60,525 bases of DNA. Origin: an uncultured Gammaproteobacteria bacterium (GTDB lineage Bacteria; Patescibacteriota; Microgenomatia; UBA10105; UBA927). Made by a program: the position numbers and the translations under genes. Every line of letters begins with the position of its first letter. Within the stretch, counting starts at the first letter, position 1. The notes beneath the pieces were generated by a model, which saw only the letters and a list, made by a program, of their open reading frames with translations, made no database searches and had not been told where the DNA came from. Shown one piece after another: positions 1 through 60,525 of the stretch. Location: positions 38,211-98,735 of the forward strand of contig CAYGFH010000005.1 in assembly GCA_964349125.1 (NCBI GenBank), read 5' to 3'.

Positions 1-55
1 GTCCTCTTCAATGAGATCCGCAAAAATCAACAGGCGCTCCGTAGTGCTCCCAGGG
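1..55. repeat. Exact direct repeat of 144..198 (3' end of the sortase gene); probably continues left of the window
   Basis: gtcctcttcaatgagatccgcaaaaatcaacaggcgctccgtagtgctcccaggg occurs at 1..55 and 144..198. Confidence 0.95.
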
Positions 56-128
56 CGGTTTACCCCGTAGACACGCTCTTGCAAAGCACGGCTGTAAGCC
101 CTGTGAGCAGGGAAGTGTTCTACAACTG

Positions 129-971
129 TTAGATCTGTTTGCCGTCCTCTTCAATGAGATCCGCAAAAATCAACAGGCGCTCCGTAGTGCTCCCAGGGGG
201 CCAGCATGTTTGCAGGATCAGATTCTTCTTCCCGGCGTATGGTATCAGGTAAGAGATAGAACTTGGAGATACTACCTTTTTTGCCGTGATTTTGTACGTA
301 TATCGTTTCTTGTTATACAAGATGACGACTACATCGTCCTTTTCCAGATTCTTTACCAGATAAAATACCGCGTTGAGATCCTTCACAAACCAGTCGTAGT
401 TTGTTGAGTGGGAAAAGAGATAGACAGTTCCATCCTGGTCAGGAAAAAATGAGGTATTTGCGTGTGCAACTCCTGCCGAAAGCGCGTCTGTGTAGCCCTC
501 AGGTGAGGATGGATCCACACCTGGTATCACCATAGAATTGACACCGATTTTCGGTATGACGATGCCGAAACTGGTACTGACAGGTTCAATCACTGATCCG
601 TCAGGGGCTTTGAGCGGTTCAAAGACCACAGGCACAGCTTTTGGAAGCGGTTTAGCGGTACTGTCAACTTCCAACTGCCGTTGATCAAGCGCACCAAGAA
701 CAGAAGGGAGTTGCGAATACGCATACCGTGCTTCCATACGGATTTGAGGAATAAGCGGACCGACAATACCACCCATACCAAGCGCCAAAAGCATCAATCC
801 CAAGAACGTTCGGACGTCAAAGGTATAGCGTGCGTTCAGTTTTTGCTGCACCGTCTTTGGGTGGGGAGGCTCCACGCGGTAGAATCCGTGTAGCTCACAC
901 GGCTCTTTTGTGCCTGATTTTGCACAGGTCGGGGTTTCGCAGTATTGATAGATAACTCCCCACTGATTCAT
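129..971 (-). CDS. Sortase family protein
   Basis: N-terminal TM helix, FSHS His motif, LQTCWPPG catalytic Cys followed by Arg (TERL). Confidence 0.9.
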   Translation of the reverse strand: MNQWGVIYQYCETPTCAKSGTKEPCELHGFYRVEPPHPKTVQQKLNARYTFDVRTFLGLMLLALGMGGIVGPLIPQIRMEARYAYSQLPSVLGALDQRQLEVDSTAKPLPKAVPVVFEPLKAPDGSVIEPVSTSFGIVIPKIGVNSMVIPGVDPSSPEGYTDALSAGVAHANTSFFPDQDGTVYLFSHSTNYDWFVKDLNAVFYLVKNLEKDDVVVILYNKKRYTYKITAKKVVSPSSISYLIPYAGKKNLILQTCWPPGSTTERLLIFADLIEEDGKQI

Positions 972-980
972 ATATTTTTT

Positions 981-1013
981 GTCTTTGCGAGGAGCTTGCG
1001 ACGAAGCAATCTC
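981..1013. repeat. REP-like palindromic element (GTCnTTGCGAGGAG...GAAGCAATC type)
   Basis: gtctttgcgaggagcttgcgacgaagcaatctc in an intergenic position. Confidence 0.6.
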
Positions 1014-1066
1014 TCAGGCAAAGATATCTTAAACTTAATTGAACAATTATACACTATAGGACTATA

Positions 1067-1828
1067 TTAGTCAAGTCTGGTGGCGTAGGGGATTTCTGGA
1101 ATTTGTTCAGTTTTTACGAGAGAAAATATATCAGGGACTACCGATTCCCAGCACATAGCGCCGGGGGATTTCTGATTCATGTATGTATTCAAGGCGATTA
1201 TCCAGGATATATTCTCGTGCATTGCTTCCGTTACCTGGGCAAATAGTACGCCTCCCGGTGCGAGTTGGGCATACAGTCTGCGATACAATTCCAAAGAAAT
1301 ATCAGGATAGGGGGATAAATAGTCACTCGTTCCAGCCTTTTGTGGGTAAAAATATATCAGTCGGAAACCGTCTATCCCTCGTCATATTTTCACTGCTTCC
1401 AAATCAGTCCAAAGCTTTTCCAGCAACATATCTCCGTTTACCGGATAGATATGCATGTCGTTGTACGAGGGCAAATGTTTATTTGCCAGACCAAGGGCAA
1501 CACCGTTTGTGAGCACACCGGCAGTATGTAGATCAGCAAGTACGCGCGGTGCGCCTGCCGCGTTGAGAATGTTTACCGGATTGCCGTTGTGTAGTTCTGT
1601 TTCTAGCCATGGAATCACACCTCCGGCGCGCATCACGAATTCGGGACGCACTATGGTAAAATGGTTTTGAAAATCAGTAAACGGGAGAGCCGGTTTTTTC
1701 CATACTTTTAGCGGATTTTCATTCTCTTGTTGGGCTGTGAACTCATTGGTTTGGAGTATGGCCTGTATGGCCGCATCTCGCTCAGATGTTATATTGATTG
1801 TCGGGCCAAGTTCAGGTGTGGTTTGCAT
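1067..1828 (-). pseudogene. Class I SAM-methyltransferase-like gene interrupted by a single in-frame TGA (1382..1384)
   Basis: ORFs 1382..1828 and 1067..1294 share a frame. Manual translation across the stop gives DLEAVKI*RGIDGFRLIYFYPQKAG...LYRRLYAQLAPGGVLFAQ with no other stop. Motif-I-like ILNAAGA and the LxPGG motif are present. Confidence 0.7.
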
Positions 1829-1836
1829 AGCGTGTG

Positions 1837-3528
1837 TTACTGCGTTGATACCGTCCCATATCTAGCCAAAAAAGCATCCAGTGGCATTACGGCAAGCAGG
1901 CAGGGTTCCTCACGGCTTTTTGTGCCGATATGGCTTGGTAAATCCTGTATTCTTCGCCTGAATGAGTAGAGGTATGCTTGATTTCTGATGTTTGAGGCAA
2001 TCCGCGCTTCAGGAAGCTGCTCTATAATGGTGAAACCTAAACGTGTAAGCGCACGGACAAACCGTGCATTGGTAGCAATACTTACCGCCTTCGGCGTTAC
2101 AAAGTCAGGGAGTCCCAATAGCTCTTGCGACTGGATAATCCAGTCAGCAATTGCCTGCAGTGATGTCTGCGCCACAGCGTAGCCGTCAGTATATGATGCA
2201 ATTGCTTCAGGGATTAATTCTTTTTCCTCCGTCAATTTGGGTTCAATGTGCAGATTAAACAACAAATCATTTGGCATGATAGTTATGTTATACGCTGGGA
2301 TATGAGTAGGGGAGCCTATGTATATAATAGGTTCAATTTTGATATCCTGGTCAAAGACTTCCAATTTCGCATCTCCATGCAGGAAATCCAATCGCTGGTC
2401 TTGTGAGTAGTTCAGCTGCACAGCCAAGTCTCCAATAGGGAGGTGTTCATTTTTATGTGGCCGTAATTGGTAGTATGACCCCGCAGCATCGTATGGTGAG
2501 AGAAGCGCTTTTACCATTGCCCCACGGGATGGAAAACCAAGCTCAGAAGCAAATTGGGAAAATCCAATCTGTTGGATGATCCCCGTGAGGAGTGCAACGG
2601 TTGTAGTCTCTAGGTTAGACGCGTGTCCATACCTGGCAATTGCTTCCGCACAGATCATTTCCCACTGATGTTCAACAATACGCTGTTGGATTTCTGTCCG
2701 CATAGATTCGTCAATCTGCTTTTGAGTGAGGGAATGCAACTGGTGTGCAACCAGATGTCCTGTCCCGCGTCCGGTACCTACATTCCCTTGTACAACACCT
2801 CCGATAACTTCAGATGTTTGCAGCGCTTGCAGGTAGGTGAATAATTCAATTCGTGTGACAGGATTCATAATCATGTCATTTCTTTGTTCTTTTGTTGCAC
2901 GAAGGAATTTTGTGTATGTTTCAGTGAACTGTGGGGGGAAGAATCCCAGATAGGCGTATTCGGCCGACAAGCCTTTTTTAGTCTGTTCTGTGCTTTTTTT
3001 TGAACTTTCAAATACCACCTTCCACGCCAATGATTTATTACGCAGTTGATAGGAATTGCTTAGTGGTGCGGCTTCAAAGCCACGGGTTATTTGAGAAAAC
3101 ATGGTTACTGAGACAAAGTCATTACTTGGGATGGTGATGTGCATCCGATCAGGGTGCCACTCAACCACTGCCTGTTTTGCAAAAATGGTTCCGTTTGTTC
3201 GGTTTACAAATAGTCGTTGGAAACACTCATATGGACTGTTCTCATAGGCCTGCTTGATCGTTGCTAGTTTCTGCGCAGTTTTAATTGATTGATTAATCCA
3301 ACGTGTAACCAAACCATCCAACCCGGGTGATAGGGAGGTATATGTTTGTTCAAGAGCCGATTGCAGTAAACGGGGATCCTCACGGACGAGTTCATACGAG
3401 GTATCTCCTAGTTCTTGAAATGATGTATAAACATGCGCAAGTGATTGTGACGCCTCAATGTACGGCGCCATAACAGTAGCAATTTCTCGTTCTTTTTGCG
3501 GGAGATCTAAATCTAACGCCTCAAGCAT
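1837..3528 (-). CDS. Hypothetical protein (~563 aa; start MLEALDL)
   Basis: Long ORF; TATAAT lies 6 nt upstream of the ATG at 3528. Confidence 0.8.
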   Translation of the reverse strand: MLEALDLDLPQKEREIATVMAPYIEASQSLAHVYTSFQELGDTSYELVREDPRLLQSALEQTYTSLSPGLDGLVTRWINQSIKTAQKLATIKQAYENSPYECFQRLFVNRTNGTIFAKQAVVEWHPDRMHITIPSNDFVSVTMFSQITRGFEAAPLSNSYQLRNKSLAWKVVFESSKKSTEQTKKGLSAEYAYLGFFPPQFTETYTKFLRATKEQRNDMIMNPVTRIELFTYLQALQTSEVIGGVVQGNVGTGRGTGHLVAHQLHSLTQKQIDESMRTEIQQRIVEHQWEMICAEAIARYGHASNLETTTVALLTGIIQQIGFSQFASELGFPSRGAMVKALLSPYDAAGSYYQLRPHKNEHLPIGDLAVQLNYSQDQRLDFLHGDAKLEVFDQDIKIEPIIYIGSPTHIPAYNITIMPNDLLFNLHIEPKLTEEKELIPEAIASYTDGYAVAQTSLQAIADWIIQSQELLGLPDFVTPKAVSIATNARFVRALTRLGFTIIEQLPEARIASNIRNQAYLYSFRRRIQDLPSHIGTKSREEPCLLAVMPLDAFLARYGTVSTQ

Positions 3529-3620
3529 TCGCGTATTATAGGATATATCAGCGATAATCACAAGACCGGTTATAAATTCTAATTATACTAATTTCTAATT
3601 ATCCTAAGTTCTAAGATTAA

Positions 3621-3993
3621 CTAGGCTAATTTCTGACTTATTTTCTTATAAATTGAGTTAAAGATTAAATGAAACTCAGTCGCTTCCTGCAAAAGCACAG
3701 GTATTTTAGGAGCACAGTCGGGGAGTGCTGTCATGAACATTCGAAGGAAGTGCTTAGTTTCCCTACTTCTTTTTTGCATATCCCAATTTTATGTCGGAAA
3801 TCAAGGCTACTTTCAGCATCATCAGCTTCACAATAGTTTGCGCCTATGCTCGTCCCCGATTTAACGAGTTGAACGATTAATGGTGTAGTGATCGGCGTTC
3901 GAGGGAGTGAATTGCAAAATTTATAATCTCTTCTCCGAATCTGGCAGTACTTTCTTCTAGATCGTATATTTTCTTTTTCTGTTCACCCGTCAT
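3621..3993 (-). pseudogene. Four-helix-bundle protein (23S rRNA-IVP/bAvd-like family) with two 1-nt frameshifts
   Basis: Joined frames give MTGEQKKKIYDLEESTARFGEEIINFA/PRTPITTPLIVQLVKSGTSIGANYCEADDAESSLDFRHKIGICKKE/RETKHFLRM...EFHLIFNSIYKKISQKLA*; SGTSIGANYxEA is the family signature. Confidence 0.85.
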
Positions 3994-4088
3994 ATTAGGT
4001 AATTAGAAATTAGGTTAATTAGATCAATTAGACGTTAGGTTTATTAGAACAATTAGACATTGATTAATTAGAGCTATTATACAACCCG

Positions 4089-4466
4089 TCACTCATCTTT
4101 TTTCCCTGAGCCTTGCCAGACGAGTTCCACTTGTCTGGTGGTTGCCTGTTTAGCCAGCTTTATCGCGGCGTCGTACTGGCCCTGTTTTATGAGTTCTTCC
4201 ACGCTGGTTTGAGCACTACGGGTAATATTTTCTTCATACTCTCTCATGTAGGGGATGACGATTGGTGCTAGTTCAGTAGCATGGTTATCCAAATGCGGGA
4301 TCGCGCGGTAGAGCTCTTCCAGAGACATGCCGGGCGTCAGTGTCTGGAGCGCGATGGTCGAAAGTTGTTGCGCGCGCGCTTCGGTAATAGTGCCATCTTC
4401 AAGCAGTTGCTTGATTAGCTCGACAATTTTCAGTTCTATATCTTGTCGGATTTCTTCGGGAGACAT
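4089..4466 (-). CDS. Hypothetical helical protein (125 aa; start MSPEEIRQDIELK)
   Basis: Coding-like composition; TACAAT lies 6 nt upstream of the ATG at 4466. Confidence 0.8.
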   Translation of the reverse strand: MSPEEIRQDIELKIVELIKQLLEDGTITEARAQQLSTIALQTLTPGMSLEELYRAIPHLDNHATELAPIVIPYMREYEENITRSAQTSVEELIKQGQYDAAIKLAKQATTRQVELVWQGSGKKDE

Positions 4467-4758
4467 GACGTTATTGTATATGATTTTTACGCAAATCGTT
4501 ATAGTGGAATAATCCAAATAAGGCCTATAATATTGACTTCTTCTTTTCTTTCTGATAGACTTTATACGTTTTGTAGACCGCCAGAAAACGCAATTTGCTG
4601 CGATACACGGTGCTCCGCAAAATTCGTACATTAACATGGGGGATATAGTTGCTTTTTGATAATGTATGAATTGGTCATTGTCAAATAGCCTTATATGGGA
4701 AGAAGACTATCTTCTTATATTAGGCTGTTTGACCCAATGAATAATATGAGGAGATATC

Positions 4759-5112
4759 ATGCGAACCCCGATACGTGAACTACTGCTTCAAAAGAACGGA
4801 AAAAGAGAAGGTGAATCCGTCAAAGAATGGCTCGTCCGCATAACAGCAGACAGCCATCCGGATGACCATAAGCATAGAAGCGCTTTGTTCGACGACCTCT
4901 GCATCTATTGCGGTTGGATAGGACCAGAAGCTAAATGTGCTGACTGCAATGAGCCCGCCATCGCCCACGCGAGGATTTATGTGGAAATGGTGGAGAAATT
5001 GGGCCCCGAAATGGCGGAACTCTGTCTTAGCAAGTTTGGCTTTGCGATTGTTCTTCCGCCAGTCACTGTGTCCATTAAACAACGTCGTCCGTTTTCGGAT
5101 CGACTGAATTAA
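4759..5112 (+). CDS. Small hypothetical protein with putative Zn-ribbon (CxxC...CxxC)
   Basis: CIYC and CADC pairs; GAGGAG upstream. Confidence 0.7.
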   Translation: MRTPIRELLLQKNGKREGESVKEWLVRITADSHPDDHKHRSALFDDLCIYCGWIGPEAKCADCNEPAIAHARIYVEMVEKLGPEMAELCLSKFGFAIVLPPVTVSIKQRRPFSDRLN

Positions 5113-5483
5113 AATTTAAAATTGTCCTGGGTCAAAAAGATAATTATAATCAACAATATAGGATCATCATGAGCTTAGCCCGCTCATCCAGACGATGTTC
5201 CATTATGTGTTGGTCGACGTTTTGCTTGTGGCGATTTTTTTGCCGCTCGTTTCTCGTTGCCCCATGTTAATTATCTTTCCTCAAGTTGCTCACATGCAAA
5301 GTGTAAATCTTTTCCTTCGAGTGGGTTTTTTTGTGGAATAATCCAGATGATATCTTGTATCGTTCTGCTATCATGCCTGTCGCGTTTGACGCGATACCGG
5401 TATATATCCTCGAAGTGGGCATGATAGCATTATTATTTCTCGGTGTTGTCCATGATACACTTATCCCATACCCGCCGATTGCT

Positions 5484-6098
5484 ATGAACGAAACTCAGGA
5501 AACTGATGTTGCAAAAGTTGTATTGGTGTCTCCCATGGATCTCTGGAACGGGACGATCATGGATCCCGATTCGGGACTGTCACTGGTGTCATTTGATTCA
5601 GATCTGTTGACATACGAACGTGCGGTGGGGGCACGTCTTAATCCAGCTATTGCATACACTTTTATAGACAAAGAAGCAGACACGTCAGAAGCAGCTATCA
5701 GATCCCGCTTGGAAGCCAGAAAAACAGATCCCTCCACCGCGATGTTTGAGATCAGAGATAGAGACGGAGCGTACCTGGGCGAGGTTGAACTGTTGGAGAT
5801 TCATGCGGGCCGAAAGGAAGCCTATATCGGCGTTGCGATTGCACACACAGATCATCAACAGCAAGGGATAGGCACGAAAGCCGTACATATGCTGCTTTCA
5901 CATGCAAAAACCTGTGGCATGAACCGTGTCTTTGCTGCGGTGGACGGCAACAACGACGCATCGGTAAAACTGTTCGGCAGATTGCCTGTTACAGTTCATC
6001 AGTTCGATGAAGATGACCACAACATGCTGGATATGGAAATACACCTGGATCAATGGGAGCCCGATGTGGATGTGAAGTGGATTCCACGTTCTATATGA
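5484..6098 (+). CDS. GNAT family (RimJ/RimL-like) N-acetyltransferase
   Basis: IGVAIAHTDHQQQGIGT acetyl-CoA motif and NNDASVKLF; start chosen at MNETQ. Confidence 0.85.
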   Translation: MNETQETDVAKVVLVSPMDLWNGTIMDPDSGLSLVSFDSDLLTYERAVGARLNPAIAYTFIDKEADTSEAAIRSRLEARKTDPSTAMFEIRDRDGAYLGEVELLEIHAGRKEAYIGVAIAHTDHQQQGIGTKAVHMLLSHAKTCGMNRVFAAVDGNNDASVKLFGRLPVTVHQFDEDDHNMLDMEIHLDQWEPDVDVKWIPRSI

Positions 6099-6155
6099 AT
6101 CAAATCCTTATCCGATCGTGGGCAGAATGAAATTTTGCGATCGAGGTATGAGTAC

Positions 6156-6824
6156 TCAAACTAACCCCAAATTCTCGATGGAAGTAGTATAAAATTTACC
6201 ACCGACAGTTTGACCGTTGGACCATATTCTGTGCGGATTCGTATCGGGGAGTAAGTCAGTTTCATACTGAAACACTCTCCGTTGATCACCGTATATACCG
6301 GCACCATTTATATCAACTACAATATCCGGCCCCCATGCTTTAATCAGGTCTCTATGTGACTCATAGGCTGCTTCTAAGGTCATAGGGATCAAATACGCCT
6401 TTTGAGGATTGGTGATAAATGCGATGCGTCTACGAAGTATCTCTATAGCCTGTTTTGATGTTGGGTTGGGTGCATATCGAAATCCTTCTAATAGCGCCTG
6501 ATCTACCGTATCATATGGGAGAGGATCAATAATCATTGGTTTGTGGACTTCAGTAATAAAGCCGTTTATCCCAGCACCCACTTCCAATACCTTTAGCTTG
6601 TGTTTTTTTATAAATTGAAGTGAACCTGAAGGGATAAATCCTCCTCGTTCATACGTTGGTGCGTCATGAGCCGTAACATATGTATCAGGTAAATTTGGAA
6701 GATCTATGGTTAAAAAGAGGTGCCCATCCCGACCGATCGAAAAGCGTATGATATCGTGTCGATAATCGAACACATTTTCAGATACATGCCTGTCAGCTCT
6801 CGGCATCAATTCCTGCGGTCTCAT
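6156..6824 (-). CDS. Hypothetical protein, possible methyltransferase fold
   Basis: LKVLEVGAG motif-I-like stretch; TATAAT 6 nt upstream of the ATG. Confidence 0.7.
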   Translation of the reverse strand: MRPQELMPRADRHVSENVFDYRHDIIRFSIGRDGHLFLTIDLPNLPDTYVTAHDAPTYERGGFIPSGSLQFIKKHKLKVLEVGAGINGFITEVHKPMIIDPLPYDTVDQALLEGFRYAPNPTSKQAIEILRRRIAFITNPQKAYLIPMTLEAAYESHRDLIKAWGPDIVVDINGAGIYGDQRRVFQYETDLLPDTNPHRIWSNGQTVGGKFYTTSIENLGLV

Positions 6825-6915
6825 GCAAGTATTATACTATAAGATAATTTTGAAGTCAGTAGCGTATAAGGTCTGGGATGGCGCATGTAGTCAACACATA
6901 TGCCGTTTTTCATTT

Positions 6916-6941
6916 GCTATCATGTAACGGTGCATGATAGC
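6916..6941. repeat. Palindrome GCTATCATG-N8-CATGATAGC, copy 1
   Basis: Second copy at 20950..20975 with one mismatch. Confidence 0.8.
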
Positions 6942-7184
6942 ACATCCCGAAAAAGTATTTATCTTTACTAGAGCTGATGTATATTGAAACAATGTATGAA
7001 TGCACTGTCTATCGCAACGAATGCGATGGGAGGGGAAAAAATAAAACCGGAGAAAAGAAATGCAAAAAATACATATAATACAGCAATAAGACTGTTCAAA
7101 TATCATACTAATAATGTAAAAACAGATACCTCATAGACGAGGATGTGACTATGAGGTCTGTTTTTACGCATGACTAGGCGATTA

Positions 7185-7403
7185 CTATTCGAACGGCCAT
7201 GCGCCTTTCTCCCAAACAACTTTCGTGCGGGGTCGAGGAAAATAGTATGCGATGACTGGTGAAACCAGGATGCATAATATCCCAACGACCCAATAGGATT
7301 GAGTGCAAGCGTAAACGCCCAATCCGATCCCAACGATAAGGATCAATAACTTGATAAAGATATTGCGATAGTCCCATTTGTAGGTCGGTCTTTGTGGTGC
7401 CAT
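7185..7403 (-). CDS. Small two-TM membrane protein
   Basis: 72 aa with two hydrophobic segments; AGGAGA upstream. Confidence 0.7.
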   Translation of the reverse strand: MAPQRPTYKWDYRNIFIKLLILIVGIGLGVYACTQSYWVVGILCILVSPVIAYYFPRPRTKVVWEKGAWPFE

Positions 7404-7686
7404 TGTTGCGATTCTCCTTTGTACACTAGAATTTTGACTTTTTGCGATTCGATTATCCTCGTAGCTATGGGAATCCGAAAGTCAAAAATTTGACATGCAG
7501 ATTGCCATAGCCAGAAAATAATATTCTTTCTCTCCGGTTTTTAAGGTACAAAAAAGGCTCATTGATAGAGTATCGCGCGATTGCGAACAATCCAATCAGC
7601 CGCGTGTATTCTAGCATATTTACTATAGGTTGTCAATCTCTTTTGCGACTAGGCAAGTGTGGTATAAGTTTGTTACGATAGATTTT

Positions 7687-8982
7687 ATGAGTGATAATTC
7701 TTCTAACTTGCCGTATAAAAAAACAGTATTTGCCAATGGTGCGAGGGTCCTGATGATCCCTATGGTCGGTGTCAACAGTGTCGCCACCTCCGTGATGGTC
7801 GGGGTGGGGAGCAGATACGAAACACCGGAGATAAACGGTATCAGTCACTTTTTGGAACACATGGTATTTAAGGGGACAACGAAATATCCTACCACCGAAG
7901 ACGTCAACACGATAGAGCGCGCGGGTGGCCTCCAAAACGCATACACAGATATCGATATTACCAATTACCATAACAAAGTACTTGGTGAAGATTGGGAGCT
8001 AGCACTGGACATCAACAAAGAATTAGCCATACATCCGAGTCTCGAACAGCAATACATAGATAAAGAACGGGATGTCATTCTTGAAGAAATGAAGCGCTAT
8101 GATGATGAGCCGGCTGCCAAGGTCGGGGAGACATTCCATAGTATGATGTACCCGAATTCACGCCTCGGCATGAGAATCATCGGAGAAGTCGAATCGCTCA
8201 AGTCTTCTGATGCGGCAACGCTTCGCGCCTACCACTCAGCGTGGTACAAACCCGAAAAGATGGTTGTCGTACTGGCAGGGAAGTTAGATGCGCTTGATGC
8301 AGTGTCAGCCAAAACAGCAGAGTGGTTTGGAAATTTGAAGGCAGAAAAAACAGCCGAGGTTGAAAAGGTCGCCAATGATTCGCAAGATGCGCCACATGTT
8401 GCAGTAGTAACTAAACCCGATGCCCAACAGGCGCACATAAACGTCGGCCTTCGCACGTTTGCCAGGGGCAATGAAGACCGGTTTGCCTGGGGGTTATTTA
8501 ACCTTATTATGGGTGTTTCCTTTACCTCTCGCTTATTCAAGGAAGTCAGGGAAAAACGGGGGCTGTGTTATCACGTACGAAGCAGCAGCGATAATTGGGT
8601 TGATGTTGGATACTGGTCAATTTATGCTGGCGTCGCCACAGCAAAAGTGGAAGAAGCTCTTAAAGCAATCCTGCATGAAGTTTCCGTAGCTGTTGACACA
8701 GGCGTCACAGAAGAGGAGCTCACAGTGGCCAAAAAAAGACTCAAAACCATGCTGGCATTTAAAAGCGAAGATCCTGAGTTTATGGGGGAGTTTTATGGCA
8801 GACAGGAAGTATTCAACGAACCGCTTATGACCATGGATCAGTATATTGAGAAATTGGATAGCGTGAATACTGCTCATATCAACGGTCTAATAAAGAAATA
8901 CTGTATACAAAAAAACCTCAATTTAGCAGTGGTTTGGAATAAGCCGGTAGACGATACATTATCTACATTGTTGGTGCTCTAG
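7687..8982 (+). CDS. M16 (pitrilysin/insulinase) family zinc peptidase
   Basis: GISHFLEHMVFKGT inverted zinc-binding motif HxxEH; C-terminal REKRGLCY. Confidence 0.95.
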   Translation: MSDNSSNLPYKKTVFANGARVLMIPMVGVNSVATSVMVGVGSRYETPEINGISHFLEHMVFKGTTKYPTTEDVNTIERAGGLQNAYTDIDITNYHNKVLGEDWELALDINKELAIHPSLEQQYIDKERDVILEEMKRYDDEPAAKVGETFHSMMYPNSRLGMRIIGEVESLKSSDAATLRAYHSAWYKPEKMVVVLAGKLDALDAVSAKTAEWFGNLKAEKTAEVEKVANDSQDAPHVAVVTKPDAQQAHINVGLRTFARGNEDRFAWGLFNLIMGVSFTSRLFKEVREKRGLCYHVRSSSDNWVDVGYWSIYAGVATAKVEEALKAILHEVSVAVDTGVTEEELTVAKKRLKTMLAFKSEDPEFMGEFYGRQEVFNEPLMTMDQYIEKLDSVNTAHINGLIKKYCIQKNLNLAVVWNKPVDDTLSTLLVL

Positions 8983-9050
8983 TGGCATGTCTTGGTTTGT
9001 TGACAAACAGAGCGTCATTTGTCAGGATGTGTCTATAAGAGGTGTGCTAT

Positions 9051-9812
9051 ATGCAGTTTCAGTCAAAAAGATCTCCCCTCGTGTTTGTTATCCCATTTGC
9101 AATCATGTTTGCGGTCGTTGGTATAGCTATGTTCGCAGCAAGTAGCGGCACAGACCTACGTAGTCATGCCAGTAACAATGCCGAAAAGAACTGTGTCGCT
9201 ACATGCACAAAAATGGGAGGATCTATGGCTCCATGCGTGAATATATGTCCCAAAGTGATCAATGGTACCGTGTCATGTAATCAGGCGGCAACTACATTAG
9301 GCATAACATCTTCTATCTTCATGACCACATGTGCCAACATCGCGCCGAAAAATAGAACATGTGACCAAATTTGCAGTAGCATACGCCTGGGTAGTACTGA
9401 AGGCGCAGGCATAGCGAAGAATGTGTGTAAAACAGTATGTGCAGATGTAACACATCGCTCCTCAACATGTGACCAGGCTTGTTCAAGCGCACTGGCATCA
9501 GTGCCACGCGGCCAATCATATCAGGGCTCATGCGCATCAATGTGCACGCAAATTCCAGTGAAAACACCCACACCAAGCGATAGACTGGAATCTCCGACCC
9601 TCACTCCTGCGCCGGCAGCTAGTAAGGCAGCATGTATGAGTAAATGTAAGCCGGCAAGAGGGTTGGCAGGGGAGAATGCGGCTGCGTATCAATCACGATG
9701 TATGAGTATTTGTACTGACATAGCTTCTGGGGTAACAACGTGTCCCACAGCATGCACTGGTATGGAGAGCTTTTGGGCGAACGAGTGTAGGTTGAAGCTT
9801 TGTTCACGGTAA
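9051..9812 (+). CDS. Membrane-anchored or secreted Cys-rich repeat protein
   Basis: N-terminal TM followed by DLRSHAS; repeated CxxxC modules; Pro/Thr linker. Confidence 0.8.
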   Translation: MQFQSKRSPLVFVIPFAIMFAVVGIAMFAASSGTDLRSHASNNAEKNCVATCTKMGGSMAPCVNICPKVINGTVSCNQAATTLGITSSIFMTTCANIAPKNRTCDQICSSIRLGSTEGAGIAKNVCKTVCADVTHRSSTCDQACSSALASVPRGQSYQGSCASMCTQIPVKTPTPSDRLESPTLTPAPAASKAACMSKCKPARGLAGENAAAYQSRCMSICTDIASGVTTCPTACTGMESFWANECRLKLCSR

Positions 9813-9864
9813 GATACAAATCTCGTAGTCATGACGAATAGACCCACTTGAAATGGGATCCTGA

Positions 9865-10308
9865 TTGCTGTATGACTACGGTAGGACTATATTCATGCCT
9901 GTTGGAGAAGCGTTCCACTTTCTTATAGATTCTACCCATCGCGCGCCGGAATTTGTACGGCCAGAAGATATGCTTCCGGCTCTTTCATCGTTTGTCATGA
10001 CGAGTACAGTGAACGAGACTGATCATACAGGCCAAAATCTGAACCATATTGAAGCACATGAATCACACATATATACCTTTGCCCGTATTCACGAGCAGGC
10101 GGATGGTGGAGCTGTGGAACAGTTTACGCGCGCAGCTGCAGCATTGAAAGCAGGAGAGTCAGTAGGAGTGACTGTGTATGTGTATGATCACCCGAAAGAC
10201 ATACCGGTGACTGCTATACGGATGTCTGATGATCAAAGAGGCATGGAAGTGCTTTTCCGATGGCCTGAAAGCATCTCTCACGATGCTGTAGGTAGTCAAA
10301 CGCAATAA
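9865..10308 (+). CDS. Hypothetical protein
   Basis: 147-aa ORF filling the gap, co-oriented with its neighbours; start uncertain. Confidence 0.6.
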   Translation: MLYDYGRTIFMPVGEAFHFLIDSTHRAPEFVRPEDMLPALSSFVMTSTVNETDHTGQNLNHIEAHESHIYTFARIHEQADGGAVEQFTRAAAALKAGESVGVTVYVYDHPKDIPVTAIRMSDDQRGMEVLFRWPESISHDAVGSQTQ

Positions 10309-10370
10309 TTGTAATTAGCTTCAAAATCCCGTACTATTAGATCAATATCAAGTATTTTTGAGGGGGATAT

Positions 10371-10787
10371 ATGATTGAACAAACCGTAGTGCTTATTAAG
10401 CCTGATGGATTTCAGAAAAAAGTAGTGGGCCAAATTATAGACAGATTTGAACGGGCTGGACTGGAAATCAAAGCCATGAAATTGTCAAAGCTCACAAAAG
10501 AAATTCTCGATGTATGGTATGCGCATATCGCGGACAAGCCGTTTTATCCATCCATTGTTACCGATATGACGGTCACTCCCGTCGTTGCGATGGTATTGTC
10601 GGGGGAAGGCGCGATTCAAAAAGTATTTGATTTATGTGGTCCGACAGATCCTGCGGTAAATCCGGAAGGCACGATTCGCAAAGCATATGGAGAGAGTAAA
10701 GCACACAATGTCGTTCACCGAAGCGATTCACCCGAAGCCGCTGCCAAAGAAATAGGATTGCTGTTTACAGCGGGCGAACTCTATTAG
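10371..10787 (+). CDS. ndk: Nucleoside diphosphate kinase
   Basis: IKPDG, GPTDP, GTIRK and NVVHRSDS (catalytic His) motifs. Confidence 0.97.
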   Translation: MIEQTVVLIKPDGFQKKVVGQIIDRFERAGLEIKAMKLSKLTKEILDVWYAHIADKPFYPSIVTDMTVTPVVAMVLSGEGAIQKVFDLCGPTDPAVNPEGTIRKAYGESKAHNVVHRSDSPEAAAKEIGLLFTAGELY

Positions 10788-11383
10788 TTCCAGAACTCGA
10801 TAGTATTGTACGCAAGCGCTGTGGCATCAAAGGGAGCTTTTCCGATGGTCAATAGCATGGTTAGCGCTTCATAGGTAGTGAACATTTGGGCTGATTCATT
10901 GGATATCTGCCCATCTGTTAACCGTTCCCGATCGAGCAGGTATGCGATTTTTCCTGCAATTTCTCCGGATTTTTCATACGCTGCTATTTGCGTCATCCCC
11001 TTGAGTGGACGAAGCGCAACGCCGGAGCATCCTTGGGATCGAAATTGAGCGATGAGATCGGGATCATAGCCATGTTCCCGTGGTGATACAATGTGGTCAA
11101 TTTGCCCGGGTGAATGCAGGTTTCCAATGATTACCCCGGCGGCAGCACCGTCTAGTCCTAGAAATGTAGTAGCCTTAAATTCCACAGGTTTATGAAACGC
11201 GGCGTGCCGGCTGATAGAACCATCCATCCACCCTATTGCTACTCGTTGTAGCACCTGCTTTTTCATTACACGATCCTGATTCAGGAGTGTAAGAAATTCT
11301 ATCCATCGCGATTCTGCTTTATCGCACGCCGGATGGTCTTGGGATTCTAAATTCTTTGAGAGTAGTTCTCTGTGTACTGTCAT
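10784..11383 (-). CDS. Hypothetical protein
   Basis: 199-aa ORF; the 5' part may extend through a frameshift. Confidence 0.6.
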   Translation of the reverse strand: MTVHRELLSKNLESQDHPACDKAESRWIEFLTLLNQDRVMKKQVLQRVAIGWMDGSISRHAAFHKPVEFKATTFLGLDGAAAGVIIGNLHSPGQIDHIVSPREHGYDPDLIAQFRSQGCSGVALRPLKGMTQIAAYEKSGEIAGKIAYLLDRERLTDGQISNESAQMFTTYEALTMLLTIGKAPFDATALAYNTIEFWN

Positions 11384-11680
11384 CCGTCAATTTTACTACA
11401 GGATATATCTCGTCGTCCACCGCAATACCTATATGTTCCTGTTCATTTACAACATAAAAGGTCTTGCGATCAACGTTGATACAATCCCTGATGCCGGTCA
11501 ATAGACGAGCGTTGTGTCTAGTGGCAGAAAGCGACGCCGTGTTGTACTTTTTTATGAGCATTGCCTATACCAAACGGTTCGTGGATAGCTATAACGTCTA
11601 GTCGCCCTCCGACTGTCGCATAACATACCGCGTGGAGTGTCCCAAACACCCTAAGTTCGCTCCAGGGTATGTTTTATATG

Positions 11681-14600
11681 CTATTTCTTCTTTCTAGCCC
11701 TTCCTTTATTTTTTCGTATGCTGATATTATTTGTATCGACAGTCCCATTTGGAAAGATTGGAATATAAAGCGTGGCCTCCGAGTCGTATTCTAGTCTTAT
11801 AATCTCATCTGACCCATCATCTTTTTTAAACCGGCGAGGCGATTTCGTGAGAGATTCTACAATACCAAGAATGTCTGGACTTCTTGCAATTCTATTCAGT
11901 TTTTCGATTAACAGTTCATCTTCCAGATCGGCGCCTACTGTCGCATACACTTCTACAATTCGTTCATTTTTCTCAAGAAAATCTTGTGGTCTTCTTTTGA
12001 ATCGTAGCGTAACAGTGGTTTTTTTCCGGTTCACAGGAAATTCTATATCATCGAGTAATCCGGATGCTGCAATACGGGCAAGGTCTTGAGCGTTTATGGT
12101 ATTAGAGAGTCGTGTCGCCTTCACAGCACTGTTAGACCTATTTGAATACGGCGGTGAGGACAAATATCCAAGGGTAGAAAGTAGGAATTCTTTGCCGTTT
12201 GCATGTACCTCAGTTGATTGTATTCGACTTTTTGGGTTTTTACTACTCTGGTCGAGCACATCAAGTGCGGTTCGTGGCGAATCTTTTGGACGATCTATTT
12301 CCGAAAGTATCCGAGCATCCTCCGCAGCAAGAGAGACAATCTTAGGTTCGTTAAAAAATGCTGCGACAGTGTTTTCTCCGATGAACCCAAATGTATCAAT
12401 GGTCGGTATATCATCCGCCGTGATAGGGATAGACGCAGCAACCCCGGCAATTATGATATCTTCGTTTGGTATCCTTCTTCCGATAACCTTCTCTGTGTTA
12501 GAGTCTACTACAGGTTCTGTGAGAGCCTGTATGGATGGTCTAGATGGTTGTACCCCCACAGGTTTCAAGTCAGATGTATACGTATCGAGCTTAAATTTTA
12601 TTTGTTCGGGTGGGTCAGAGGGTCCTTTTGTGATGACAACTGTGACCGTTTTGGGTGTGCGTTTAATAATTGTATGCGTGCTCCCATCTTCGAAAAATAG
12701 TTGTGCATCTACGCGTAAAAGGTTCTCTCTAATATTTTTTTCCCTGTCAAAAATATCTATTGGCGCAACAATTATTCTTTTTTGAGAAATAGGCTCAAGA
12801 AGCGCGGGCATTTCATCCGTAAATCCCGTGGCAAAAATAACACGGTCTCCCTGTGCATCTTGTGAGTTTCCCTTCTCATCGAGCCAAAACACCTGAATTG
12901 TATCGGTAAAATTCTGTTCTATGCGTAGGGCTTTTCCCGGCTTGGAGGTGATTCTCTGATACGAGTATCCGGATCTTTCTAGATCGAGACCGACTCGTGC
13001 GTACCGTGGGCGCGCTTTCTTAAGAAAATCTTGCTTTGTGATCGCGGGTTGTCCTATCCAAGTGATACGCCTTGGCCAATCGAGCTGTATTGGGCCACGA
13101 TTATCTGGGCCATATCCCAATAATGATTCCATAACGGTATTTGCAGAGTCATTCGATCCGATCACAATCACATCACCGGTAAAAAACTTTCTGGGAAACG
13201 CTTGTGACCTATCTCCAATAATCTGATACACCCATGATGAGTGAAGTATCTTTGGTATAATCCCTGCATCAATATCGTTTTTTGCCCGTGCAATTACTTC
13301 TTGTGTCTCTTCATCCTGTGCGTCCAAAAGTGGGAACGCTTCTTTCCCGACTCCTGTGAGTTGCCGTATTCTATCGGTGATAATTTTTAGTTGTTTTACC
13401 CCTTCAGGCCCGGTGTATTCGATGGTTACTTTGTATTTTGCCTTCGGATTTATGCGATCGGATTCGGGAATAATTTCGTAGGAAGTGGCGCTGGCGTTTA
13501 GTAGTGTTGGCCCGGATAAAAATTTATTAGTTCGTATAGCAGTTGCAAAATCTTCCTGTGTAGCGTACGTGGATCCTGTAATATCTGGTAACTGAATCGC
13601 TGCGTGAGGGCCAAGGGGATTTAGATTACCCGGATTACCAGGGATCCCTGGTTCATCATTGTTTTGCGGACGGGTACGGCTATTTAATGCGAGCGCTGCG
13701 GCCTCAGCTTCTGCAAATTGTCCTCCAAGTCTTCTAGATGAGTCTATGGTTAGTACTTGTGCAGTAGGGCTACCATGCAGAAGCTCAGATGTATATATGC
13801 TACCTGCCAATCCGGATCCGATAACGAGCGTAGGCACATATGTGTAATTCGCCTCCAACGCTTCGGCGATTTTTTGACTTTCTGCCATTGCCGCTCTGTC
13901 CAGTGCCGTATTGAACAGCTCTCGTGTGCGCTCAGATGAGAGTATAGCTGAAAATAGTGCTGTGAATTCTCTATGTGTCTCATCTCTCTCTTTCGTGCTT
14001 TCGGCAAACTCATCTCTACGCTCAAGAAATGGTTGTGCGAAGCGTTTGAAATCGACATCTTTTGAAAGTAAAGAAAAGAACGACCGCAAATATGGTGATC
14101 GCAATCGTTTTGCCCTGTACTCATGAGACAAAATTCTATCGGGTCGATTTTCCGGATCATAGGAAAGACCCGGAAGTTTTCTCCGATCAGTTAGGATCGG
14201 CCGTAGAGACTCATTTGCTTGTTTGATAGCATCAAATGGAGCTGGATTTCGCCTCTCCTCTGCGTCGAGGAGTAATCTGACATACAAATCTGTCCTCGTG
14301 TCACTGGGCGAGCTCTTGTTAATGACATTTGACACCACAGTCTGAAGGAATAGATACCGTTCTGTGCTTTGTTGTCTCTCTTCACTGACACCCTTCAATC
14401 GCGCATATCCAATTTTCAAGGCTACAGGGATTAACGCATTTAATCTTTCTGAGCGTCTGTCAGATGTATACTCGGGGGCATTCGTGTTTATTTTATTCGC
14501 CAGCAGTATTGCCAGTAATGATTTTTCATTTTTTGTCAGACCGGTATTTTCTATGCTTTTTGCGCCAGCTTTCACGTCTTCAGAAATAGAAGGTAATTGT

Positions 14601-14827
14601 CCGACTGAGCCTGCTACTGCTTCGACAATTTGCTCAGCTTTTTCTTCAGCTGTAACAAGATTTCTCGTAAATTCTGCTCGTATTCGTGTGACGGGCAACA
14701 CCACAGAGACGCTTGGTCTTCCTCGATTCTCTCGTGTCGGAATAACGGTATCGAGTAATAAGTCATATTCAATATCGTTCGTCCATTCAGGAAAAGATTG
14801 GCGTTCTTGATTTTGTGATTCAGCCAT
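11681..14827 (-). CDS. Large FAD/NAD(P)-binding oxidoreductase-like protein (1048 aa)
   Basis: LVIGSGLAG Rossmann motif, D..RRLGGQ, second dinucleotide motif VIVIGSNDSA, VIFATGF. Confidence 0.8.
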   Translation of the reverse strand: MAESQNQERQSFPEWTNDIEYDLLLDTVIPTRENRGRPSVSVVLPVTRIRAEFTRNLVTAEEKAEQIVEAVAGSVGQLPSISEDVKAGAKSIENTGLTKNEKSLLAILLANKINTNAPEYTSDRRSERLNALIPVALKIGYARLKGVSEERQQSTERYLFLQTVVSNVINKSSPSDTRTDLYVRLLLDAEERRNPAPFDAIKQANESLRPILTDRRKLPGLSYDPENRPDRILSHEYRAKRLRSPYLRSFFSLLSKDVDFKRFAQPFLERRDEFAESTKERDETHREFTALFSAILSSERTRELFNTALDRAAMAESQKIAEALEANYTYVPTLVIGSGLAGSIYTSELLHGSPTAQVLTIDSSRRLGGQFAEAEAAALALNSRTRPQNNDEPGIPGNPGNLNPLGPHAAIQLPDITGSTYATQEDFATAIRTNKFLSGPTLLNASATSYEIIPESDRINPKAKYKVTIEYTGPEGVKQLKIITDRIRQLTGVGKEAFPLLDAQDEETQEVIARAKNDIDAGIIPKILHSSWVYQIIGDRSQAFPRKFFTGDVIVIGSNDSANTVMESLLGYGPDNRGPIQLDWPRRITWIGQPAITKQDFLKKARPRYARVGLDLERSGYSYQRITSKPGKALRIEQNFTDTIQVFWLDEKGNSQDAQGDRVIFATGFTDEMPALLEPISQKRIIVAPIDIFDREKNIRENLLRVDAQLFFEDGSTHTIIKRTPKTVTVVITKGPSDPPEQIKFKLDTYTSDLKPVGVQPSRPSIQALTEPVVDSNTEKVIGRRIPNEDIIIAGVAASIPITADDIPTIDTFGFIGENTVAAFFNEPKIVSLAAEDARILSEIDRPKDSPRTALDVLDQSSKNPKSRIQSTEVHANGKEFLLSTLGYLSSPPYSNRSNSAVKATRLSNTINAQDLARIAASGLLDDIEFPVNRKKTTVTLRFKRRPQDFLEKNERIVEVYATVGADLEDELLIEKLNRIARSPDILGIVESLTKSPRRFKKDDGSDEIIRLEYDSEATLYIPIFPNGTVDTNNISIRKNKGRARKKK

Positions 14828-14886
14828 ATAAGCCAGTATGGCATGGTCTCAGAATATCTGACAAGTATATATCTCTGCGCGTTTTC

Positions 14887-16002
14887 TTATCGTTTCTTCT
14901 TACTTCTCTTGTGCTGTGTTGTGTGAAATGCATCTTTATATGCCAATTCCATATCACGCATCAATGCAAGCCGTTTATGTATCATTTCCATAGGAATACC
15001 CGCGTTTAGTAAGATCTGGTACTGCTTTTTTCCAATTGTTTGTATCGATTGCCAATTCATTTTGGGGTATACCCGTTCAATCTTAGGAATTAATGTCCTG
15101 ATAGTGGCCATGAGCATGGTTGCCGATATACTATCCGTAGGATCTTCTGTCACCCTGAGCGTATGTTCCTGTTTGCGAAATTTGCTTCGTATATTGGGTG
15201 ATTGTCGCCGCAGTAGTGCCAGCGCAAGGCGTTTCCACATGCGTGCTTCATACACCCACATTTCGGTCTCAATAGCGTTTCTGGTTCGGTGTGTATCTTC
15301 AAGATCTACAATGACACCGGATAGCGCATGGCGTTCCGGTTTCAATGACAGATTATCGATAAGCGTTCCCGGATATGCGGAGGATACATGCACCTCATCG
15401 TGGAGTAAATGCGAAACCTGTTCTATGGTGAAGCGTTGTGTTATCACTATATTTTCATTACGCACGAACCTGCGTTTGGTGCTCTGTCTGCGCGGGATAT
15501 ATGCCACGATCAGTGATTCACGATTTCTCCGTTTGGTAATCACGTTCCCGTTTCGCATATCAAATCCGTAGGTGCGTGTACAGTCTTCCCGCAGTCTGGC
15601 ATTACTCGTTGTATGACCGGTCTCATCCTTCAATTCCTTGAGGCCGCCTCGTATGATTTCATCCGGTGTCGGGTTCGGAATGTCTAATCCGCCACCCCCC
15701 GGAAGTATATACATATCCGGGCTTTTACTATCGGCGTCTTTCTTCTCCCAGATAATACGGGTGAGATGGGGAGTAGGTGAACAGAATTGCCTGAACACAT
15801 GTATAGCAGTACTCGCGTCCGAGATACGGGTAAAGACATTCCTAATCTCTTTCCGATTTAGAAACATGCCGTGCCGCATTTCGCCAAACGAAGCTACCTG
15901 TAGCGCGATGACGCGAGAGACATCTCGAAACTCCTCGTGTATATCGAGTTCAGGCCTGTTCATCGCACCAGTTCCCTGTTCCATTTCTGTTCCTTTTGAC
16001 AT
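14887..16002 (-). CDS. Nudix-domain protein
   Basis: ILPGGGG...GGLKELKDETG Nudix box; paralogous to the N-terminus of the upstream gene. Confidence 0.75.
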   Translation of the reverse strand: MSKGTEMEQGTGAMNRPELDIHEEFRDVSRVIALQVASFGEMRHGMFLNRKEIRNVFTRISDASTAIHVFRQFCSPTPHLTRIIWEKKDADSKSPDMYILPGGGGLDIPNPTPDEIIRGGLKELKDETGHTTSNARLREDCTRTYGFDMRNGNVITKRRNRESLIVAYIPRRQSTKRRFVRNENIVITQRFTIEQVSHLLHDEVHVSSAYPGTLIDNLSLKPERHALSGVIVDLEDTHRTRNAIETEMWVYEARMWKRLALALLRRQSPNIRSKFRKQEHTLRVTEDPTDSISATMLMATIRTLIPKIERVYPKMNWQSIQTIGKKQYQILLNAGIPMEMIHKRLALMRDMELAYKDAFHTTQHKRSKKKR

Positions 16003-16123
16003 ATATGTTGATCGATATTATACAACAAATATCCTATAACATGCTACCAATGGTATTTAGTAGGATAAAGGCACGTATACCCGGATATGTGTGTAGGAGC
16101 GTTTTCCATACTTCATTACCAGG

Positions 16124-18757
16124 TTAATTATTGCTCGAATCACGCCTAAATAGCACGGTAGATTCTATTTTTTTCGCCAAATCGAGCAGGAGTTGATGGT
16201 ACCAGGTAAATATTCGCATCCGGATCGAGCTGGGGAGTGCATAGAACGGGTCTTTACGCTTGTGGTACTCCGACATGACATCGTTATATGCTTTTTTTGA
16301 TCCAAAAAGAGTTTCCAACATGGAATACCTATGTTCAATAAACTGAATATGACGCCTAAAATTATAATCAGGGTCATCGAGCTTTTTGTGTATAAGGTCG
16401 TCCAGTGATCTGAATATTTGCCACTCAAGCTCATATACGCCGGAATCATCGTGCATCATATATCCATATTTTAACCATTGAAATGAGTCGCTATCTGATG
16501 CGGCGCTGCCGCCATCCTGAGGCTCTATAGTAAGGATTTTTGAAAATTTTTTATCCCATCGACCTTTCTCCAATGTGTGTTTTGGGTGCAGTGATGCCCG
16601 TCTTTCATCTAACTGATCATGAAATTTCACCAGTATTCGTTGTATTGCCCATACACTGAAGTAGTCGGCCATTTCTGAAAGGTGATCATTTGACAGGTGA
16701 GGGTATTCTTCGGAGAGCGCTTTTTTCCATGAATCTATGTCCAATGCCAGCATGAAGCCAAATTCATCTGTCATTTCACGCTCTGGATGCTCCAATATGC
16801 CCTGCGCAAGAAATTTTCTGTATCTGGAATACTTATCTTTTTCTCGCAGCGAGAAGAATATATCCACATCAAATTGGCTTACATCTATATCCCGAAATAC
16901 AGGATCAGTAAATTCGCCATCGTATGGACGTGATGAGCGGTCCGGGGGTATTGCGAGCAATTCTTTCGGGATATGATGCCTGGTGTATCTACCCCCCTCT
17001 ATAGTGATCGTCTCAACAGGCGCGCCGATGATTGCTTTTGCAGATTCTCTGATAGGTTTGATATGCAAGTTTGTTTTTACTCGAGCAGCCGCATCCACCC
17101 GATCCATGTGAAGTTCATGTACGAGCTTGCACAGGGCAGCAGCCCGTTCTGAAGCGTGCACAGGTTCATCTGCGTATTGATCTACTCCGAGTATAATCAT
17201 CATAAGTTCTCCAATTTCCGACGTGGATGTACCCAGCGGATCACCGTTGAGGCGATTAAGATTTTCCTTTGGAATTTTGTGTGAGAGTGCGAGGATTTCC
17301 TTTTCGATAAATTTATTGACTTCCCCGGATAAATACCCTAATTTTTCCGGATCACCTATTCGCCAAACTTCGGCTGATGTCGGATTGCAAAATCGTTTTG
17401 CCAGAGTTTTACCAACCTGCTCGTACGCCTTAAAATCACTAAATTCCAATTGTCTGTAGAGATTAAATTGCTCTAACAGCTGTGCATGCCACATATCATT
17501 TCTCGGATTTATCTCAAAAACATCACATATTGTATCGATAATATGCTTGAGTTCCGGGCATCTGCTGATGATGCTATATTCGTATGCACCCCAAGTCTCA
17601 ACCTGACTAATGGTATGCGCGAGTAGCAGAGGAAACTGAGGGCCCGCTTCTTTATAATACTCTGTCGTGATATCTAATTTGACTTGACGGACTGCCTCAT
17701 TCATTAACATAGTAAGCATAGATCGTTTTGCAATGCGCTCTTTCGTGACACCTCGTTTTGTGAGTGAAACAATTGTCTGTTCTGGGAATAGGGCAGGGCC
17801 AATAGGTGATAAGGGATTGAGTCGTTTTTCAATTTTTTGTATGAAACCTAATGTTTTGGACAAATCCCTCTGGGCTTCACTCTTCGTCGTAGGTTTTGGT
17901 GCTGCTATAAAATGGCGGATGCTACTGGTAAGCTCCGATTTACCAATTTTTGATAATTGGAGCAATCGAGATAAGACTTTCCTTTGTATAAACGATTCAT
18001 AAACATAGCTTTCCGTTTCGACCGTTTGGGTGAATTGATCCGGTGAATTGTAGAGTTGCACCCTGGCTTTTTTATGATTTTTCGTATCGCGGGATAAGCT
18101 GTCCACTATTGGGTAAAATTTACCGTCAATAGTGAGTCCATTATTGGCAAATAGCGTTGTCACTTGACTTGGCAGCAGTCCGACGACGTTTTGAAGTTTG
18201 TCTTTCGGGTCGAAATAATTGACTTTATCGTGTGGCGCGCCCTTTGCAATCACTAGGTGTGTGGTATTTTTTAACCGTCCTGGGGATTTTATATCAGGTA
18301 ATCGGGGATGATCAAAACTATATGTATATGAGGCATTTGGTGCGACATGCGCTTTGTGAGCATTTAAATGCACCTCATCAAATAGCTCTCGACGGGCTGT
18401 CTTCAATATTGTTTTTTCAGAGATGGGTTTTTCTGGATCTACTTTTATTCCGCCGCCTCCAGGCAAAATGAGCTGCTCAGGATTTACAACCGCCTTTCCG
18501 TTTGCTTTGATTTCCATCATGACGGTGGTCATCTGGGGCATGGCAGATGAGTGATCATGAAACAGCTCATGTTCCAGCGCGATACCGGTAGCGGCCGTAC
18601 CGGCAAGTATCGTGTCTATATTCCCGGGAGATGGGATCATTTGCGATTCGATCGTTGTCCCGTCCATTCTGTAAAGCGCGACACGAACTGTGTCCTGGTG
18701 GTACACATGTTCTGGTGATTTTCTATCTTCTTTATACTGTGATTCAAGTGCATTCAT
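16124..18757 (-). CDS. Nudix + RelA/SpoT-like nucleotidyltransferase fusion (~877 aa)
   Basis: Nudix box LPGGGG...ARRELFDEVH; RSH-synthetase-like motifs REKDKYSRYRK, DEFG and EWQIF. Confidence 0.7.
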   Translation of the reverse strand: MNALESQYKEDRKSPEHVYHQDTVRVALYRMDGTTIESQMIPSPGNIDTILAGTAATGIALEHELFHDHSSAMPQMTTVMMEIKANGKAVVNPEQLILPGGGGIKVDPEKPISEKTILKTARRELFDEVHLNAHKAHVAPNASYTYSFDHPRLPDIKSPGRLKNTTHLVIAKGAPHDKVNYFDPKDKLQNVVGLLPSQVTTLFANNGLTIDGKFYPIVDSLSRDTKNHKKARVQLYNSPDQFTQTVETESYVYESFIQRKVLSRLLQLSKIGKSELTSSIRHFIAAPKPTTKSEAQRDLSKTLGFIQKIEKRLNPLSPIGPALFPEQTIVSLTKRGVTKERIAKRSMLTMLMNEAVRQVKLDITTEYYKEAGPQFPLLLAHTISQVETWGAYEYSIISRCPELKHIIDTICDVFEINPRNDMWHAQLLEQFNLYRQLEFSDFKAYEQVGKTLAKRFCNPTSAEVWRIGDPEKLGYLSGEVNKFIEKEILALSHKIPKENLNRLNGDPLGTSTSEIGELMMIILGVDQYADEPVHASERAAALCKLVHELHMDRVDAAARVKTNLHIKPIRESAKAIIGAPVETITIEGGRYTRHHIPKELLAIPPDRSSRPYDGEFTDPVFRDIDVSQFDVDIFFSLREKDKYSRYRKFLAQGILEHPEREMTDEFGFMLALDIDSWKKALSEEYPHLSNDHLSEMADYFSVWAIQRILVKFHDQLDERRASLHPKHTLEKGRWDKKFSKILTIEPQDGGSAASDSDSFQWLKYGYMMHDDSGVYELEWQIFRSLDDLIHKKLDDPDYNFRRHIQFIEHRYSMLETLFGSKKAYNDVMSEYHKRKDPFYALPSSIRMRIFTWYHQLLLDLAKKIESTVLFRRDSSNN

Positions 18758-18830
18758 AATTGACACGTCGCCTACGCGACATAGTTCCTTCTAAGCTCAT
18801 TCATATGAATGAATTCGCTAAGTAGTCACT

Positions 18831-18852
18831 AAAAAACCCGCTTATCGCGGGT
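18831..18852 (-). terminator. Intrinsic terminator (attenuator C:D hairpin) upstream of the Nudix-RSH gene
   Basis: Minus strand ACCCGC-GAUAA-GCGGGU followed by U-tract. Confidence 0.75.
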
Positions 18853-18884
18853 GTAATTTATAAGGTTTTATGATTCCTATTCCA

Positions 18885-18953
18885 TTACACCCTCGACCCA
18901 TCCCAAAGAAGGGCTGGTTTTCGTGTAATAAAATGGACGACGAATTGATTCAT
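18885..18953 (-). CDS. Putative attenuator leader peptide MNQFVVHFITRKPALLWDGSRV*
   Basis: TACTAT 7 nt upstream; stop codon lies inside the antiterminator strand (18884..18892). Confidence 0.6.
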   Translation of the reverse strand: MNQFVVHFITRKPALLWDGSRV

Positions 18954-19009
18954 AAAACTCATAGTAATGTATCACACATATTTGAAATATGTCAACTCTT
19001 TGTCATAAC

Positions 19010-19038
19010 TTCAAAGCTAAGCTTTGAAATTTTCCGGA
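19010..19038. repeat. Palindrome TTCAAAGCTAAGCTTTGAA plus tail ATTTCCGGAG, copy 1
   Basis: Inverted second copy at 40810..40839. Confidence 0.85.
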
Positions 19039-19318
19039 GCGTATGGATGGGCTGTAAAAACGATAAAACCCCACTTTTTCAAATTGAATCAATGGGGCTT
19101 TAATCACGTATTTCTTTTTTTAAGCAGTGTTACCGTGTGGGGGAGATGTCTCAATCCCGACGTATGTCGGGACTAGGAAAACTCCCACACACACAGATAT
19201 TAATACTTAGTCAAATTGAATTGACTATTTTTTCCTGCAGGTTCATGTGTCTGGAAGTTTTTTCAGTGTCCGAAAGTTAGCTCTCGAGGGCGAATCGAAA
19301 ATATCTTTCGGGTTGGGT

Positions 19319-19756
19319 TTATTGTTGGGTTGCTTCTGGCGTAACTTTGAAAATAGTGCCAATCAAAGCTAATATCCCAGTGACTGTAACCAGAACGGTG
19401 TAAGCCAGCATAATCCAGCCATCCGCAACTTGAAATTCAGCGAGTTCATGAATTCCAAATGGGGTAACCTGAGTGACTAACACCATGCCAGTTGCCAAGG
19501 TTACAAAACCCATAACACCAACTAAAACTCTTGCGATTATCGGAGTTTGAGAATTGTTGAGCCAAGGGCTCATTGCCAAAAGCATGCCTAACGTACAGCC
19601 AAGAGTGTAGGAGAACATATAGTTTGTGCCACCGCTGACTGAAAACCAAACAGCATCTTCAGTCCACGCATTCACTGCGGTTTGAGCGGACCAAAGAAAT
19701 GCAAATGACAAAACTAACCCGGCTACTGTCACAAGCAATCTACCTAAATTCTTCAT
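19319..19756 (-). CDS. Four-TM membrane protein
   Basis: Four hydrophobic helices; strong SD AAAGGAGGTA. Confidence 0.85.
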   Translation of the reverse strand: MKNLGRLLVTVAGLVLSFAFLWSAQTAVNAWTEDAVWFSVSGGTNYMFSYTLGCTLGMLLAMSPWLNNSQTPIIARVLVGVMGFVTLATGMVLVTQVTPFGIHELAEFQVADGWIMLAYTVLVTVTGILALIGTIFKVTPEATQQ

Positions 19757-20066
19757 GGTCTACCTCCTTTCTTTATCATGATCTTCATCAGTCGCCCGAG
19801 GCACAGCCTCTCTCCAAAGCTGATGAAGTGTCAGATCGCATCCGTGGCGTATGGCTGTCCCAGCCGCCTGCGATCGGGGTCAAAGATGACCTGTGTGAAA
19901 AAGAAGAAGGTCATCTTCTGTTTCATTCAGGCCACCTATGTCAAAAAGGAGTGTTCTGCAGAAAATTGGTAATGTGCAATATAAAAAATACGTATTGATA
20001 CAAAGCCGCAAATGGCCATATTCAACGAATAGAGTATAACACTATAAGCTATATATATCAAACCAA

Positions 20067-20140
20067 GGACACGTCGCTCACGCGACATATGTGGCAGTAC
20101 GCCTTGCTCAGGCTTAGGCTACTGCCACAAAAAAATCCCT
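20067..20140. repeat. Dispersed repeat GGACACGTCGCT...ATATGTGGCAGTACGCC...AAAAATCCCT, copy 1
   Basis: First 37 nt nearly identical to 21032..21068 and both copies end in AAAAATCCCT; partial copy at 18762..18783. Confidence 0.8.
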
Positions 20141-20200
20141 AGATCAGTCAGACGCGTTTGCCTGAGATATAAGGATTTATGTTTGTTCGTATCTTATCTT

Positions 20201-20286
20201 TTTCTACAACGCGTTAATTGAAACAATCAACCCCGATACAATCGGGATCAACGCAATTGATTGCTTCAGAAAGAGCGTTGTAGAAA
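20201..20286. repeat. Long REP/MITE-like imperfect palindrome
   Basis: Ends TTTCTACAACGC / GCGTTGTAGAAA with a central CCCCGA-TACAA-TCGGG hairpin. Confidence 0.75.
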
Positions 20287-20466
20287 TAGGTGAAAGGGTC
20301 ATATGAAATGGATTGTCTGCACGATTGCAGCAAAAGTTTCATAGTTTTTTTCAGCTATTTTTTTGGGGAATCCGACGTTTGTCAGATTACGCTCAAGTTC
20401 ACCTTCTCCGGCGCAAAACCAAGAATTATCATCTTGGCTGAAGGATGCAAGACCGGAGAAGGGAGG

Positions 20467-20539
20467 CGGGGATGGCAGGACTCGAACCTACAACCGCTGC
20501 ATTTAAAGTGCAGTATTCTGCCAATTGAACTACATCCCC
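20467..20539 (-). tRNA. tRNA with anticodon UUA (ochre-suppressor type), Trp-like body, no encoded CCA
   Basis: GGGGATG TA GTTC AATTGGCA GAAT A CTGCA CT-TTA-AA TGCAG CGGTT GTAGG TTCGAGT CCTGC CATCCCC G; all four stems pair. Confidence 0.9.
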
Positions 20540-20552
20540 GAACTTAAGAAGA

Positions 20553-20627
20553 CCACACTTCCCAATGGATTCATTCCTCGGAGGACCCGATGAATCCAAA
20601 GCTACCGTTATAACTCGGGAAGTGTGG
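20553..20627 (-). ncRNA. Structured spacer element between the two atypical tRNAs
   Basis: 11-bp stem CCACACTTCCC/GGGAAGTGTGG enclosing a 9-bp stem TGGATTCAT/ATGAATCCA and a small TCCT/AGGA hairpin. Confidence 0.55.
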
Positions 20628-20630
20628 AGG

Positions 20631-20702
20631 TGCCCACGGAAGGATTTGAACCTCCGCTCTTTGCACGGTGAGTGCAATGCTCAACGACTGAGCTGCGTGG
20701 GC
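20631..20702 (-). tRNA. Atypical tRNA(CAC), Val-like or pseudo-tRNA
   Basis: GCCCACG CA GCTC AGTCGTT GAGC A TTGCA CT-CAC-CG TGCAA AGAGC GGAGG TTCAAAT CCTTC CGTGGGC A; C8, no D-loop GG and C37 are non-canonical. Confidence 0.7.
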
Positions 20703-20949
20703 AAGAACTGTGCCTTTTTTCTATCTACCCCCCCCCAACAAAAAGAAAGATACAGATACAAACAACAAAAAAGCTATCTGTTGCTTGTGTCTGTATCTTC
20801 ATCTGATGATGTAAACGTGCAAAAACGAACGTTTTGAGAGTGTATCATAAACGATCAGTATTTCGCAATCTATTCTTTATTTCTCTGACATGTCTCTTGC
20901 GGATATTTGTGGCACAGCGCGCCCCAAAATTCTTGTTAATACCTATTTC

Positions 20950-20975
20950 GCTATCATGTAACGGTACATGATAGC
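20950..20975. repeat. Palindrome GCTATCATG-N8-CATGATAGC, copy 2
   Basis: Matches 6916..6941; extends to tatttc...gaaata (20944..20981). Confidence 0.8.
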
Positions 20976-21031
20976 GAAATACTGAAACTGTCCACATGTC
21001 AAATATACGGAATCAGATAGTAATCTATTAT

Positions 21032-21160
21032 GGACACGTCGCTTGCGCCACATATGTGGCAGTACGCCAAGGAGTGCAATGTATCCAGCTTTGCCGGATA
21101 GTGCCTCGTACGCCTTTTCTCTATGAATCGAACGGGCTACGATTGCACTAAAAAATCCCT
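21032..21160. repeat. Dispersed repeat, copy 2, with an internal insertion flanked by GTACGCC duplication
   Basis: Same ends as 20067..20140; GTACGCC at 21062 and 21107. Confidence 0.75.
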
Positions 21161-21306
21161 CGGGAGTTCAACGCAAATGTTGAATCTCGGGGGACTTAAT
21201 TACGGTCTCGCAAAGGGGGATTGGATCAACCCCGATTAAATCGGGACTGAGTAAAACCCCCTTTCTTCTAAATTGTTGTATTGCACTAACCGCCGGTTCA
21301 CGCCTG

Positions 21307-21813
21307 TTACACATCCACTTTCTCAGGTGGAGGAATTTTGGGAACTTTTTCCCGTTCAAAAAAATGCCGTTCCGCCCAAGGAAACAATGACCAGAACAAA
21401 ACGTTACCCAGCACAAATGGAAGATCAATTAGCATAAGTAACGCAGGGAGCACTGCTGATGCTACAAACGCGCTGATTGTGTTTTTCGGCTTCGCTGTAA
21501 TTCCAGTTGAATGATTCCAACTAAAACCCAGGTAATACGCACCTATGAAGCCGGATAGTATGCCAGCGATGAGCCTGTTAATTCCTGCAGTTTCCATAGA
21601 GACGAACGTGAGAAATACCGCGATCAAAAAGGCGAGTATCTGTTCGATGTTCGCAGTATTTTGATCATCATCGTATCTGGTGATCCTCCTTTCCTTTTTG
21701 CTCTTCATTCTTGATACGGCGACAAGCAAGTTTCCAAAAATCGCCAGAAGGCTTGCCAGAACTGCTAAAACTGCGAGCCATTCGTGCCAGTTCGATGGAT
21801 ATTGAATTACCAT
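21307..21813 (-). CDS. Membrane protein, hypothetical
   Basis: Several TM segments; closely coupled to the upstream ORF. Confidence 0.8.
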   Translation of the reverse strand: MVIQYPSNWHEWLAVLAVLASLLAIFGNLLVAVSRMKSKKERRITRYDDDQNTANIEQILAFLIAVFLTFVSMETAGINRLIAGILSGFIGAYYLGFSWNHSTGITAKPKNTISAFVASAVLPALLMLIDLPFVLGNVLFWSLFPWAERHFFEREKVPKIPPPEKVDV

Positions 21814-21815
21814 GA

Positions 21816-22064
21816 TTACCTCTGCATTCTGCTTAGTGCTTTACCAATCAGCCAGCACCCTCCGATTGGGGCTATAAGACAACAAGTCCCTACACCAAGA
21901 ACGAGTAAGGTTTGAATAACTGATGGGAGGTTAGCCATTGCATTCCTCCTTATTCCGGACGCACGCCGAAATACTTGAGCGTGCCGAACTTGGGCGCTTC
22001 TAACAAAATAACTATGACGATGCCTGCGCCTGTTGCGACGAGCAAAAATTTCCACCATGGCCAT
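21816..22064 (-). CDS. Small basic membrane protein
   Basis: Arg-rich N-terminus, one TM, AAAGGAG upstream. Confidence 0.65.
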   Translation of the reverse strand: MAMVEIFARRNRRRHRHSYFVRSAQVRHAQVFRRASGIRRNAMANLPSVIQTLLVLGVGTCCLIAPIGGCWLIGKALSRMQR

Positions 22065-22558
22065 CTCGTTTTCATCTTATTTCGATTCTCCTTTCGTTTC
22101 TAAGATGATATTCCAAAAAAATAGTCAATCCACGTTCGTTGGCTATTTTTCATGGAATACCATGTGAATCCAGTTAGAAAATTGCGTTACAACAATGTCA
22201 AGGTGCTAAGCACCGCAGTCCCGTAGCATCGCTCTTCCAATAGAGAAGTAAGATGTTAGCGGGGCAATGTGCGAGACTTTTGGGATTATAGCAAAATGCA
22301 TCGGGTTTTGTGAAACATCCTGTCTGGTAGCTTCAAACAAAAAGGGCACTTATTACTATAAGCCTTTCTATGGTATAATACAGAGGCAATCTTTGGCAGA
22401 AGCGCCAAAACGATTGTTTTTTGCACGTTTACATCCCCCATATTACAGAACTACCATTCTGTTGTCGCGCGCATTTGGGATACATACTACATGTATTTCA
22501 ACTGTGCGCGACACACAATTTTCAATTCTATTTAAACAGTAAAGGAAAAAGAGTAATC

Positions 22559-22882
22559 ATGTCAAAGAGAAGAATGGTAATAAGAACTGGTTTGGACCAA
22601 AAGAATGTAGACTACGTAATAGAAACCGCGGTTTCAGTAATGGGAATCATTACTGGGAAAATCGGGGACAATGTACTTGAGTTCACATGCAAAAGTGATG
22701 TACCCGCAGACGAAATGTATCTTACATTTGAATTCGGTCTCACTAGAGGTGCCTCAACTTTCCTCACAACGTACGAGGAGATTTTCGCGAATGTTGGTTG
22801 GGACTTTGGTGAGCTGGAAATCATTCGTGAGGATGATATTCCAGAGTCTGCAATTTCGCAGATAGAACTCAAGTTGCAATAA
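22559..22882 (+). CDS. Small acidic hypothetical protein (107 aa; start MSKRRMV)
   Basis: AAGGA upstream; downstream hairpin tggccgttatt/gtaatggcca. Confidence 0.75.
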   Translation: MSKRRMVIRTGLDQKNVDYVIETAVSVMGIITGKIGDNVLEFTCKSDVPADEMYLTFEFGLTRGASTFLTTYEEIFANVGWDFGELEIIREDDIPESAISQIELKLQ

Positions 22883-22964
22883 TCATTGCCTTTGGCCGTT
22901 ATTCGGTCGCGCCGTAATGGCCAAGGGTGTTGGTGTGTTTTGTTGTATGGGGGATTGATTTTAC

Positions 22965-23849
22965 TTAGTGAAACATCTCCATGATAATCCGTCCGCTTTC
23001 CCAGAAGCCGTACAAAGCCAGTAGAATAAAGGCAATCGTACCCGCAAACGAAATGTATTCATTTTTCACTGCCTGTATTGTCTTGGCGGGGGAAATAAAC
23101 AGTGCAATATTCAGAATCGTATGGGCGGATATGACGCCGATGGCAAATCCGTAGACGTTAATGACACTAAAAAGTGGCACATATCCGGCAAAATCATCCA
23201 AGCCCAGTATAAAAGGAACAGATGCGGAAAATACAAGCAATTGTTTCCAAGATAATTTACTCTGACCTTTTAACTTTTCTCCAAGATTCGGCATGATGCG
23301 GGATAACACGGGGTCTGTGAGCTTGTTTATACCGCCTAAGAATCCTGAAAGGGCCTGAAATATAGCGTTTTTGACCCCATGACCCGCTTTCCAGGTTTCA
23401 AAGTGCTCCAGTGAGCCATGCGCCAGTTCAAACAATACCAGAGCCGCAAGCGCGACCATGAGAGCGAGCAGGATGTGCACATCTTTGAACAATACCCAGA
23501 GACCGATAATGGCAATCGTTCCCAGGGCGTTGCCTGCCGCCGTGCCGATCTCTATGGCCACTCTATTTTTCCATCCGGTGTTTGTGGTCATGAGCCTACC
23601 CATGAAAATAGCGAAATCGATGGATGTCTTGAGATAGATGGTTATACCGATTGCCACATCCACCCAGTGAATATTCATGTCTATAACTTCTCTGACGGGA
23701 AACAGATTAAAAAATAAGAGAGCACTATGAAGAGTGAAAATGAGCACCAGAAGAACCACGACTGTAAGGCAGAGGGGGACGAGCTGACGCAATAATCTGG
23801 AATCCTCTACGGTTTTGACAAATACATTCATTGTCACAGTATACCTCAA
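22965..23849 (-). CDS. CadD-like (LysE superfamily) membrane transporter
   Basis: TSIDFAIF and LGLDDFAGYVPLF resemble the two CadD repeats; multiple TM helices. Confidence 0.65.
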   Translation of the reverse strand: MRYTVTMNVFVKTVEDSRLLRQLVPLCLTVVVLLVLIFTLHSALLFFNLFPVREVIDMNIHWVDVAIGITIYLKTSIDFAIFMGRLMTTNTGWKNRVAIEIGTAAGNALGTIAIIGLWVLFKDVHILLALMVALAALVLFELAHGSLEHFETWKAGHGVKNAIFQALSGFLGGINKLTDPVLSRIMPNLGEKLKGQSKLSWKQLLVFSASVPFILGLDDFAGYVPLFSVINVYGFAIGVISAHTILNIALFISPAKTIQAVKNEYISFAGTIAFILLALYGFWESGRIIMEMFH

Positions 23850-23905
23850 TCAGCCCAATCATACCGCTGAATTTATATGTTGTAAAGATATATACAACAC
23901 ACCTA

Positions 23906-23933
23906 TTGACATTTCATATGTTTGGAGTATGAT
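23906..23933 (+). promoter_or_regulatory. sigma70-type promoter of the attenuated right operon
   Basis: TTGACA-N16-TATGAT. Confidence 0.7.
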
Positions 23934-23967
23934 GTCCTATAAAACGCCAAAGCTTTGGCAAAATACC

Positions 23968-24021
23968 ATGAAATCATTCGCCGTAACAAAATTTATTATT
24001 ACAGACCTTCATTTTGAGTAG
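23968..24021 (+). CDS. Putative attenuator leader peptide MKSFAVTKFIITDLHFE*
   Basis: TAG overlaps the antiterminator strand 24020..24032; N-terminus resembles the 18885..18953 leader. Confidence 0.6.
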   Translation: MKSFAVTKFIITDLHFE

Positions 24022-24057
24022 GTTTGTGTTTGCGTATGTAATGAGTTACTCAAACAC

Positions 24058-24084
24058 AAACCTCCAGCAAATGGAGGTTTTTTT
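24058..24084 (+). terminator. Intrinsic terminator (attenuator C:D hairpin)
   Basis: AAACCTCCA-GCAAA-TGGAGGTTT followed by TTTT, 25 nt before the first operon gene. Confidence 0.85.
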
Positions 24085-24109
24085 GTGGAAGCAAAAGAAA
24101 TGAATATCT

Positions 24110-24706
24110 ATGAATAAAGAGATACCGGAACGTTCATTTATGATCACTGGCGTGCCTTCTGTAGGGAAGACGGAGCTCTCGCGTGAACTGTATAAACTGC
24201 AAGACTTTATACCACATCCGCCATATACAACTCGCCCACTCAGAGTAAATGAGTGTTCCTCAGATATGCGTAGCATCACAGAAGAAGAATTTCTGAATTT
24301 ATATGCACTTCGTCGTCTCATAGAGGGTGAACTTAATATTCCATACGAACGAACGGGATATTTGGGAAAACGATATGGTTCGCCTGTTGACTGGATGGTT
24401 GTGGAAACGCATATGCATGCAGCAATAGGATTTGTATCGTTTAGTACGTTAATTGCGTCCGTCGTCAAGCGCTCTGTTGGGGAAAACGTTGCATGGATTC
24501 ATCTTACTGCAAATGAACAGGTGCGTCGGATCAGGCTTGCTGAACGAAAAATTCCGGAAGAGGAAATAACCCGCAGATTAGCAAATACAGATGGAGATAG
24601 TCATGCATATTTTGATGCAGCTGATCTTGTTGTAGATACCTCATCTATTTCATTAACTGATGAAGCGTCGATGGTTCTCTCGTATATCAATCGTGCTTCC
24701 ATTTAA
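24110..24706 (+). CDS. Guanylate-kinase-like P-loop kinase
   Basis: TGVPSVGKT P-loop, YTTRPLRVNE and YGSP motifs. Confidence 0.85.
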   Translation: MNKEIPERSFMITGVPSVGKTELSRELYKLQDFIPHPPYTTRPLRVNECSSDMRSITEEEFLNLYALRRLIEGELNIPYERTGYLGKRYGSPVDWMVVETHMHAAIGFVSFSTLIASVVKRSVGENVAWIHLTANEQVRRIRLAERKIPEEEITRRLANTDGDSHAYFDAADLVVDTSSISLTDEASMVLSYINRASI

Positions 24707-24717
24707 CACACATATCT

Positions 24718-27700
24718 ATGCCTGAACTTCCCATGAGCCATTTTAAAATTCCTATTGATCATCAGCAAAATAATGCTGATATGACACAGCGGACTCTCTT
24801 ACAAGGGGAGTCGTTAACCATGGACGTATCAGACGCTGAACAGTTTTCATTACCGGCATATATGAGTGCACTTGAACACCATGTGTTGCATAACAGATCC
24901 CGTATTAAAGAAACATGGATGGATATGCCTGTATGGGGTGACGGAATCAGTTTGCGGCATTTTAGCGAGCCTCAGGCTGTTTTTCACCCTCTTTCAGGGG
25001 GAATTCTTATACCAAAGAATGGACTGAGTGATCAGTTGCACTCATTTTATGCAGTACCTCGACATGGAGTAGTATTGGGCAATCATATAGATAACAGGGC
25101 TGCCGCATATTTTGCCCCCGTAGATCCTGCCATGTCGACCCGTGATAGGCTCAGCGCTATACAACAAAATATCAACGATACTCTGTCTGTTTTATCTACA
25201 GTAGATTTTACCGAACAATCAGATGCTGATTTTTTAGGCACTCTGGGCTTGTTAGATACCATAAAAACGAGCTATCTATCTTTGTACCATACTCTTACGT
25301 ACTCCGAACGCACAGATACTCAATTTCATGACGATGAGTATGCCACAGTCAAACAATCTCTGCTTGGTAGGGCATTTGATGCTGTCCAAACGTATTATTT
25401 ATACATGCTTGGGCACACTCAACGTGCTTTGCATATTTCGGCAAAACTGCCAAACATGCAGCGTGTATTGGCACGTGATATTGAATATATGAAGCAACGT
25501 AATCTTCCGCGGGAGCATTTCCGGTTACCAGAGTTGGATCATCCGTTAAGCATTGCTGGAAATGTCATCTTGAATATTGCTACATACCCTTCGATAGATA
25601 CGATAATCGGTTTACCTTCTGGGGGAACTGAATTGGCCTTTGCTCATCAAATAGGGTACGAATTGATACATGGTAGGATGCCGGATATTATCTTGGTTCC
25701 GTTGTCTACACATTCTGGCTTGCCAAATACCGACGAAAAACGCGACATTCAGATCGTTAAACAATGTCTGGACTCCTATCACAACGCTATAGATGGGAAA
25801 TCTATACTCGTGACCGAAGATAATGCTAATTCCGGAGAAACAGCCTCAATTATACAGTCTCAGCTTTTGTCTGCCGGTGCAAAAGAAGCACATGTAACTA
25901 TAGCAGCGTTAGATACTATTCGCACCGCAATAAAACAAACAAAATGGCCTGCGGATCGTCGGCCTCGTATTGTTCCCGGTATGTCACTTGTTCAAAACGC
26001 CGTTACAATAGCGCCAATTATAAAACGCACGTTCAATGACGTATCAGATGATCGTCAGATTGTGAAATTACTGCGTCTCAGACGTATTCGAGATGCATAT
26101 AGAGCACATCTGCCGAACAATGAACCACTTCCGGATGTACAGCCGGGTATTTCCACAGCATTGAACGTGAAAATATGTGGTATTCATAACGCGGTTGATT
26201 TACGCAATGCCGTTAGTGCCGGTGCTCGGATGGTAGGAATTCATTTGACGTATGACAACCCACGCGGATACGAGTCAAAAGTAGGCTCATTTGCTCATCC
26301 TATGGCTGAAATAGGACTTACTATGGCGCGTGGATTCCACCCACAGAAATCGCTACCGTTACCATGGGCGGAATATGGGTCTCTGAAGCACATGATGGCG
26401 GATGCCACTGATATTCAAGTGCCGCTTACATTCGTCCTTCTTATGCGTCCAAAATCCGTACATGACGTATTGGCCATGGTAGAAACGGCAGTTCCAAAAG
26501 GATTTACCCATCAGATCGATCTTCAGATACAGCGGTCATATGATCAAGACTTTTTGAAGGAACTGAGAGAAACGCTCAACGCTCATGGGTATACGAATAT
26601 CCGAATAATTCAGACATTCGGTGCGAATCAAGAACATATAGAATCACTTCTGCAACGTGCGAACGCGGATGATCATATTGATTTTATATTATTGGATTCA
26701 GACCTCAAGGGTGGGACTGGCATACAAACCAGCTCAACCCTTCTAGTCAACTTGGCGGAGCAAATACAAAAACCATGGTATCTGTCCGGTGGTCTGCGTG
26801 CAGAAAATATAAAAAATACGCTCACGTCGCTGAGAGGCACAAATCTGTTTGGTGTGGATGTAGAATCATCGGTGGAACTGGAGAGACCGATTTCTACAAC
26901 AGTAGGGGCAACGCACGCGTTCGCGCGTGTGAGAAAAGATATCGAAAAAATGAACACATTTATGTATCAGGTACAGCAAGCTGAACTGCAAACATTTTTT
27001 GAGACCCGCTATATGGATTTGGATGTACGCCAAACAGAATTCTATGCTGTACTCAAGAATGGATGGAAATCTGCATATGAGGAATGTGGATACTATAATC
27101 TTGATGCAATTGCTCGTGCAGTATATGCGGAAGCGACATCACGTGGTATTGTCGGTAGCATTAACGAAGAAGATTTTGTAGCAGTATTTAAAGAAGGTGC
27201 CATAGCGTATCCATTCGTGCCGGATCAATATATTCAGGACAATTGGCCGGCAAATAACGTACAAGATTTTCTCAATATCATACGAACGCAGGTATCTGCA
27301 ACAGCGGGATCTGTAGGAGTGTTAACATCAGGTGACTCTGAGTTGTTCGATAGCGGCAGCTACCAAGGTAGCCCAGAACAGGTATATAGATTCCGATTAT
27401 CAGGGTTACAACGGCTAATGAATGACCTATATGGACCTGAAGGATATACGTTTATAGCGCACCCATTTAAGGTACAAGAATTTGAATCCCACATACTCGA
27501 GAAGGCCAAGTCATCTTCCTCTCTAGTTATATGTATTGATGATAGGGTAGAGAATCTTCAAAAAACCAGGCACTTATGTGAACGTGAAGGGGTACGGTTT
27601 GTTGGAATCAATATATCTTCAGAGAGTAATGATGCTGATTTTATACAATGTGCCGATCTGGCATCTGCGGCAGAAGTTATAACCCAACTGCCCACAGATG

Positions 27701-27819
27701 CACCGCATATGTATGTGTTGGATATGGATGACGTACTTCTGAAGGAACAATTTAGAAAAGATCATCAGGCCAAAAATATATACCTTAATCTGGTAAAACA
27801 TACCTGTATACACATATGA
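24718..27819 (+). CDS. Multidomain fusion: unknown N-terminus, type I phosphoribosyltransferase, TrpF/PRAI-like TIM barrel, HAD-like domain
   Basis: SILVTEDNANSGET (PRPP loop); VKICGI, FILLDS, GGTG, LSGGL, GVDVESSVE and KDIEK (TrpF); MDLD, LTSG, HPFK and IDDRVENL (HAD). Confidence 0.85.
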   Translation: MPELPMSHFKIPIDHQQNNADMTQRTLLQGESLTMDVSDAEQFSLPAYMSALEHHVLHNRSRIKETWMDMPVWGDGISLRHFSEPQAVFHPLSGGILIPKNGLSDQLHSFYAVPRHGVVLGNHIDNRAAAYFAPVDPAMSTRDRLSAIQQNINDTLSVLSTVDFTEQSDADFLGTLGLLDTIKTSYLSLYHTLTYSERTDTQFHDDEYATVKQSLLGRAFDAVQTYYLYMLGHTQRALHISAKLPNMQRVLARDIEYMKQRNLPREHFRLPELDHPLSIAGNVILNIATYPSIDTIIGLPSGGTELAFAHQIGYELIHGRMPDIILVPLSTHSGLPNTDEKRDIQIVKQCLDSYHNAIDGKSILVTEDNANSGETASIIQSQLLSAGAKEAHVTIAALDTIRTAIKQTKWPADRRPRIVPGMSLVQNAVTIAPIIKRTFNDVSDDRQIVKLLRLRRIRDAYRAHLPNNEPLPDVQPGISTALNVKICGIHNAVDLRNAVSAGARMVGIHLTYDNPRGYESKVGSFAHPMAEIGLTMARGFHPQKSLPLPWAEYGSLKHMMADATDIQVPLTFVLLMRPKSVHDVLAMVETAVPKGFTHQIDLQIQRSYDQDFLKELRETLNAHGYTNIRIIQTFGANQEHIESLLQRANADDHIDFILLDSDLKGGTGIQTSSTLLVNLAEQIQKPWYLSGGLRAENIKNTLTSLRGTNLFGVDVESSVELERPISTTVGATHAFARVRKDIEKMNTFMYQVQQAELQTFFETRYMDLDVRQTEFYAVLKNGWKSAYEECGYYNLDAIARAVYAEATSRGIVGSINEEDFVAVFKEGAIAYPFVPDQYIQDNWPANNVQDFLNIIRTQVSATAGSVGVLTSGDSELFDSGSYQGSPEQVYRFRLSGLQRLMNDLYGPEGYTFIAHPFKVQEFESHILEKAKSSSSLVICIDDRVENLQKTRHLCEREGVRFVGINISSESNDADFIQCADLASAAEVITQLPTDAPHMYVLDMDDVLLKEQFRKDHQAKNIYLNLVKHTCIHI

Positions 27820-28847
27820 AAGAAACAGGAAATATAGGCTCAGTATTTGCAGCAAAACACATACCGTTGTCCCTAAAAGAAAGCGGTGTACAGATTAGAT
27901 ATGCAGAAACAGTACAGGGATTAGCAGAGCAGAGTGTCCCTCTTGATGCGCTCCTTGAAACAGCCCAGCAAACGGTAACCGAACAAACACAGCAAATAGT
28001 AAACCCCGGAAGCGTTATTGTATATCCGGGGAGGCATCCGGAATCTAAACATCCTATGGATGTTCTGTTGGCTAAAGGTATTGCATTGTATCGTATGGAA
28101 ACCAGCCCATGGAATGACGCTGTTGTCCAGTTCGCGCTTCAGACAGAACAGGCGTTGTGCGGCAACCTACCAATACACAAGGATACATTGTTTTCAGATA
28201 TGTTAGGTACCATAAAACAATCGGAGGTTGAATCTGGCGCCGTTGGCATCATAGGAGCAGGAGATATTGGTTCAGGGATAGCGCAGGCGATGTGTGAGAG
28301 TGGTAGGCATGTGTTGTACGTTTCAAGATCTGTACGGCCTCAATTGGATGCGTTTGGTGCACGCAGAGTGGGGTTGAAAGAAGCATTCTCAACTGCGCAA
28401 AGTTTGTTTATTACATTGCCGTACTCGTTAGACACTAAAAACATGATACATGGTAGTCTCATTTCTCAAATGCGTCCGAATGCCCGTTTGATTTCTGTAT
28501 CCGCAGCTGGTGTTATAGACGAAAACGCCCTTGTTTCATCTCTATGCAATGGAAACACTATCTCTGTAGCGTTGGACGTATATAACGGAGATATATCAGG
28601 TTCTGTGCTACATCCGGGCAATTCTCCAGGACTTACGTCTGTATATAAGCAAGGGAGGATACTTGTGACACCGCATATTGCGTACAAAACCGGAGAGTCT
28701 ACGAAAGTACTACTTCATACGATGGCACAGCCTATTTTGAATATGCTATACGGATATGGACTAGAGGAAACAGTGATCGTACCTACACCAGCTGAGCTTC
28801 AAACGCATTATTTAAAACCATCTTATACTATCAAACGGACAGTATAA
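27816..28847 (+). CDS. D-isomer-specific 2-hydroxyacid dehydrogenase family protein
   Basis: IIGAGDIG, ALDVY and LVTPHIAY motifs; overlaps the upstream stop (ATGA). Confidence 0.85.
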   Translation: MKETGNIGSVFAAKHIPLSLKESGVQIRYAETVQGLAEQSVPLDALLETAQQTVTEQTQQIVNPGSVIVYPGRHPESKHPMDVLLAKGIALYRMETSPWNDAVVQFALQTEQALCGNLPIHKDTLFSDMLGTIKQSEVESGAVGIIGAGDIGSGIAQAMCESGRHVLYVSRSVRPQLDAFGARRVGLKEAFSTAQSLFITLPYSLDTKNMIHGSLISQMRPNARLISVSAAGVIDENALVSSLCNGNTISVALDVYNGDISGSVLHPGNSPGLTSVYKQGRILVTPHIAYKTGESTKVLLHTMAQPILNMLYGYGLEETVIVPTPAELQTHYLKPSYTIKRTV

Positions 28848-28920
28848 GCGTGTATATATGCGCTTTCCAACCTAACTGTTGTTATAGGGCTATAACCTAT
28901 AGTATAATGGCGCTACCTTT

Positions 28921-29475
28921 ATGAACATTTTTGAGAAAAATGATCGTTTTCGTGGAGATCCGTATGGCTGGCTCCCCCGTGGAGAAAATGCCGGTGTTTC
29001 GTTCGTCAAAATGAAACCTTTATCGGTTGATGATATAAAACGATTTACTTCACAATTATTTTTTGTAGAGGCAGATCCTGGTGATGGTGTTTTTATACCC
29101 AATGGAAGTGTTGGCGTGACGCGAGATTTTGGCCCGTGCTCGGCAGCCATATTAACCGGTATCAATGATTACTCTTGGTTAGGACATTTAAAACCGGGAA
29201 CAGGTATTCCACCCGAACATGTACAGCAAATTAGACGCGATATAAATGCAGGTTCTCAATTGAATATTGCTCTTGTCGGCGGGTGTGAATTTAACAGAAC
29301 CGGTATGGGATCATATCGACAAAGTCAGATTGTCACAATACAAAAGCAGTTTGCAGATTCCGGTTTATCTGTTGCTATTCAAGCGTATTGGAATCCTGTT
29401 GCGGACTCCTGGATGTTTGCTGCTGTCCATGCTAACTTTGGCCACGCCACAGCCACCGTAGCTTACGAATTATAG
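28921..29475 (+). CDS. CheD/CNF1/YfiH-like Cys-His hydrolase (putative deamidase)
   Basis: TRDFGPCSAAIL...WLGHL spacing resembles CheD TxGLGSCV...GxxH. Confidence 0.55.
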   Translation: MNIFEKNDRFRGDPYGWLPRGENAGVSFVKMKPLSVDDIKRFTSQLFFVEADPGDGVFIPNGSVGVTRDFGPCSAAILTGINDYSWLGHLKPGTGIPPEHVQQIRRDINAGSQLNIALVGGCEFNRTGMGSYRQSQIVTIQKQFADSGLSVAIQAYWNPVADSWMFAAVHANFGHATATVAYEL

Positions 29476-29774
29476 TCATCAAATTCAATTATCCTCACGG
29501 AAAAATATATTGTTTAAAAATATACAACAAAAACTTCATTTTATTGACATTATAGGATATAATATGGGTACCTGCGTGGAAACAGGTATGTATGTTGCCA
29601 CACCGACCCACACATGCGTGGAATCGGGGGGCGACTACGAGCTCTTTAACATGGGATAAGGGTGTGTATATCTCCTTTTTTGCTTCATTTTTTGCCCGGA
29701 AACATGGTCACAGTCGTCCTGCGGCCGTATCTACGGGCAAAAAATTCAAAATCAGAAAGATTGGAGATAGCGAA

Positions 29775-30638
29775 ATGAATAAAAAATATGGTAGGTTAGT
29801 TTTGCTGCTTGTTGCAGCAATCGTATTGTCGGCTTGTGGCGGCGTCAGTGGCCCCAAATTGACCATTACGACTGTGGTTGTCGCGCAAGTTGGAGATGTC
29901 GAATTCGAGTTGACGACGTTAGGTTCGGAAGCGATTTCCGTTTCGAAGGTTGAAAACGAAGACACCGGTGCCTCCAGTTGGAATGCTGACCTGGCGAAGC
30001 TTGCTAAGGCTCGTTCAGACGCTGAAACTGAGGTCGCTGCTATGAACGGGCGGTATGATGCAATCAACGGCATCAGCCACCCCAAAATTGTGTTGGAATC
30101 GTCTGAACTTGACGAGCTCATTGCGGCGAAAGGCGTCATAAAGAAAGGGAAGTACGAAGGTAGTGAGATCACGATAGTCTATCGTGTAGAGGGCGGCGAT
30201 GATCTCAAATTCAATAGCCTGGTAGGTGATAGAATCAGCTTCACAATCAACATTGCTGACGGCGGGCTTGTAGGAGATTTCTCTCAACCGACAGCCAGCT
30301 TCGTATCTTTCCTGCAAGGAGATAGGCTACCTGAGGCGAAAATTCGCGTAGACATGCGGTCCGATTTCTATGATCCAAGCCTTCGTGTAATCGAGTCTGG
30401 ACATCTGGGAACTCTTACCGTTCTCAACACAAATAATGGTCCTGTGTGCGATATCGCCAATGCTTTATTGAGCTTCATCTCAGCACAAAATGGTGGAAAC
30501 ATTGTCAAGAGGGTTTGGACAAATGGACCTTCCATGACCATCTCATTATGGGAGGATCGCAATCCACCCACACCCACCCCGTATCCCTCCTCAACGCCTT
30601 ATTCGCCGGCTACGCCCGTACCGACGATAATGCCGTAG
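29775..30638 (+). CDS. Putative lipoprotein with Pro/Thr-rich C-terminal tail
   Basis: MNKKYGRLVLLLVAAIVLSA|CGG signal peptide with lipobox; GGAGA upstream. Confidence 0.8.
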   Translation: MNKKYGRLVLLLVAAIVLSACGGVSGPKLTITTVVVAQVGDVEFELTTLGSEAISVSKVENEDTGASSWNADLAKLAKARSDAETEVAAMNGRYDAINGISHPKIVLESSELDELIAAKGVIKKGKYEGSEITIVYRVEGGDDLKFNSLVGDRISFTINIADGGLVGDFSQPTASFVSFLQGDRLPEAKIRVDMRSDFYDPSLRVIESGHLGTLTVLNTNNGPVCDIANALLSFISAQNGGNIVKRVWTNGPSMTISLWEDRNPPTPTPYPSSTPYSPATPVPTIMP

Positions 30639-30653
30639 AGGCTTCCACGCAGA

Positions 30654-30720
30654 TCCTTAACCGGGTCGCCAATGTTTTTTTTGTAATTTATTGGCGCCCG
30701 GTTAGGATTTGTTTTTTTCA
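30654..30720 (+). terminator. Long-stem terminator-like hairpin
   Basis: atcct-taaccggg...gccaat / attggcg-cccggttaggat followed by a U-rich tract. Confidence 0.65.
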
Positions 30721-30896
30721 ACGAAAACTCCCTAAGCGAATATACCCAGTTACTAATTAATTACCTTGTAATCTAGTTTGCTATCATGTCCCGCATGGGG
30801 ATAAAAATACCGTTACATAGTAGCAAAAATTTACCCCGTAACACAGTAAGCAAGCTGATGAGCAATATATTGCTACAATGAAGAATCAGGGAGATG

Positions 30897-31550
30897 CTAG
30901 ATAATAATTTTCAGTGATCTGAGGATCGGTATGATTACCTCGAGTGGCAATCCGATCACGTTAGTGTAACTTCCGTCCACTTTCGTCACCAAATCCCATG
31001 GCGCTTCATTGAGCGCATATCCACCCGCAAACCGGGTGAAATCAAATCGTCCGATGTAACTTTCCACCTCAGGACCTGTCATTTTTCTGAATGTTACTTT
31101 TGTGACAACGGTCTTTTCCCACGTTTTCTTTGCTTTGCCTTCCTGAACGAGTGTGACATGTACTGCTGTGACAAATTCATGAGTTTTTCCCATCAGGGCG
31201 CTCAACATTTGTTTTGTGTCTTCACGGTCCGCAGATTTTCCAAACACCTTGGCTCCGAGCACTGCCATAGAATCAGCGGCAATAATCAGGGATTCGCGTT
31301 CCTCAGGAATGCTGTATACACGGGGGTGTTGCAATACTTCCGCAGCCTTTGCTGCCGCTCTCTTTTTGATTGTCAGTTCCGGTTTTTTGTCTACAATTGC
31401 GTCTTCATCCACACGTGCTACGACCACACGGAAACGGACGCCGAGTTTTTCGAGGATCATTTTTCGTCCGACTGATTGTGATGCGAGGATCACATCTGGT
31501 TTTGGCGGTTCTTCTGGTGGGGCATTTTTGGAAGCGAAAGATAATTTCAT
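30897..31550 (-). CDS. maf: Maf family nucleotide pyrophosphatase
   Basis: ILASQSVGRK, IIAADS and AGGYA motifs plus GSYTNVIGLP. Confidence 0.93.
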   Translation of the reverse strand: MKLSFASKNAPPEEPPKPDVILASQSVGRKMILEKLGVRFRVVVARVDEDAIVDKKPELTIKKRAAAKAAEVLQHPRVYSIPEERESLIIAADSMAVLGAKVFGKSADREDTKQMLSALMGKTHEFVTAVHVTLVQEGKAKKTWEKTVVTKVTFRKMTGPEVESYIGRFDFTRFAGGYALNEAPWDLVTKVDGSYTNVIGLPLEVIIPILRSLKIII

Positions 31551-31671
31551 ATGATCGTATTTTAGCAGATTGTGATGGAATTTACTAGATAAATCATTTT
31601 TGTGCTCCCCAAGTGGAATCATCCCGCTTTGCGGGATTTCGCTCCAATATATCGGAGCTCAAAACGACGTG

Positions 31672-31743
31672 TACCTCCAGAAGGAATTGAACCCTCATCG
31701 TACCCTTAGGACGGGTCTGCTCTATCCGTTGAGCTATGGAGGC
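31672..31743 (-). tRNA. tRNA-Arg(CCT)
   Basis: GCCTCCA...anticodon loop GT-CCT-AA...TTCAATT...TGGAGGT A cloverleaf. Confidence 0.9.
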
Positions 31744-31809
31744 GTACGCACATTATACACGAGTGACACCACCATGTTGTATACCGTGTGGTTTCTGTGT
31801 ATTATATAA

Positions 31810-32204
31810 ATATGTATTCTTCGCATAAAAAAGGGATATTGGGTGAGCTTGAATTTGCATTACATCTTATTAAACAGGGCTATACAGTGCTTCAGCCAGT
31901 AAATCCCAATTCCAGTTACGATTTAGTTACAGAAAAAGAAAATACGTTTCAAAGAATTCAGGTTAAATATTTAACGCCAAAAAATGGTATACTTCGCATT
32001 GAGCTGGAACGGCCAAAAAGAAAAACGGCGAATTACAGATCCAGGGAAGTAGATGCGTTTGGCGTGTATGATCCAAGCCATCAGAAGTTTTATTTAATTC
32101 CCATCGGTAAAATTACCAGTAAATCAGATTTTTGGCTTCGGGTTGAAAAACCTAAAAATGCACAACTGAAGAATGTGCATTTGGCACAAGAGTTTGAAAT
32201 TTAA
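31810..32204 (+). CDS. Group I intron-associated-type PD-(D/E)XK endonuclease
   Basis: GELEFA...YDLV...RIQVK...YRSREVDAFGVYDP motif series. Confidence 0.85.
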
Positions 32205-32208
32205 TTCT

Positions 32209-32281
32209 CGGGGTGTAGCACAGTTGGTAGTGCGCTTCGTTCGGGACGAAGAGGTCGGCGGTTCGAATCCGCCCACTCCGA
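32209..32281 (+). tRNA. tRNA-Pro(CGG)
   Basis: CGGGGTG...TT-CGG-GA...TTCGAAT...CACTCCG A cloverleaf. Confidence 0.95.
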
Positions 32282-32316
32282 CAAGAGTATTTTTTGCGAT
32301 TTATGTACTCCAAGGG

Positions 32317-32345
32317 TTGACGAAGCCAAGAGATTATCCTATAAT
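32317..32345 (+). promoter_or_regulatory. sigma70-type promoter
   Basis: TTGACG-N17-TATAAT. Confidence 0.7.
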
Positions 32346-32490
32346 AATATTGTTTTCTATAAATAAGAACCGACAGCGGCTCTTTTTTTTGTGGGAAACG
32401 AACCTTAACATGTGCGGAGATTACATGAATACGTCACCAATATGGTTTTATATATAGTGAAGCCAAATTGGTGGCGTATTGGAGGATTCG

Positions 32491-32802
32491 ATGGCTGTGC
32501 TGTTTCAAGGCGAAGTATTTACTGCGGAGAAGGACTGGGTTGTAAGATTTGACTTGGTGGAGAAAGGCCAAGACAAATATGAGCTTCAGTATAACCTTCT
32601 AATGGAAGAGAAAGATAAAAGTATCACTTCAAGAGCTAAAAGTGAAATAATTATCCATAAATCCATGAATAGGGAGGAACAGATATCCCTTGCATTAAGT
32701 ATTCTCGCTCCCGTGGTTAGAAAGAAATTATGGAAAGATGATAGGCACGAATACGTAAACCCAGAGATTGAGAGACAATTAAGAGAGAAATGGCCCAAAT
32801 AG
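32491..32802 (+). CDS. Small hypothetical protein
   Basis: GGAGG upstream of ATG 32491; charged composition. Confidence 0.7.
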   Translation: MAVLFQGEVFTAEKDWVVRFDLVEKGQDKYELQYNLLMEEKDKSITSRAKSEIIIHKSMNREEQISLALSILAPVVRKKLWKDDRHEYVNPEIERQLREKWPK

Positions 32803-32965
32803 CTTTAACCGTAATCCCGCACTAAACATCAAATACTCCCGACTATCCTCACGGATAGCATACCGCCTGCCACCAGCACTACGGTATGGGATCACCAGCA
32901 TAAAACCATGCGCACAGTTCTGCGCCTATGCAACACGTGATCTTTTGGGAGTATTTTTTTTTACC

Positions 32966-34294
32966 TTACCGTAAATTCACTGTGTAGAGGTTTGGGAGTG
33001 TGGCAGCATTGCCGTTGAGGTTCGTCATAATGATGATACGGCTGCCGTTACTCCAGGGGGCTACAAATCCGTCCACAAAAGGCCCAGAATACAGCGTGGT
33101 CCAGTTAGTGCGGTCATACTCCATAATATCAATCTTCCCCTGTAAAGTGAGTATCAGATGTCTGCTGGTTGGGAACCAATGAATATATTCGTCTATTTTT
33201 GGAGAGGGGAGTGCTGCCTGTTTTGTCGGTTGTCGCAGCGGTGCTTTGTTGGCGGTAGGTGTCGGTGTTAATGTGGGGATAGTGATTTCCTTGGTATCGA
33301 GTAGAAAATAGTTTTTATCTTCTTTACTGTCATAGACATAGATTTTCCCCGGTAATATCGTTCTGTTTTCTTCCGTAGAATTTGTGCCAATAAGCGGTGG
33401 ATTGATAGCGATTGGTATAGTTGCGCTGGCTGTCGCTTCATATAAAATTTTCGTTTCATCGGGCGATACGGATATGATACGGGCACTACTGGATGCGATA
33501 TCAATGACCTGTTGATCGAACGCTTCCAATTTTTGATGCTCTTTGATACTGCGTTCATCAGTCCATTCTGACATAAGCGTCTCGTGAGTCAGGGTAACAT
33601 CGGTGTATGAATCAGGGTTATTGATATTGTAAAGATGGTATATGATAGTGTTGTGAACTAGCAGTTGTGTTGAATCAGGAGACCACAATATAGTGGCTTT
33701 TTGTATATCAATACCATCCGTAAATGGTGCTATGTATATCGGATCACGATTTCTTCCAAGTGGTCCTTCTGACAGTGTATATACCCAGAGACCCGCTTTT
33801 TTCTGTAGAGCCTCGTCTAAATGTTCTTGAGGGACTGTGTACGCAATTTTATTGCCGTCCGGGGATAGTATAGGGCGTTCCACTCCGAGATTTGTGAGCG
33901 GGGATAAGCTCGGATTGCTGGGAAACAGTACCGCATCTGTTTTCGATACAACTTCTCCCTGTACCCGTATTTTCTTTTGCCATGATATATATCCCTCCTT
34001 CGATATGGTGACTGTGTACCAACCAGGTTCGATCGCTACAGAATTATTCGTTGCTGTTTTTAATTTCCCCTCTATAAATACCTGTGCTCCAACTGGGTCG
34101 CTTATGGTAGAAAGTAAACCGGTAGGTTTGAGGGAACTCTGTTTTATATCCAGCCGGTATCCGCGTCCATATGCGATAACCATCGCAGACACACCAAGAA
34201 TAGAACAAAATGTAACAAAAGATATAAAAAGTGGTCTATATTTGCGCATTTTATGAGAGACCATATATCCCAATAGTATACCTTGATGCACCAC
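32966..34294 (-). CDS. PEGA domain-containing membrane-anchored protein with beta-propeller-like C-terminus
   Basis: TM + YGRGYR, SDPVGAQVFIEG...GWYTVTISKEGY (PEGA), repeated SPDG/SPDS/SPDE motifs; start uncertain. Confidence 0.85.
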   Translation of the reverse strand: MVHQGILLGYMVSHKMRKYRPLFISFVTFCSILGVSAMVIAYGRGYRLDIKQSSLKPTGLLSTISDPVGAQVFIEGKLKTATNNSVAIEPGWYTVTISKEGYISWQKKIRVQGEVVSKTDAVLFPSNPSLSPLTNLGVERPILSPDGNKIAYTVPQEHLDEALQKKAGLWVYTLSEGPLGRNRDPIYIAPFTDGIDIQKATILWSPDSTQLLVHNTIIYHLYNINNPDSYTDVTLTHETLMSEWTDERSIKEHQKLEAFDQQVIDIASSSARIISVSPDETKILYEATASATIPIAINPPLIGTNSTEENRTILPGKIYVYDSKEDKNYFLLDTKEITIPTLTPTPTANKAPLRQPTKQAALPSPKIDEYIHWFPTSRHLILTLQGKIDIMEYDRTNWTTLYSGPFVDGFVAPWSNGSRIIIMTNLNGNAATLPNLYTVNLR

Positions 34295-34401
34295 ATAAAC
34301 TCAAGGATATAGGAGTTTATGAGTATAACTCTGCCTAATTCAGATTGAGTTTTGGGATCATCAGAATAAGGCAGAGTAATGTGCTAAAATGCTATTACAA
34401 T

Positions 34402-34468
34402 GTCATTCCCGCGAAGGCGGGAATCTAAATGATTTTACTGATGGATCCCCGATCAGGTCGGGGATGAC
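34402..34468. repeat. Composite REP-like element (GTCATTCCCGCGAAGGCGGGAATC ... GATCCCCGATCAGGTCGGGGATGAC)
   Basis: Two palindromes with GTCAT/ATGAC ends; related half copy at 43533..43559. Confidence 0.8.
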
Positions 34469-34478
34469 AAGAAAAATA

Positions 34479-35648
34479 ATGTTCAACAGATTTACCAAGC
34501 GCATCGGCATTGATTTAGGCACGGCAAATTCAGTTGTGTGGCTGGCTGGTGAGGGCGTGGTGATGAATGAGCCGACCGTTGTGGCTGTGACAGTCGATGA
34601 CAATAGAGTTGTGGCCGTAGGTAATGAGGCCAAAGAGATGTTGGGCAGAACTCCCGGAAACATAGTTGCCACGCGTCCTATGCGTGATGGCGTGATTGCA
34701 GATTATCGCATCACAGAGGCTTTATTGTCCTATCTTTTGGATAAGGCAGCGGGGCGAAACCGCATGTTCAAACCTGAAGTCATGATATGTGTCCCAAGCG
34801 GTGTGACGCAAGTGGAGCGTCGTGCTGTGCTGGATGCCACATTGTCAGCTGGAGCCAAAGTTGCGTACCTCATAGAAGAACCGCTTGCAGCAGCCATTGG
34901 TGCGAAGATCCCCATAGCCCAAGCGTCGGGTCACATGATCGTCGATATCGGCGGAGGATCCACAGAGGCTGCAGTTGTCTCATTGGGCGGTGTCGTGGTT
35001 CACAAGAGCGCTAGAGTGGCCGGAAACAAGCTCGATGAAGCGATAGCACAGTATATCAAGAAAAAATACAATCTCATTATCGGTGAGCGTATGGCTGAGC
35101 AGATCAAGATTACGCTCGGGGACGCTCTGCTGGTAAAGCCAACTGAGTCCACCGGCATGAGTTTTGATGCGCTCATGAAAAAAGATAAAAAAGGTGCTTC
35201 CGGGATTGCCCATAATTCAGCGATTCTGCAGGATCATGCACAACAGGGTAGGCAAAGTAAGCAGTTAGGACAAGATAAACCCCGTGCAGACGGAAAAAGC
35301 GATGTTATGGAAATCCGCGGCCGCGATGCCATAACCGGGCTGCCCAGGATGCTGGAGCTTTCCCGGTGGGAAGTAGCCGAATCCATCACGGGAGTCCTTC
35401 AGCACATCATAGGCGCCGTCAAAGCAGTGCTTGAGGACACCCCTCCTGAACTGGCAGCGGACATCATAGACAAAGGAATTGTGATGGCAGGTGGCACGAG
35501 CATGCTGACAAACTTAGATAAACTGATGACACAAATGACAGGAGTTGTCTGTCATGTGGCGGAAGATCCTCTCTTGTGTGTAGTGCGCGGCACAGGAGTT
35601 GCGATAGAAAATATCGAGCTATACAGAAGAAGTATAAATAGAAAATAG
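34479..35648 (+). CDS. mreB: Rod shape-determining protein MreB (with internal insertion)
   Basis: GIDLGTANS, NEPTVVA, RPMRDGVIAD, DIGGGST, AGGTSML. Confidence 0.97.
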   Translation: MFNRFTKRIGIDLGTANSVVWLAGEGVVMNEPTVVAVTVDDNRVVAVGNEAKEMLGRTPGNIVATRPMRDGVIADYRITEALLSYLLDKAAGRNRMFKPEVMICVPSGVTQVERRAVLDATLSAGAKVAYLIEEPLAAAIGAKIPIAQASGHMIVDIGGGSTEAAVVSLGGVVVHKSARVAGNKLDEAIAQYIKKKYNLIIGERMAEQIKITLGDALLVKPTESTGMSFDALMKKDKKGASGIAHNSAILQDHAQQGRQSKQLGQDKPRADGKSDVMEIRGRDAITGLPRMLELSRWEVAESITGVLQHIIGAVKAVLEDTPPELAADIIDKGIVMAGGTSMLTNLDKLMTQMTGVVCHVAEDPLLCVVRGTGVAIENIELYRRSINRK

Positions 35649-35779
35649 CCTTATAGTAGTCATTTATCGACCAAAATATGTTAAAAAATACATATTGTCG
35701 ACACTATAAAAATATACCCTAGAGTAATATTTTTATACGAAGGTATAGCCGGAAAAAATATTATCACAATAATTTAATT

Positions 35780-36670
35780 ATGAGTCTTCATGCGGTAAAT
35801 ATACAGGGAATAAATATTACAAATTCTTCAAAAAAAGAAATCCTAGAAGTTTTGAGAAAGTTCTTGATTGATGGCGCATGGAATGGTCAAAAATCATCCA
35901 AAAACAGCAGAAAAACCATCACAATTGTGACCCCAAATCCCGAACAACTGGTGTTGGCGAAGAACAATTTGGCATTCAGTGAAGTGCTGAATCAGGCCGA
36001 TGTGGCGATCCCTGATGGTATCGGATTGGTGTGGGCTAGTCGCATACTCTCATCATTTCGAATTTCGAATTTCGAATTTCGAATTTCACACACTATTCCC
36101 GGCGTCGATTTTATGGAGGAGCTGGTGGGAATTGCTGCAAAACAGCACGTCCCAATAGCACTTATTGGCGGCAAATCAAAAGTAGCAGTCAGCGCATTTG
36201 AGTGCTTACGACAGAATCATCCTGACCTGCTTGGTGTCGCGCTGGATGCTCCTGATTTTATGATTACAGCGTCAGGACTGTCCATGAATGGCTCCATTGA
36301 TGAGTATTTCAAAAAACTGTCAGAAACGCTCGGTCTGGAGAAGATTGGCGTTATTTTCGTCGCCCTCGGTGCTCCAAAACAGGAGTTTTTTATGGAAAGA
36401 ATACGAGACTCGTTAACCGAAAAAGAACAAGCACGCATCGCGATTATCGATTCACGATTAGCGGTTAGCCGGATTATTCTCATGTCCGTCGGCGGCGCAT
36501 TTGATGAGATATCCGGTCGGATACCCCGTGCGCCCGGATGGGTGAGTAGGGTAGGCATGAAATGGCTTTGGCGGCTTATGCTTGAACCGTGGAGAATTAA
36601 ACGGCAATTTGCACTGCTTATGTTTGTCGTATCTGTGCTTAAAGAACGGCTATTTATTCGTGTGAAATAG
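35780..36670 (+). CDS. WecB/TagA/CpsF family glycosyltransferase
   Basis: VTPNPEQ, IPDGIG, VALGAPKQE, VGGAFD, RAPGW, EPWRIKRQ. Confidence 0.93.
   Translation: MSLHAVNIQGINITNSSKKEILEVLRKFLIDGAWNGQKSSKNSRKTITIVTPNPEQLVLAKNNLAFSEVLNQADVAIPDGIGLVWASRILSSFRISNFEFRISHTIPGVDFMEELVGIAAKQHVPIALIGGKSKVAVSAFECLRQNHPDLLGVALDAPDFMITASGLSMNGSIDEYFKKLSETLGLEKIGVIFVALGAPKQEFFMERIRDSLTEKEQARIAIIDSRLAVSRIILMSVGGAFDEISGRIPRAPGWVSRVGMKWLWRLMLEPWRIKRQFALLMFVVSVLKERLFIRVK
36055..36087 (+). repeat. (ATTTCGA)x4 + ATTTC heptamer microsatellite inside WecB/TagA
   Basis: 33 nt, frame-preserving, encoding part of SFRISNFEFRIS. Confidence 0.9.
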
Positions 36671-36748
36671 GCTCAATCGTTCGTTCTATTCAATGCTGGC
36701 GGTATCTTTAATCGCTCGTCAGCGTGGGTGAGCAATTTTCAGGAATAC

Positions 36749-36949
36749 TTATCTTCTTTCAAGGGAAGTTGTGCTTGCGGGTGGAGCATCAGGAGTTGGT
36801 GGTCTGAGATCTGCATGTGCCTCTCGTAAATCCCTGGCAATTTCATCTTGTACATCCGCAGGCAGTCCTTCAGGAACTCCATCGACTGCAGTTGATTCAT
36901 TTCCTGGTACCGGTCCGCCTGTTGGTGTTGGCATACCAATATTGTACAA
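36749..36949 (-). CDS. Small Pro-rich hypothetical protein
   Basis: 66-aa ORF. Confidence 0.5.
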   Translation of the reverse strand: MYNIGMPTPTGGPVPGNESTAVDGVPEGLPADVQDEIARDLREAHADLRPPTPDAPPASTTSLERR

Positions 36950-37103
36950 AATAGTAGAAAAATGTCCAGATAGTATATATATTTATATATATTGATATAT
37001 TAATTCCCATGAAAAAGCACCGATGTCATGAAGGTTGGTTGAGAGGATAAGTCTCACTCAGCGATTCAATCGTCGGTGCGTTTCACAGTGATGTTACTCC
37101 TCC

Positions 37104-37340
37104 TTACTTGGGTATCGTTCCGGTGAAGGCAGGGTTTCCCTTCAGTGTTTGGATTTCATCGTCGTTCAATTCAGTAGCCTCAAATTCTGGCTCAGTGTCG
37201 AGATTGATGGTTTTTCGAGCGTGCCCACCCGAATTATCTAATACCTTTGTTGCATTCTTGCCATCGAGGTCTACCTGATACAGCGTCTCCATCGCCCCTA
37301 TTTTAAAAATTTGATTGGGCTTTAACTTTGAACTTTTCAT
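37104..37340 (-). CDS. Small hypothetical protein
   Basis: Translationally coupled to 37337..37576. Confidence 0.7.
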   Translation of the reverse strand: MKSSKLKPNQIFKIGAMETLYQVDLDGKNATKVLDNSGGHARKTINLDTEPEFEATELNDDEIQTLKGNPAFTGTIPK

Positions 37341-37576
37341 ATTTGCTCCATAACTTTACTTCCTTTCACTATCGTTAAAACTTCAGGATTGCTGGTCTCA
37401 AGTGCTTTAATGAGGCCATCAATCGATGTTTCATCCGGCGCTGTAAGTTCTCCGTTGATAAAAATCGTTCCGTTGTACGGAGCAACGGTTAGGCCAGGCA
37501 ATTGGGAAATGCGCTCATAACACGCTACTGATCCGTCATGAGCTGTTATAACGACGTTGAACTTCACTGTGATCAC
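37337..37576 (-). CDS. Small hypothetical protein
   Basis: SD AAAGGAGGTGA; GTG start. Confidence 0.75.
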   Translation of the reverse strand: MITVKFNVVITAHDGSVACYERISQLPGLTVAPYNGTIFINGELTAPDETSIDGLIKALETSNPEVLTIVKGSKVMEQI

Positions 37577-37848
37577 CTCCTTTCCATGAGTAATTTCGGA
37601 TCACAACGCGACCTCGAACTGTTCAAAGCCATGTTGTGATCCAAAATAGGGAAGAGAGGTGTATGTTAAGGTGCTATAATCGCATGACGTGAGCGCATAT
37701 GCTACGTATGCAATTAGGCTAATAGTATTTCTGAAGGATTTGAAGGTCAATAAGCAACAAAAAAGCCGGCGGGTACAATAGAGTGGTGAGGATATTCCTC
37801 GATTTCACACCTATTGCCCCTACCGGCATTCTTGACTTCTTTGCGGAT

Positions 37849-38139
37849 TTATTCCAGTAATTCCTCCATCTTGCTCAAAATTCCAGACAGTTTTTTCTTA
37901 TCGTTCTGGTTCACAAGCCACCGAACGTACTCGAGAAACGATTCAGGGCAAACGTGCTGATGTTTCGTGTCCTGAAATTGGAAGGCGTCCCCGAGGCCCC
38001 AGAGCACTTTATCGTCCCCAGACACGCCGGTCATTTCTCCGAGTTGCGTTGCTACTTTCATGTAAGCCTGTGCCCAGGTGCTATTGAGAGCGGCTTCAAC
38101 ATTATCTGTCTTCAACATGTTCACGGTTGATACTATCAT
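37849..38139 (-). CDS. Small hypothetical protein (start MIVSTVN)
   Basis: ATGA overlap with the upstream gene; AAGGAG SD. Confidence 0.7.
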   Translation of the reverse strand: MIVSTVNMLKTDNVEAALNSTWAQAYMKVATQLGEMTGVSGDDKVLWGLGDAFQFQDTKHQHVCPESFLEYVRWLVNQNDKKKLSGILSKMEELLE

Positions 38140-38381
38140 GATGACTCCTTGATCGTTACAACAGCGTCGTTGCCAAAGCTTTTCACTTTGCCAACTTTTA
38201 AGAATGCGCGGGAGTGCCATTGCGCCTTAGTGCAGCGCACCTTAACGAAGTAATCTGTGCTGGTTGCCTCTATCACAACGAATTCATTTCCCGCGAAGGT
38301 CACGATCTTCTTTCCGACCAATCCTCCTTCTTTCCGAAGTTCCCCAATTGTTTTTGTTTTGGTTTCGGCTTTTTTTGCCAT
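38136..38381 (-). CDS. Small basic hypothetical protein
   Basis: Lys-rich 81 aa; TGGAG upstream. Confidence 0.7.
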   Translation of the reverse strand: MAKKAETKTKTIGELRKEGGLVGKKIVTFAGNEFVVIEATSTDYFVKVRCTKAQWHSRAFLKVGKVKSFGNDAVVTIKESS

Positions 38382-38509
38382 GTTTCAGTTCTCCAAGAGT
38401 AGTTCAAAATAATTCGCCTCGTTCATGCTCATTCATGCGTTAAAAGCGAAAAGGGATGAGATACTAGGCAAAAGGTCAGACCGTTTGCTCTTCACCTGAG
38501 TGCTCTATC

Positions 38510-38779
38510 TTACTCTCGTTGAGCAATCTCAGCTGCTTCAACTGATGGGAGTTCGTTAATCCTTTTGAGGACGCGTTTCGAAAACTCCTCCTTGACGTTG
38601 ACAACGCAACCCTTTTCTCCTGATTGCTCAACGCTTACCACTCCTTCGAAAGCCAGGATAATGCCAGCCAACACTTCCGTAAATGCCAGCTTCAGGCGTA
38701 CATCAATAGTAACCATCTTTCTATACCTCACAAATTTATTATATTCGCCTTCATTCGTGCTCGCATGCCCATTTGTCAT
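38510..38779 (-). CDS. Small hypothetical protein (start MTNGHAS)
   Basis: In-frame ATG after the upstream gene's stop. Confidence 0.6.
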   Translation of the reverse strand: MTNGHASTNEGEYNKFVRYRKMVTIDVRLKLAFTEVLAGIILAFEGVVSVEQSGEKGCVVNVKEEFSKRVLKRINELPSVEAAEIAQRE

Positions 38780-38801
38780 GCATTGAAAGCGATAGGATGG
38801 G

Positions 38802-38990
38802 TTACTTGGACCAAACAACTTCTTGACTATCAACGCCGTAGTGACGAATTGCGTTGCCGTTGATGGTGGCTGTCACACTATATTCGCCTTTTTCTTCATC
38901 AACGAGTTTCACTTCATCAATCGAAGTGACTTTCGAGCCGCTTTCGGCAATGAATGCGCATACCAACTCTTCTGCCTTTTTCTCGTTCAT
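38802..38990 (-). CDS. Small acidic hypothetical protein (start MNEKKAEE)
   Basis: SD GAAAGGAGG. Confidence 0.7.
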   Translation of the reverse strand: MNEKKAEELVCAFIAESGSKVTSIDEVKLVDEEKGEYSVTATINGNAIRHYGVDSQEVVWSK

Positions 38991-39271
38991 ATCGTGTGCC
39001 TCCTTTCCGATAGGATGAATTACTACACATTTTCGGTAGGCCAAAAACAGGTAGTAATTCACCGTATTGGGAAAGGATATATTCCGCAAAGTGTCAAGGT
39101 GCTATAGTTCGAGCTGTCAGGATCAGTTTCGCTTGCGAAAAGACTCAACAGTCCGAGCTCATATCCTAACATATTGTTAGGAAAATAACAACACTATAAG
39201 CCTATATGATCAAGAAGAAGAAATAGAGTATAATACCCGTATGCGTCGGGTAGTGAATTTTTCAGAAGATT

Positions 39272-39544
39272 ATGTTCTTTTATGTGTACGTACTTGAGAG
39301 TACAATAAAATCGAGGCTATATATCGGATACACAGAAAATCTGAAACGTCGATTTAAAGAACATAATCTTGGGCTGAATCAATCAACGAAACCATACAAA
39401 CCGTGGCTACTCATATACTATGAAGCATGTCGAAATATGGAGGATGCAAAACGCCGTGAGAAATATCTTAAAACTAGTCAAGGAGGGAGGTTGGTCAGGA
39501 GTCGATTGAAAGAATATTTCTTTCATGGTCGGCGTTTTGCCTGA
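39272..39544 (+). CDS. GIY-YIG nuclease family protein
   Basis: YVYVL...LYIGYTENLKRRFKEHN, A..RE..LK. Confidence 0.92.
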   Translation: MFFYVYVLESTIKSRLYIGYTENLKRRFKEHNLGLNQSTKPYKPWLLIYYEACRNMEDAKRREKYLKTSQGGRLVRSRLKEYFFHGRRFA

Positions 39545-39559
39545 AAAATCTACAACCCG

Positions 39560-40783
39560 ATGCGGATAATGTTCCTCTACATGTTTCCTTTGTGGGGCAA
39601 TGGGTCCGGCGCCTGGCTTCGAGCTCTGGCCGCGGAAATGGTCAAAGACGGCAATGAAGTTTGTATTGTTTCGCCTGAGCATAGAACGCTGCCCGGTGTG
39701 AAACACTATCTGGTTACCCCTCCCCAAATGGGCGTATTTGTCGGTAATCCCGAACTCCCTGAGATCAAAAAATATGAAGATATGACGGGTATTGAGCTTG
39801 GGCGTATATACACCACGTACATAAACGCTACGCTCGCAGCCGTGAAAGATTTTGAACCTGAGATTGTGCATGCGTTCCACACAGCATTTCTGCCTCCCGT
39901 CGCCCGTATCGCAAAGATTATGTACGGCATTCGGTACGTGGTCACCACACATGGGAGTGACCTGCATTACTTCAATCGGGACAAGCGCATGATTGGGCTC
40001 AATCGTGATGCATATAACGTAGCAGCGGCAATCACAGCGAACAGCACATTTACCAGACGGTGGTTTTTGGATATGTTTGGCCGCGAATTTGATCGTCGGC
40101 TTCGGACTATTCCGGGTGGAGTATATATCGATGAGTATAAACGAGACGAGGAGGCTATTAAGGAAATTGATGAAAAGTATGATCTGAAAGGGAAAAAAGT
40201 AGTCCTATTTACAGGCCGTTTGACGCCGCAAAAGGGCGTTGATTATCTTATCCGTGCGGCAAAACAGATTGATGGAGAAGTACTTATCCTTGGTGACGGA
40301 CCGGAACGGGAAAATCTGCAAAAACTCATAGATACGCTCAAAATTACCAACTGCAGGATTCTCGGATACATGAGCCCCCGCAGTCATATAGGCTATAAAG
40401 CCTTTTATGCTCGTGCGGATGTCTATGTCGCTCCATCTACGTGGAAAGAGCCCCTTGGTTTGGTAGTGCTGGAGGCTATGGCAGCAAAAACTCCGGTCAT
40501 ATCCACGCGTGCGGGTGGTGTTATGTCCCTCATAAAAGATGGATATAATGGATTTTTGGTACATGTACGGAAAAGCCAGGAGATAGCCGATAAAGTAAAT
40601 ATATTATTAGCCAACGATAAACTGCGTGAAAAGATGGCAGAGAGGTCCTACGACATGGTAGTGAAGCGGTACACGTGGGGGAGAATTGCAGAGCAATTCA
40701 CCGCGATTTACAAAAAGCATGCGTTTACCTCAAAAGAATACCTCCGGATGGTCAAACCATACGTTGCAAAAAAAGTCGGGTAG
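39560..40783 (+). CDS. Glycosyltransferase family 4
   Basis: TTHGSD, FTGRLTPQKG, EPLGLVVLEAMA. Confidence 0.93.
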   Translation: MRIMFLYMFPLWGNGSGAWLRALAAEMVKDGNEVCIVSPEHRTLPGVKHYLVTPPQMGVFVGNPELPEIKKYEDMTGIELGRIYTTYINATLAAVKDFEPEIVHAFHTAFLPPVARIAKIMYGIRYVVTTHGSDLHYFNRDKRMIGLNRDAYNVAAAITANSTFTRRWFLDMFGREFDRRLRTIPGGVYIDEYKRDEEAIKEIDEKYDLKGKKVVLFTGRLTPQKGVDYLIRAAKQIDGEVLILGDGPERENLQKLIDTLKITNCRILGYMSPRSHIGYKAFYARADVYVAPSTWKEPLGLVVLEAMAAKTPVISTRAGGVMSLIKDGYNGFLVHVRKSQEIADKVNILLANDKLREKMAERSYDMVVKRYTWGRIAEQFTAIYKKHAFTSKEYLRMVKPYVAKKVG

Positions 40784-40809
40784 TGCTTCTTTTTTATCAC
40801 GTCACAACC

Positions 40810-40839
40810 CTCCGGAAAATTTCAAAGCTAAGCTTTGAA
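40810..40839. repeat. Palindrome TTCAAAGCTAAGCTTTGAA with CTCCGGAAAAT flank, copy 2 (inverted relative to 19010..19038)
   Basis: Direct sequence comparison. Confidence 0.85.
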
Positions 40840-40864
40840 ATTAATAAATCTTTCCCGTATGTTG

Positions 40865-41650
40865 TTACATTGTCTGTGGAACTCCCGGTATATGCGCTAG
40901 CACCTCGTGTTCTTGTTGTTTTGGGCTCTTTATCCCTGAGTTAAGCGGATCGATTGTGCAAAAGTACAGCGCGTGAGACATATAGTCTCCGACATAATAC
41001 AAGCTTGTCCACCCATCTGTCCCTAAAACAGAGAGTGTTTTCATATCATTTGAGAACGTATGGCGTCTATATGTACCGGAAATCTCCAATGTTTTGCATA
41101 AAAATGGCATTTCTTCATCCAGAATTACGCCATTAGTTGAATGTTTTTTCAGCAATATGCCTAAATACGAGGTGACATCGACAACATTTTGAGATAAAAA
41201 TCTGTTATAAAACCTGAAATTTAAAATAGATTTCCTTTTGGGATCGTACGTACTGAATAAATCTACGGATTCAATTGGTTGATTATTCTGAACCATTTGT
41301 AAAATCTTATTTCTATCAGGCATTCGATACATATCGAGTGGTATCGGTATGCCAATTTCCCATGCAAAATTTCGTACTGAGTGATCAGTATAGAGTGTTA
41401 TCGTATCTACGTTTGGTTGTTGATCCATGTGTCCGTTTACTACGCTAAAGACATATTTTGAAGCAGAGGTGGATTCATGTGGTGGTAATAATGGGCTATG
41501 TAGTGCGAATGTAAGCGCGTCTACTGATTGTTCCAAGGTCCTCTGGGCATCCTCTTCATGGTTTATATATTCGTGCGTATACACGTATCTTGCAGGCTGG
41601 TTTAACAGCCGTTTTGTCATACCTATGATAGGATTTTCCCCACTGTGCAT
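40865..41650 (-). CDS. Hypothetical protein
   Basis: 261 aa; TATAAT 6 nt upstream of the ATG. Confidence 0.75.
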   Translation of the reverse strand: MHSGENPIIGMTKRLLNQPARYVYTHEYINHEEDAQRTLEQSVDALTFALHSPLLPPHESTSASKYVFSVVNGHMDQQPNVDTITLYTDHSVRNFAWEIGIPIPLDMYRMPDRNKILQMVQNNQPIESVDLFSTYDPKRKSILNFRFYNRFLSQNVVDVTSYLGILLKKHSTNGVILDEEMPFLCKTLEISGTYRRHTFSNDMKTLSVLGTDGWTSLYYVGDYMSHALYFCTIDPLNSGIKSPKQQEHEVLAHIPGVPQTM

Positions 41651-41847
41651 ACATGTATTATACTATAGGTTTAAATACTACTCAAATAGCCACCGTTAGG
41701 GTTGCAGTTTTATTCATCTAGATGTGGTTGAGTTGATCTAAATTTGACTCGCGCTTCTTATTTCCGTATGATCCCAACTAATCCAGTGTTCACTGGTACC
41801 CGCACAAGTGTCCGTCAAACACGGACGCACATTGAAAGAGGTGTACG

Positions 41848-42078
41848 ATGCATTTCAAGATTCAGTACCGCATGCGTTGCACGTGTGGAGCATGGACGAG
41901 TGGCGAATACACAGCCGTATTCTCTAAAAGTTCAAAAATCCATCCGTACAGAGACGCACTTCAGCAAGCTGAAAAGGAGCACCCTCAAGCGACATCTATC
42001 GCGCCGCGAAAAGGGCACTACCTGCGAACCACGTGGATAACGAGTCCACAATGGGTCGATCAGCAACCTGAAGAATAG
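41848..42078 (+). CDS. Small hypothetical protein (CxC motif)
   Basis: GAGGTG upstream; 76 aa. Confidence 0.45.
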   Translation: MHFKIQYRMRCTCGAWTSGEYTAVFSKSSKIHPYRDALQQAEKEHPQATSIAPRKGHYLRTTWITSPQWVDQQPEE

Positions 42079-42396
42079 TGCTTGAATCCGTAATCTTTTC
42101 CACTCTTTGGCTTCAAGGGAAGCTCAATAGACGGAGAAGGCGACCAGCAAATATAGGCCTATGATATGTGCTATCTACCCCTATATTGTCAGAGAAGACC
42201 GCCTCTGAATGGAGTATTTCTGTATCAATTGTTCTGTGTCATGCGCAAACTCCAATTACGCGTATGCCAAAAGAACAGATTAACCAATTGAATACAGAGA
42301 AAATCTGCTGCAGCATTGATTACGAATGTACACCTTAACAGGTTGATTGTGGCTTTAGGAGCTTCCTGTCCCTACTGTTACCCTCCACAATCTGTT

Positions 42397-43275
42397 TTAC
42401 ACAGATACCATCGATAACGCGACGATACCGCATATGGTGATTGCTACACTGAGTTTCTGGAGTCCGCCAAGTTTTTCTTTAAACAATAACAGTGATAATA
42501 CTGCGTACAGCGTGGAATACGAGCCTGCAATTGGCGCGACTACCGATACATGTCCGTGAATTATGCCGATATTAAACGTACTTTCCGCAATGACTGTCAG
42601 TACGGCATAAAGTATTAAAAGTCCGCTCGTCTTCGCCTTTATCGGATTTTCTGGCCAGTTTTTCTTTACGACAAGTTGATAGAGCGCGATAGCCATAAAA
42701 GGGATAACGAGTGCGTAGGTAGACCAGAACCAGCCGATTGCCTGTATGGGTATCTTTATGAAGCTTCCGCAGATACCCCACAGTAGCAGGCTCAAAAACG
42801 CATACCCGATGCCTTTGTCTCTCATGATAGAAATGCGCCATGTGCCTGTTGTAGCCTTTGATGTTTGCAGAATACCCAGCATAATGCCAATAAAAATCAC
42901 AATGAGCGCTGCGGTTTGTGACTGTGTTGGCACTTCATGTAGAAATAGGAGGGAATATAACAGAGAAGATGCTCCCCACGAGCAGGAGATCGCTCCTGCG
43001 AGCGTAGGATTCGTCAGGTTTGTGGCTTTATAAAATGAGAGGTAGCCTAGGGCTGAAGCAGATCCTACAACAATAGCAATGAGTGCAATTGTTGGGGTAA
43101 GTCCTTGTAAGTCAGAGAGAAAAAAGGGAATACATGCGCTGTACAACAACAATCGGATCAAAAACCCCCAGAATGTTAGGCTCCATGATGACATACGACG
43201 GCTGATAATAGCTCCTGTCGTATCTCCAAGTCCCCATCCGAAATATGCGGTCAGTGCATAGAATATTGCGTTCAT
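42397..43275 (-). CDS. EamA/DMT family transporter
   Basis: About 10 TM helices in two repeats; VAPIAG, LLFKEKL; start MNAIFYAL. Confidence 0.9.
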   Translation of the reverse strand: MNAIFYALTAYFGWGLGDTTGAIISRRMSSWSLTFWGFLIRLLLYSACIPFFLSDLQGLTPTIALIAIVVGSASALGYLSFYKATNLTNPTLAGAISCSWGASSLLYSLLFLHEVPTQSQTAALIVIFIGIMLGILQTSKATTGTWRISIMRDKGIGYAFLSLLLWGICGSFIKIPIQAIGWFWSTYALVIPFMAIALYQLVVKKNWPENPIKAKTSGLLILYAVLTVIAESTFNIGIIHGHVSVVAPIAGSYSTLYAVLSLLLFKEKLGGLQKLSVAITICGIVALSMVSV

Positions 43276-43330
43276 ACGTGACAGTATGATTGATATATTG
43301 ACGATGCACAAACAGTTGTGCAAAATATGC

Positions 43331-43498
43331 ACAAGACAGTAGATTTTCTGATTCAGAGAAGAAAATCGTACTGTCTTGGGTGCCGCAACGCGCTTGCGAT
43401 TGCGGCCACAGATAATAGAGATTTTCTGATTCAGAGAAGAAAATCGTACTGTCTTGGGTGTTCCGATGTACTTCGGGACCACAGACAATAGAGATTTT
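43331..43498. repeat. Tandem hairpin repeats separated by variable palindromic inserts
   Basis: 42-nt identity at 43341..43382 and 43419..43460; partial third copy at 43479..43498. Confidence 0.9.
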
Positions 43499-43586
43499 TA
43501 AAGGTTCAACCTTACAAAGTAAGTATATTTCTGGATTCCCAATCGGAGTCGGGGATGACAGACGGTACGATATATCGAATCGATCT

Positions 43587-44375
43587 ATGAAACCAATTAT
43601 CCACCACTCAGACGACATCATTTCATACCTGGAAACCCTTGGCATCGACCCTCAAGGGGCGAAGCTCTATAGAACCTTAGCTGCCAAAGGGCCACAAACC
43701 TTGCTTCAGATCTCCCGCGAAACCCGTATAGAGCGCACCAAACTGTATAGATCAATCGAAGGATGGGTGTCAGAAGGCATTATCGAGGAAGAATTGTCAC
43801 ACAAAACAAAGCTGTATCGTGCTTCCTCAGTAGAGCGCATGCGCCTATTGGTTATGCAAAAAAAAGCCTCGATAGATGCGTTGGCTGGTTCTTTCAACGC
43901 ATTTTCTGATCAGATAGCATCGTTGCAACAAAATGTGGTCTCCACAAAAGTACTGCACTACAAAGGTCGCGAAGGTGCCCGGCAAATGCTCTGGAATTCT
44001 ATGCGTGCCAAAGATGAACTCTTAAGTTATGTGTGTAGAAACTGGCAGGAAGCGGTTGGGCAGACGTTTTTCAATAATTGGGTCGGCGAATTCAGGAAAA
44101 TGGGCATAAAAAACCGTGAGCTTCGGCACCCACAATTTTTATCTACCGTTGATGATTCAAGATTACGCTATGTGGATTTAGGGCCAACATATCAATGGCG
44201 CAACATTCCGGTATCCAGTGTCAATATTACGCACAGTATGGACATCTATAATGATGTGGTGGGCATCTCGTATTGGAATGGCGACGACATATTTGGCGTG
44301 GAAATGTACAACGAGCATATTGCAGTCATGCAAAAGAGTATATTTAATCATTATTGGCGATTAGCAAAAAAATAG
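43587..44375 (+). CDS. TrmB-family-like transcriptional regulator (winged HTH + effector domain)
   Basis: LETLGI...AKLYRTL...ISRETRIERTKLYR HTH; V.HYKGREG motif. Confidence 0.85.
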   Translation: MKPIIHHSDDIISYLETLGIDPQGAKLYRTLAAKGPQTLLQISRETRIERTKLYRSIEGWVSEGIIEEELSHKTKLYRASSVERMRLLVMQKKASIDALAGSFNAFSDQIASLQQNVVSTKVLHYKGREGARQMLWNSMRAKDELLSYVCRNWQEAVGQTFFNNWVGEFRKMGIKNRELRHPQFLSTVDDSRLRYVDLGPTYQWRNIPVSSVNITHSMDIYNDVVGISYWNGDDIFGVEMYNEHIAVMQKSIFNHYWRLAKK

Positions 44376-44437
44376 ATGCCCCATTGTATGGCATCGAACT
44401 GATAGAAGGCATCCAAATGCAGTAAGATCACCAGTAT

Positions 44438-44620
44438 ATGAGCACTGAATCTGAGAAAGCCGCACAGGAATTGAGCAAACGTATAGAGAGAGATGCTGCG
44501 ACGCTCTTGGCAGAAAAATTAGCGGGTCCCAACCCTCCTCCCGGTAGAGTAAAAGAGATAGCTGCGAGCATTGGAAAACCAGCTCCCGCTCCTGCTACGC
44601 AGCCCAAGCCAAAGGCATAG
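44438..44620 (+). CDS. Small hypothetical protein
   Basis: 60 aa, helical then Pro/Ala-rich. Confidence 0.55.
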   Translation: MSTESEKAAQELSKRIERDAATLLAEKLAGPNPPPGRVKEIAASIGKPAPAPATQPKPKA

Positions 44621-44702
44621 CCCCTAGGGTGATATACAGAGGATTGATTTCATTAAAAAATATCACATTGCTCTGATATCGGCTATGGGGTACGATGGAT
44701 AT

Positions 44703-45689
44703 ATGATTGCCGTTTCCTGTGTAATGCCTACGTATAAACGCGTAGATCAAACGCTCAAAACCATAGAATTACTTCTCGCATCTGATGGCGTGCAGTCAGT
44801 CTTTACACTTGAGCTCATCGTGTCTGACTCGACTCCAGATGATTCTGTGAAACTGGCTGTGCATGGCGCATTTGGTGACCGTGTCCGCTATGTCAGACCT
44901 GATCATGAAGGCATTTCCGCAAACAAAAATGCTGGGGCCAAAGCATCATCACACCCTATTCTCATATTTTGCGATTCTGATATGGAAGTGGAAAAAAACA
45001 CACTCCTTGAAACTGTCGAGTATATGCGACTCCACCCGGCAGTTGCGATGGTGGGAGGATTCGTGATGTGGAAAGGTGGTCCCAACGACAAAATGAAAGA
45101 CCGTCCTCGCAGTGAAGACCGTATGATGCGAAAGGGGAATACCGCCTATATAGAGGCGTTGTACTCTCGCTACGTTGCCACGTATCGGGATATTTTCTGG
45201 CAAGTGGGTGGCTATGACGAAGATGTCTTTAACATGCGCGGAGAGGGATCTGATTTGTCCATACGATATTGGAGAGCAGGGTATCCGCTTGCGTTTCATG
45301 AAGGAATCATTGTGCATCATGTGCATGATGTTCCTGACGCTGCTGCTGTCCGTGTGAATCACTCTGAGTGGGGTATAGCAAGGGATTTCCTGTTACTTGG
45401 ATATAAGTACCGCATGTTTGACACTGATTACAAGTCATTTGCCTCCACTGTGTCTATGAATTTTTCGCCACTCGGGATGCAGGGATCATACAGGATGCTA
45501 CAGGGCATTGGGCGAAACTTGGATCAGATCGCCGCATCAAAAATGAAGTTGGATGTGTTTAGATCGACAGATACGCCCGTATATGAATTTAGATTTCTGG
45601 AAATTTTTTCAAATACCGCACTGTTTGAATCATGTATTAACCAGGCTGCTTCCCGTTTCCTCGATATACACAAGCATGCATTTGGGTAA
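44703..45689 (+). CDS. Glycosyltransferase family 2
   Basis: VMPTYKR, FCDSD (DxD), VGGYDE, GEGSDL. Confidence 0.92.
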   Translation: MIAVSCVMPTYKRVDQTLKTIELLLASDGVQSVFTLELIVSDSTPDDSVKLAVHGAFGDRVRYVRPDHEGISANKNAGAKASSHPILIFCDSDMEVEKNTLLETVEYMRLHPAVAMVGGFVMWKGGPNDKMKDRPRSEDRMMRKGNTAYIEALYSRYVATYRDIFWQVGGYDEDVFNMRGEGSDLSIRYWRAGYPLAFHEGIIVHHVHDVPDAAAVRVNHSEWGIARDFLLLGYKYRMFDTDYKSFASTVSMNFSPLGMQGSYRMLQGIGRNLDQIAASKMKLDVFRSTDTPVYEFRFLEIFSNTALFESCINQAASRFLDIHKHAFG

Positions 45690-45750
45690 TGGATCGCTAC
45701 GCTATCCCCATGTACAGAGTGAAATCCGAATAGTATAATCCCATAGTTAT

Positions 45751-46827
45751 ATGGCACATGAAGTTGATCGGTATGAAAGTTTTCCGTCTGGTATTCATTA
45801 TCCGGACGGACGCATGCAAACATTCCGGGATGTGTATCTGATGATTCGCGAATCTCCCGTAACTAGTCCATTATTCCACAAGACTCGTTGGCTTGGCTTT
45901 AAACCGGAAGGAGCAACAGAAGAAGAATTTCAACATCGTGTCGGCAAAGATACAAACAATGGGCAACACATGTGGCACCAATATGGTATCAGTCGGGCAT
46001 CTACACAGTACAACGAAAATCCGCCTCCCGTTTGGAAAGGAAAGATATCAAAAAAAGCGTTACTCTCTCCGAAGGAAAAAGTTGTTAAGGCTACCGCAAT
46101 AACCTGGCATGATTTGGGTGAATTAAAGGTTGGAGACATAGCTCAACCACTTAAAACTAAAAAATCAGAACGGAAAGAATTTAAGGCATTATTTCGTATT
46201 GCCAACGAGCTTACGAGATCAGAACATGGGAAATTTGGAGAAGTTTTCAGTAAATTCGAGCCGTATTTGCGTAGAGCACCTGATTCTTTGTATTACGCGT
46301 TTTTTCAGGGTGCATATATAGTGACGCGAGGGGACACTGAGCTGTTTGGAAAGATGTTTCAGGCTTTTTATAAAACCCTCGTTCAGTCTGAGTCGAAAAT
46401 TGCGAAACAATTTAATTGCGAAGAAAAAATCGGCTATCACATAACAGGACTTCAGGTATGGAAAAAATCAAAAAAACTTGAAACAACTGATCCGTATTAT
46501 GACAGTTTTCGGGGAATGGCGTTCAGTGTGCACACACATAATGTCGCTGAGTTAGTTGAGTATTCGAAAATCTATCCAGCGGCGTTTGTCCATTTAGTCG
46601 CTAATGCAGATACAATTTCAGACGTGTACAGCACAGACGCTATGGAAGCGACTACACTGCTTCACCGGTTTCAGGGGAAGAATGAAAAGCCACGCGAAAT
46701 AGAGATTCAGGAGCTCGCGGCGAAATTTGAATCACAGAGAGAAGCGTGGATCGCCTGGCGAGAAAAACACGAGTCAGAGATTGAACAGTGGGAGATGAAT
46801 CGGGGCGCGTCTGCACAGGAGTCGTAG
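45751..46827 (+). CDS. HD-domain phosphohydrolase-like protein
   Basis: HMWH followed by ITWHDLGELKVGD (YfbR-like HD motif). Confidence 0.65.
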   Translation: MAHEVDRYESFPSGIHYPDGRMQTFRDVYLMIRESPVTSPLFHKTRWLGFKPEGATEEEFQHRVGKDTNNGQHMWHQYGISRASTQYNENPPPVWKGKISKKALLSPKEKVVKATAITWHDLGELKVGDIAQPLKTKKSERKEFKALFRIANELTRSEHGKFGEVFSKFEPYLRRAPDSLYYAFFQGAYIVTRGDTELFGKMFQAFYKTLVQSESKIAKQFNCEEKIGYHITGLQVWKKSKKLETTDPYYDSFRGMAFSVHTHNVAELVEYSKIYPAAFVHLVANADTISDVYSTDAMEATTLLHRFQGKNEKPREIEIQELAAKFESQREAWIAWREKHESEIEQWEMNRGASAQES

Positions 46828-46830
46828 GAT

Positions 46831-48051
46831 ATGAACGCTACAGAAACAGCACTTACAATCAACCCATACATGAATGCACAGGACATCTGGAGGCAGCTAC
46901 CCGGATTGGACGATGTCTCAGATCATGAGATTGCACTTGGAATAGCGGATCTACTACGTTCCAGGATTGCCGGAAAAAACCCCCTGGCTGTTCCGATCGG
47001 ACCCACGGATGCCGCATTGGCATTTACGCTCGGAGCATTTTCTCACGATGGTGAACCCCGGTTAGATTCAGAAAGAGATAATTCGTTGCTTGTGCGCGAA
47101 CTGGAGGCATGGAAAACCCTCGGTGAGTCATTTTCGCGTGAAACTGTGAGGCAGCAGTATCCGCATCCATTGTCAGAAAAACAATGGAATATCGGATCGT
47201 TCGGGTTATGGAAGTTTGCCCATACCATACAAAAAAACGAACGGACAGTAAATGCCCTGGCACTACTGTTAACGCACGCTGAAACACTACGCGATGACGG
47301 GATATCCGTATTAGGCTCGGCGGATCAGGACTATGTGTTCAATTCAAACAGAGCGATTTTGGAATACATGATTACGTCTGCACGCCCTATATCGGGAACT
47401 ATGGATGAAGATATGATGATATTTCAGACGTTTCGGGATCAGTTTGGTGAATATATATTGGCAAACACATCCGATAGTGGAAATACGTTACGGGTTGTGC
47501 TGACAGATGGGTTATTGCAGCGATATCTGATCACCGACACGCGTATGGAGCAAATATTAGAATCTCTTGCTGTGAGAATATTTGACGCTAAGGTTGATTA
47601 CAACAGAATAGAAGTACACAGGGATCAGGATATATCGATGCTCACCCGTGCGCTTGATGCGTATATGAGCATGCTCAGTCACTACATTGGTTCGCGGTGG
47701 GAGCCGGAAGCTGTGAATCTCAAATATATTAGTTTGACGGAAGCGCTGCTTGCCGCAGCGGTGTCTGTGTATAATATAGGCCGTTCCAATGGGGCGAATT
47801 TTCCCGATATGCGTTTTGTAGGATTTTCGAGGGCTACGGATTTTATACAGTATGCCATATCCTCAGGTGAAATAGACTCGTTGTATCAATTTGTAGTTGA
47901 TGGAGTGTTAACTCCCGATGAGATTGTTTCGACGGATGTATGGGCAAGAGGGGTAAAATTACCGATCGAAAAACAATCGGATCATGCAAAGCAGTTAATT
48001 AAGTACATACGCTCCGGTGTGGATATGGGAATGATTGCAAAACATATGTAG
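46831..48051 (+). CDS. Hypothetical protein (406 aa)
   Basis: Long ORF in frame with the upstream gene. Confidence 0.8.
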   Translation: MNATETALTINPYMNAQDIWRQLPGLDDVSDHEIALGIADLLRSRIAGKNPLAVPIGPTDAALAFTLGAFSHDGEPRLDSERDNSLLVRELEAWKTLGESFSRETVRQQYPHPLSEKQWNIGSFGLWKFAHTIQKNERTVNALALLLTHAETLRDDGISVLGSADQDYVFNSNRAILEYMITSARPISGTMDEDMMIFQTFRDQFGEYILANTSDSGNTLRVVLTDGLLQRYLITDTRMEQILESLAVRIFDAKVDYNRIEVHRDQDISMLTRALDAYMSMLSHYIGSRWEPEAVNLKYISLTEALLAAAVSVYNIGRSNGANFPDMRFVGFSRATDFIQYAISSGEIDSLYQFVVDGVLTPDEIVSTDVWARGVKLPIEKQSDHAKQLIKYIRSGVDMGMIAKHM

Positions 48052-48098
48052 TGTATTTTTCGAGTAAAAACAAATACTACGAAAAAATTCAGTGGAAA

Positions 48099-48127
48099 TT
48101 GACTTCTATAAGCCTATTTGATACGAT
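48099..48127 (+). promoter_or_regulatory. sigma70-type promoter
   Basis: TTGACT-N17-TACGAT. Confidence 0.65.
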
Positions 48128-48360
48128 TCTGATCTGACAAATCAACACGTGTCCCGTGTATCGCGGAACATATTGGTGGTTTGTTTTTTGTACATTAACA
48201 GGGGAGAGGAAATGAATAACACATATGAGATTGCGGGGTATGTTAGGCCGATTACTATATCGGCAGAAGATCTCCCGTAATCTCTCTCGTGTTGTGATAC
48301 ATACATTCCTGGGAATCACAAAGTAGTCAAAAAGAGAGTAAATCCATTAAGGAGTCAGCC

Positions 48361-48672
48361 ATGTCCACTGTTCGCACGTTCGAAGAGATTCGCCTCAGTG
48401 AGTTACCAGGGGCAAATCCTGAAGGCCTTGCAGGCTACACGCTTGCAATGGCAAAAGTCGTGTTCAATTTAGACCTTAAGGGGTGGGATGAGGTTGACGG
48501 AGAGCCAAGCGCGGTTTTCTCGTACAATCCATCTTCCTCGGGCAAATCATTGGAAACAAATGCATTACTGTATCGCGCTGGCGAACAGGCATATTTCCTG
48601 ATAACCCTTGAAGGGCATGATGAAGAAGGGGCAACGCAGGTAGTTGTGTATGTTTCGGGAATAGCTCCCTGA
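48361..48672 (+). CDS. Small acidic hypothetical protein
   Basis: SD TAAGGAG; 103 aa. Confidence 0.75.
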   Translation: MSTVRTFEEIRLSELPGANPEGLAGYTLAMAKVVFNLDLKGWDEVDGEPSAVFSYNPSSSGKSLETNALLYRAGEQAYFLITLEGHDEEGATQVVVYVSGIAP

Positions 48673-48806
48673 CCATCTTGCGTAGATACTTTGTCATTCC
48701 TCCCCCCACTTGTCCGGCAGGCGTATGCACCATGTACCCTGCCGGACAACATTTTTCGTATCTTTTTCCCCTTTGAAACGACCGTTTCCTTTGTTACACT
48801 GGATAC

Positions 48807-49886
48807 ATGCGTCCTCTTCGAATTGCCCAAATCGTGTTGCCTTGGATCTCGCTTCCACCGCAGGGGTACGCAGGCACCGAACGGATCGTCTATCATCTGA
48901 CCGAAGAGTTGGTCCGTCGCGGGCACCAGGTGACGTTATTTGCCTCAGGTGATTCACATACCTCCGCCAAACTGGAATCCGTTATCCCCAAGGCATTGGG
49001 ACTTCAGGGAAAAGTTATTGAAACGATGCAAACATCCTTTTATCCGCTTATGCATGTTGCCCGTGCGTATGAGCTTGCTGACCAGTTCGATATTATCCAT
49101 TCCCATGCTCAATTTTTATCCCTCCCGTTTTCCGCAGCCAGCAAGACACCCGTGATCCACACCTTTCACCGGCAATTTGAATTTGACACACAGGAAGAGC
49201 GGGATATCATAGCGGCATATGGGAGTAAGTTACTGTTTACCTCCATCAGCAACGCCCAACGGGTCGATGGGGTACAGTTTGTCGACACCGTCTATAACGG
49301 TGTGGATACTGGTGCGTATGTTCCGTCTCCCACTCATCCTACCCGTGATTATCTCTTTTGGGCAGGTCGGGTTACCGACAAAAAGGGACCGGAAGAGGCA
49401 ATCAAAGTTGCCAAACATGTGAAAATGAATCTGGTTATGGCCGGTGAGGTCACGGACATGGAGTATTTTGAAAAAAAGATTCGTCCGCACATAGACGGAG
49501 TTCACATACAGTTGGCCCAGCATGAAAATCGGGAGCATATCATAAACCTGTACCAGAACGCGAAGGTAACCCTGGTTCCGACCAAATGGAATGAGCCGTT
49601 CGGGCTGGTTCCTGTAGAGTCCATGTCGTGTGGCACGCCAGCGGTATCGTATGACAGGGGAGGCGTGTCCGAAACCATAGCAGATGGCACAGGATTCCTC
49701 GTGAACGAAGCGGAAGGGGTAGAGGGGTTGGTGCGTCGTGTGAAACAGATACTGGATATGTCTCCGGATCAATTTGGGGACATGAGTGAGAAGGCGCGTA
49801 CGCATGTCGTAGAGCATTTTTCCATTGGCGCAATGACGGACGGCTATGAACGCGTGTATGACAGAGTGGTGAACAAACAGGTATAA
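48807..49886 (+). CDS. Glycosyltransferase family 4
   Basis: PPQGYAGTER, WAGRVTDKKG, WNEPFGLVPVESMSCG. Confidence 0.93.
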   Translation: MRPLRIAQIVLPWISLPPQGYAGTERIVYHLTEELVRRGHQVTLFASGDSHTSAKLESVIPKALGLQGKVIETMQTSFYPLMHVARAYELADQFDIIHSHAQFLSLPFSAASKTPVIHTFHRQFEFDTQEERDIIAAYGSKLLFTSISNAQRVDGVQFVDTVYNGVDTGAYVPSPTHPTRDYLFWAGRVTDKKGPEEAIKVAKHVKMNLVMAGEVTDMEYFEKKIRPHIDGVHIQLAQHENREHIINLYQNAKVTLVPTKWNEPFGLVPVESMSCGTPAVSYDRGGVSETIADGTGFLVNEAEGVEGLVRRVKQILDMSPDQFGDMSEKARTHVVEHFSIGAMTDGYERVYDRVVNKQV

Positions 49887-49925
49887 ACAGTCAGTAGTAG
49901 TATCCCTCTTTACGGGATATCAATT

Positions 49926-51104
49926 ATGCGTATCGGTTTGGTATTTCCTTCTATTTATGCTTCATTGCACATGTTCCCCGATAAAATTTTTGCACCGCGA
50001 GAGCTATGTATAGATCTGGTAAACGGATTGGTGAGACATGGTCATGAAGTGACAGTCTACAGCGTCCCAGATTTTCAGACTGAAGCTACGCTTATAAGTG
50101 AGCCTATTGATACTGTTTCACACCCGCGTGTATACCATAAATTCAGACACATGCAGTCTGTGGATCGTGCAAAGATTGAGCATGAATATGCCAAACATCA
50201 GTTTGAACTACGGATGTTCACCCGGGCATTTAGGGATGCTCAAAACGGGAAGTACGATGTCATCCACGTATACCATGATTCCAGTTTATTCTTCTCCCAT
50301 TACCTGCAGCAATTTTTGCCGCACATGCCGGTTTGTTACACGCTGCATGATCCGCTTCCACCTCCAGATGCCTATGAATATGAAGAATTCACCAGGCATG
50401 CCAATCACAACTATGTGGCCATCAGCGATAGTTTTAGACGGAGTGCACTTCAGATTCATTTTGTCGATACGGTCTATCACGGTATTGATACGACGATCTA
50501 TCCGTATAATGATCACCCATTTGAATCATTCCTGTTTCTCGGTCGACTGGTAAAAGAAAAAGGACTGCATACAGCACTTGCAGCCTCACGAATCACGAGT
50601 GATTCCCTCGTTGTAAGCACGAACTTTCCAGATGAGGGAGAAAAAAATGCGTACTATGACGAGCTGATGGAATCGCTACATCTGTCGCAGGTACATCGTA
50701 TTGGTGTGGTGAGTAAGCCTGAGCGTATTGAGCTCTATAGACAGGCAAAGGCGCTACTGTTTCCGATAGAGTGGGAAGAACCTTTTGGGATTGTCCTTAT
50801 AGAGGCAATGGCGTGTGGTACACCGGTTATCGCATTTAACCGCGGCAGCGTTCCTGAAATAGTGAAAGACGGCGTTACCGGGTTTATCATCGAGCCTGAT
50901 GATGGGCATACAAGAAACCATTCTGGTCCATTGTCCGTACAGAAAACCGGTATCGATGGTATTGTGGAGGCAATGAGGAGAATACGCGAGATAGATAGAA
51001 AAGATTGTAGACAACACGTACAGGAAAAATTTTCAATCGATCACATGGTCCGCGGATATGAGCGCGTATACATGTCTATACGAGATAGTATCTTTCAACA
51101 ATAA
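49926..51104 (+). CDS. Glycosyltransferase family 4
   Basis: FLGRLVKEKG, WEEPFGIVLIEAMACGTP. Confidence 0.93.
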   Translation: MRIGLVFPSIYASLHMFPDKIFAPRELCIDLVNGLVRHGHEVTVYSVPDFQTEATLISEPIDTVSHPRVYHKFRHMQSVDRAKIEHEYAKHQFELRMFTRAFRDAQNGKYDVIHVYHDSSLFFSHYLQQFLPHMPVCYTLHDPLPPPDAYEYEEFTRHANHNYVAISDSFRRSALQIHFVDTVYHGIDTTIYPYNDHPFESFLFLGRLVKEKGLHTALAASRITSDSLVVSTNFPDEGEKNAYYDELMESLHLSQVHRIGVVSKPERIELYRQAKALLFPIEWEEPFGIVLIEAMACGTPVIAFNRGSVPEIVKDGVTGFIIEPDDGHTRNHSGPLSVQKTGIDGIVEAMRRIREIDRKDCRQHVQEKFSIDHMVRGYERVYMSIRDSIFQQ

Positions 51105-51461
51105 TGAAGCTCCGATTTTTCGTACACTTCAGCGTTTTCCGCACGTAAATATAGCGATACGAGAGATTTAGTTATAGCGCATAATATAGATCTATAATAG
51201 CTATATGCGTATAGATTTTATCTCAGAAATAATTCAGATATATTTGGAAAAATTTTAGCACTCAAAAGCTTGTATGTGACAGTATCCAAAACAGGATAGT
51301 ATACGACAATAACACTGATATGTGTGAACTATGTTTGGGACATATTTCTTTCACAAGAATTAAAATCTGTCCTTGACAACAGCGCACGTCTGCGACAAGA
51401 TAGTATCAACCAATAACACTGTCGCTAGTAGCTGTATACGGGTTGTTATAATGGTCTATAC

Positions 51462-52061
51462 ATGAACTCAGATGCACAGGATCCATCAGAATCAATTAAA
51501 TTGCCGAGCGAAGAAACGCTGATTGCCACTGCGAAGGCAATGCTCGAGAAGTTTAAAACAGCGCCTGATGACGGTTCAAAATACGCATCAGTGCAACATC
51601 TGTTGTGCTTGATATGCGTGGGACTTCCCGTCGATTCATCAACTCTGCCCCAGTATAACCCATACTATATAAAACGCACGTTAAAGCGTCTCAAAGCCCA
51701 AAAACTTGCAGAACTGGTAGACAAAACTTACGTGCTTACCGTACGGGGGAAGCGGTGGATATTGAAGTATACTCTGGAAGATCTTTCTATAGCAGTACCG
51801 GCAAAATGGGACGGCAGGTGGCGTATGATTATTTATGATGTCGCTCGTCATAAAGCAACACTTCGAAATATATTCAGATCAACTATTAAGCGACTAGGAT
51901 TTTATAATGTCCAGGAAAGTGTATGGATTTTTCCATTCCCCTGTGAAAAAGAAATTTCTTTCCTGCGAGACTATTGCGGTATGGGAACTGATGTCATGTA
52001 TATCATCGTCCACAAGATAGAAAACGATGCCGTGTACAAAGAGCATTTTAAACTTCAGTAG
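51462..52061 (+). CDS. PaaX-like regulator (wHTH + Cas2-like/ferredoxin domain)
   Basis: YVLTVRG, KWDGRWRMIIYD, LGFYNVQESVWIFP. Confidence 0.85.
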   Translation: MNSDAQDPSESIKLPSEETLIATAKAMLEKFKTAPDDGSKYASVQHLLCLICVGLPVDSSTLPQYNPYYIKRTLKRLKAQKLAELVDKTYVLTVRGKRWILKYTLEDLSIAVPAKWDGRWRMIIYDVARHKATLRNIFRSTIKRLGFYNVQESVWIFPFPCEKEISFLRDYCGMGTDVMYIIVHKIENDAVYKEHFKLQ

Positions 52062-52405
52062 CTTTTTTCGGCGTACATACCCCCTTTTTTTGGCAGCATA
52101 GTATTTTTCCTGCTAATATCGATATGGACTGTTATAAAAGGATATTACACGGGTGTTACACAAATGCACCGACGAAAAAAATGCTAAAAGTGCCTATAAT
52201 TCGCCGTATTTCCATACCGCTATACTCAATTTGGCACTATATATTATCGATTGATAGCTTGATCTTCTTAATAGGTTGAATCCGGTGCACATATTGCTGC
52301 TTGTCTCTGTCAACTGCCAGGTGAAAAACTCTATCGTTTGCCAATTTTCCCACCTGTGTAAGTATGCGAATCATACATTCATATAATTCATGGTAGTATA
52401 GGTGT

Positions 52406-53863
52406 ATGAATATAGTATTTGTGACAAGCGAAGTGGCAGGGATATATAAAATCGGTGGACTTGCTGACGTAAGTCAATCACTTCCGAAAGCACTGGGAAA
52501 ACTAGGACATACTGTTACGGTACTGTTACCAAGATACCGGGAGGTAGAATCATATGGTGGTAAACACATAGGGGATATAGTCGTTCGGTTCTCGGGGCAA
52601 ACCGAGTCCGTGTCTCTCTACGAGTTGACTTGTGCTGATGCGGGTGTTCGTACCATTGTTCTGGATCATCCGCTCCTAAAGGAATATCACTCGGAGAAAA
52701 TATCGGAAGTATTTACCTTCTATTCTATCGTGGCTGCGAGCCTCTGTAGTGACTCTGAACGGTATTTCGGCGTGTCGACGGATATTGTGCACTGTCATGA
52801 CTGGCATACTGGGCTTGTACCCGTGTTAATGGCTCCAAAGAAATGTCTTCCCGGGTCGTCAGAACGAGGTAAAATGAAAAACATTCCAACTGTTTTTACA
52901 ATCCATAATCTACTATATACCGGTAATATTTCTGCGGAATTATTGCACAGATTGATTGGCGATTTAGATCTTTGCGATGGTCCGGGTAATAATATTTTTC
53001 ATGAATTTTCCCACGATAAAACATATACAAGTTTACTGCGGGAAGGTCTTGAACATGCTACTGTGGTCTCAACTGTTTCTCCAACCTACGCCGACGAAAT
53101 TAGCATAACGCACCCGGCTCCTATAGAAGATGTACTCGTTAGAAGAAAATCAAAGTTTTTCGGTATACTAAATGGTATTGATATGCAGATTTGGGATCCG
53201 CAAACTGATGGTAAAATCCAAAGTAATTATGGTGTACAAACTGTTGATGCACTCAAGAAAAATAACAAAAAACACCTCCAGGAGATATTGCAATTGCCGA
53301 CTGATAATACATTTATCATTGGGTTTGTCGGAAGGATAGAGCCACGTCAAAAGGGGATTGACCTAGTGCTTTCTATTTTGTCGAAGATAGTTTCAGACAG
53401 AAATATTCAGGTAATTTTTTTGGGGACAGGAGAAGATAAAACTGAAAAATCTTTACTGGAAATAGCAACCAAATTTCCGGGTCAGATCGCGTTTATGAAT
53501 AGGTTCGACGACAGAATAGCACATCAGATATATGCTGGTAGTGACGCGCTTCTTGTCCCATCAAAATTCGAGCCGTGCGGGTTAACTCAGCTTATTGCAA
53601 TGCGCTACGGGACTCTACCAATCGTAAGAAAAACTGGCGGATTGGCTGACACGGTGGAGGATGGTGTTACCGGGTTTGCGTTCAATGACTATGATGCCGA
53701 TCAGCTTAGGGATAAAATATGCAATGCCTACGATCTGTGGTTACTGCATCGATCGACATGGTCAGGTATGATGCGAACTTCTATGCAGCGTGACTTTTCA
53801 TGGGAGCAAAGTGCTGCAGCGTATGTCCATATGTATGAGACAGCTCTAGGTGCTATACAGTAA
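52406..53863 (+). CDS. glgA: Glycogen/starch synthase (GT5)
   Basis: KIGGLADV, HCHDWH, FTIHNL, PSKFEPCGLTQLIAMRYG, TGGLADTV. Confidence 0.95.
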   Translation: MNIVFVTSEVAGIYKIGGLADVSQSLPKALGKLGHTVTVLLPRYREVESYGGKHIGDIVVRFSGQTESVSLYELTCADAGVRTIVLDHPLLKEYHSEKISEVFTFYSIVAASLCSDSERYFGVSTDIVHCHDWHTGLVPVLMAPKKCLPGSSERGKMKNIPTVFTIHNLLYTGNISAELLHRLIGDLDLCDGPGNNIFHEFSHDKTYTSLLREGLEHATVVSTVSPTYADEISITHPAPIEDVLVRRKSKFFGILNGIDMQIWDPQTDGKIQSNYGVQTVDALKKNNKKHLQEILQLPTDNTFIIGFVGRIEPRQKGIDLVLSILSKIVSDRNIQVIFLGTGEDKTEKSLLEIATKFPGQIAFMNRFDDRIAHQIYAGSDALLVPSKFEPCGLTQLIAMRYGTLPIVRKTGGLADTVEDGVTGFAFNDYDADQLRDKICNAYDLWLLHRSTWSGMMRTSMQRDFSWEQSAAAYVHMYETALGAIQ

Positions 53864-54068
53864 CGGTCTGCTACCTAACCCCGACGGAAATATAGGAACG
53901 CGCTTCGATAATGGTTCAACCAAAAATACCGGAATTTTTGGTACTACTATGCCAAAAGTAGTGTATTATTGTGATCTATTTGTATATACTTGTAAGAACT
54001 TGTATTAAAATTACATTATCCTTTCATATCAATCCAAATCGGGATATAGATCACTTTAATTGCTCAAT

Positions 54069-55019
54069 TTAGCCCGATCGAAGATATGCTATGGATCTGC
54101 TCTTGCCAAATGCGGTCAATACACCTTGCGATACGAGGTACGAAAGATCGCGTGATGCAGTCAGTTGAGATATCCCAAAGCGTCTGCGAAGTACGGCATT
54201 ATTTATACTGCTTCCCGGTTTATCCAATAACTGAAGGATTGAACGTTGTCGTTGTGTCAACAAAATGCGTCTATTCGTCGTTATGTTCCTGTCTGTGATG
54301 CGATTTGTGAGTACTGTGATGCTATCCTCGAGTGTTTTTTTCAGTACAAGCGAATTAAACAGTATCCAGTGATTCAGATTTTTGTCTGTATCGATACTAT
54401 GCAGTGCAGATTGGAGTGATTCTGATTGTATTGCCCACTCAGAGAGCGGGTTAACCCGCCCAGAACATACATACCCGTGTGACGCCAGGACTGCATACGC
54501 AATCAGCATAGCTGCCTCACGCCTCGTATCTGTTTCCAGTGGGCTTGTGTATACCAGAGCGCTCATAATAGCCGCCTGTATGACCGGATGCTCATTTCCT
54601 GAGCTTATGTATGCAATACCGCTTGAAATATGACTTTGGACGATATTCCAGGCTGAATTACCCGTCTTGCGGAACTCACGAAATAAGTCTGCATATGAGT
54701 TGGTCTGTACATAGGCATCTGTGCCTACCCATAATTCATGGATGGTGCATAGAGCGTCCCAATAGTGTCTGTACCGTATGCCTTCGGGTGTGCTGCTTCG
54801 TTTTGACCTGATGGTATGTTCTATATGCTGGTACACTGAAGGATGCTGTTCCAGCCCAAATGCAGTAGCGATAACGGCAAGCTGAGTATCAAACCGTACC
54901 CCACGATCAACGGCGGGCGGAACTACAAGTGATGATAATTGAACGCGGAGCATTTCTATCTTCCGAAGGAGGGATTCTTGCGCTATGGACTGTGTGTATG
55001 TCAGCGGAATCATATCCAT
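54069..55019 (-). CDS. Fic-like protein with degenerate catalytic motif and C-terminal HTH
   Basis: HPVIQAA followed by SPLETDTRREA in place of HPFxxGNGR; C-terminal TASRDLSYLV HTH. Confidence 0.65.
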   Translation of the reverse strand: MDMIPLTYTQSIAQESLLRKIEMLRVQLSSLVVPPAVDRGVRFDTQLAVIATAFGLEQHPSVYQHIEHTIRSKRSSTPEGIRYRHYWDALCTIHELWVGTDAYVQTNSYADLFREFRKTGNSAWNIVQSHISSGIAYISSGNEHPVIQAAIMSALVYTSPLETDTRREAAMLIAYAVLASHGYVCSGRVNPLSEWAIQSESLQSALHSIDTDKNLNHWILFNSLVLKKTLEDSITVLTNRITDRNITTNRRILLTQRQRSILQLLDKPGSSINNAVLRRRFGISQLTASRDLSYLVSQGVLTAFGKSRSIAYLRSG

Positions 55020-55249
55020 ATGATCGTACCGGTTATCGTATCATGTCGGTGGGTCGTGGACAAGTTGATTTTGCACGATTTCATTTCACAAATGTATATT
55101 TGAAATGATAAGCAAATGAATAGATATGTTCCAGTTCGATACCAGTCTATTGACAAGCGCTTTTTATTATTACATAGTATGTATACGGGCTTGGGTGAAC
55201 TTGTAAAAACAATTGGGCTAAATTGTAATAACTGGTAAATTTCGAGCCT

Positions 55250-57193
55250 ATGCCTGCCACATTCACCGTAAAACAAGTTGCCGATATTTTAGGGTATAGC
55301 ACGAACAGCATTTATACGTTCCTCAAGGCAAAGCGCATCAAAGGTGTACGGGTGGGAAAAGGAAGATTCCGCATTCCACAGTCTGAACTCGATAGGTTAC
55401 TTCTCGTAAAAACCGGATCATCAAACACTGTGCTACCTCAATCTTCAAGCATTGTATCCCAAAAACCGTATCTTGCCTCCGTAGATATGCCTACCGTTGA
55501 GTCTCGTGTGTATGCGCCCGACGTATTTGTTGATCCGATTGCATCGCACGGGCGTGTAGAAGTTCCGAGTCTATTCGATTGGTTTGTGGGAGTGGGATCC
55601 ATTATTTTGGGCTTTGCGATGTTTTTATTTTCAAAATCATATGAAGAATTTGCAGCGACAACGAGTATTTCATGGATTCCAATGGTACGCAGCATATGTA
55701 TAGCCGGCGGATTTGGTCTACTGCTTTCAGATATCCTAGGAAAAAAATCTGCTGCATGGGCATCTATTTTTAGGGCTATCTTACTGGTTGTATATGGTCT
55801 GTATGCAGTTGTATCCGTATACAGCGGGAATAGTGATGCTGGTGTCGTGTTTGGACTCTTAGTTCCTCTGTTGGCATTGTCTTTTAGTTCTGCGTTTGGT
55901 GGCCTAAAGCTTTTTATCGCATATGCTAGTGCTACCTCCGTCTATTTGCTTGGTTCACTGGTGCTTCAAAGCGGCGCTGTGGGTGAAGCACCCGGATTAT
56001 TGGCTGGCGGTGGGATCGGTATTGTAGGACTTCTCGTGGCTTGGGCATTATTTTTGCTCGTTGAACGAGGTGTGTTTTTCAATAGTGGCATCGTGATGCT
56101 CTGTGGTTTGCTACTATATGCATCTGCGCAATATGCCGGGCACATGATGTGGGGGAGAGCGCTGTATATTTTGATGGCCTCCTTGTGTACCGTATTTATT
56201 CCGATATGGAAAACATTAGCATTTGCCCACAAACGCGATAGATCATTCGTATTTGGCGTTATCGGTTCGTTATTACTTGTATTTATCTTCGTAATCGGAT
56301 TCATACGTATTATGCAATCCAACATGGTGTCAGTCGCGTCTCGTGAACTTGACAACAAAGTTGTTTATGGGAAAGTTTCTGTCGAAACATCGTTGGAATC
56401 AGCTAAAAATTCTCTCACCTCGCTTGCTACAAATCCGCTTCTTATTGATGCGCTGCAATCAAATAAAACGACCACACTTATTGATCTAAGTAAAACTGTC
56501 GTTGGGGTAAATACTACGATTCGCCGTGTGGTAACCATATCTCCACAAGGAGATGTCTATGCTGTCTACCCATATAGCGAACAGACGAAAACAAGCGCGC
56601 TGGACACAGAGTATTATAGTAGGGCTAGAGCCTCAAAACAGCTCGTTATATCAGATATTTTTGAAGTGGTGACAGATGAGTCAAAGCGTAAAGTTGTCGT
56701 TATTGCGGTCCCGGTGCTGGGCAAAGAGTCAGATGTTGTTGGTGTCATTGCCGGCTTTTTGGATATAGACAATATCGGCTTGAAACTACAGCAATTGTCA
56801 TCCGAATCAATTGGAGAATTTGCAGTAGTGGTAGATAAGAGCGGCCGGCACATCATTCATCCTGATATGGCGTTATTAGGCGTGGAGGTTGATAAGAATG
56901 ACCCTATTAGGATGGGGCTTACAGGAAAGCGCGGCGTGAGTGATGCATACAGAGAGCGTGGTATGTACATGTTAACTGCCGTAGAAACAGTGAATGACGG
57001 TACAGGTTGGGCGATCGCAATGAGAGTGCCTCTTGTCTCCGTGCTTCGAATGTCTGAAACATCTCTATTTGTTTTATTATTTCTTCTTGTTGTAAGTTCG
57101 TGTATTATTGCAATCTTTTTTTTCAGTCATCGAAAGAAAGTGTATCTAAGCAGACAGGACGAGTATGTCGTACAGAAAGGGAATAGTTCATGA
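55250..57193 (+). CDS. Excisionase-type HTH + multi-TM + Cache-like sensor domain protein
   Basis: FTVKQVADILG...GRFRIPQSELDRL; about 9 TM helices; ISDIFE...VVIAVPV...VVDKSGRHIIHPD. Confidence 0.8.
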   Translation: MPATFTVKQVADILGYSTNSIYTFLKAKRIKGVRVGKGRFRIPQSELDRLLLVKTGSSNTVLPQSSSIVSQKPYLASVDMPTVESRVYAPDVFVDPIASHGRVEVPSLFDWFVGVGSIILGFAMFLFSKSYEEFAATTSISWIPMVRSICIAGGFGLLLSDILGKKSAAWASIFRAILLVVYGLYAVVSVYSGNSDAGVVFGLLVPLLALSFSSAFGGLKLFIAYASATSVYLLGSLVLQSGAVGEAPGLLAGGGIGIVGLLVAWALFLLVERGVFFNSGIVMLCGLLLYASAQYAGHMMWGRALYILMASLCTVFIPIWKTLAFAHKRDRSFVFGVIGSLLLVFIFVIGFIRIMQSNMVSVASRELDNKVVYGKVSVETSLESAKNSLTSLATNPLLIDALQSNKTTTLIDLSKTVVGVNTTIRRVVTISPQGDVYAVYPYSEQTKTSALDTEYYSRARASKQLVISDIFEVVTDESKRKVVVIAVPVLGKESDVVGVIAGFLDIDNIGLKLQQLSSESIGEFAVVVDKSGRHIIHPDMALLGVEVDKNDPIRMGLTGKRGVSDAYRERGMYMLTAVETVNDGTGWAIAMRVPLVSVLRMSETSLFVLLFLLVVSSCIIAIFFFSHRKKVYLSRQDEYVVQKGNSS

Positions 57194-57326
57194 AGATGTA
57201 TCTATCAATAGATGGCACATCCCGCACCGCGGGATTTTTGGCTTTATGTGAAGCTGATTTTACCGGTTTTTACAAGTTCTTTACAGTGATTTTACAAGTA
57301 TCATCGAGTGTATACATACAGTACTT

Positions 57327-60300
57327 ATGAACCGAATAACGCATATGATGATTCGACTTGGCATGATGCCTGTGTTCGTGCTGCTATTACTCATTATCGT
57401 GGGGAGTATTGTTCACACGATTTGGGGTGGGGCATTTCAGGCTATATCACGTACAAAATCATCTTTGACATCTAAGAATCATCCCTCAAATACCTATGAA
57501 GTAACCACTGTCGACAAAACAACTCTTGAGAAAAGTTCGTTTTCCGGACCGTTTATCGTATCAATTCTCAGAAAAGATGGATCTTTTTCCTATGCTGTTG
57601 TCCTGTCTGCAGATTTAATTGGAGATGCATTCCTCGGAGATATCACGGTTCAATTCCCCAACGGAGACATGGGTGAGGTGACCGAGAGTAGTGGAAATGT
57701 CGAGCTATTTCTCACGAAAAAAGGTAACCGTGAGTCTGTTACTATAGTAGATCGGTTACTATCCGGAATTGTATTGCCTGATGATTCGATATTGCCGGTA
57801 AAGTTTAAAGATGCAACAATTCGTGATGGTAGGCTCGTTGGAAATTTTCAGTTATATGCGTTCGCAGATAAAAAGAAAGTAATCGGGAATTTCTCTTCAC
57901 GGGGCGATCTGTTGAGTCTACAAGTTACACCCAGCCTCGCAACGCTTGATTCAACATCTTTATTAGTTACCCGTGAGTTATTAAAGCTGATTTATGCCCG
58001 TTCAAGCGAATCAGAGCAAAACGTATTGGGTATTACTTCGGAAAATGCCACTGTAATCGGATCGGATTCGACACAAATTAGCATAGGATCTATTTCGTCG
58101 TCAATTGTGGCGCGTAGGGATGATGAAGAAGGTACCGTACGACTTTTTCAGCAGGCGCTTCCGGGTATTTCACAATCCGTAGCAATAGAGAGCTTAACAC
58201 CCGGACTTGAAGTCATTCAAAACAACGGAGTTACACAAATCCGTATCACAGCTCTTGATGCAATAACCGTAGCGGGTGGAATAGGCGCGACAGGTGCTTC
58301 CGGTATTGCCGGAGCAACCGGAGAGCGAGGGCCGGCCGGAGAGGATGGAGCAGATGGTTCTGGTTCAGGAGGAAGTTCGAGTGGCACAACAGGTGTATCC
58401 GGTCCGACAGGGGAAACTGGCGCAACAGGAGTAGCTGGCGCATCAGGTCCAACTGGTGCAAGCGGAATTCAGGGAGCTACAGGTATGACTGGTTCGACGG
58501 GAATTCAGGGAACATCCGGTCCAACCGGTGGCACAGGCACAAATGGTCCGACGGGCGCTACGGGTGCAACAGGTCTGGCTGGTATTGCGGGAGCGACTGG
58601 CGCTTCAGGAATCACCGGTCCATCTGGCTCAACTGGTGCGCAAGGTGCTACAGGAGTGTCAGGCGCAACGGGGGCTTCCGGATCGATCGGTATAACGGGA
58701 CCGACAGGATCCACGGGGACAACTGGCATCACAGGTGTATCAGGTGCCACCGGATCGACAGGTGAAATTGGCAGTTCGGGGCCAACAGGCGCTACAGGAA
58801 GCACGGGTACAAATGGTGTTCAAGGCCCGACGGGAAGTACAGGATCAACGGGTGTTGAGGGGCCTACCGGATCGTCCGGCAGTACCGGAGTCTTGGGTCC
58901 TACCGGAGCGACGGGGGGCACCGGTATTGCAGGTGGCGGTGGGTATGGCCCGACGGGATCAACAGGCGCAACAGGAACTCAAGGTACTGCAGGGGCAACA
59001 GGATCAACGGGAGATGTGGGCCCGACAGGAAGCTCAGGAGCCACAGGGTCAACCGGTATACAGGGCCCGACAGGGATGACGGGAACAACGGGAATAAATG
59101 GTCCGACGGGTGCAACGGGTGGCACAGGTGTCGCCGGTGGTGGCGGTATGGGTCCGACGGGCAGTACTGGTGCATCTGGACAGGGTGGTGTGACAGGATC
59201 GACAGGAGTTATCGGAGAGACAGGGCCGACAGGATCGACCGGATCAAGTGGTGTTGCAGGTCCGACAGGGAGCACAGGATCTACCGGTTTGGCGGGTACA
59301 AGTGGTCCGACAGGCAGTACTGGTGCATCGGGACTGGGTGGCGTGACGGGAGCGACGGGAGTTATAGGAGAGACAGGGCCTACAGGATCGACCGGATCAA
59401 GCGGTGTTGCCGGGCCAACAGGAAGTACGGGATCTACAGGTTTGGCTGGTACAAGTGGTCCGACGGGTGCCACAGGGTCAACCGGTACTGTCGGCGCATC
59501 AGGGCCGACGGGAGCAACAGGTGCAACCGGCGGGATAGGAGAAACAGGCCCGACAGGCAGTACGGGCGCAACAGGAAGTATCGGGGCATCGGGTCCGACC
59601 GGTACGACGGGGACCACCGGAGCAAACGGCCCGACGGGAGCAACGGGAGGCACGGGAATAGCAGGTGGCGGCGGATACGGTCCGACAGGCGCAACGGGAG
59701 GTACAGGTACAGAAGGTGTACAAGGCGTCACGGGAGCTACCGGCTCAACAGGGTCCGTAGGTTCCAACGGTCCGACCGGAGATACAGGATCAACCGGTAC
59801 TCAGGGTCCGACCGGTACCACGGGGACCACAGGGACAAACGGCCCGACGGGAGCAACGGGTGGTACAGGAATAGCAGGCGGCGGAGGAATGGGGCCCACA
59901 GGGTCTACAGGCACGACAGGAGTCGCAGGTCCTACAGGATCCACGGGAGCAACAGGTATTGATGGATCCTCAGGTCCGACGGGATCATCAGGAGCTACTG
60001 GTGGTACTGGGGCAGTCGGTATAAGTGGTCCGACAGGAAATACAGGCGCAACGGGTACAAATGGTGTTCAGGGACCGACCGGTGCAACCGGTCCGACAGG
60101 TCAGACTAACGGTCCTACAGGCTCAACAGGAGGCACCGGGTCGGCAGGAGAAACGGGACCGACTGGAGCCACGGGTGGAACGGGTGCAATTGGAACCACG
60201 GGTCCAACTGGCGCTACAGGAGCTTCAGGTGTAATTGGACAGACAGGGCCTACAGGTGCCTCCGGAGCGACAGGATCAGTCGGAGTAACAGGTCCAACGG

Positions 60301-60525
60301 GAGCAACGGGTGGTACAGGCTCAGTAGGAATCACGGGTCCATCGGGAGCAACAGGCTCCTCTGGGGCTATTGGACAGACAGGGCCTACGGGTGCCTCTGG
60401 AGCTACAGGATCAGTTGGGTTGACAGGTCCGACAGGAGCAACAGGCTCCACGGGTTCAATAGGAATTACCGGTCCAACGGGAGCAACGGGTGGTACAGGC
60501 TCAGTAGGAATCACGGGTCCATCGG
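57327..60525 (+). CDS. Giant collagen-like (G-X-T) surface protein, 3'-truncated by the window end (>1066 aa)
   Basis: Manually translated open frame from ATG 57327 (signal/[16 protein letters not shown]) into G-X-T/S triplets from ~58284 to the window end; absent from the ORF track because no stop is present. Confidence 0.92.

Follow-up and report, generated by a model that had tools for sequence, protein, structure and literature searches.

Our leading, if tentative, interpretation (probability roughly 0.45) is that positions 24110–28847 of the window, the 60,525-nucleotide stretch of DNA analysed here, carry an accessory three-gene operon that was acquired horizontally and serves a PRPP-based small-molecule pathway. 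The pathway would lead from N-phosphoribosylation through Amadori isomerisation to keto-reduction, possibly with a dephosphorylation, and its most likely role is to supply a specialised metabolite or a precursor for the cell surface.

Gene organisation and genomic context

Four ORFs lie on the forward strand in the order kinase, fusion protein, dehydrogenase and ORF4. The kinase and fusion genes are separated by 11 bp (24707–24717), and the stop of the fusion gene overlaps the start of the dehydrogenase gene in an ATGA; the sequence-only reading had described this tight coupling and had placed all four ORFs correctly. The best promoter-like site of the region, TTGACA-16-TATGAT (23906–23933, forward strand; 11 of 12 consensus matches), lies upstream of the operon. 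ORF4 has a promoter-like site of its own, TTGTTA-18-TATAAT (28879–28908, forward strand), whose TATAAT at 28903–28908 had been noticed before. These assignments are consensus matches, and such sites are not in excess in the region (22, versus 21.0 in shuffled sequence). Between the upstream site and the kinase gene, a leader (23968–24087, forward strand; fold z-score −4.2) contains a mini-ORF of 17 codons (MKSFAVTKFIITDLHFE, 23968–24021), a long hairpin and, directly ahead of the kinase start, a terminator-like stem followed by a U-run (24058–24087), and is possibly an attenuator. It scored 25 bits against the Rfam Phe_leader model (cut-off 55), and no conservation of the leader was found upstream of homologous operons.

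The cassette is part of a strain-specific insert of about 7 kb (23850–30896) in a variable hotspot, flanked by a conserved membrane-protein gene (22965–23849) and maf (30897–31622), both on the reverse strand; the insert also holds a gene for a lipoprotein-like protein of 348 residues (29592–30638, forward strand). In a genome of the same genus (G020) only a 233-residue ORF sits between the two flanking genes, and in genome G021 the site is occupied by a different island of 15 kb, which looks biosynthetic rather than defensive. The cassette was not found in 86 genomes of the same order, nor does either of the genus's two other species have the operon. All four genes are also present in L031, a second assembly that is near-identical, which excludes an assembly artefact.

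ORF4 (184 residues, 28921–29475, forward strand) is an orphan within this insert, without matches in Pfam, NCBIfam, PADLOC, PHROG or the PDB. Its sole relative among 5.8 billion proteins is the copy in L031 (99 % identical); it was found neither in the 86 genomes of the order nor at any homologous locus, and the gene that follows the dehydrogenase gene in loci L004 and L030 is unrelated to it. ORF4 is thus outside the conserved cassette, and the earlier assignment of a CheD-like hydrolase to the pathway finds no support.

The host genome is small (1.6 Mb) and encodes the PRPP synthetase Prs, so PRPP is available. The sequence-only reading had remarked that no other trp genes lie nearby, and the trp pathway is in fact missing genome-wide. 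Since neither TrpC/IGPS nor any PRAI domain besides that of the fusion protein was found in the genome, the TrpF-like domain does not serve tryptophan synthesis.

Domain composition of the three proteins

The first gene (24110–24706, forward strand) encodes a guanylate-kinase-like P-loop kinase of 198 residues, as had been recognised, with homology to Pfam AAA_18 (32 bits) and PHROG 1815 guanylate kinase (6.4e-11). It scores 20 bits against TIGR03263, below the curated cut-off of 160, and retains the GMP-binding Glu and Tyr motifs; its P-loop, TTR, Glu72 and Tyr89 motifs are shared with the linked kinases of loci L001, L030, L005, L007 and L008.

The second gene (24718–27819, forward strand) encodes a protein of 1033 residues in four parts. 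Profiles agree with the earlier description of a type I PRTase fused to a TrpF-like domain and a further C-terminal domain; three features had gone unremarked, namely an additional N-terminal domain of some 250 residues, the permuted order of the C-terminal motifs and the strain specificity of the insert. The N-terminal domain (residues 1–285, 24718–25572) is family-specific and mostly helical, with no match in Pfam or the PDB, and is characterised by residues G94, R127, E197, Y208, Y227 and G232, conserved across 36 relatives. In the AF2 models of the fusion protein, which were built on 6 sequences only, residues 1–23 are disordered and the pLDDT of the domain is mostly 80–92.

The type I PRTase follows (residues 286–470, 25573–26127), with PSGGTE as pyrophosphate loop, ILVTEDNANSGET as PRPP loop, and invariant residues S301-G302-G303-T304-E305, D368, N369 and G373. 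Its family profile matches the purine PRTase 1vdm in the PDB at 1.1e-8, and also HGPRT, PurF and PyrR. Pfam PF00156 (Pribosyltran) is passed by 24 of the 36 relatives; the window's own copy, at 14 bits, stays under the curated cut-off. Fold matches in BFVD are phage PRTases (TMt 0.55, probability 1.0).

The TrpF (PRAI)-like (beta/alpha)8 barrel (residues 478–745, 26149–26952) carries an insertion of about 60 residues and scores 43.7–48.2 bits against Pfam PF00697 (cut-off 22.7), over model positions 91–177, the C-terminal half, only. Its best Foldseek match is TrpC-TrpF (7ety, 8e-8), followed by RPE, HisA and PriA. The catalytic Cys and Asp, whose loss the sequence-only reading had named beforehand as evidence against itself, are both kept: C487 and D660 align with Cys7 and Asp126 of Thermotoga maritima TrpF and are invariant in 6 homologues.

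The remainder of the protein (residues 746–1033, 26953–27816) consists of a helical bundle and a Rossmann-like domain (AF2 pLDDT 85) with HAD-type motifs in circularly permuted order: Thr870 (II), Lys918 (III) and Asp941-Asp942 (IV), with Asp1002-x-Asp1004 (I) at the C-terminal end. Across 14 homologues these motifs vary little or not at all, and the isolated domain reaches 24.3 bits against Pfam DUF2608 (cut-off 22.6). No HAD protein occurs among its Foldseek matches, and re-permuted sequences matched HAD families only as NIF, at 0.003, in 2 of 12 cases. The earlier label of a HAD-like domain is weakly supported, and the domain is possibly a permuted HAD phosphatase.

The third gene (27816–28847, forward strand) encodes a dehydrogenase of 343 residues of the D-2-hydroxyacid dehydrogenase family (PF02826, 2-Hacid_dh_C, 96 bits), with PGDH and D-LDH as best relatives in the PDB (1e-13). 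The catalytic His (TPHIAYK) and its acidic partner are retained, and a GxGxxG motif is followed by YVSRS. The carboxylate-binding Arg is lost in all 3 orthologues, in which the canonical VaRGG has become VS[AG][AG]G. The previously proposed family holds, and with this loss the protein is probably an NADPH-dependent ketoreductase for a non-acid substrate.

Recurrence of the cassette in other loci

Co-occurrence of the genes elsewhere, on which the sequence-only reading had staked its proposal, was found: the set of kinase, fusion and reductase turns up again at eight independent loci (L001, L004, L030, L005–L008 and L029). Gene order in L001 is identical, with 44–57 % identity; L004 has fusion and dehydrogenase, and L030 has a split version (N-domain with PRTase, TrpF with C-terminal domain, dehydrogenase) with the kinase nearby. 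At two of the loci kinase and fusion are joined into one polypeptide (P0011 and P0013). An SDR takes the place of the 2-hydroxyacid dehydrogenase in L005–L008 and L029, where a GMK-like kinase is always present.

The genes neighbouring the distant relatives encode Ham1-like, CYTH, NDK, GT2, GT1, SDR, AAA_33 and further nucleotide-kinase proteins, an NDT-like protein and an ADK–GTP cyclohydrolase II fusion, with a GTP cyclohydrolase II domain in L005. Ham1, CYTH, NDK, GT2 and GT1 neighbours favour nucleotide triphosphates or glycans over a simple ribityl-amine. Some relatives are located within glycan loci: L029, with NeuB, three GT1 and two GT2, L008, with UDP-glucose dehydrogenase, a GT2 and a GT1, and L030, with one GT2. 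Stand-alone N-domain–PRTase members adjoin TCAD9/APH-type kinases and a PglZ-like protein in L009, and other members of this family carry a fused NADAR or HAD domain.

Proposed pathway and alternatives

We infer the chemical steps, their order, and what amine and product are involved as follows. The PRTase, with the private N-domain probably acting as a substrate hood, would transfer 5-phosphoribose from PRPP to a hydrogen-bearing nitrogen; an exocyclic or aryl amine, ammonia, or the amine of a ring-opened purine or pyrimidine are candidate acceptors. The TrpF-like barrel, in which Cys487 would be the base and Asp660 the acid, would then form a 1-amino-1-deoxy-ribulose-5-phosphate adduct by Amadori rearrangement. 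The new C2 ketone would be reduced by the translationally coupled, apparently NADPH-dependent dehydrogenase to an N-(1-deoxypentit-1-yl), ribityl-type, amine 5-phosphate, from which the C-terminal domain, if a permuted HAD phosphatase, could remove the 5-phosphate. The kinase would phosphorylate the phosphomonoester of a nucleotide-like molecule, either preparing the acceptor or converting an intermediate or product to a diphosphate. Why a single pathway should need both a kinase and a phosphatase is not obvious. The chemistry suggested earlier is still the best reading, strengthened by the dehydrogenase's lack of a carboxylate-binding Arg.

To our knowledge, two routes lead from a PRTase to an Amadori rearrangement, TrpD/TrpF and HisG/HisA. 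TrpD and TrpF likewise combine PRPP-dependent N-phosphoribosylation of an amine with rearrangement in a homologous barrel with the same Cys/Asp pair. TrpD, however, has another fold than the type I PRTase and private N-domain found here, where both activities are fused and the partner genes encode a kinase and a reductase. The barrel differs from TrpF by its insertion and by scoring 52.8 bits against the NCBIfam equivalog (cut-off 215), in a genome without TrpC. The histidine route (HisG-HisE/I-HisA-HisB) and its coformycin/pentostatin branch unite PRTase, NTP pyrophosphatase, Amadori barrel, HAD phosphatase and dehydrogenase/SDR, and the distant relatives of the cassette have analogues of all these activities. 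The coformycin branch closes with an SDR reduction and a dephosphorylation. In riboflavin synthesis an N-ribosylamine 5'-phosphate is reduced to a ribitylamine, which a HAD enzyme then dephosphorylates; the net chemistry equals that proposed here, but the enzymes are unrelated (RibD versus a TrpF-like isomerase with 2-HADH/SDR), so the likeness is one of pathway and not of homology. PRPP-dependent transfer is also combined with a HAD enzyme that takes off the 5-phosphate, in some cases within one protein, in AzaD/AzaG, in the gPRT-PRP ribofuranosyl transferases and in the predicted Ter-linked PRTase/HAD module (PMC13749301; PMC11127046; PMC7824862). All of these are without an intervening TrpF-like isomerase and without the N-domain, whereas the HAD-like domain here is putative and permuted; membership in these families has no sequence support, Pfam PRTase_2 being touched weakly by 3 of 36 relatives only. 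A search for a characterised member of the fusion family, or a characterised pathway with such an architecture, found none.

The HisA and PriA barrels among the strong fold matches, and the GMP-binding motifs of the kinase, are consistent with a histidine- or coformycin-like route, which we nevertheless consider unlikely. The GMK-like and other kinases would hold a purine nucleotide as di- or triphosphate, the PRTase would act on a ring nitrogen, and pyrophosphate removal and ring opening would precede a HisA-like step of the TrpF domain; reduction and dephosphorylation, with which the coformycin route also ends, would give a modified nucleoside such as an antimetabolite. In azacitidine biosynthesis a nucleoside is indeed formed by a PRTase and a HAD enzyme, AzaD/AzaG (PMC13749301). 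The additional activities needed occur near distant relatives (Ham1-like NTP pyrophosphatase, ADK–GTP cyclohydrolase II, CYTH, NDK, AAA_33 kinases, NDT-like), but cyclohydrolase and pyrophosphatase are not in the window's cassette, nor is a HisG-type PRTase or a glutamine amidotransferase, and the putative Ham1-like gene of L004/L030, itself weakly assigned (hhalign E 0.26), is missing here. The fusion proteins of those larger clusters are 24–30 % identical to the window's protein and therefore may use another substrate. Distinctly improbable is a cell-surface glycan precursor of the PRPP-dependent pentofuranose type, in which a sugar, amino-sugar or lipid would accept phosphoribose, the HAD-like domain would take off the 5-phosphate, and C2 of the pentose would undergo oxidation or reduction. 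Relatives do lie in glycan loci, and the gPRT-PRP enzymes and the DPPRS/phosphatase/DprE1-E2 route both pair PRPP-dependent transfer with dephosphorylation, one with C2 epimerisation (PMC11127046). The transferase here, however, is a soluble type I PRTase, neither gPRT nor UbiA-type, glycosyltransferases are missing from the window, L001 and L004 cassettes, and the invariance of the TrpF catalytic pair speaks against an O-glycoside, which cannot undergo the Amadori rearrangement.

We give slightly less credence again to an anti-phage or conflict system producing a nucleotide-derived signal or toxin, by analogy with Ter-linked PRTase and HAD enzymes, predicted makers of a nucleoside-like signal or metabolite (PMC7824862). 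Insertion in a hypervariable hotspot and the neighbours and fusion partners of the N-domain–PRTase family would fit such a system. Against it, PADLOC gave no match for any of the genes, the cassette is without sensor, effector, nuclease or toxin genes, the hotspot's other island is not defensive in appearance, and PRTase_2 similarity is weak; the defence molecule suggested earlier thus gains no direct support. Housekeeping nucleotide salvage, in which the kinase would simply be the GMP kinase of the cell and the fusion a PRTase for salvage whose extra domains have degenerated, is very improbable. No canonical guanylate kinase was found in the genome and the kinase retains GMK motifs, but canonical Gmk is missing from all 13 sampled genomes of the family, of which the other 12 also lack the cassette, so that the cassette fills no lineage-specific gap. 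The genus's other two species do without the operon, and TrpF and C-terminal motifs that are invariant across 24–45 % identity do not point to degeneration.

Because a kinase and a reductase always accompany the fusion, we propose that the operon probably makes a ribose-derived small molecule by a route so far undescribed.

The operon and its genomic setting

The kinase gene (24110-24706, + strand, 198 aa) is followed on the same strand by the gene for the fusion protein (24718-27819, 1033 aa), the dehydrogenase gene (27816-28847, 343 aa) and a further small gene, ORF4 (28921-29475, 184 aa). All four reading frames of the sequence-only reading could be retrieved, as could the 11-bp gap between the kinase and fusion genes, the ATGA overlap of the fusion and dehydrogenase genes, and the TATAAT hexamer at 28903. 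This hexamer forms part of a promoter-like TTGTTA-18-TATAAT arrangement, of a kind that is no more frequent in this region than in shuffled sequence. In another sample, an assembly almost identical to this one (L031) contains all four genes, with the 1033-aa start called. As the reading frames, spacings and hexamer were confirmed, and as this second assembly carries the identical gene set, the observation is taken to be real.

The leader of the operon (23906-24110, + strand) contains a strong promoter-like site, a mini-ORF of 17 codons, a long hairpin, and a terminator-like stem with U-run that ends immediately 5' of the kinase start. Its fold has a z-score of -4.2. Rfam returned sub-threshold matches only, Phe_leader among them, and no known riboswitch, and no conservation was seen with the upstream regions of three loci with homologous cassettes (L001, L004 and L030). 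Since no gene on the + strand terminates there, the leader may be a putative local attenuator.

ORF4 had been read as a CheD-like hydrolase, an assignment that did not survive the searches. Neither CheD nor any other family was matched in Pfam (E up to 0.1), NCBIfam, PADLOC or PHROGs, no match to the PDB was obtained at E up to 10, and no homologue was found among 5.8 billion proteins beyond its own 99 % identical copy. It was also not found next to the related cassettes, and was therefore rejected both as a CheD-like protein and as a cassette member.

The genome measures 1.6 Mb, compared with about 1 Mb in its relatives, and is 97.7 % complete. None of the 86 other genomes of the order encodes the fusion protein, and its phosphoribosyltransferase (PRTase) module turned up in 5 of the 401 genomes sampled from the phylum. 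The two flanking genes, one for a membrane protein and the other maf, are kept in both other species of the genus; between these flanks, one species has a single 233-aa ORF, and the second has a 15-kb island of different content, which includes aminoacyl-tRNA-synthetase paralogues, methyltransferases and an S66 peptidase. The cassette, ORF4 and a lipoprotein-like gene thus make up an insert of about 7 kb that is strain-specific and occupies a variable hotspot. The last of these genes (29592-30638, + strand) encodes a protein of 348 aa that matches no family, with a lipoprotein-type signal (LLLVAAIVLSACGG) and a C-terminus rich in Pro, Thr and Ser. The 15-kb island at the same insertion site (L021, G021:C14:5500-20700) comprises a truncated class II aminoacyl-tRNA-synthetase-like gene, a GluRS-like gene, an AlaRS-like-methyltransferase fusion and three more methyltransferases, besides an S66 (MccF-like) LD-carboxypeptidase, an amidohydrolase and a GT2-nucleotidyltransferase fusion, and has the appearance of a cluster for the biosynthesis of, or self-immunity to, an aminoacyl-type compound.

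Some other features of the window and genome may be recorded here. A tRNA gene at 20465-20539 (- strand; Rfam, 70.9 bits), adjoining tRNA-Val(CAC), has the loop CTTTAAA and the anticodon UUA, and is a potential UAA suppressor. The stops of the 41 long ORFs of the window are TAA in 22 cases, TAG in 13 and TGA in 6; as TAA is the commonest stop, the UAA codon is not reassigned. A PRTase-like frame of this genome (G000:C1:654660-654815) contains two in-frame TAA codons. Finally, positions 58001-60000 have a G+C fraction of 0.595, compared to one of about 0.44 in other parts, and are strongly skewed in both GC and AT; this stretch lies inside a long ORF (57327-60524, + strand) that is open at the window end.

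Domains of the fusion protein

Searched exhaustively with HMMER, a set of 1.84 billion representative proteins yielded 227 relatives of the fusion protein, which fall into several size classes. A few (P0003, P0005, P0008) are full-length with about 1040 aa, and two of about 1210 aa (P0011, P0013) have a guanylate-kinase domain appended at the C-terminus. Several others of about 740 aa are without the last domain, and a single relative of 603 aa consists of the last two domains only. Most are proteins of about 450 aa that match residues ~60-460 of the fusion alone. These size classes imply that the protein is modular, with the composition [N-domain + PRTase] - [TrpF-like] - [C-terminal domain]. 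A word-based search for homologues, run with the alignment, added two further proteins only, and a contig scan with the fusion protein as query gave no match. None of the ~230 family representatives has been characterised, and the only public name for a homologue is the automatic annotation 'phosphoribosylanthranilate isomerase/hypoxanthine phosphoribosyltransferase'. The AF2 models were built from six sequences, that of the fusion having a mean pLDDT of 81.5; the Foldseek list for the full-length model is dominated by the TIM barrel.

The N-domain, about 250 residues preceding the PRTase, is conserved and confidently modelled by AF2 as mostly helical, and nothing known matched it. In the PRTase domain (residues 286-470), the PRPP-binding loop (ILVTEDNANSGET) displays the characteristic hydrophobic run, two acidic residues and xxTGxT, and the PPi loop reads PSGGTE; S301-E305, D368, N369 and G373 are invariant. 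Both loops are conserved throughout a 36-member alignment, as PSGGTE and VLVxDDNSNTGxT. The PRTase of the window scores 14.2 bits against Pfam PF00156 (Pribosyltran) when taken alone, which is below the cut-off of 26.3, and 24 of the 36 members pass it. The family profile of the module retrieves a purine PRTase from the PDB (1vdm, 1.1e-8), as well as many HGPRT, PurF and PyrR entries, and the predicted structure has fold matches to phage PRTases. On the basis of these motifs and profiles, the domain is assigned as a type I phosphoribosyltransferase.

The barrel (residues 478-745) matches the PRAI family (PF00697), with 43.7 bits for the whole protein and 48.2 for the isolated domain (cut-off 22.7), albeit confined to fusion residues 626-720 and model positions 91-177 of 193. 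Alignment of NVKIC487GI with RVKIC7GI of Thermotoga maritima TrpF equates Cys487 with the general base Cys7, and alignment of ILLD660S with ILLD126T equates Asp660 with the general acid Asp126. Six homologues of 24-45 % identity show no variation in either residue or in the SGG and ESS motifs that bind phosphate; the catalytic Cys/Asp pair, whose absence was to count against the sequence-only reading, is thus kept. AF2 models the region with pLDDT of about 80-95 as a (beta/alpha)8 ribulose-phosphate-binding fold carrying an insertion of about 60 residues, and its top PDB match in Foldseek is TrpC-TrpF (7ety, 8.2e-8), followed by RPE, HisA and PriA. All TrpF equivalog cut-offs are missed, the best NCBIfam TrpF equivalog giving 52.8 bits against a cut-off of 215. 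Retention of the fold and the catalytic pair, together with the missed equivalog cut-offs, argues for a TrpF-like isomerase that is not a TrpF orthologue. The earlier remark that no other trp genes lie nearby can be extended to the whole genome, in which IGPS/TrpC was not found and the fusion holds the sole PRAI domain; a role in tryptophan biosynthesis was rejected for the lack of both TrpC and a second PRAI domain.

The C-terminal domain (residues 746-1033) is modelled by AF2 as a bundle of six helices and, C-terminal to it, a Rossmann-like sheet. Its label as HAD-like stands as far as the motifs are concerned: motifs I (DxD), II (S/T), III (K) and IV (DD) are all present and conserved. Fourteen homologues of the domain keep IWTxGD (Thr870), AHPxK (Lys918), IDD (Asp941/942) and a terminal DMDDVLLHE (Asp1002, Asp1004); among them K918 and D1004 do not vary, conservation of T870 and D1002 is at least 90 %, and that of the acidic pair of motif IV at least 70 %. 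In the six full-length homologues, D1002-M-D1004, T870, K918 and D942 are all invariant. The motif order is II-III-IV-I instead of the canonical I-II-III-IV within a Rossmannoid fold with squiggle and flap, and Foldseek with the domain model (pLDDT 85), a method that depends on sequence order, returned no HAD (best E 4e-3). Such a motif order is the outcome that would be expected of a circular permutation, with the helical bundle as C1 cap. Pfam DUF2608, presumably a member of the HAD clan, matches weakly near the C-terminus of the whole protein and reaches 24.3 bits in the isolated domain (cut-off 22.6), and a weak two-piece alignment was obtained with the HAD-type drimenol synthase, a terpene synthase. 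Sequences re-joined in canonical order gave a marginal signal in Pfam (NIF at 0.003 in 2 of 12, DUF2608 barely touched) and no match in the PDB. We regard the domain as a candidate permuted HAD phosphatase that is not established as such.

Partner enzymes and related loci

The kinase matches Pfam AAA_18 and the guanylate kinase family PHROG 1815 (6.4e-11). It shares with the fusion-linked kinases of other loci the P-loop (GVPSVGKT), the TTR motif (YTTRPLR) and the Glu and Tyr of the GMP site (E72, Y89-G-S), all conserved across six linked kinases. Enzymes of the guanylate-kinase fold convert a phosphomonoester to a diphosphate. The equivalog level of TIGR03263 is not reached (20.3 bits, cut-off 160.45), and whole-genome scans with TIGR03263 or PF00625 did not pick up this kinase. 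The same two models detected no canonical guanylate kinase in this genome or in 12 other sampled genomes of the family, and in the sister family 3 of 6 genomes have one; this family-wide gap is not explained by the cassette. A function as a PhnN-type supplier of PRPP was rejected, since the match has an E of 0.019 only and the genome encodes a normal PRPP synthetase.

The dehydrogenase clearly belongs to the D-2-hydroxyacid dehydrogenase family (PF02826, 96.1 bits against a cut-off of 25.1) and misses all NCBIfam equivalog cut-offs. The catalytic His (TPHIAYK) and its acidic partner (NGD/EGD) are conserved. The Arg of the VaRGG motif, which in this family holds the substrate carboxylate, is absent, the aligned position reading VSAAG in the window, VSGGG in L001 and VSAGG in L004. 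Replacement of this Arg by Ala or Gly in three orthologues makes a neutral ketone a more likely substrate than a 2-oxo acid. The Ser-Arg-Ser that follows the second strand suggests NADPH as cofactor, judging from what is known of the family.

The sequence-only reading had left it to neighbourhood searches whether these genes co-occur elsewhere, and kinase, fusion and reductase were found to recur in eight independent loci, a sample that is not a statistical survey. In L001, with a fusion 44 % identical to that of the window, the genes have the same order kinase-fusion-dehydrogenase and the same ATGA-type overlap. In L004, the fusion is followed by a 40 % identical dehydrogenase and a 208-aa gene. 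The fusion of L030 is split into genes of 407 and 603 aa, followed by the dehydrogenase and a 199-aa gene, with the kinase on the opposite strand. In the more distant loci L005/L006, L007, L008 and L029 (fusions 24-30 % identical), Ham1-like, GT2, SDR and guanylate-kinase genes lie downstream of the fusion, and sometimes an NDT-like gene upstream of it. L007 and L008 also have an AAA_33 kinase gene, in L007 and L029 the kinase is part of the fusion polypeptide, and L005 additionally encodes ADK, an ADK-GTP cyclohydrolase II fusion, CYTH and NDK. As the triad of fusion, GMK-like kinase and NAD(P) reductase recurs over very distant versions, it is conserved, and the occurrence of fused and split forms is classical evidence of functional linkage.

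The ~200-aa genes located 3' of the dehydrogenase in L004 (12162-12788) and L030 (10799-11398) are missing from the window and are related to each other (1e-23, 28 % identity). Their motifs ILIATxNxDKF, ExGS and VGxDDG can be aligned to the Ham1/ITPase proteins found in the larger clusters, with a non-significant hhalign E of 0.26 and no PDB match. The stand-alone PRTase module of L009 has a TCAD9/APH-like kinase and a PglZ-like protein as partners, and others are fused to HAD or NADAR domains.

A proposed route and its alternatives

To our knowledge, TrpF/HisA-type barrels with this Cys/Asp pair catalyse only the Amadori rearrangement of an N-(5-phosphoribosyl)amine, a substrate that would most obviously be supplied by the PRTase fused upstream. 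This reaction would create a C2 ketone, for which the translationally coupled reductase, with its carboxylate anchor missing, would be the obvious consumer. Removal of the 5-phosphate would fall to the C-terminal domain, if that is a phosphatase, and the kinase could, by its fold, place a second phosphate on the phosphomonoester of a nucleotide-like molecule. From the domain identities, the conserved residues and the gene linkage we infer a general scheme of N-phosphoribosylation, Amadori isomerisation, keto-reduction and possible dephosphorylation, to which we give a probability of roughly 0.45. Its order of reduction and then dephosphorylation mirrors riboflavin synthesis, in which a ribosylamino group is converted to a ribitylamino group and the product is then dephosphorylated.

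In the main alternative, the same core has a purine nucleotide as its starting compound, by analogy with the synthesis of histidine or coformycin. The larger clusters speak in its favour through their Ham1-like, cyclohydrolase, CYTH and NDK genes; we nevertheless consider it unlikely. L029 lies within a glycan locus with NeuB and several glycosyltransferases, and a role of the cassette in making a glycan precursor appears quite improbable. The proposal that the product is a defence molecule found no backing in PADLOC-DB, where the cassette proteins have matches at chance level only (E of 0.019 or higher); a known defence system was rejected for want of a PADLOC match, and a role in conflict or signalling seems very improbable to us. 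Plain nucleotide salvage by these enzymes we find hardly credible.

Within the general scheme of N-phosphoribosylation and Amadori isomerisation, a more specific proposal can be put forward tentatively. PRPP and an amine would be channelled through one polypeptide to a new ribulosyl- or ribityl-amine or a nucleoside-like metabolite, constituting a third pathway from PRTase to Amadori chemistry, with the first circularly permuted HAD phosphatase, and the genes would form a mobile cassette of very different bacteria, including small-genome relatives. We know of only two pathways, those of tryptophan and histidine, in which a TrpF/HisA-type barrel rearranges a PRPP-derived N-ribosylamine.

Literature searches disclosed no description of the fusion architecture of PRTase, TrpF-like and C-terminal domains, and no characterised pathway that matches the operon, in agreement with its initial description as unrecognised. 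The nearest characterised logic is that of TrpD/TrpF and HisG/HisA. PRTase + HAD pairs, i.e. AzaD/AzaG (PMC13749301), gPRT-PRP (PMC11127046) and the predicted Ter-linked module (PMC7824862), share the first and last steps and differ in being without the isomerase.

All the enzyme families involved are known; what is new is the way they are combined, together with the N-domain, a reductase that lacks the Arg and a HAD-like domain of permuted motif order. In the C-terminal domain, the HAD fold may have undergone a natural circular permutation, and the Arg-less 2-hydroxyacid dehydrogenase subfamily may represent a new ketoreductase specificity. If the proposed pathway is true, it would be the third of its kind, in the form of a single fused enzyme with conserved partners, implying a new class of metabolite as well as a new enzyme family, in a small system of three genes only. 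Possible purposes of the operon are a surface structure, an antimetabolite or a signal. For a genome of only 1.6 Mb, without TrpC and without a canonical guanylate kinase, this acquired 5-kb operon for ribose chemistry is probably of ecological importance.
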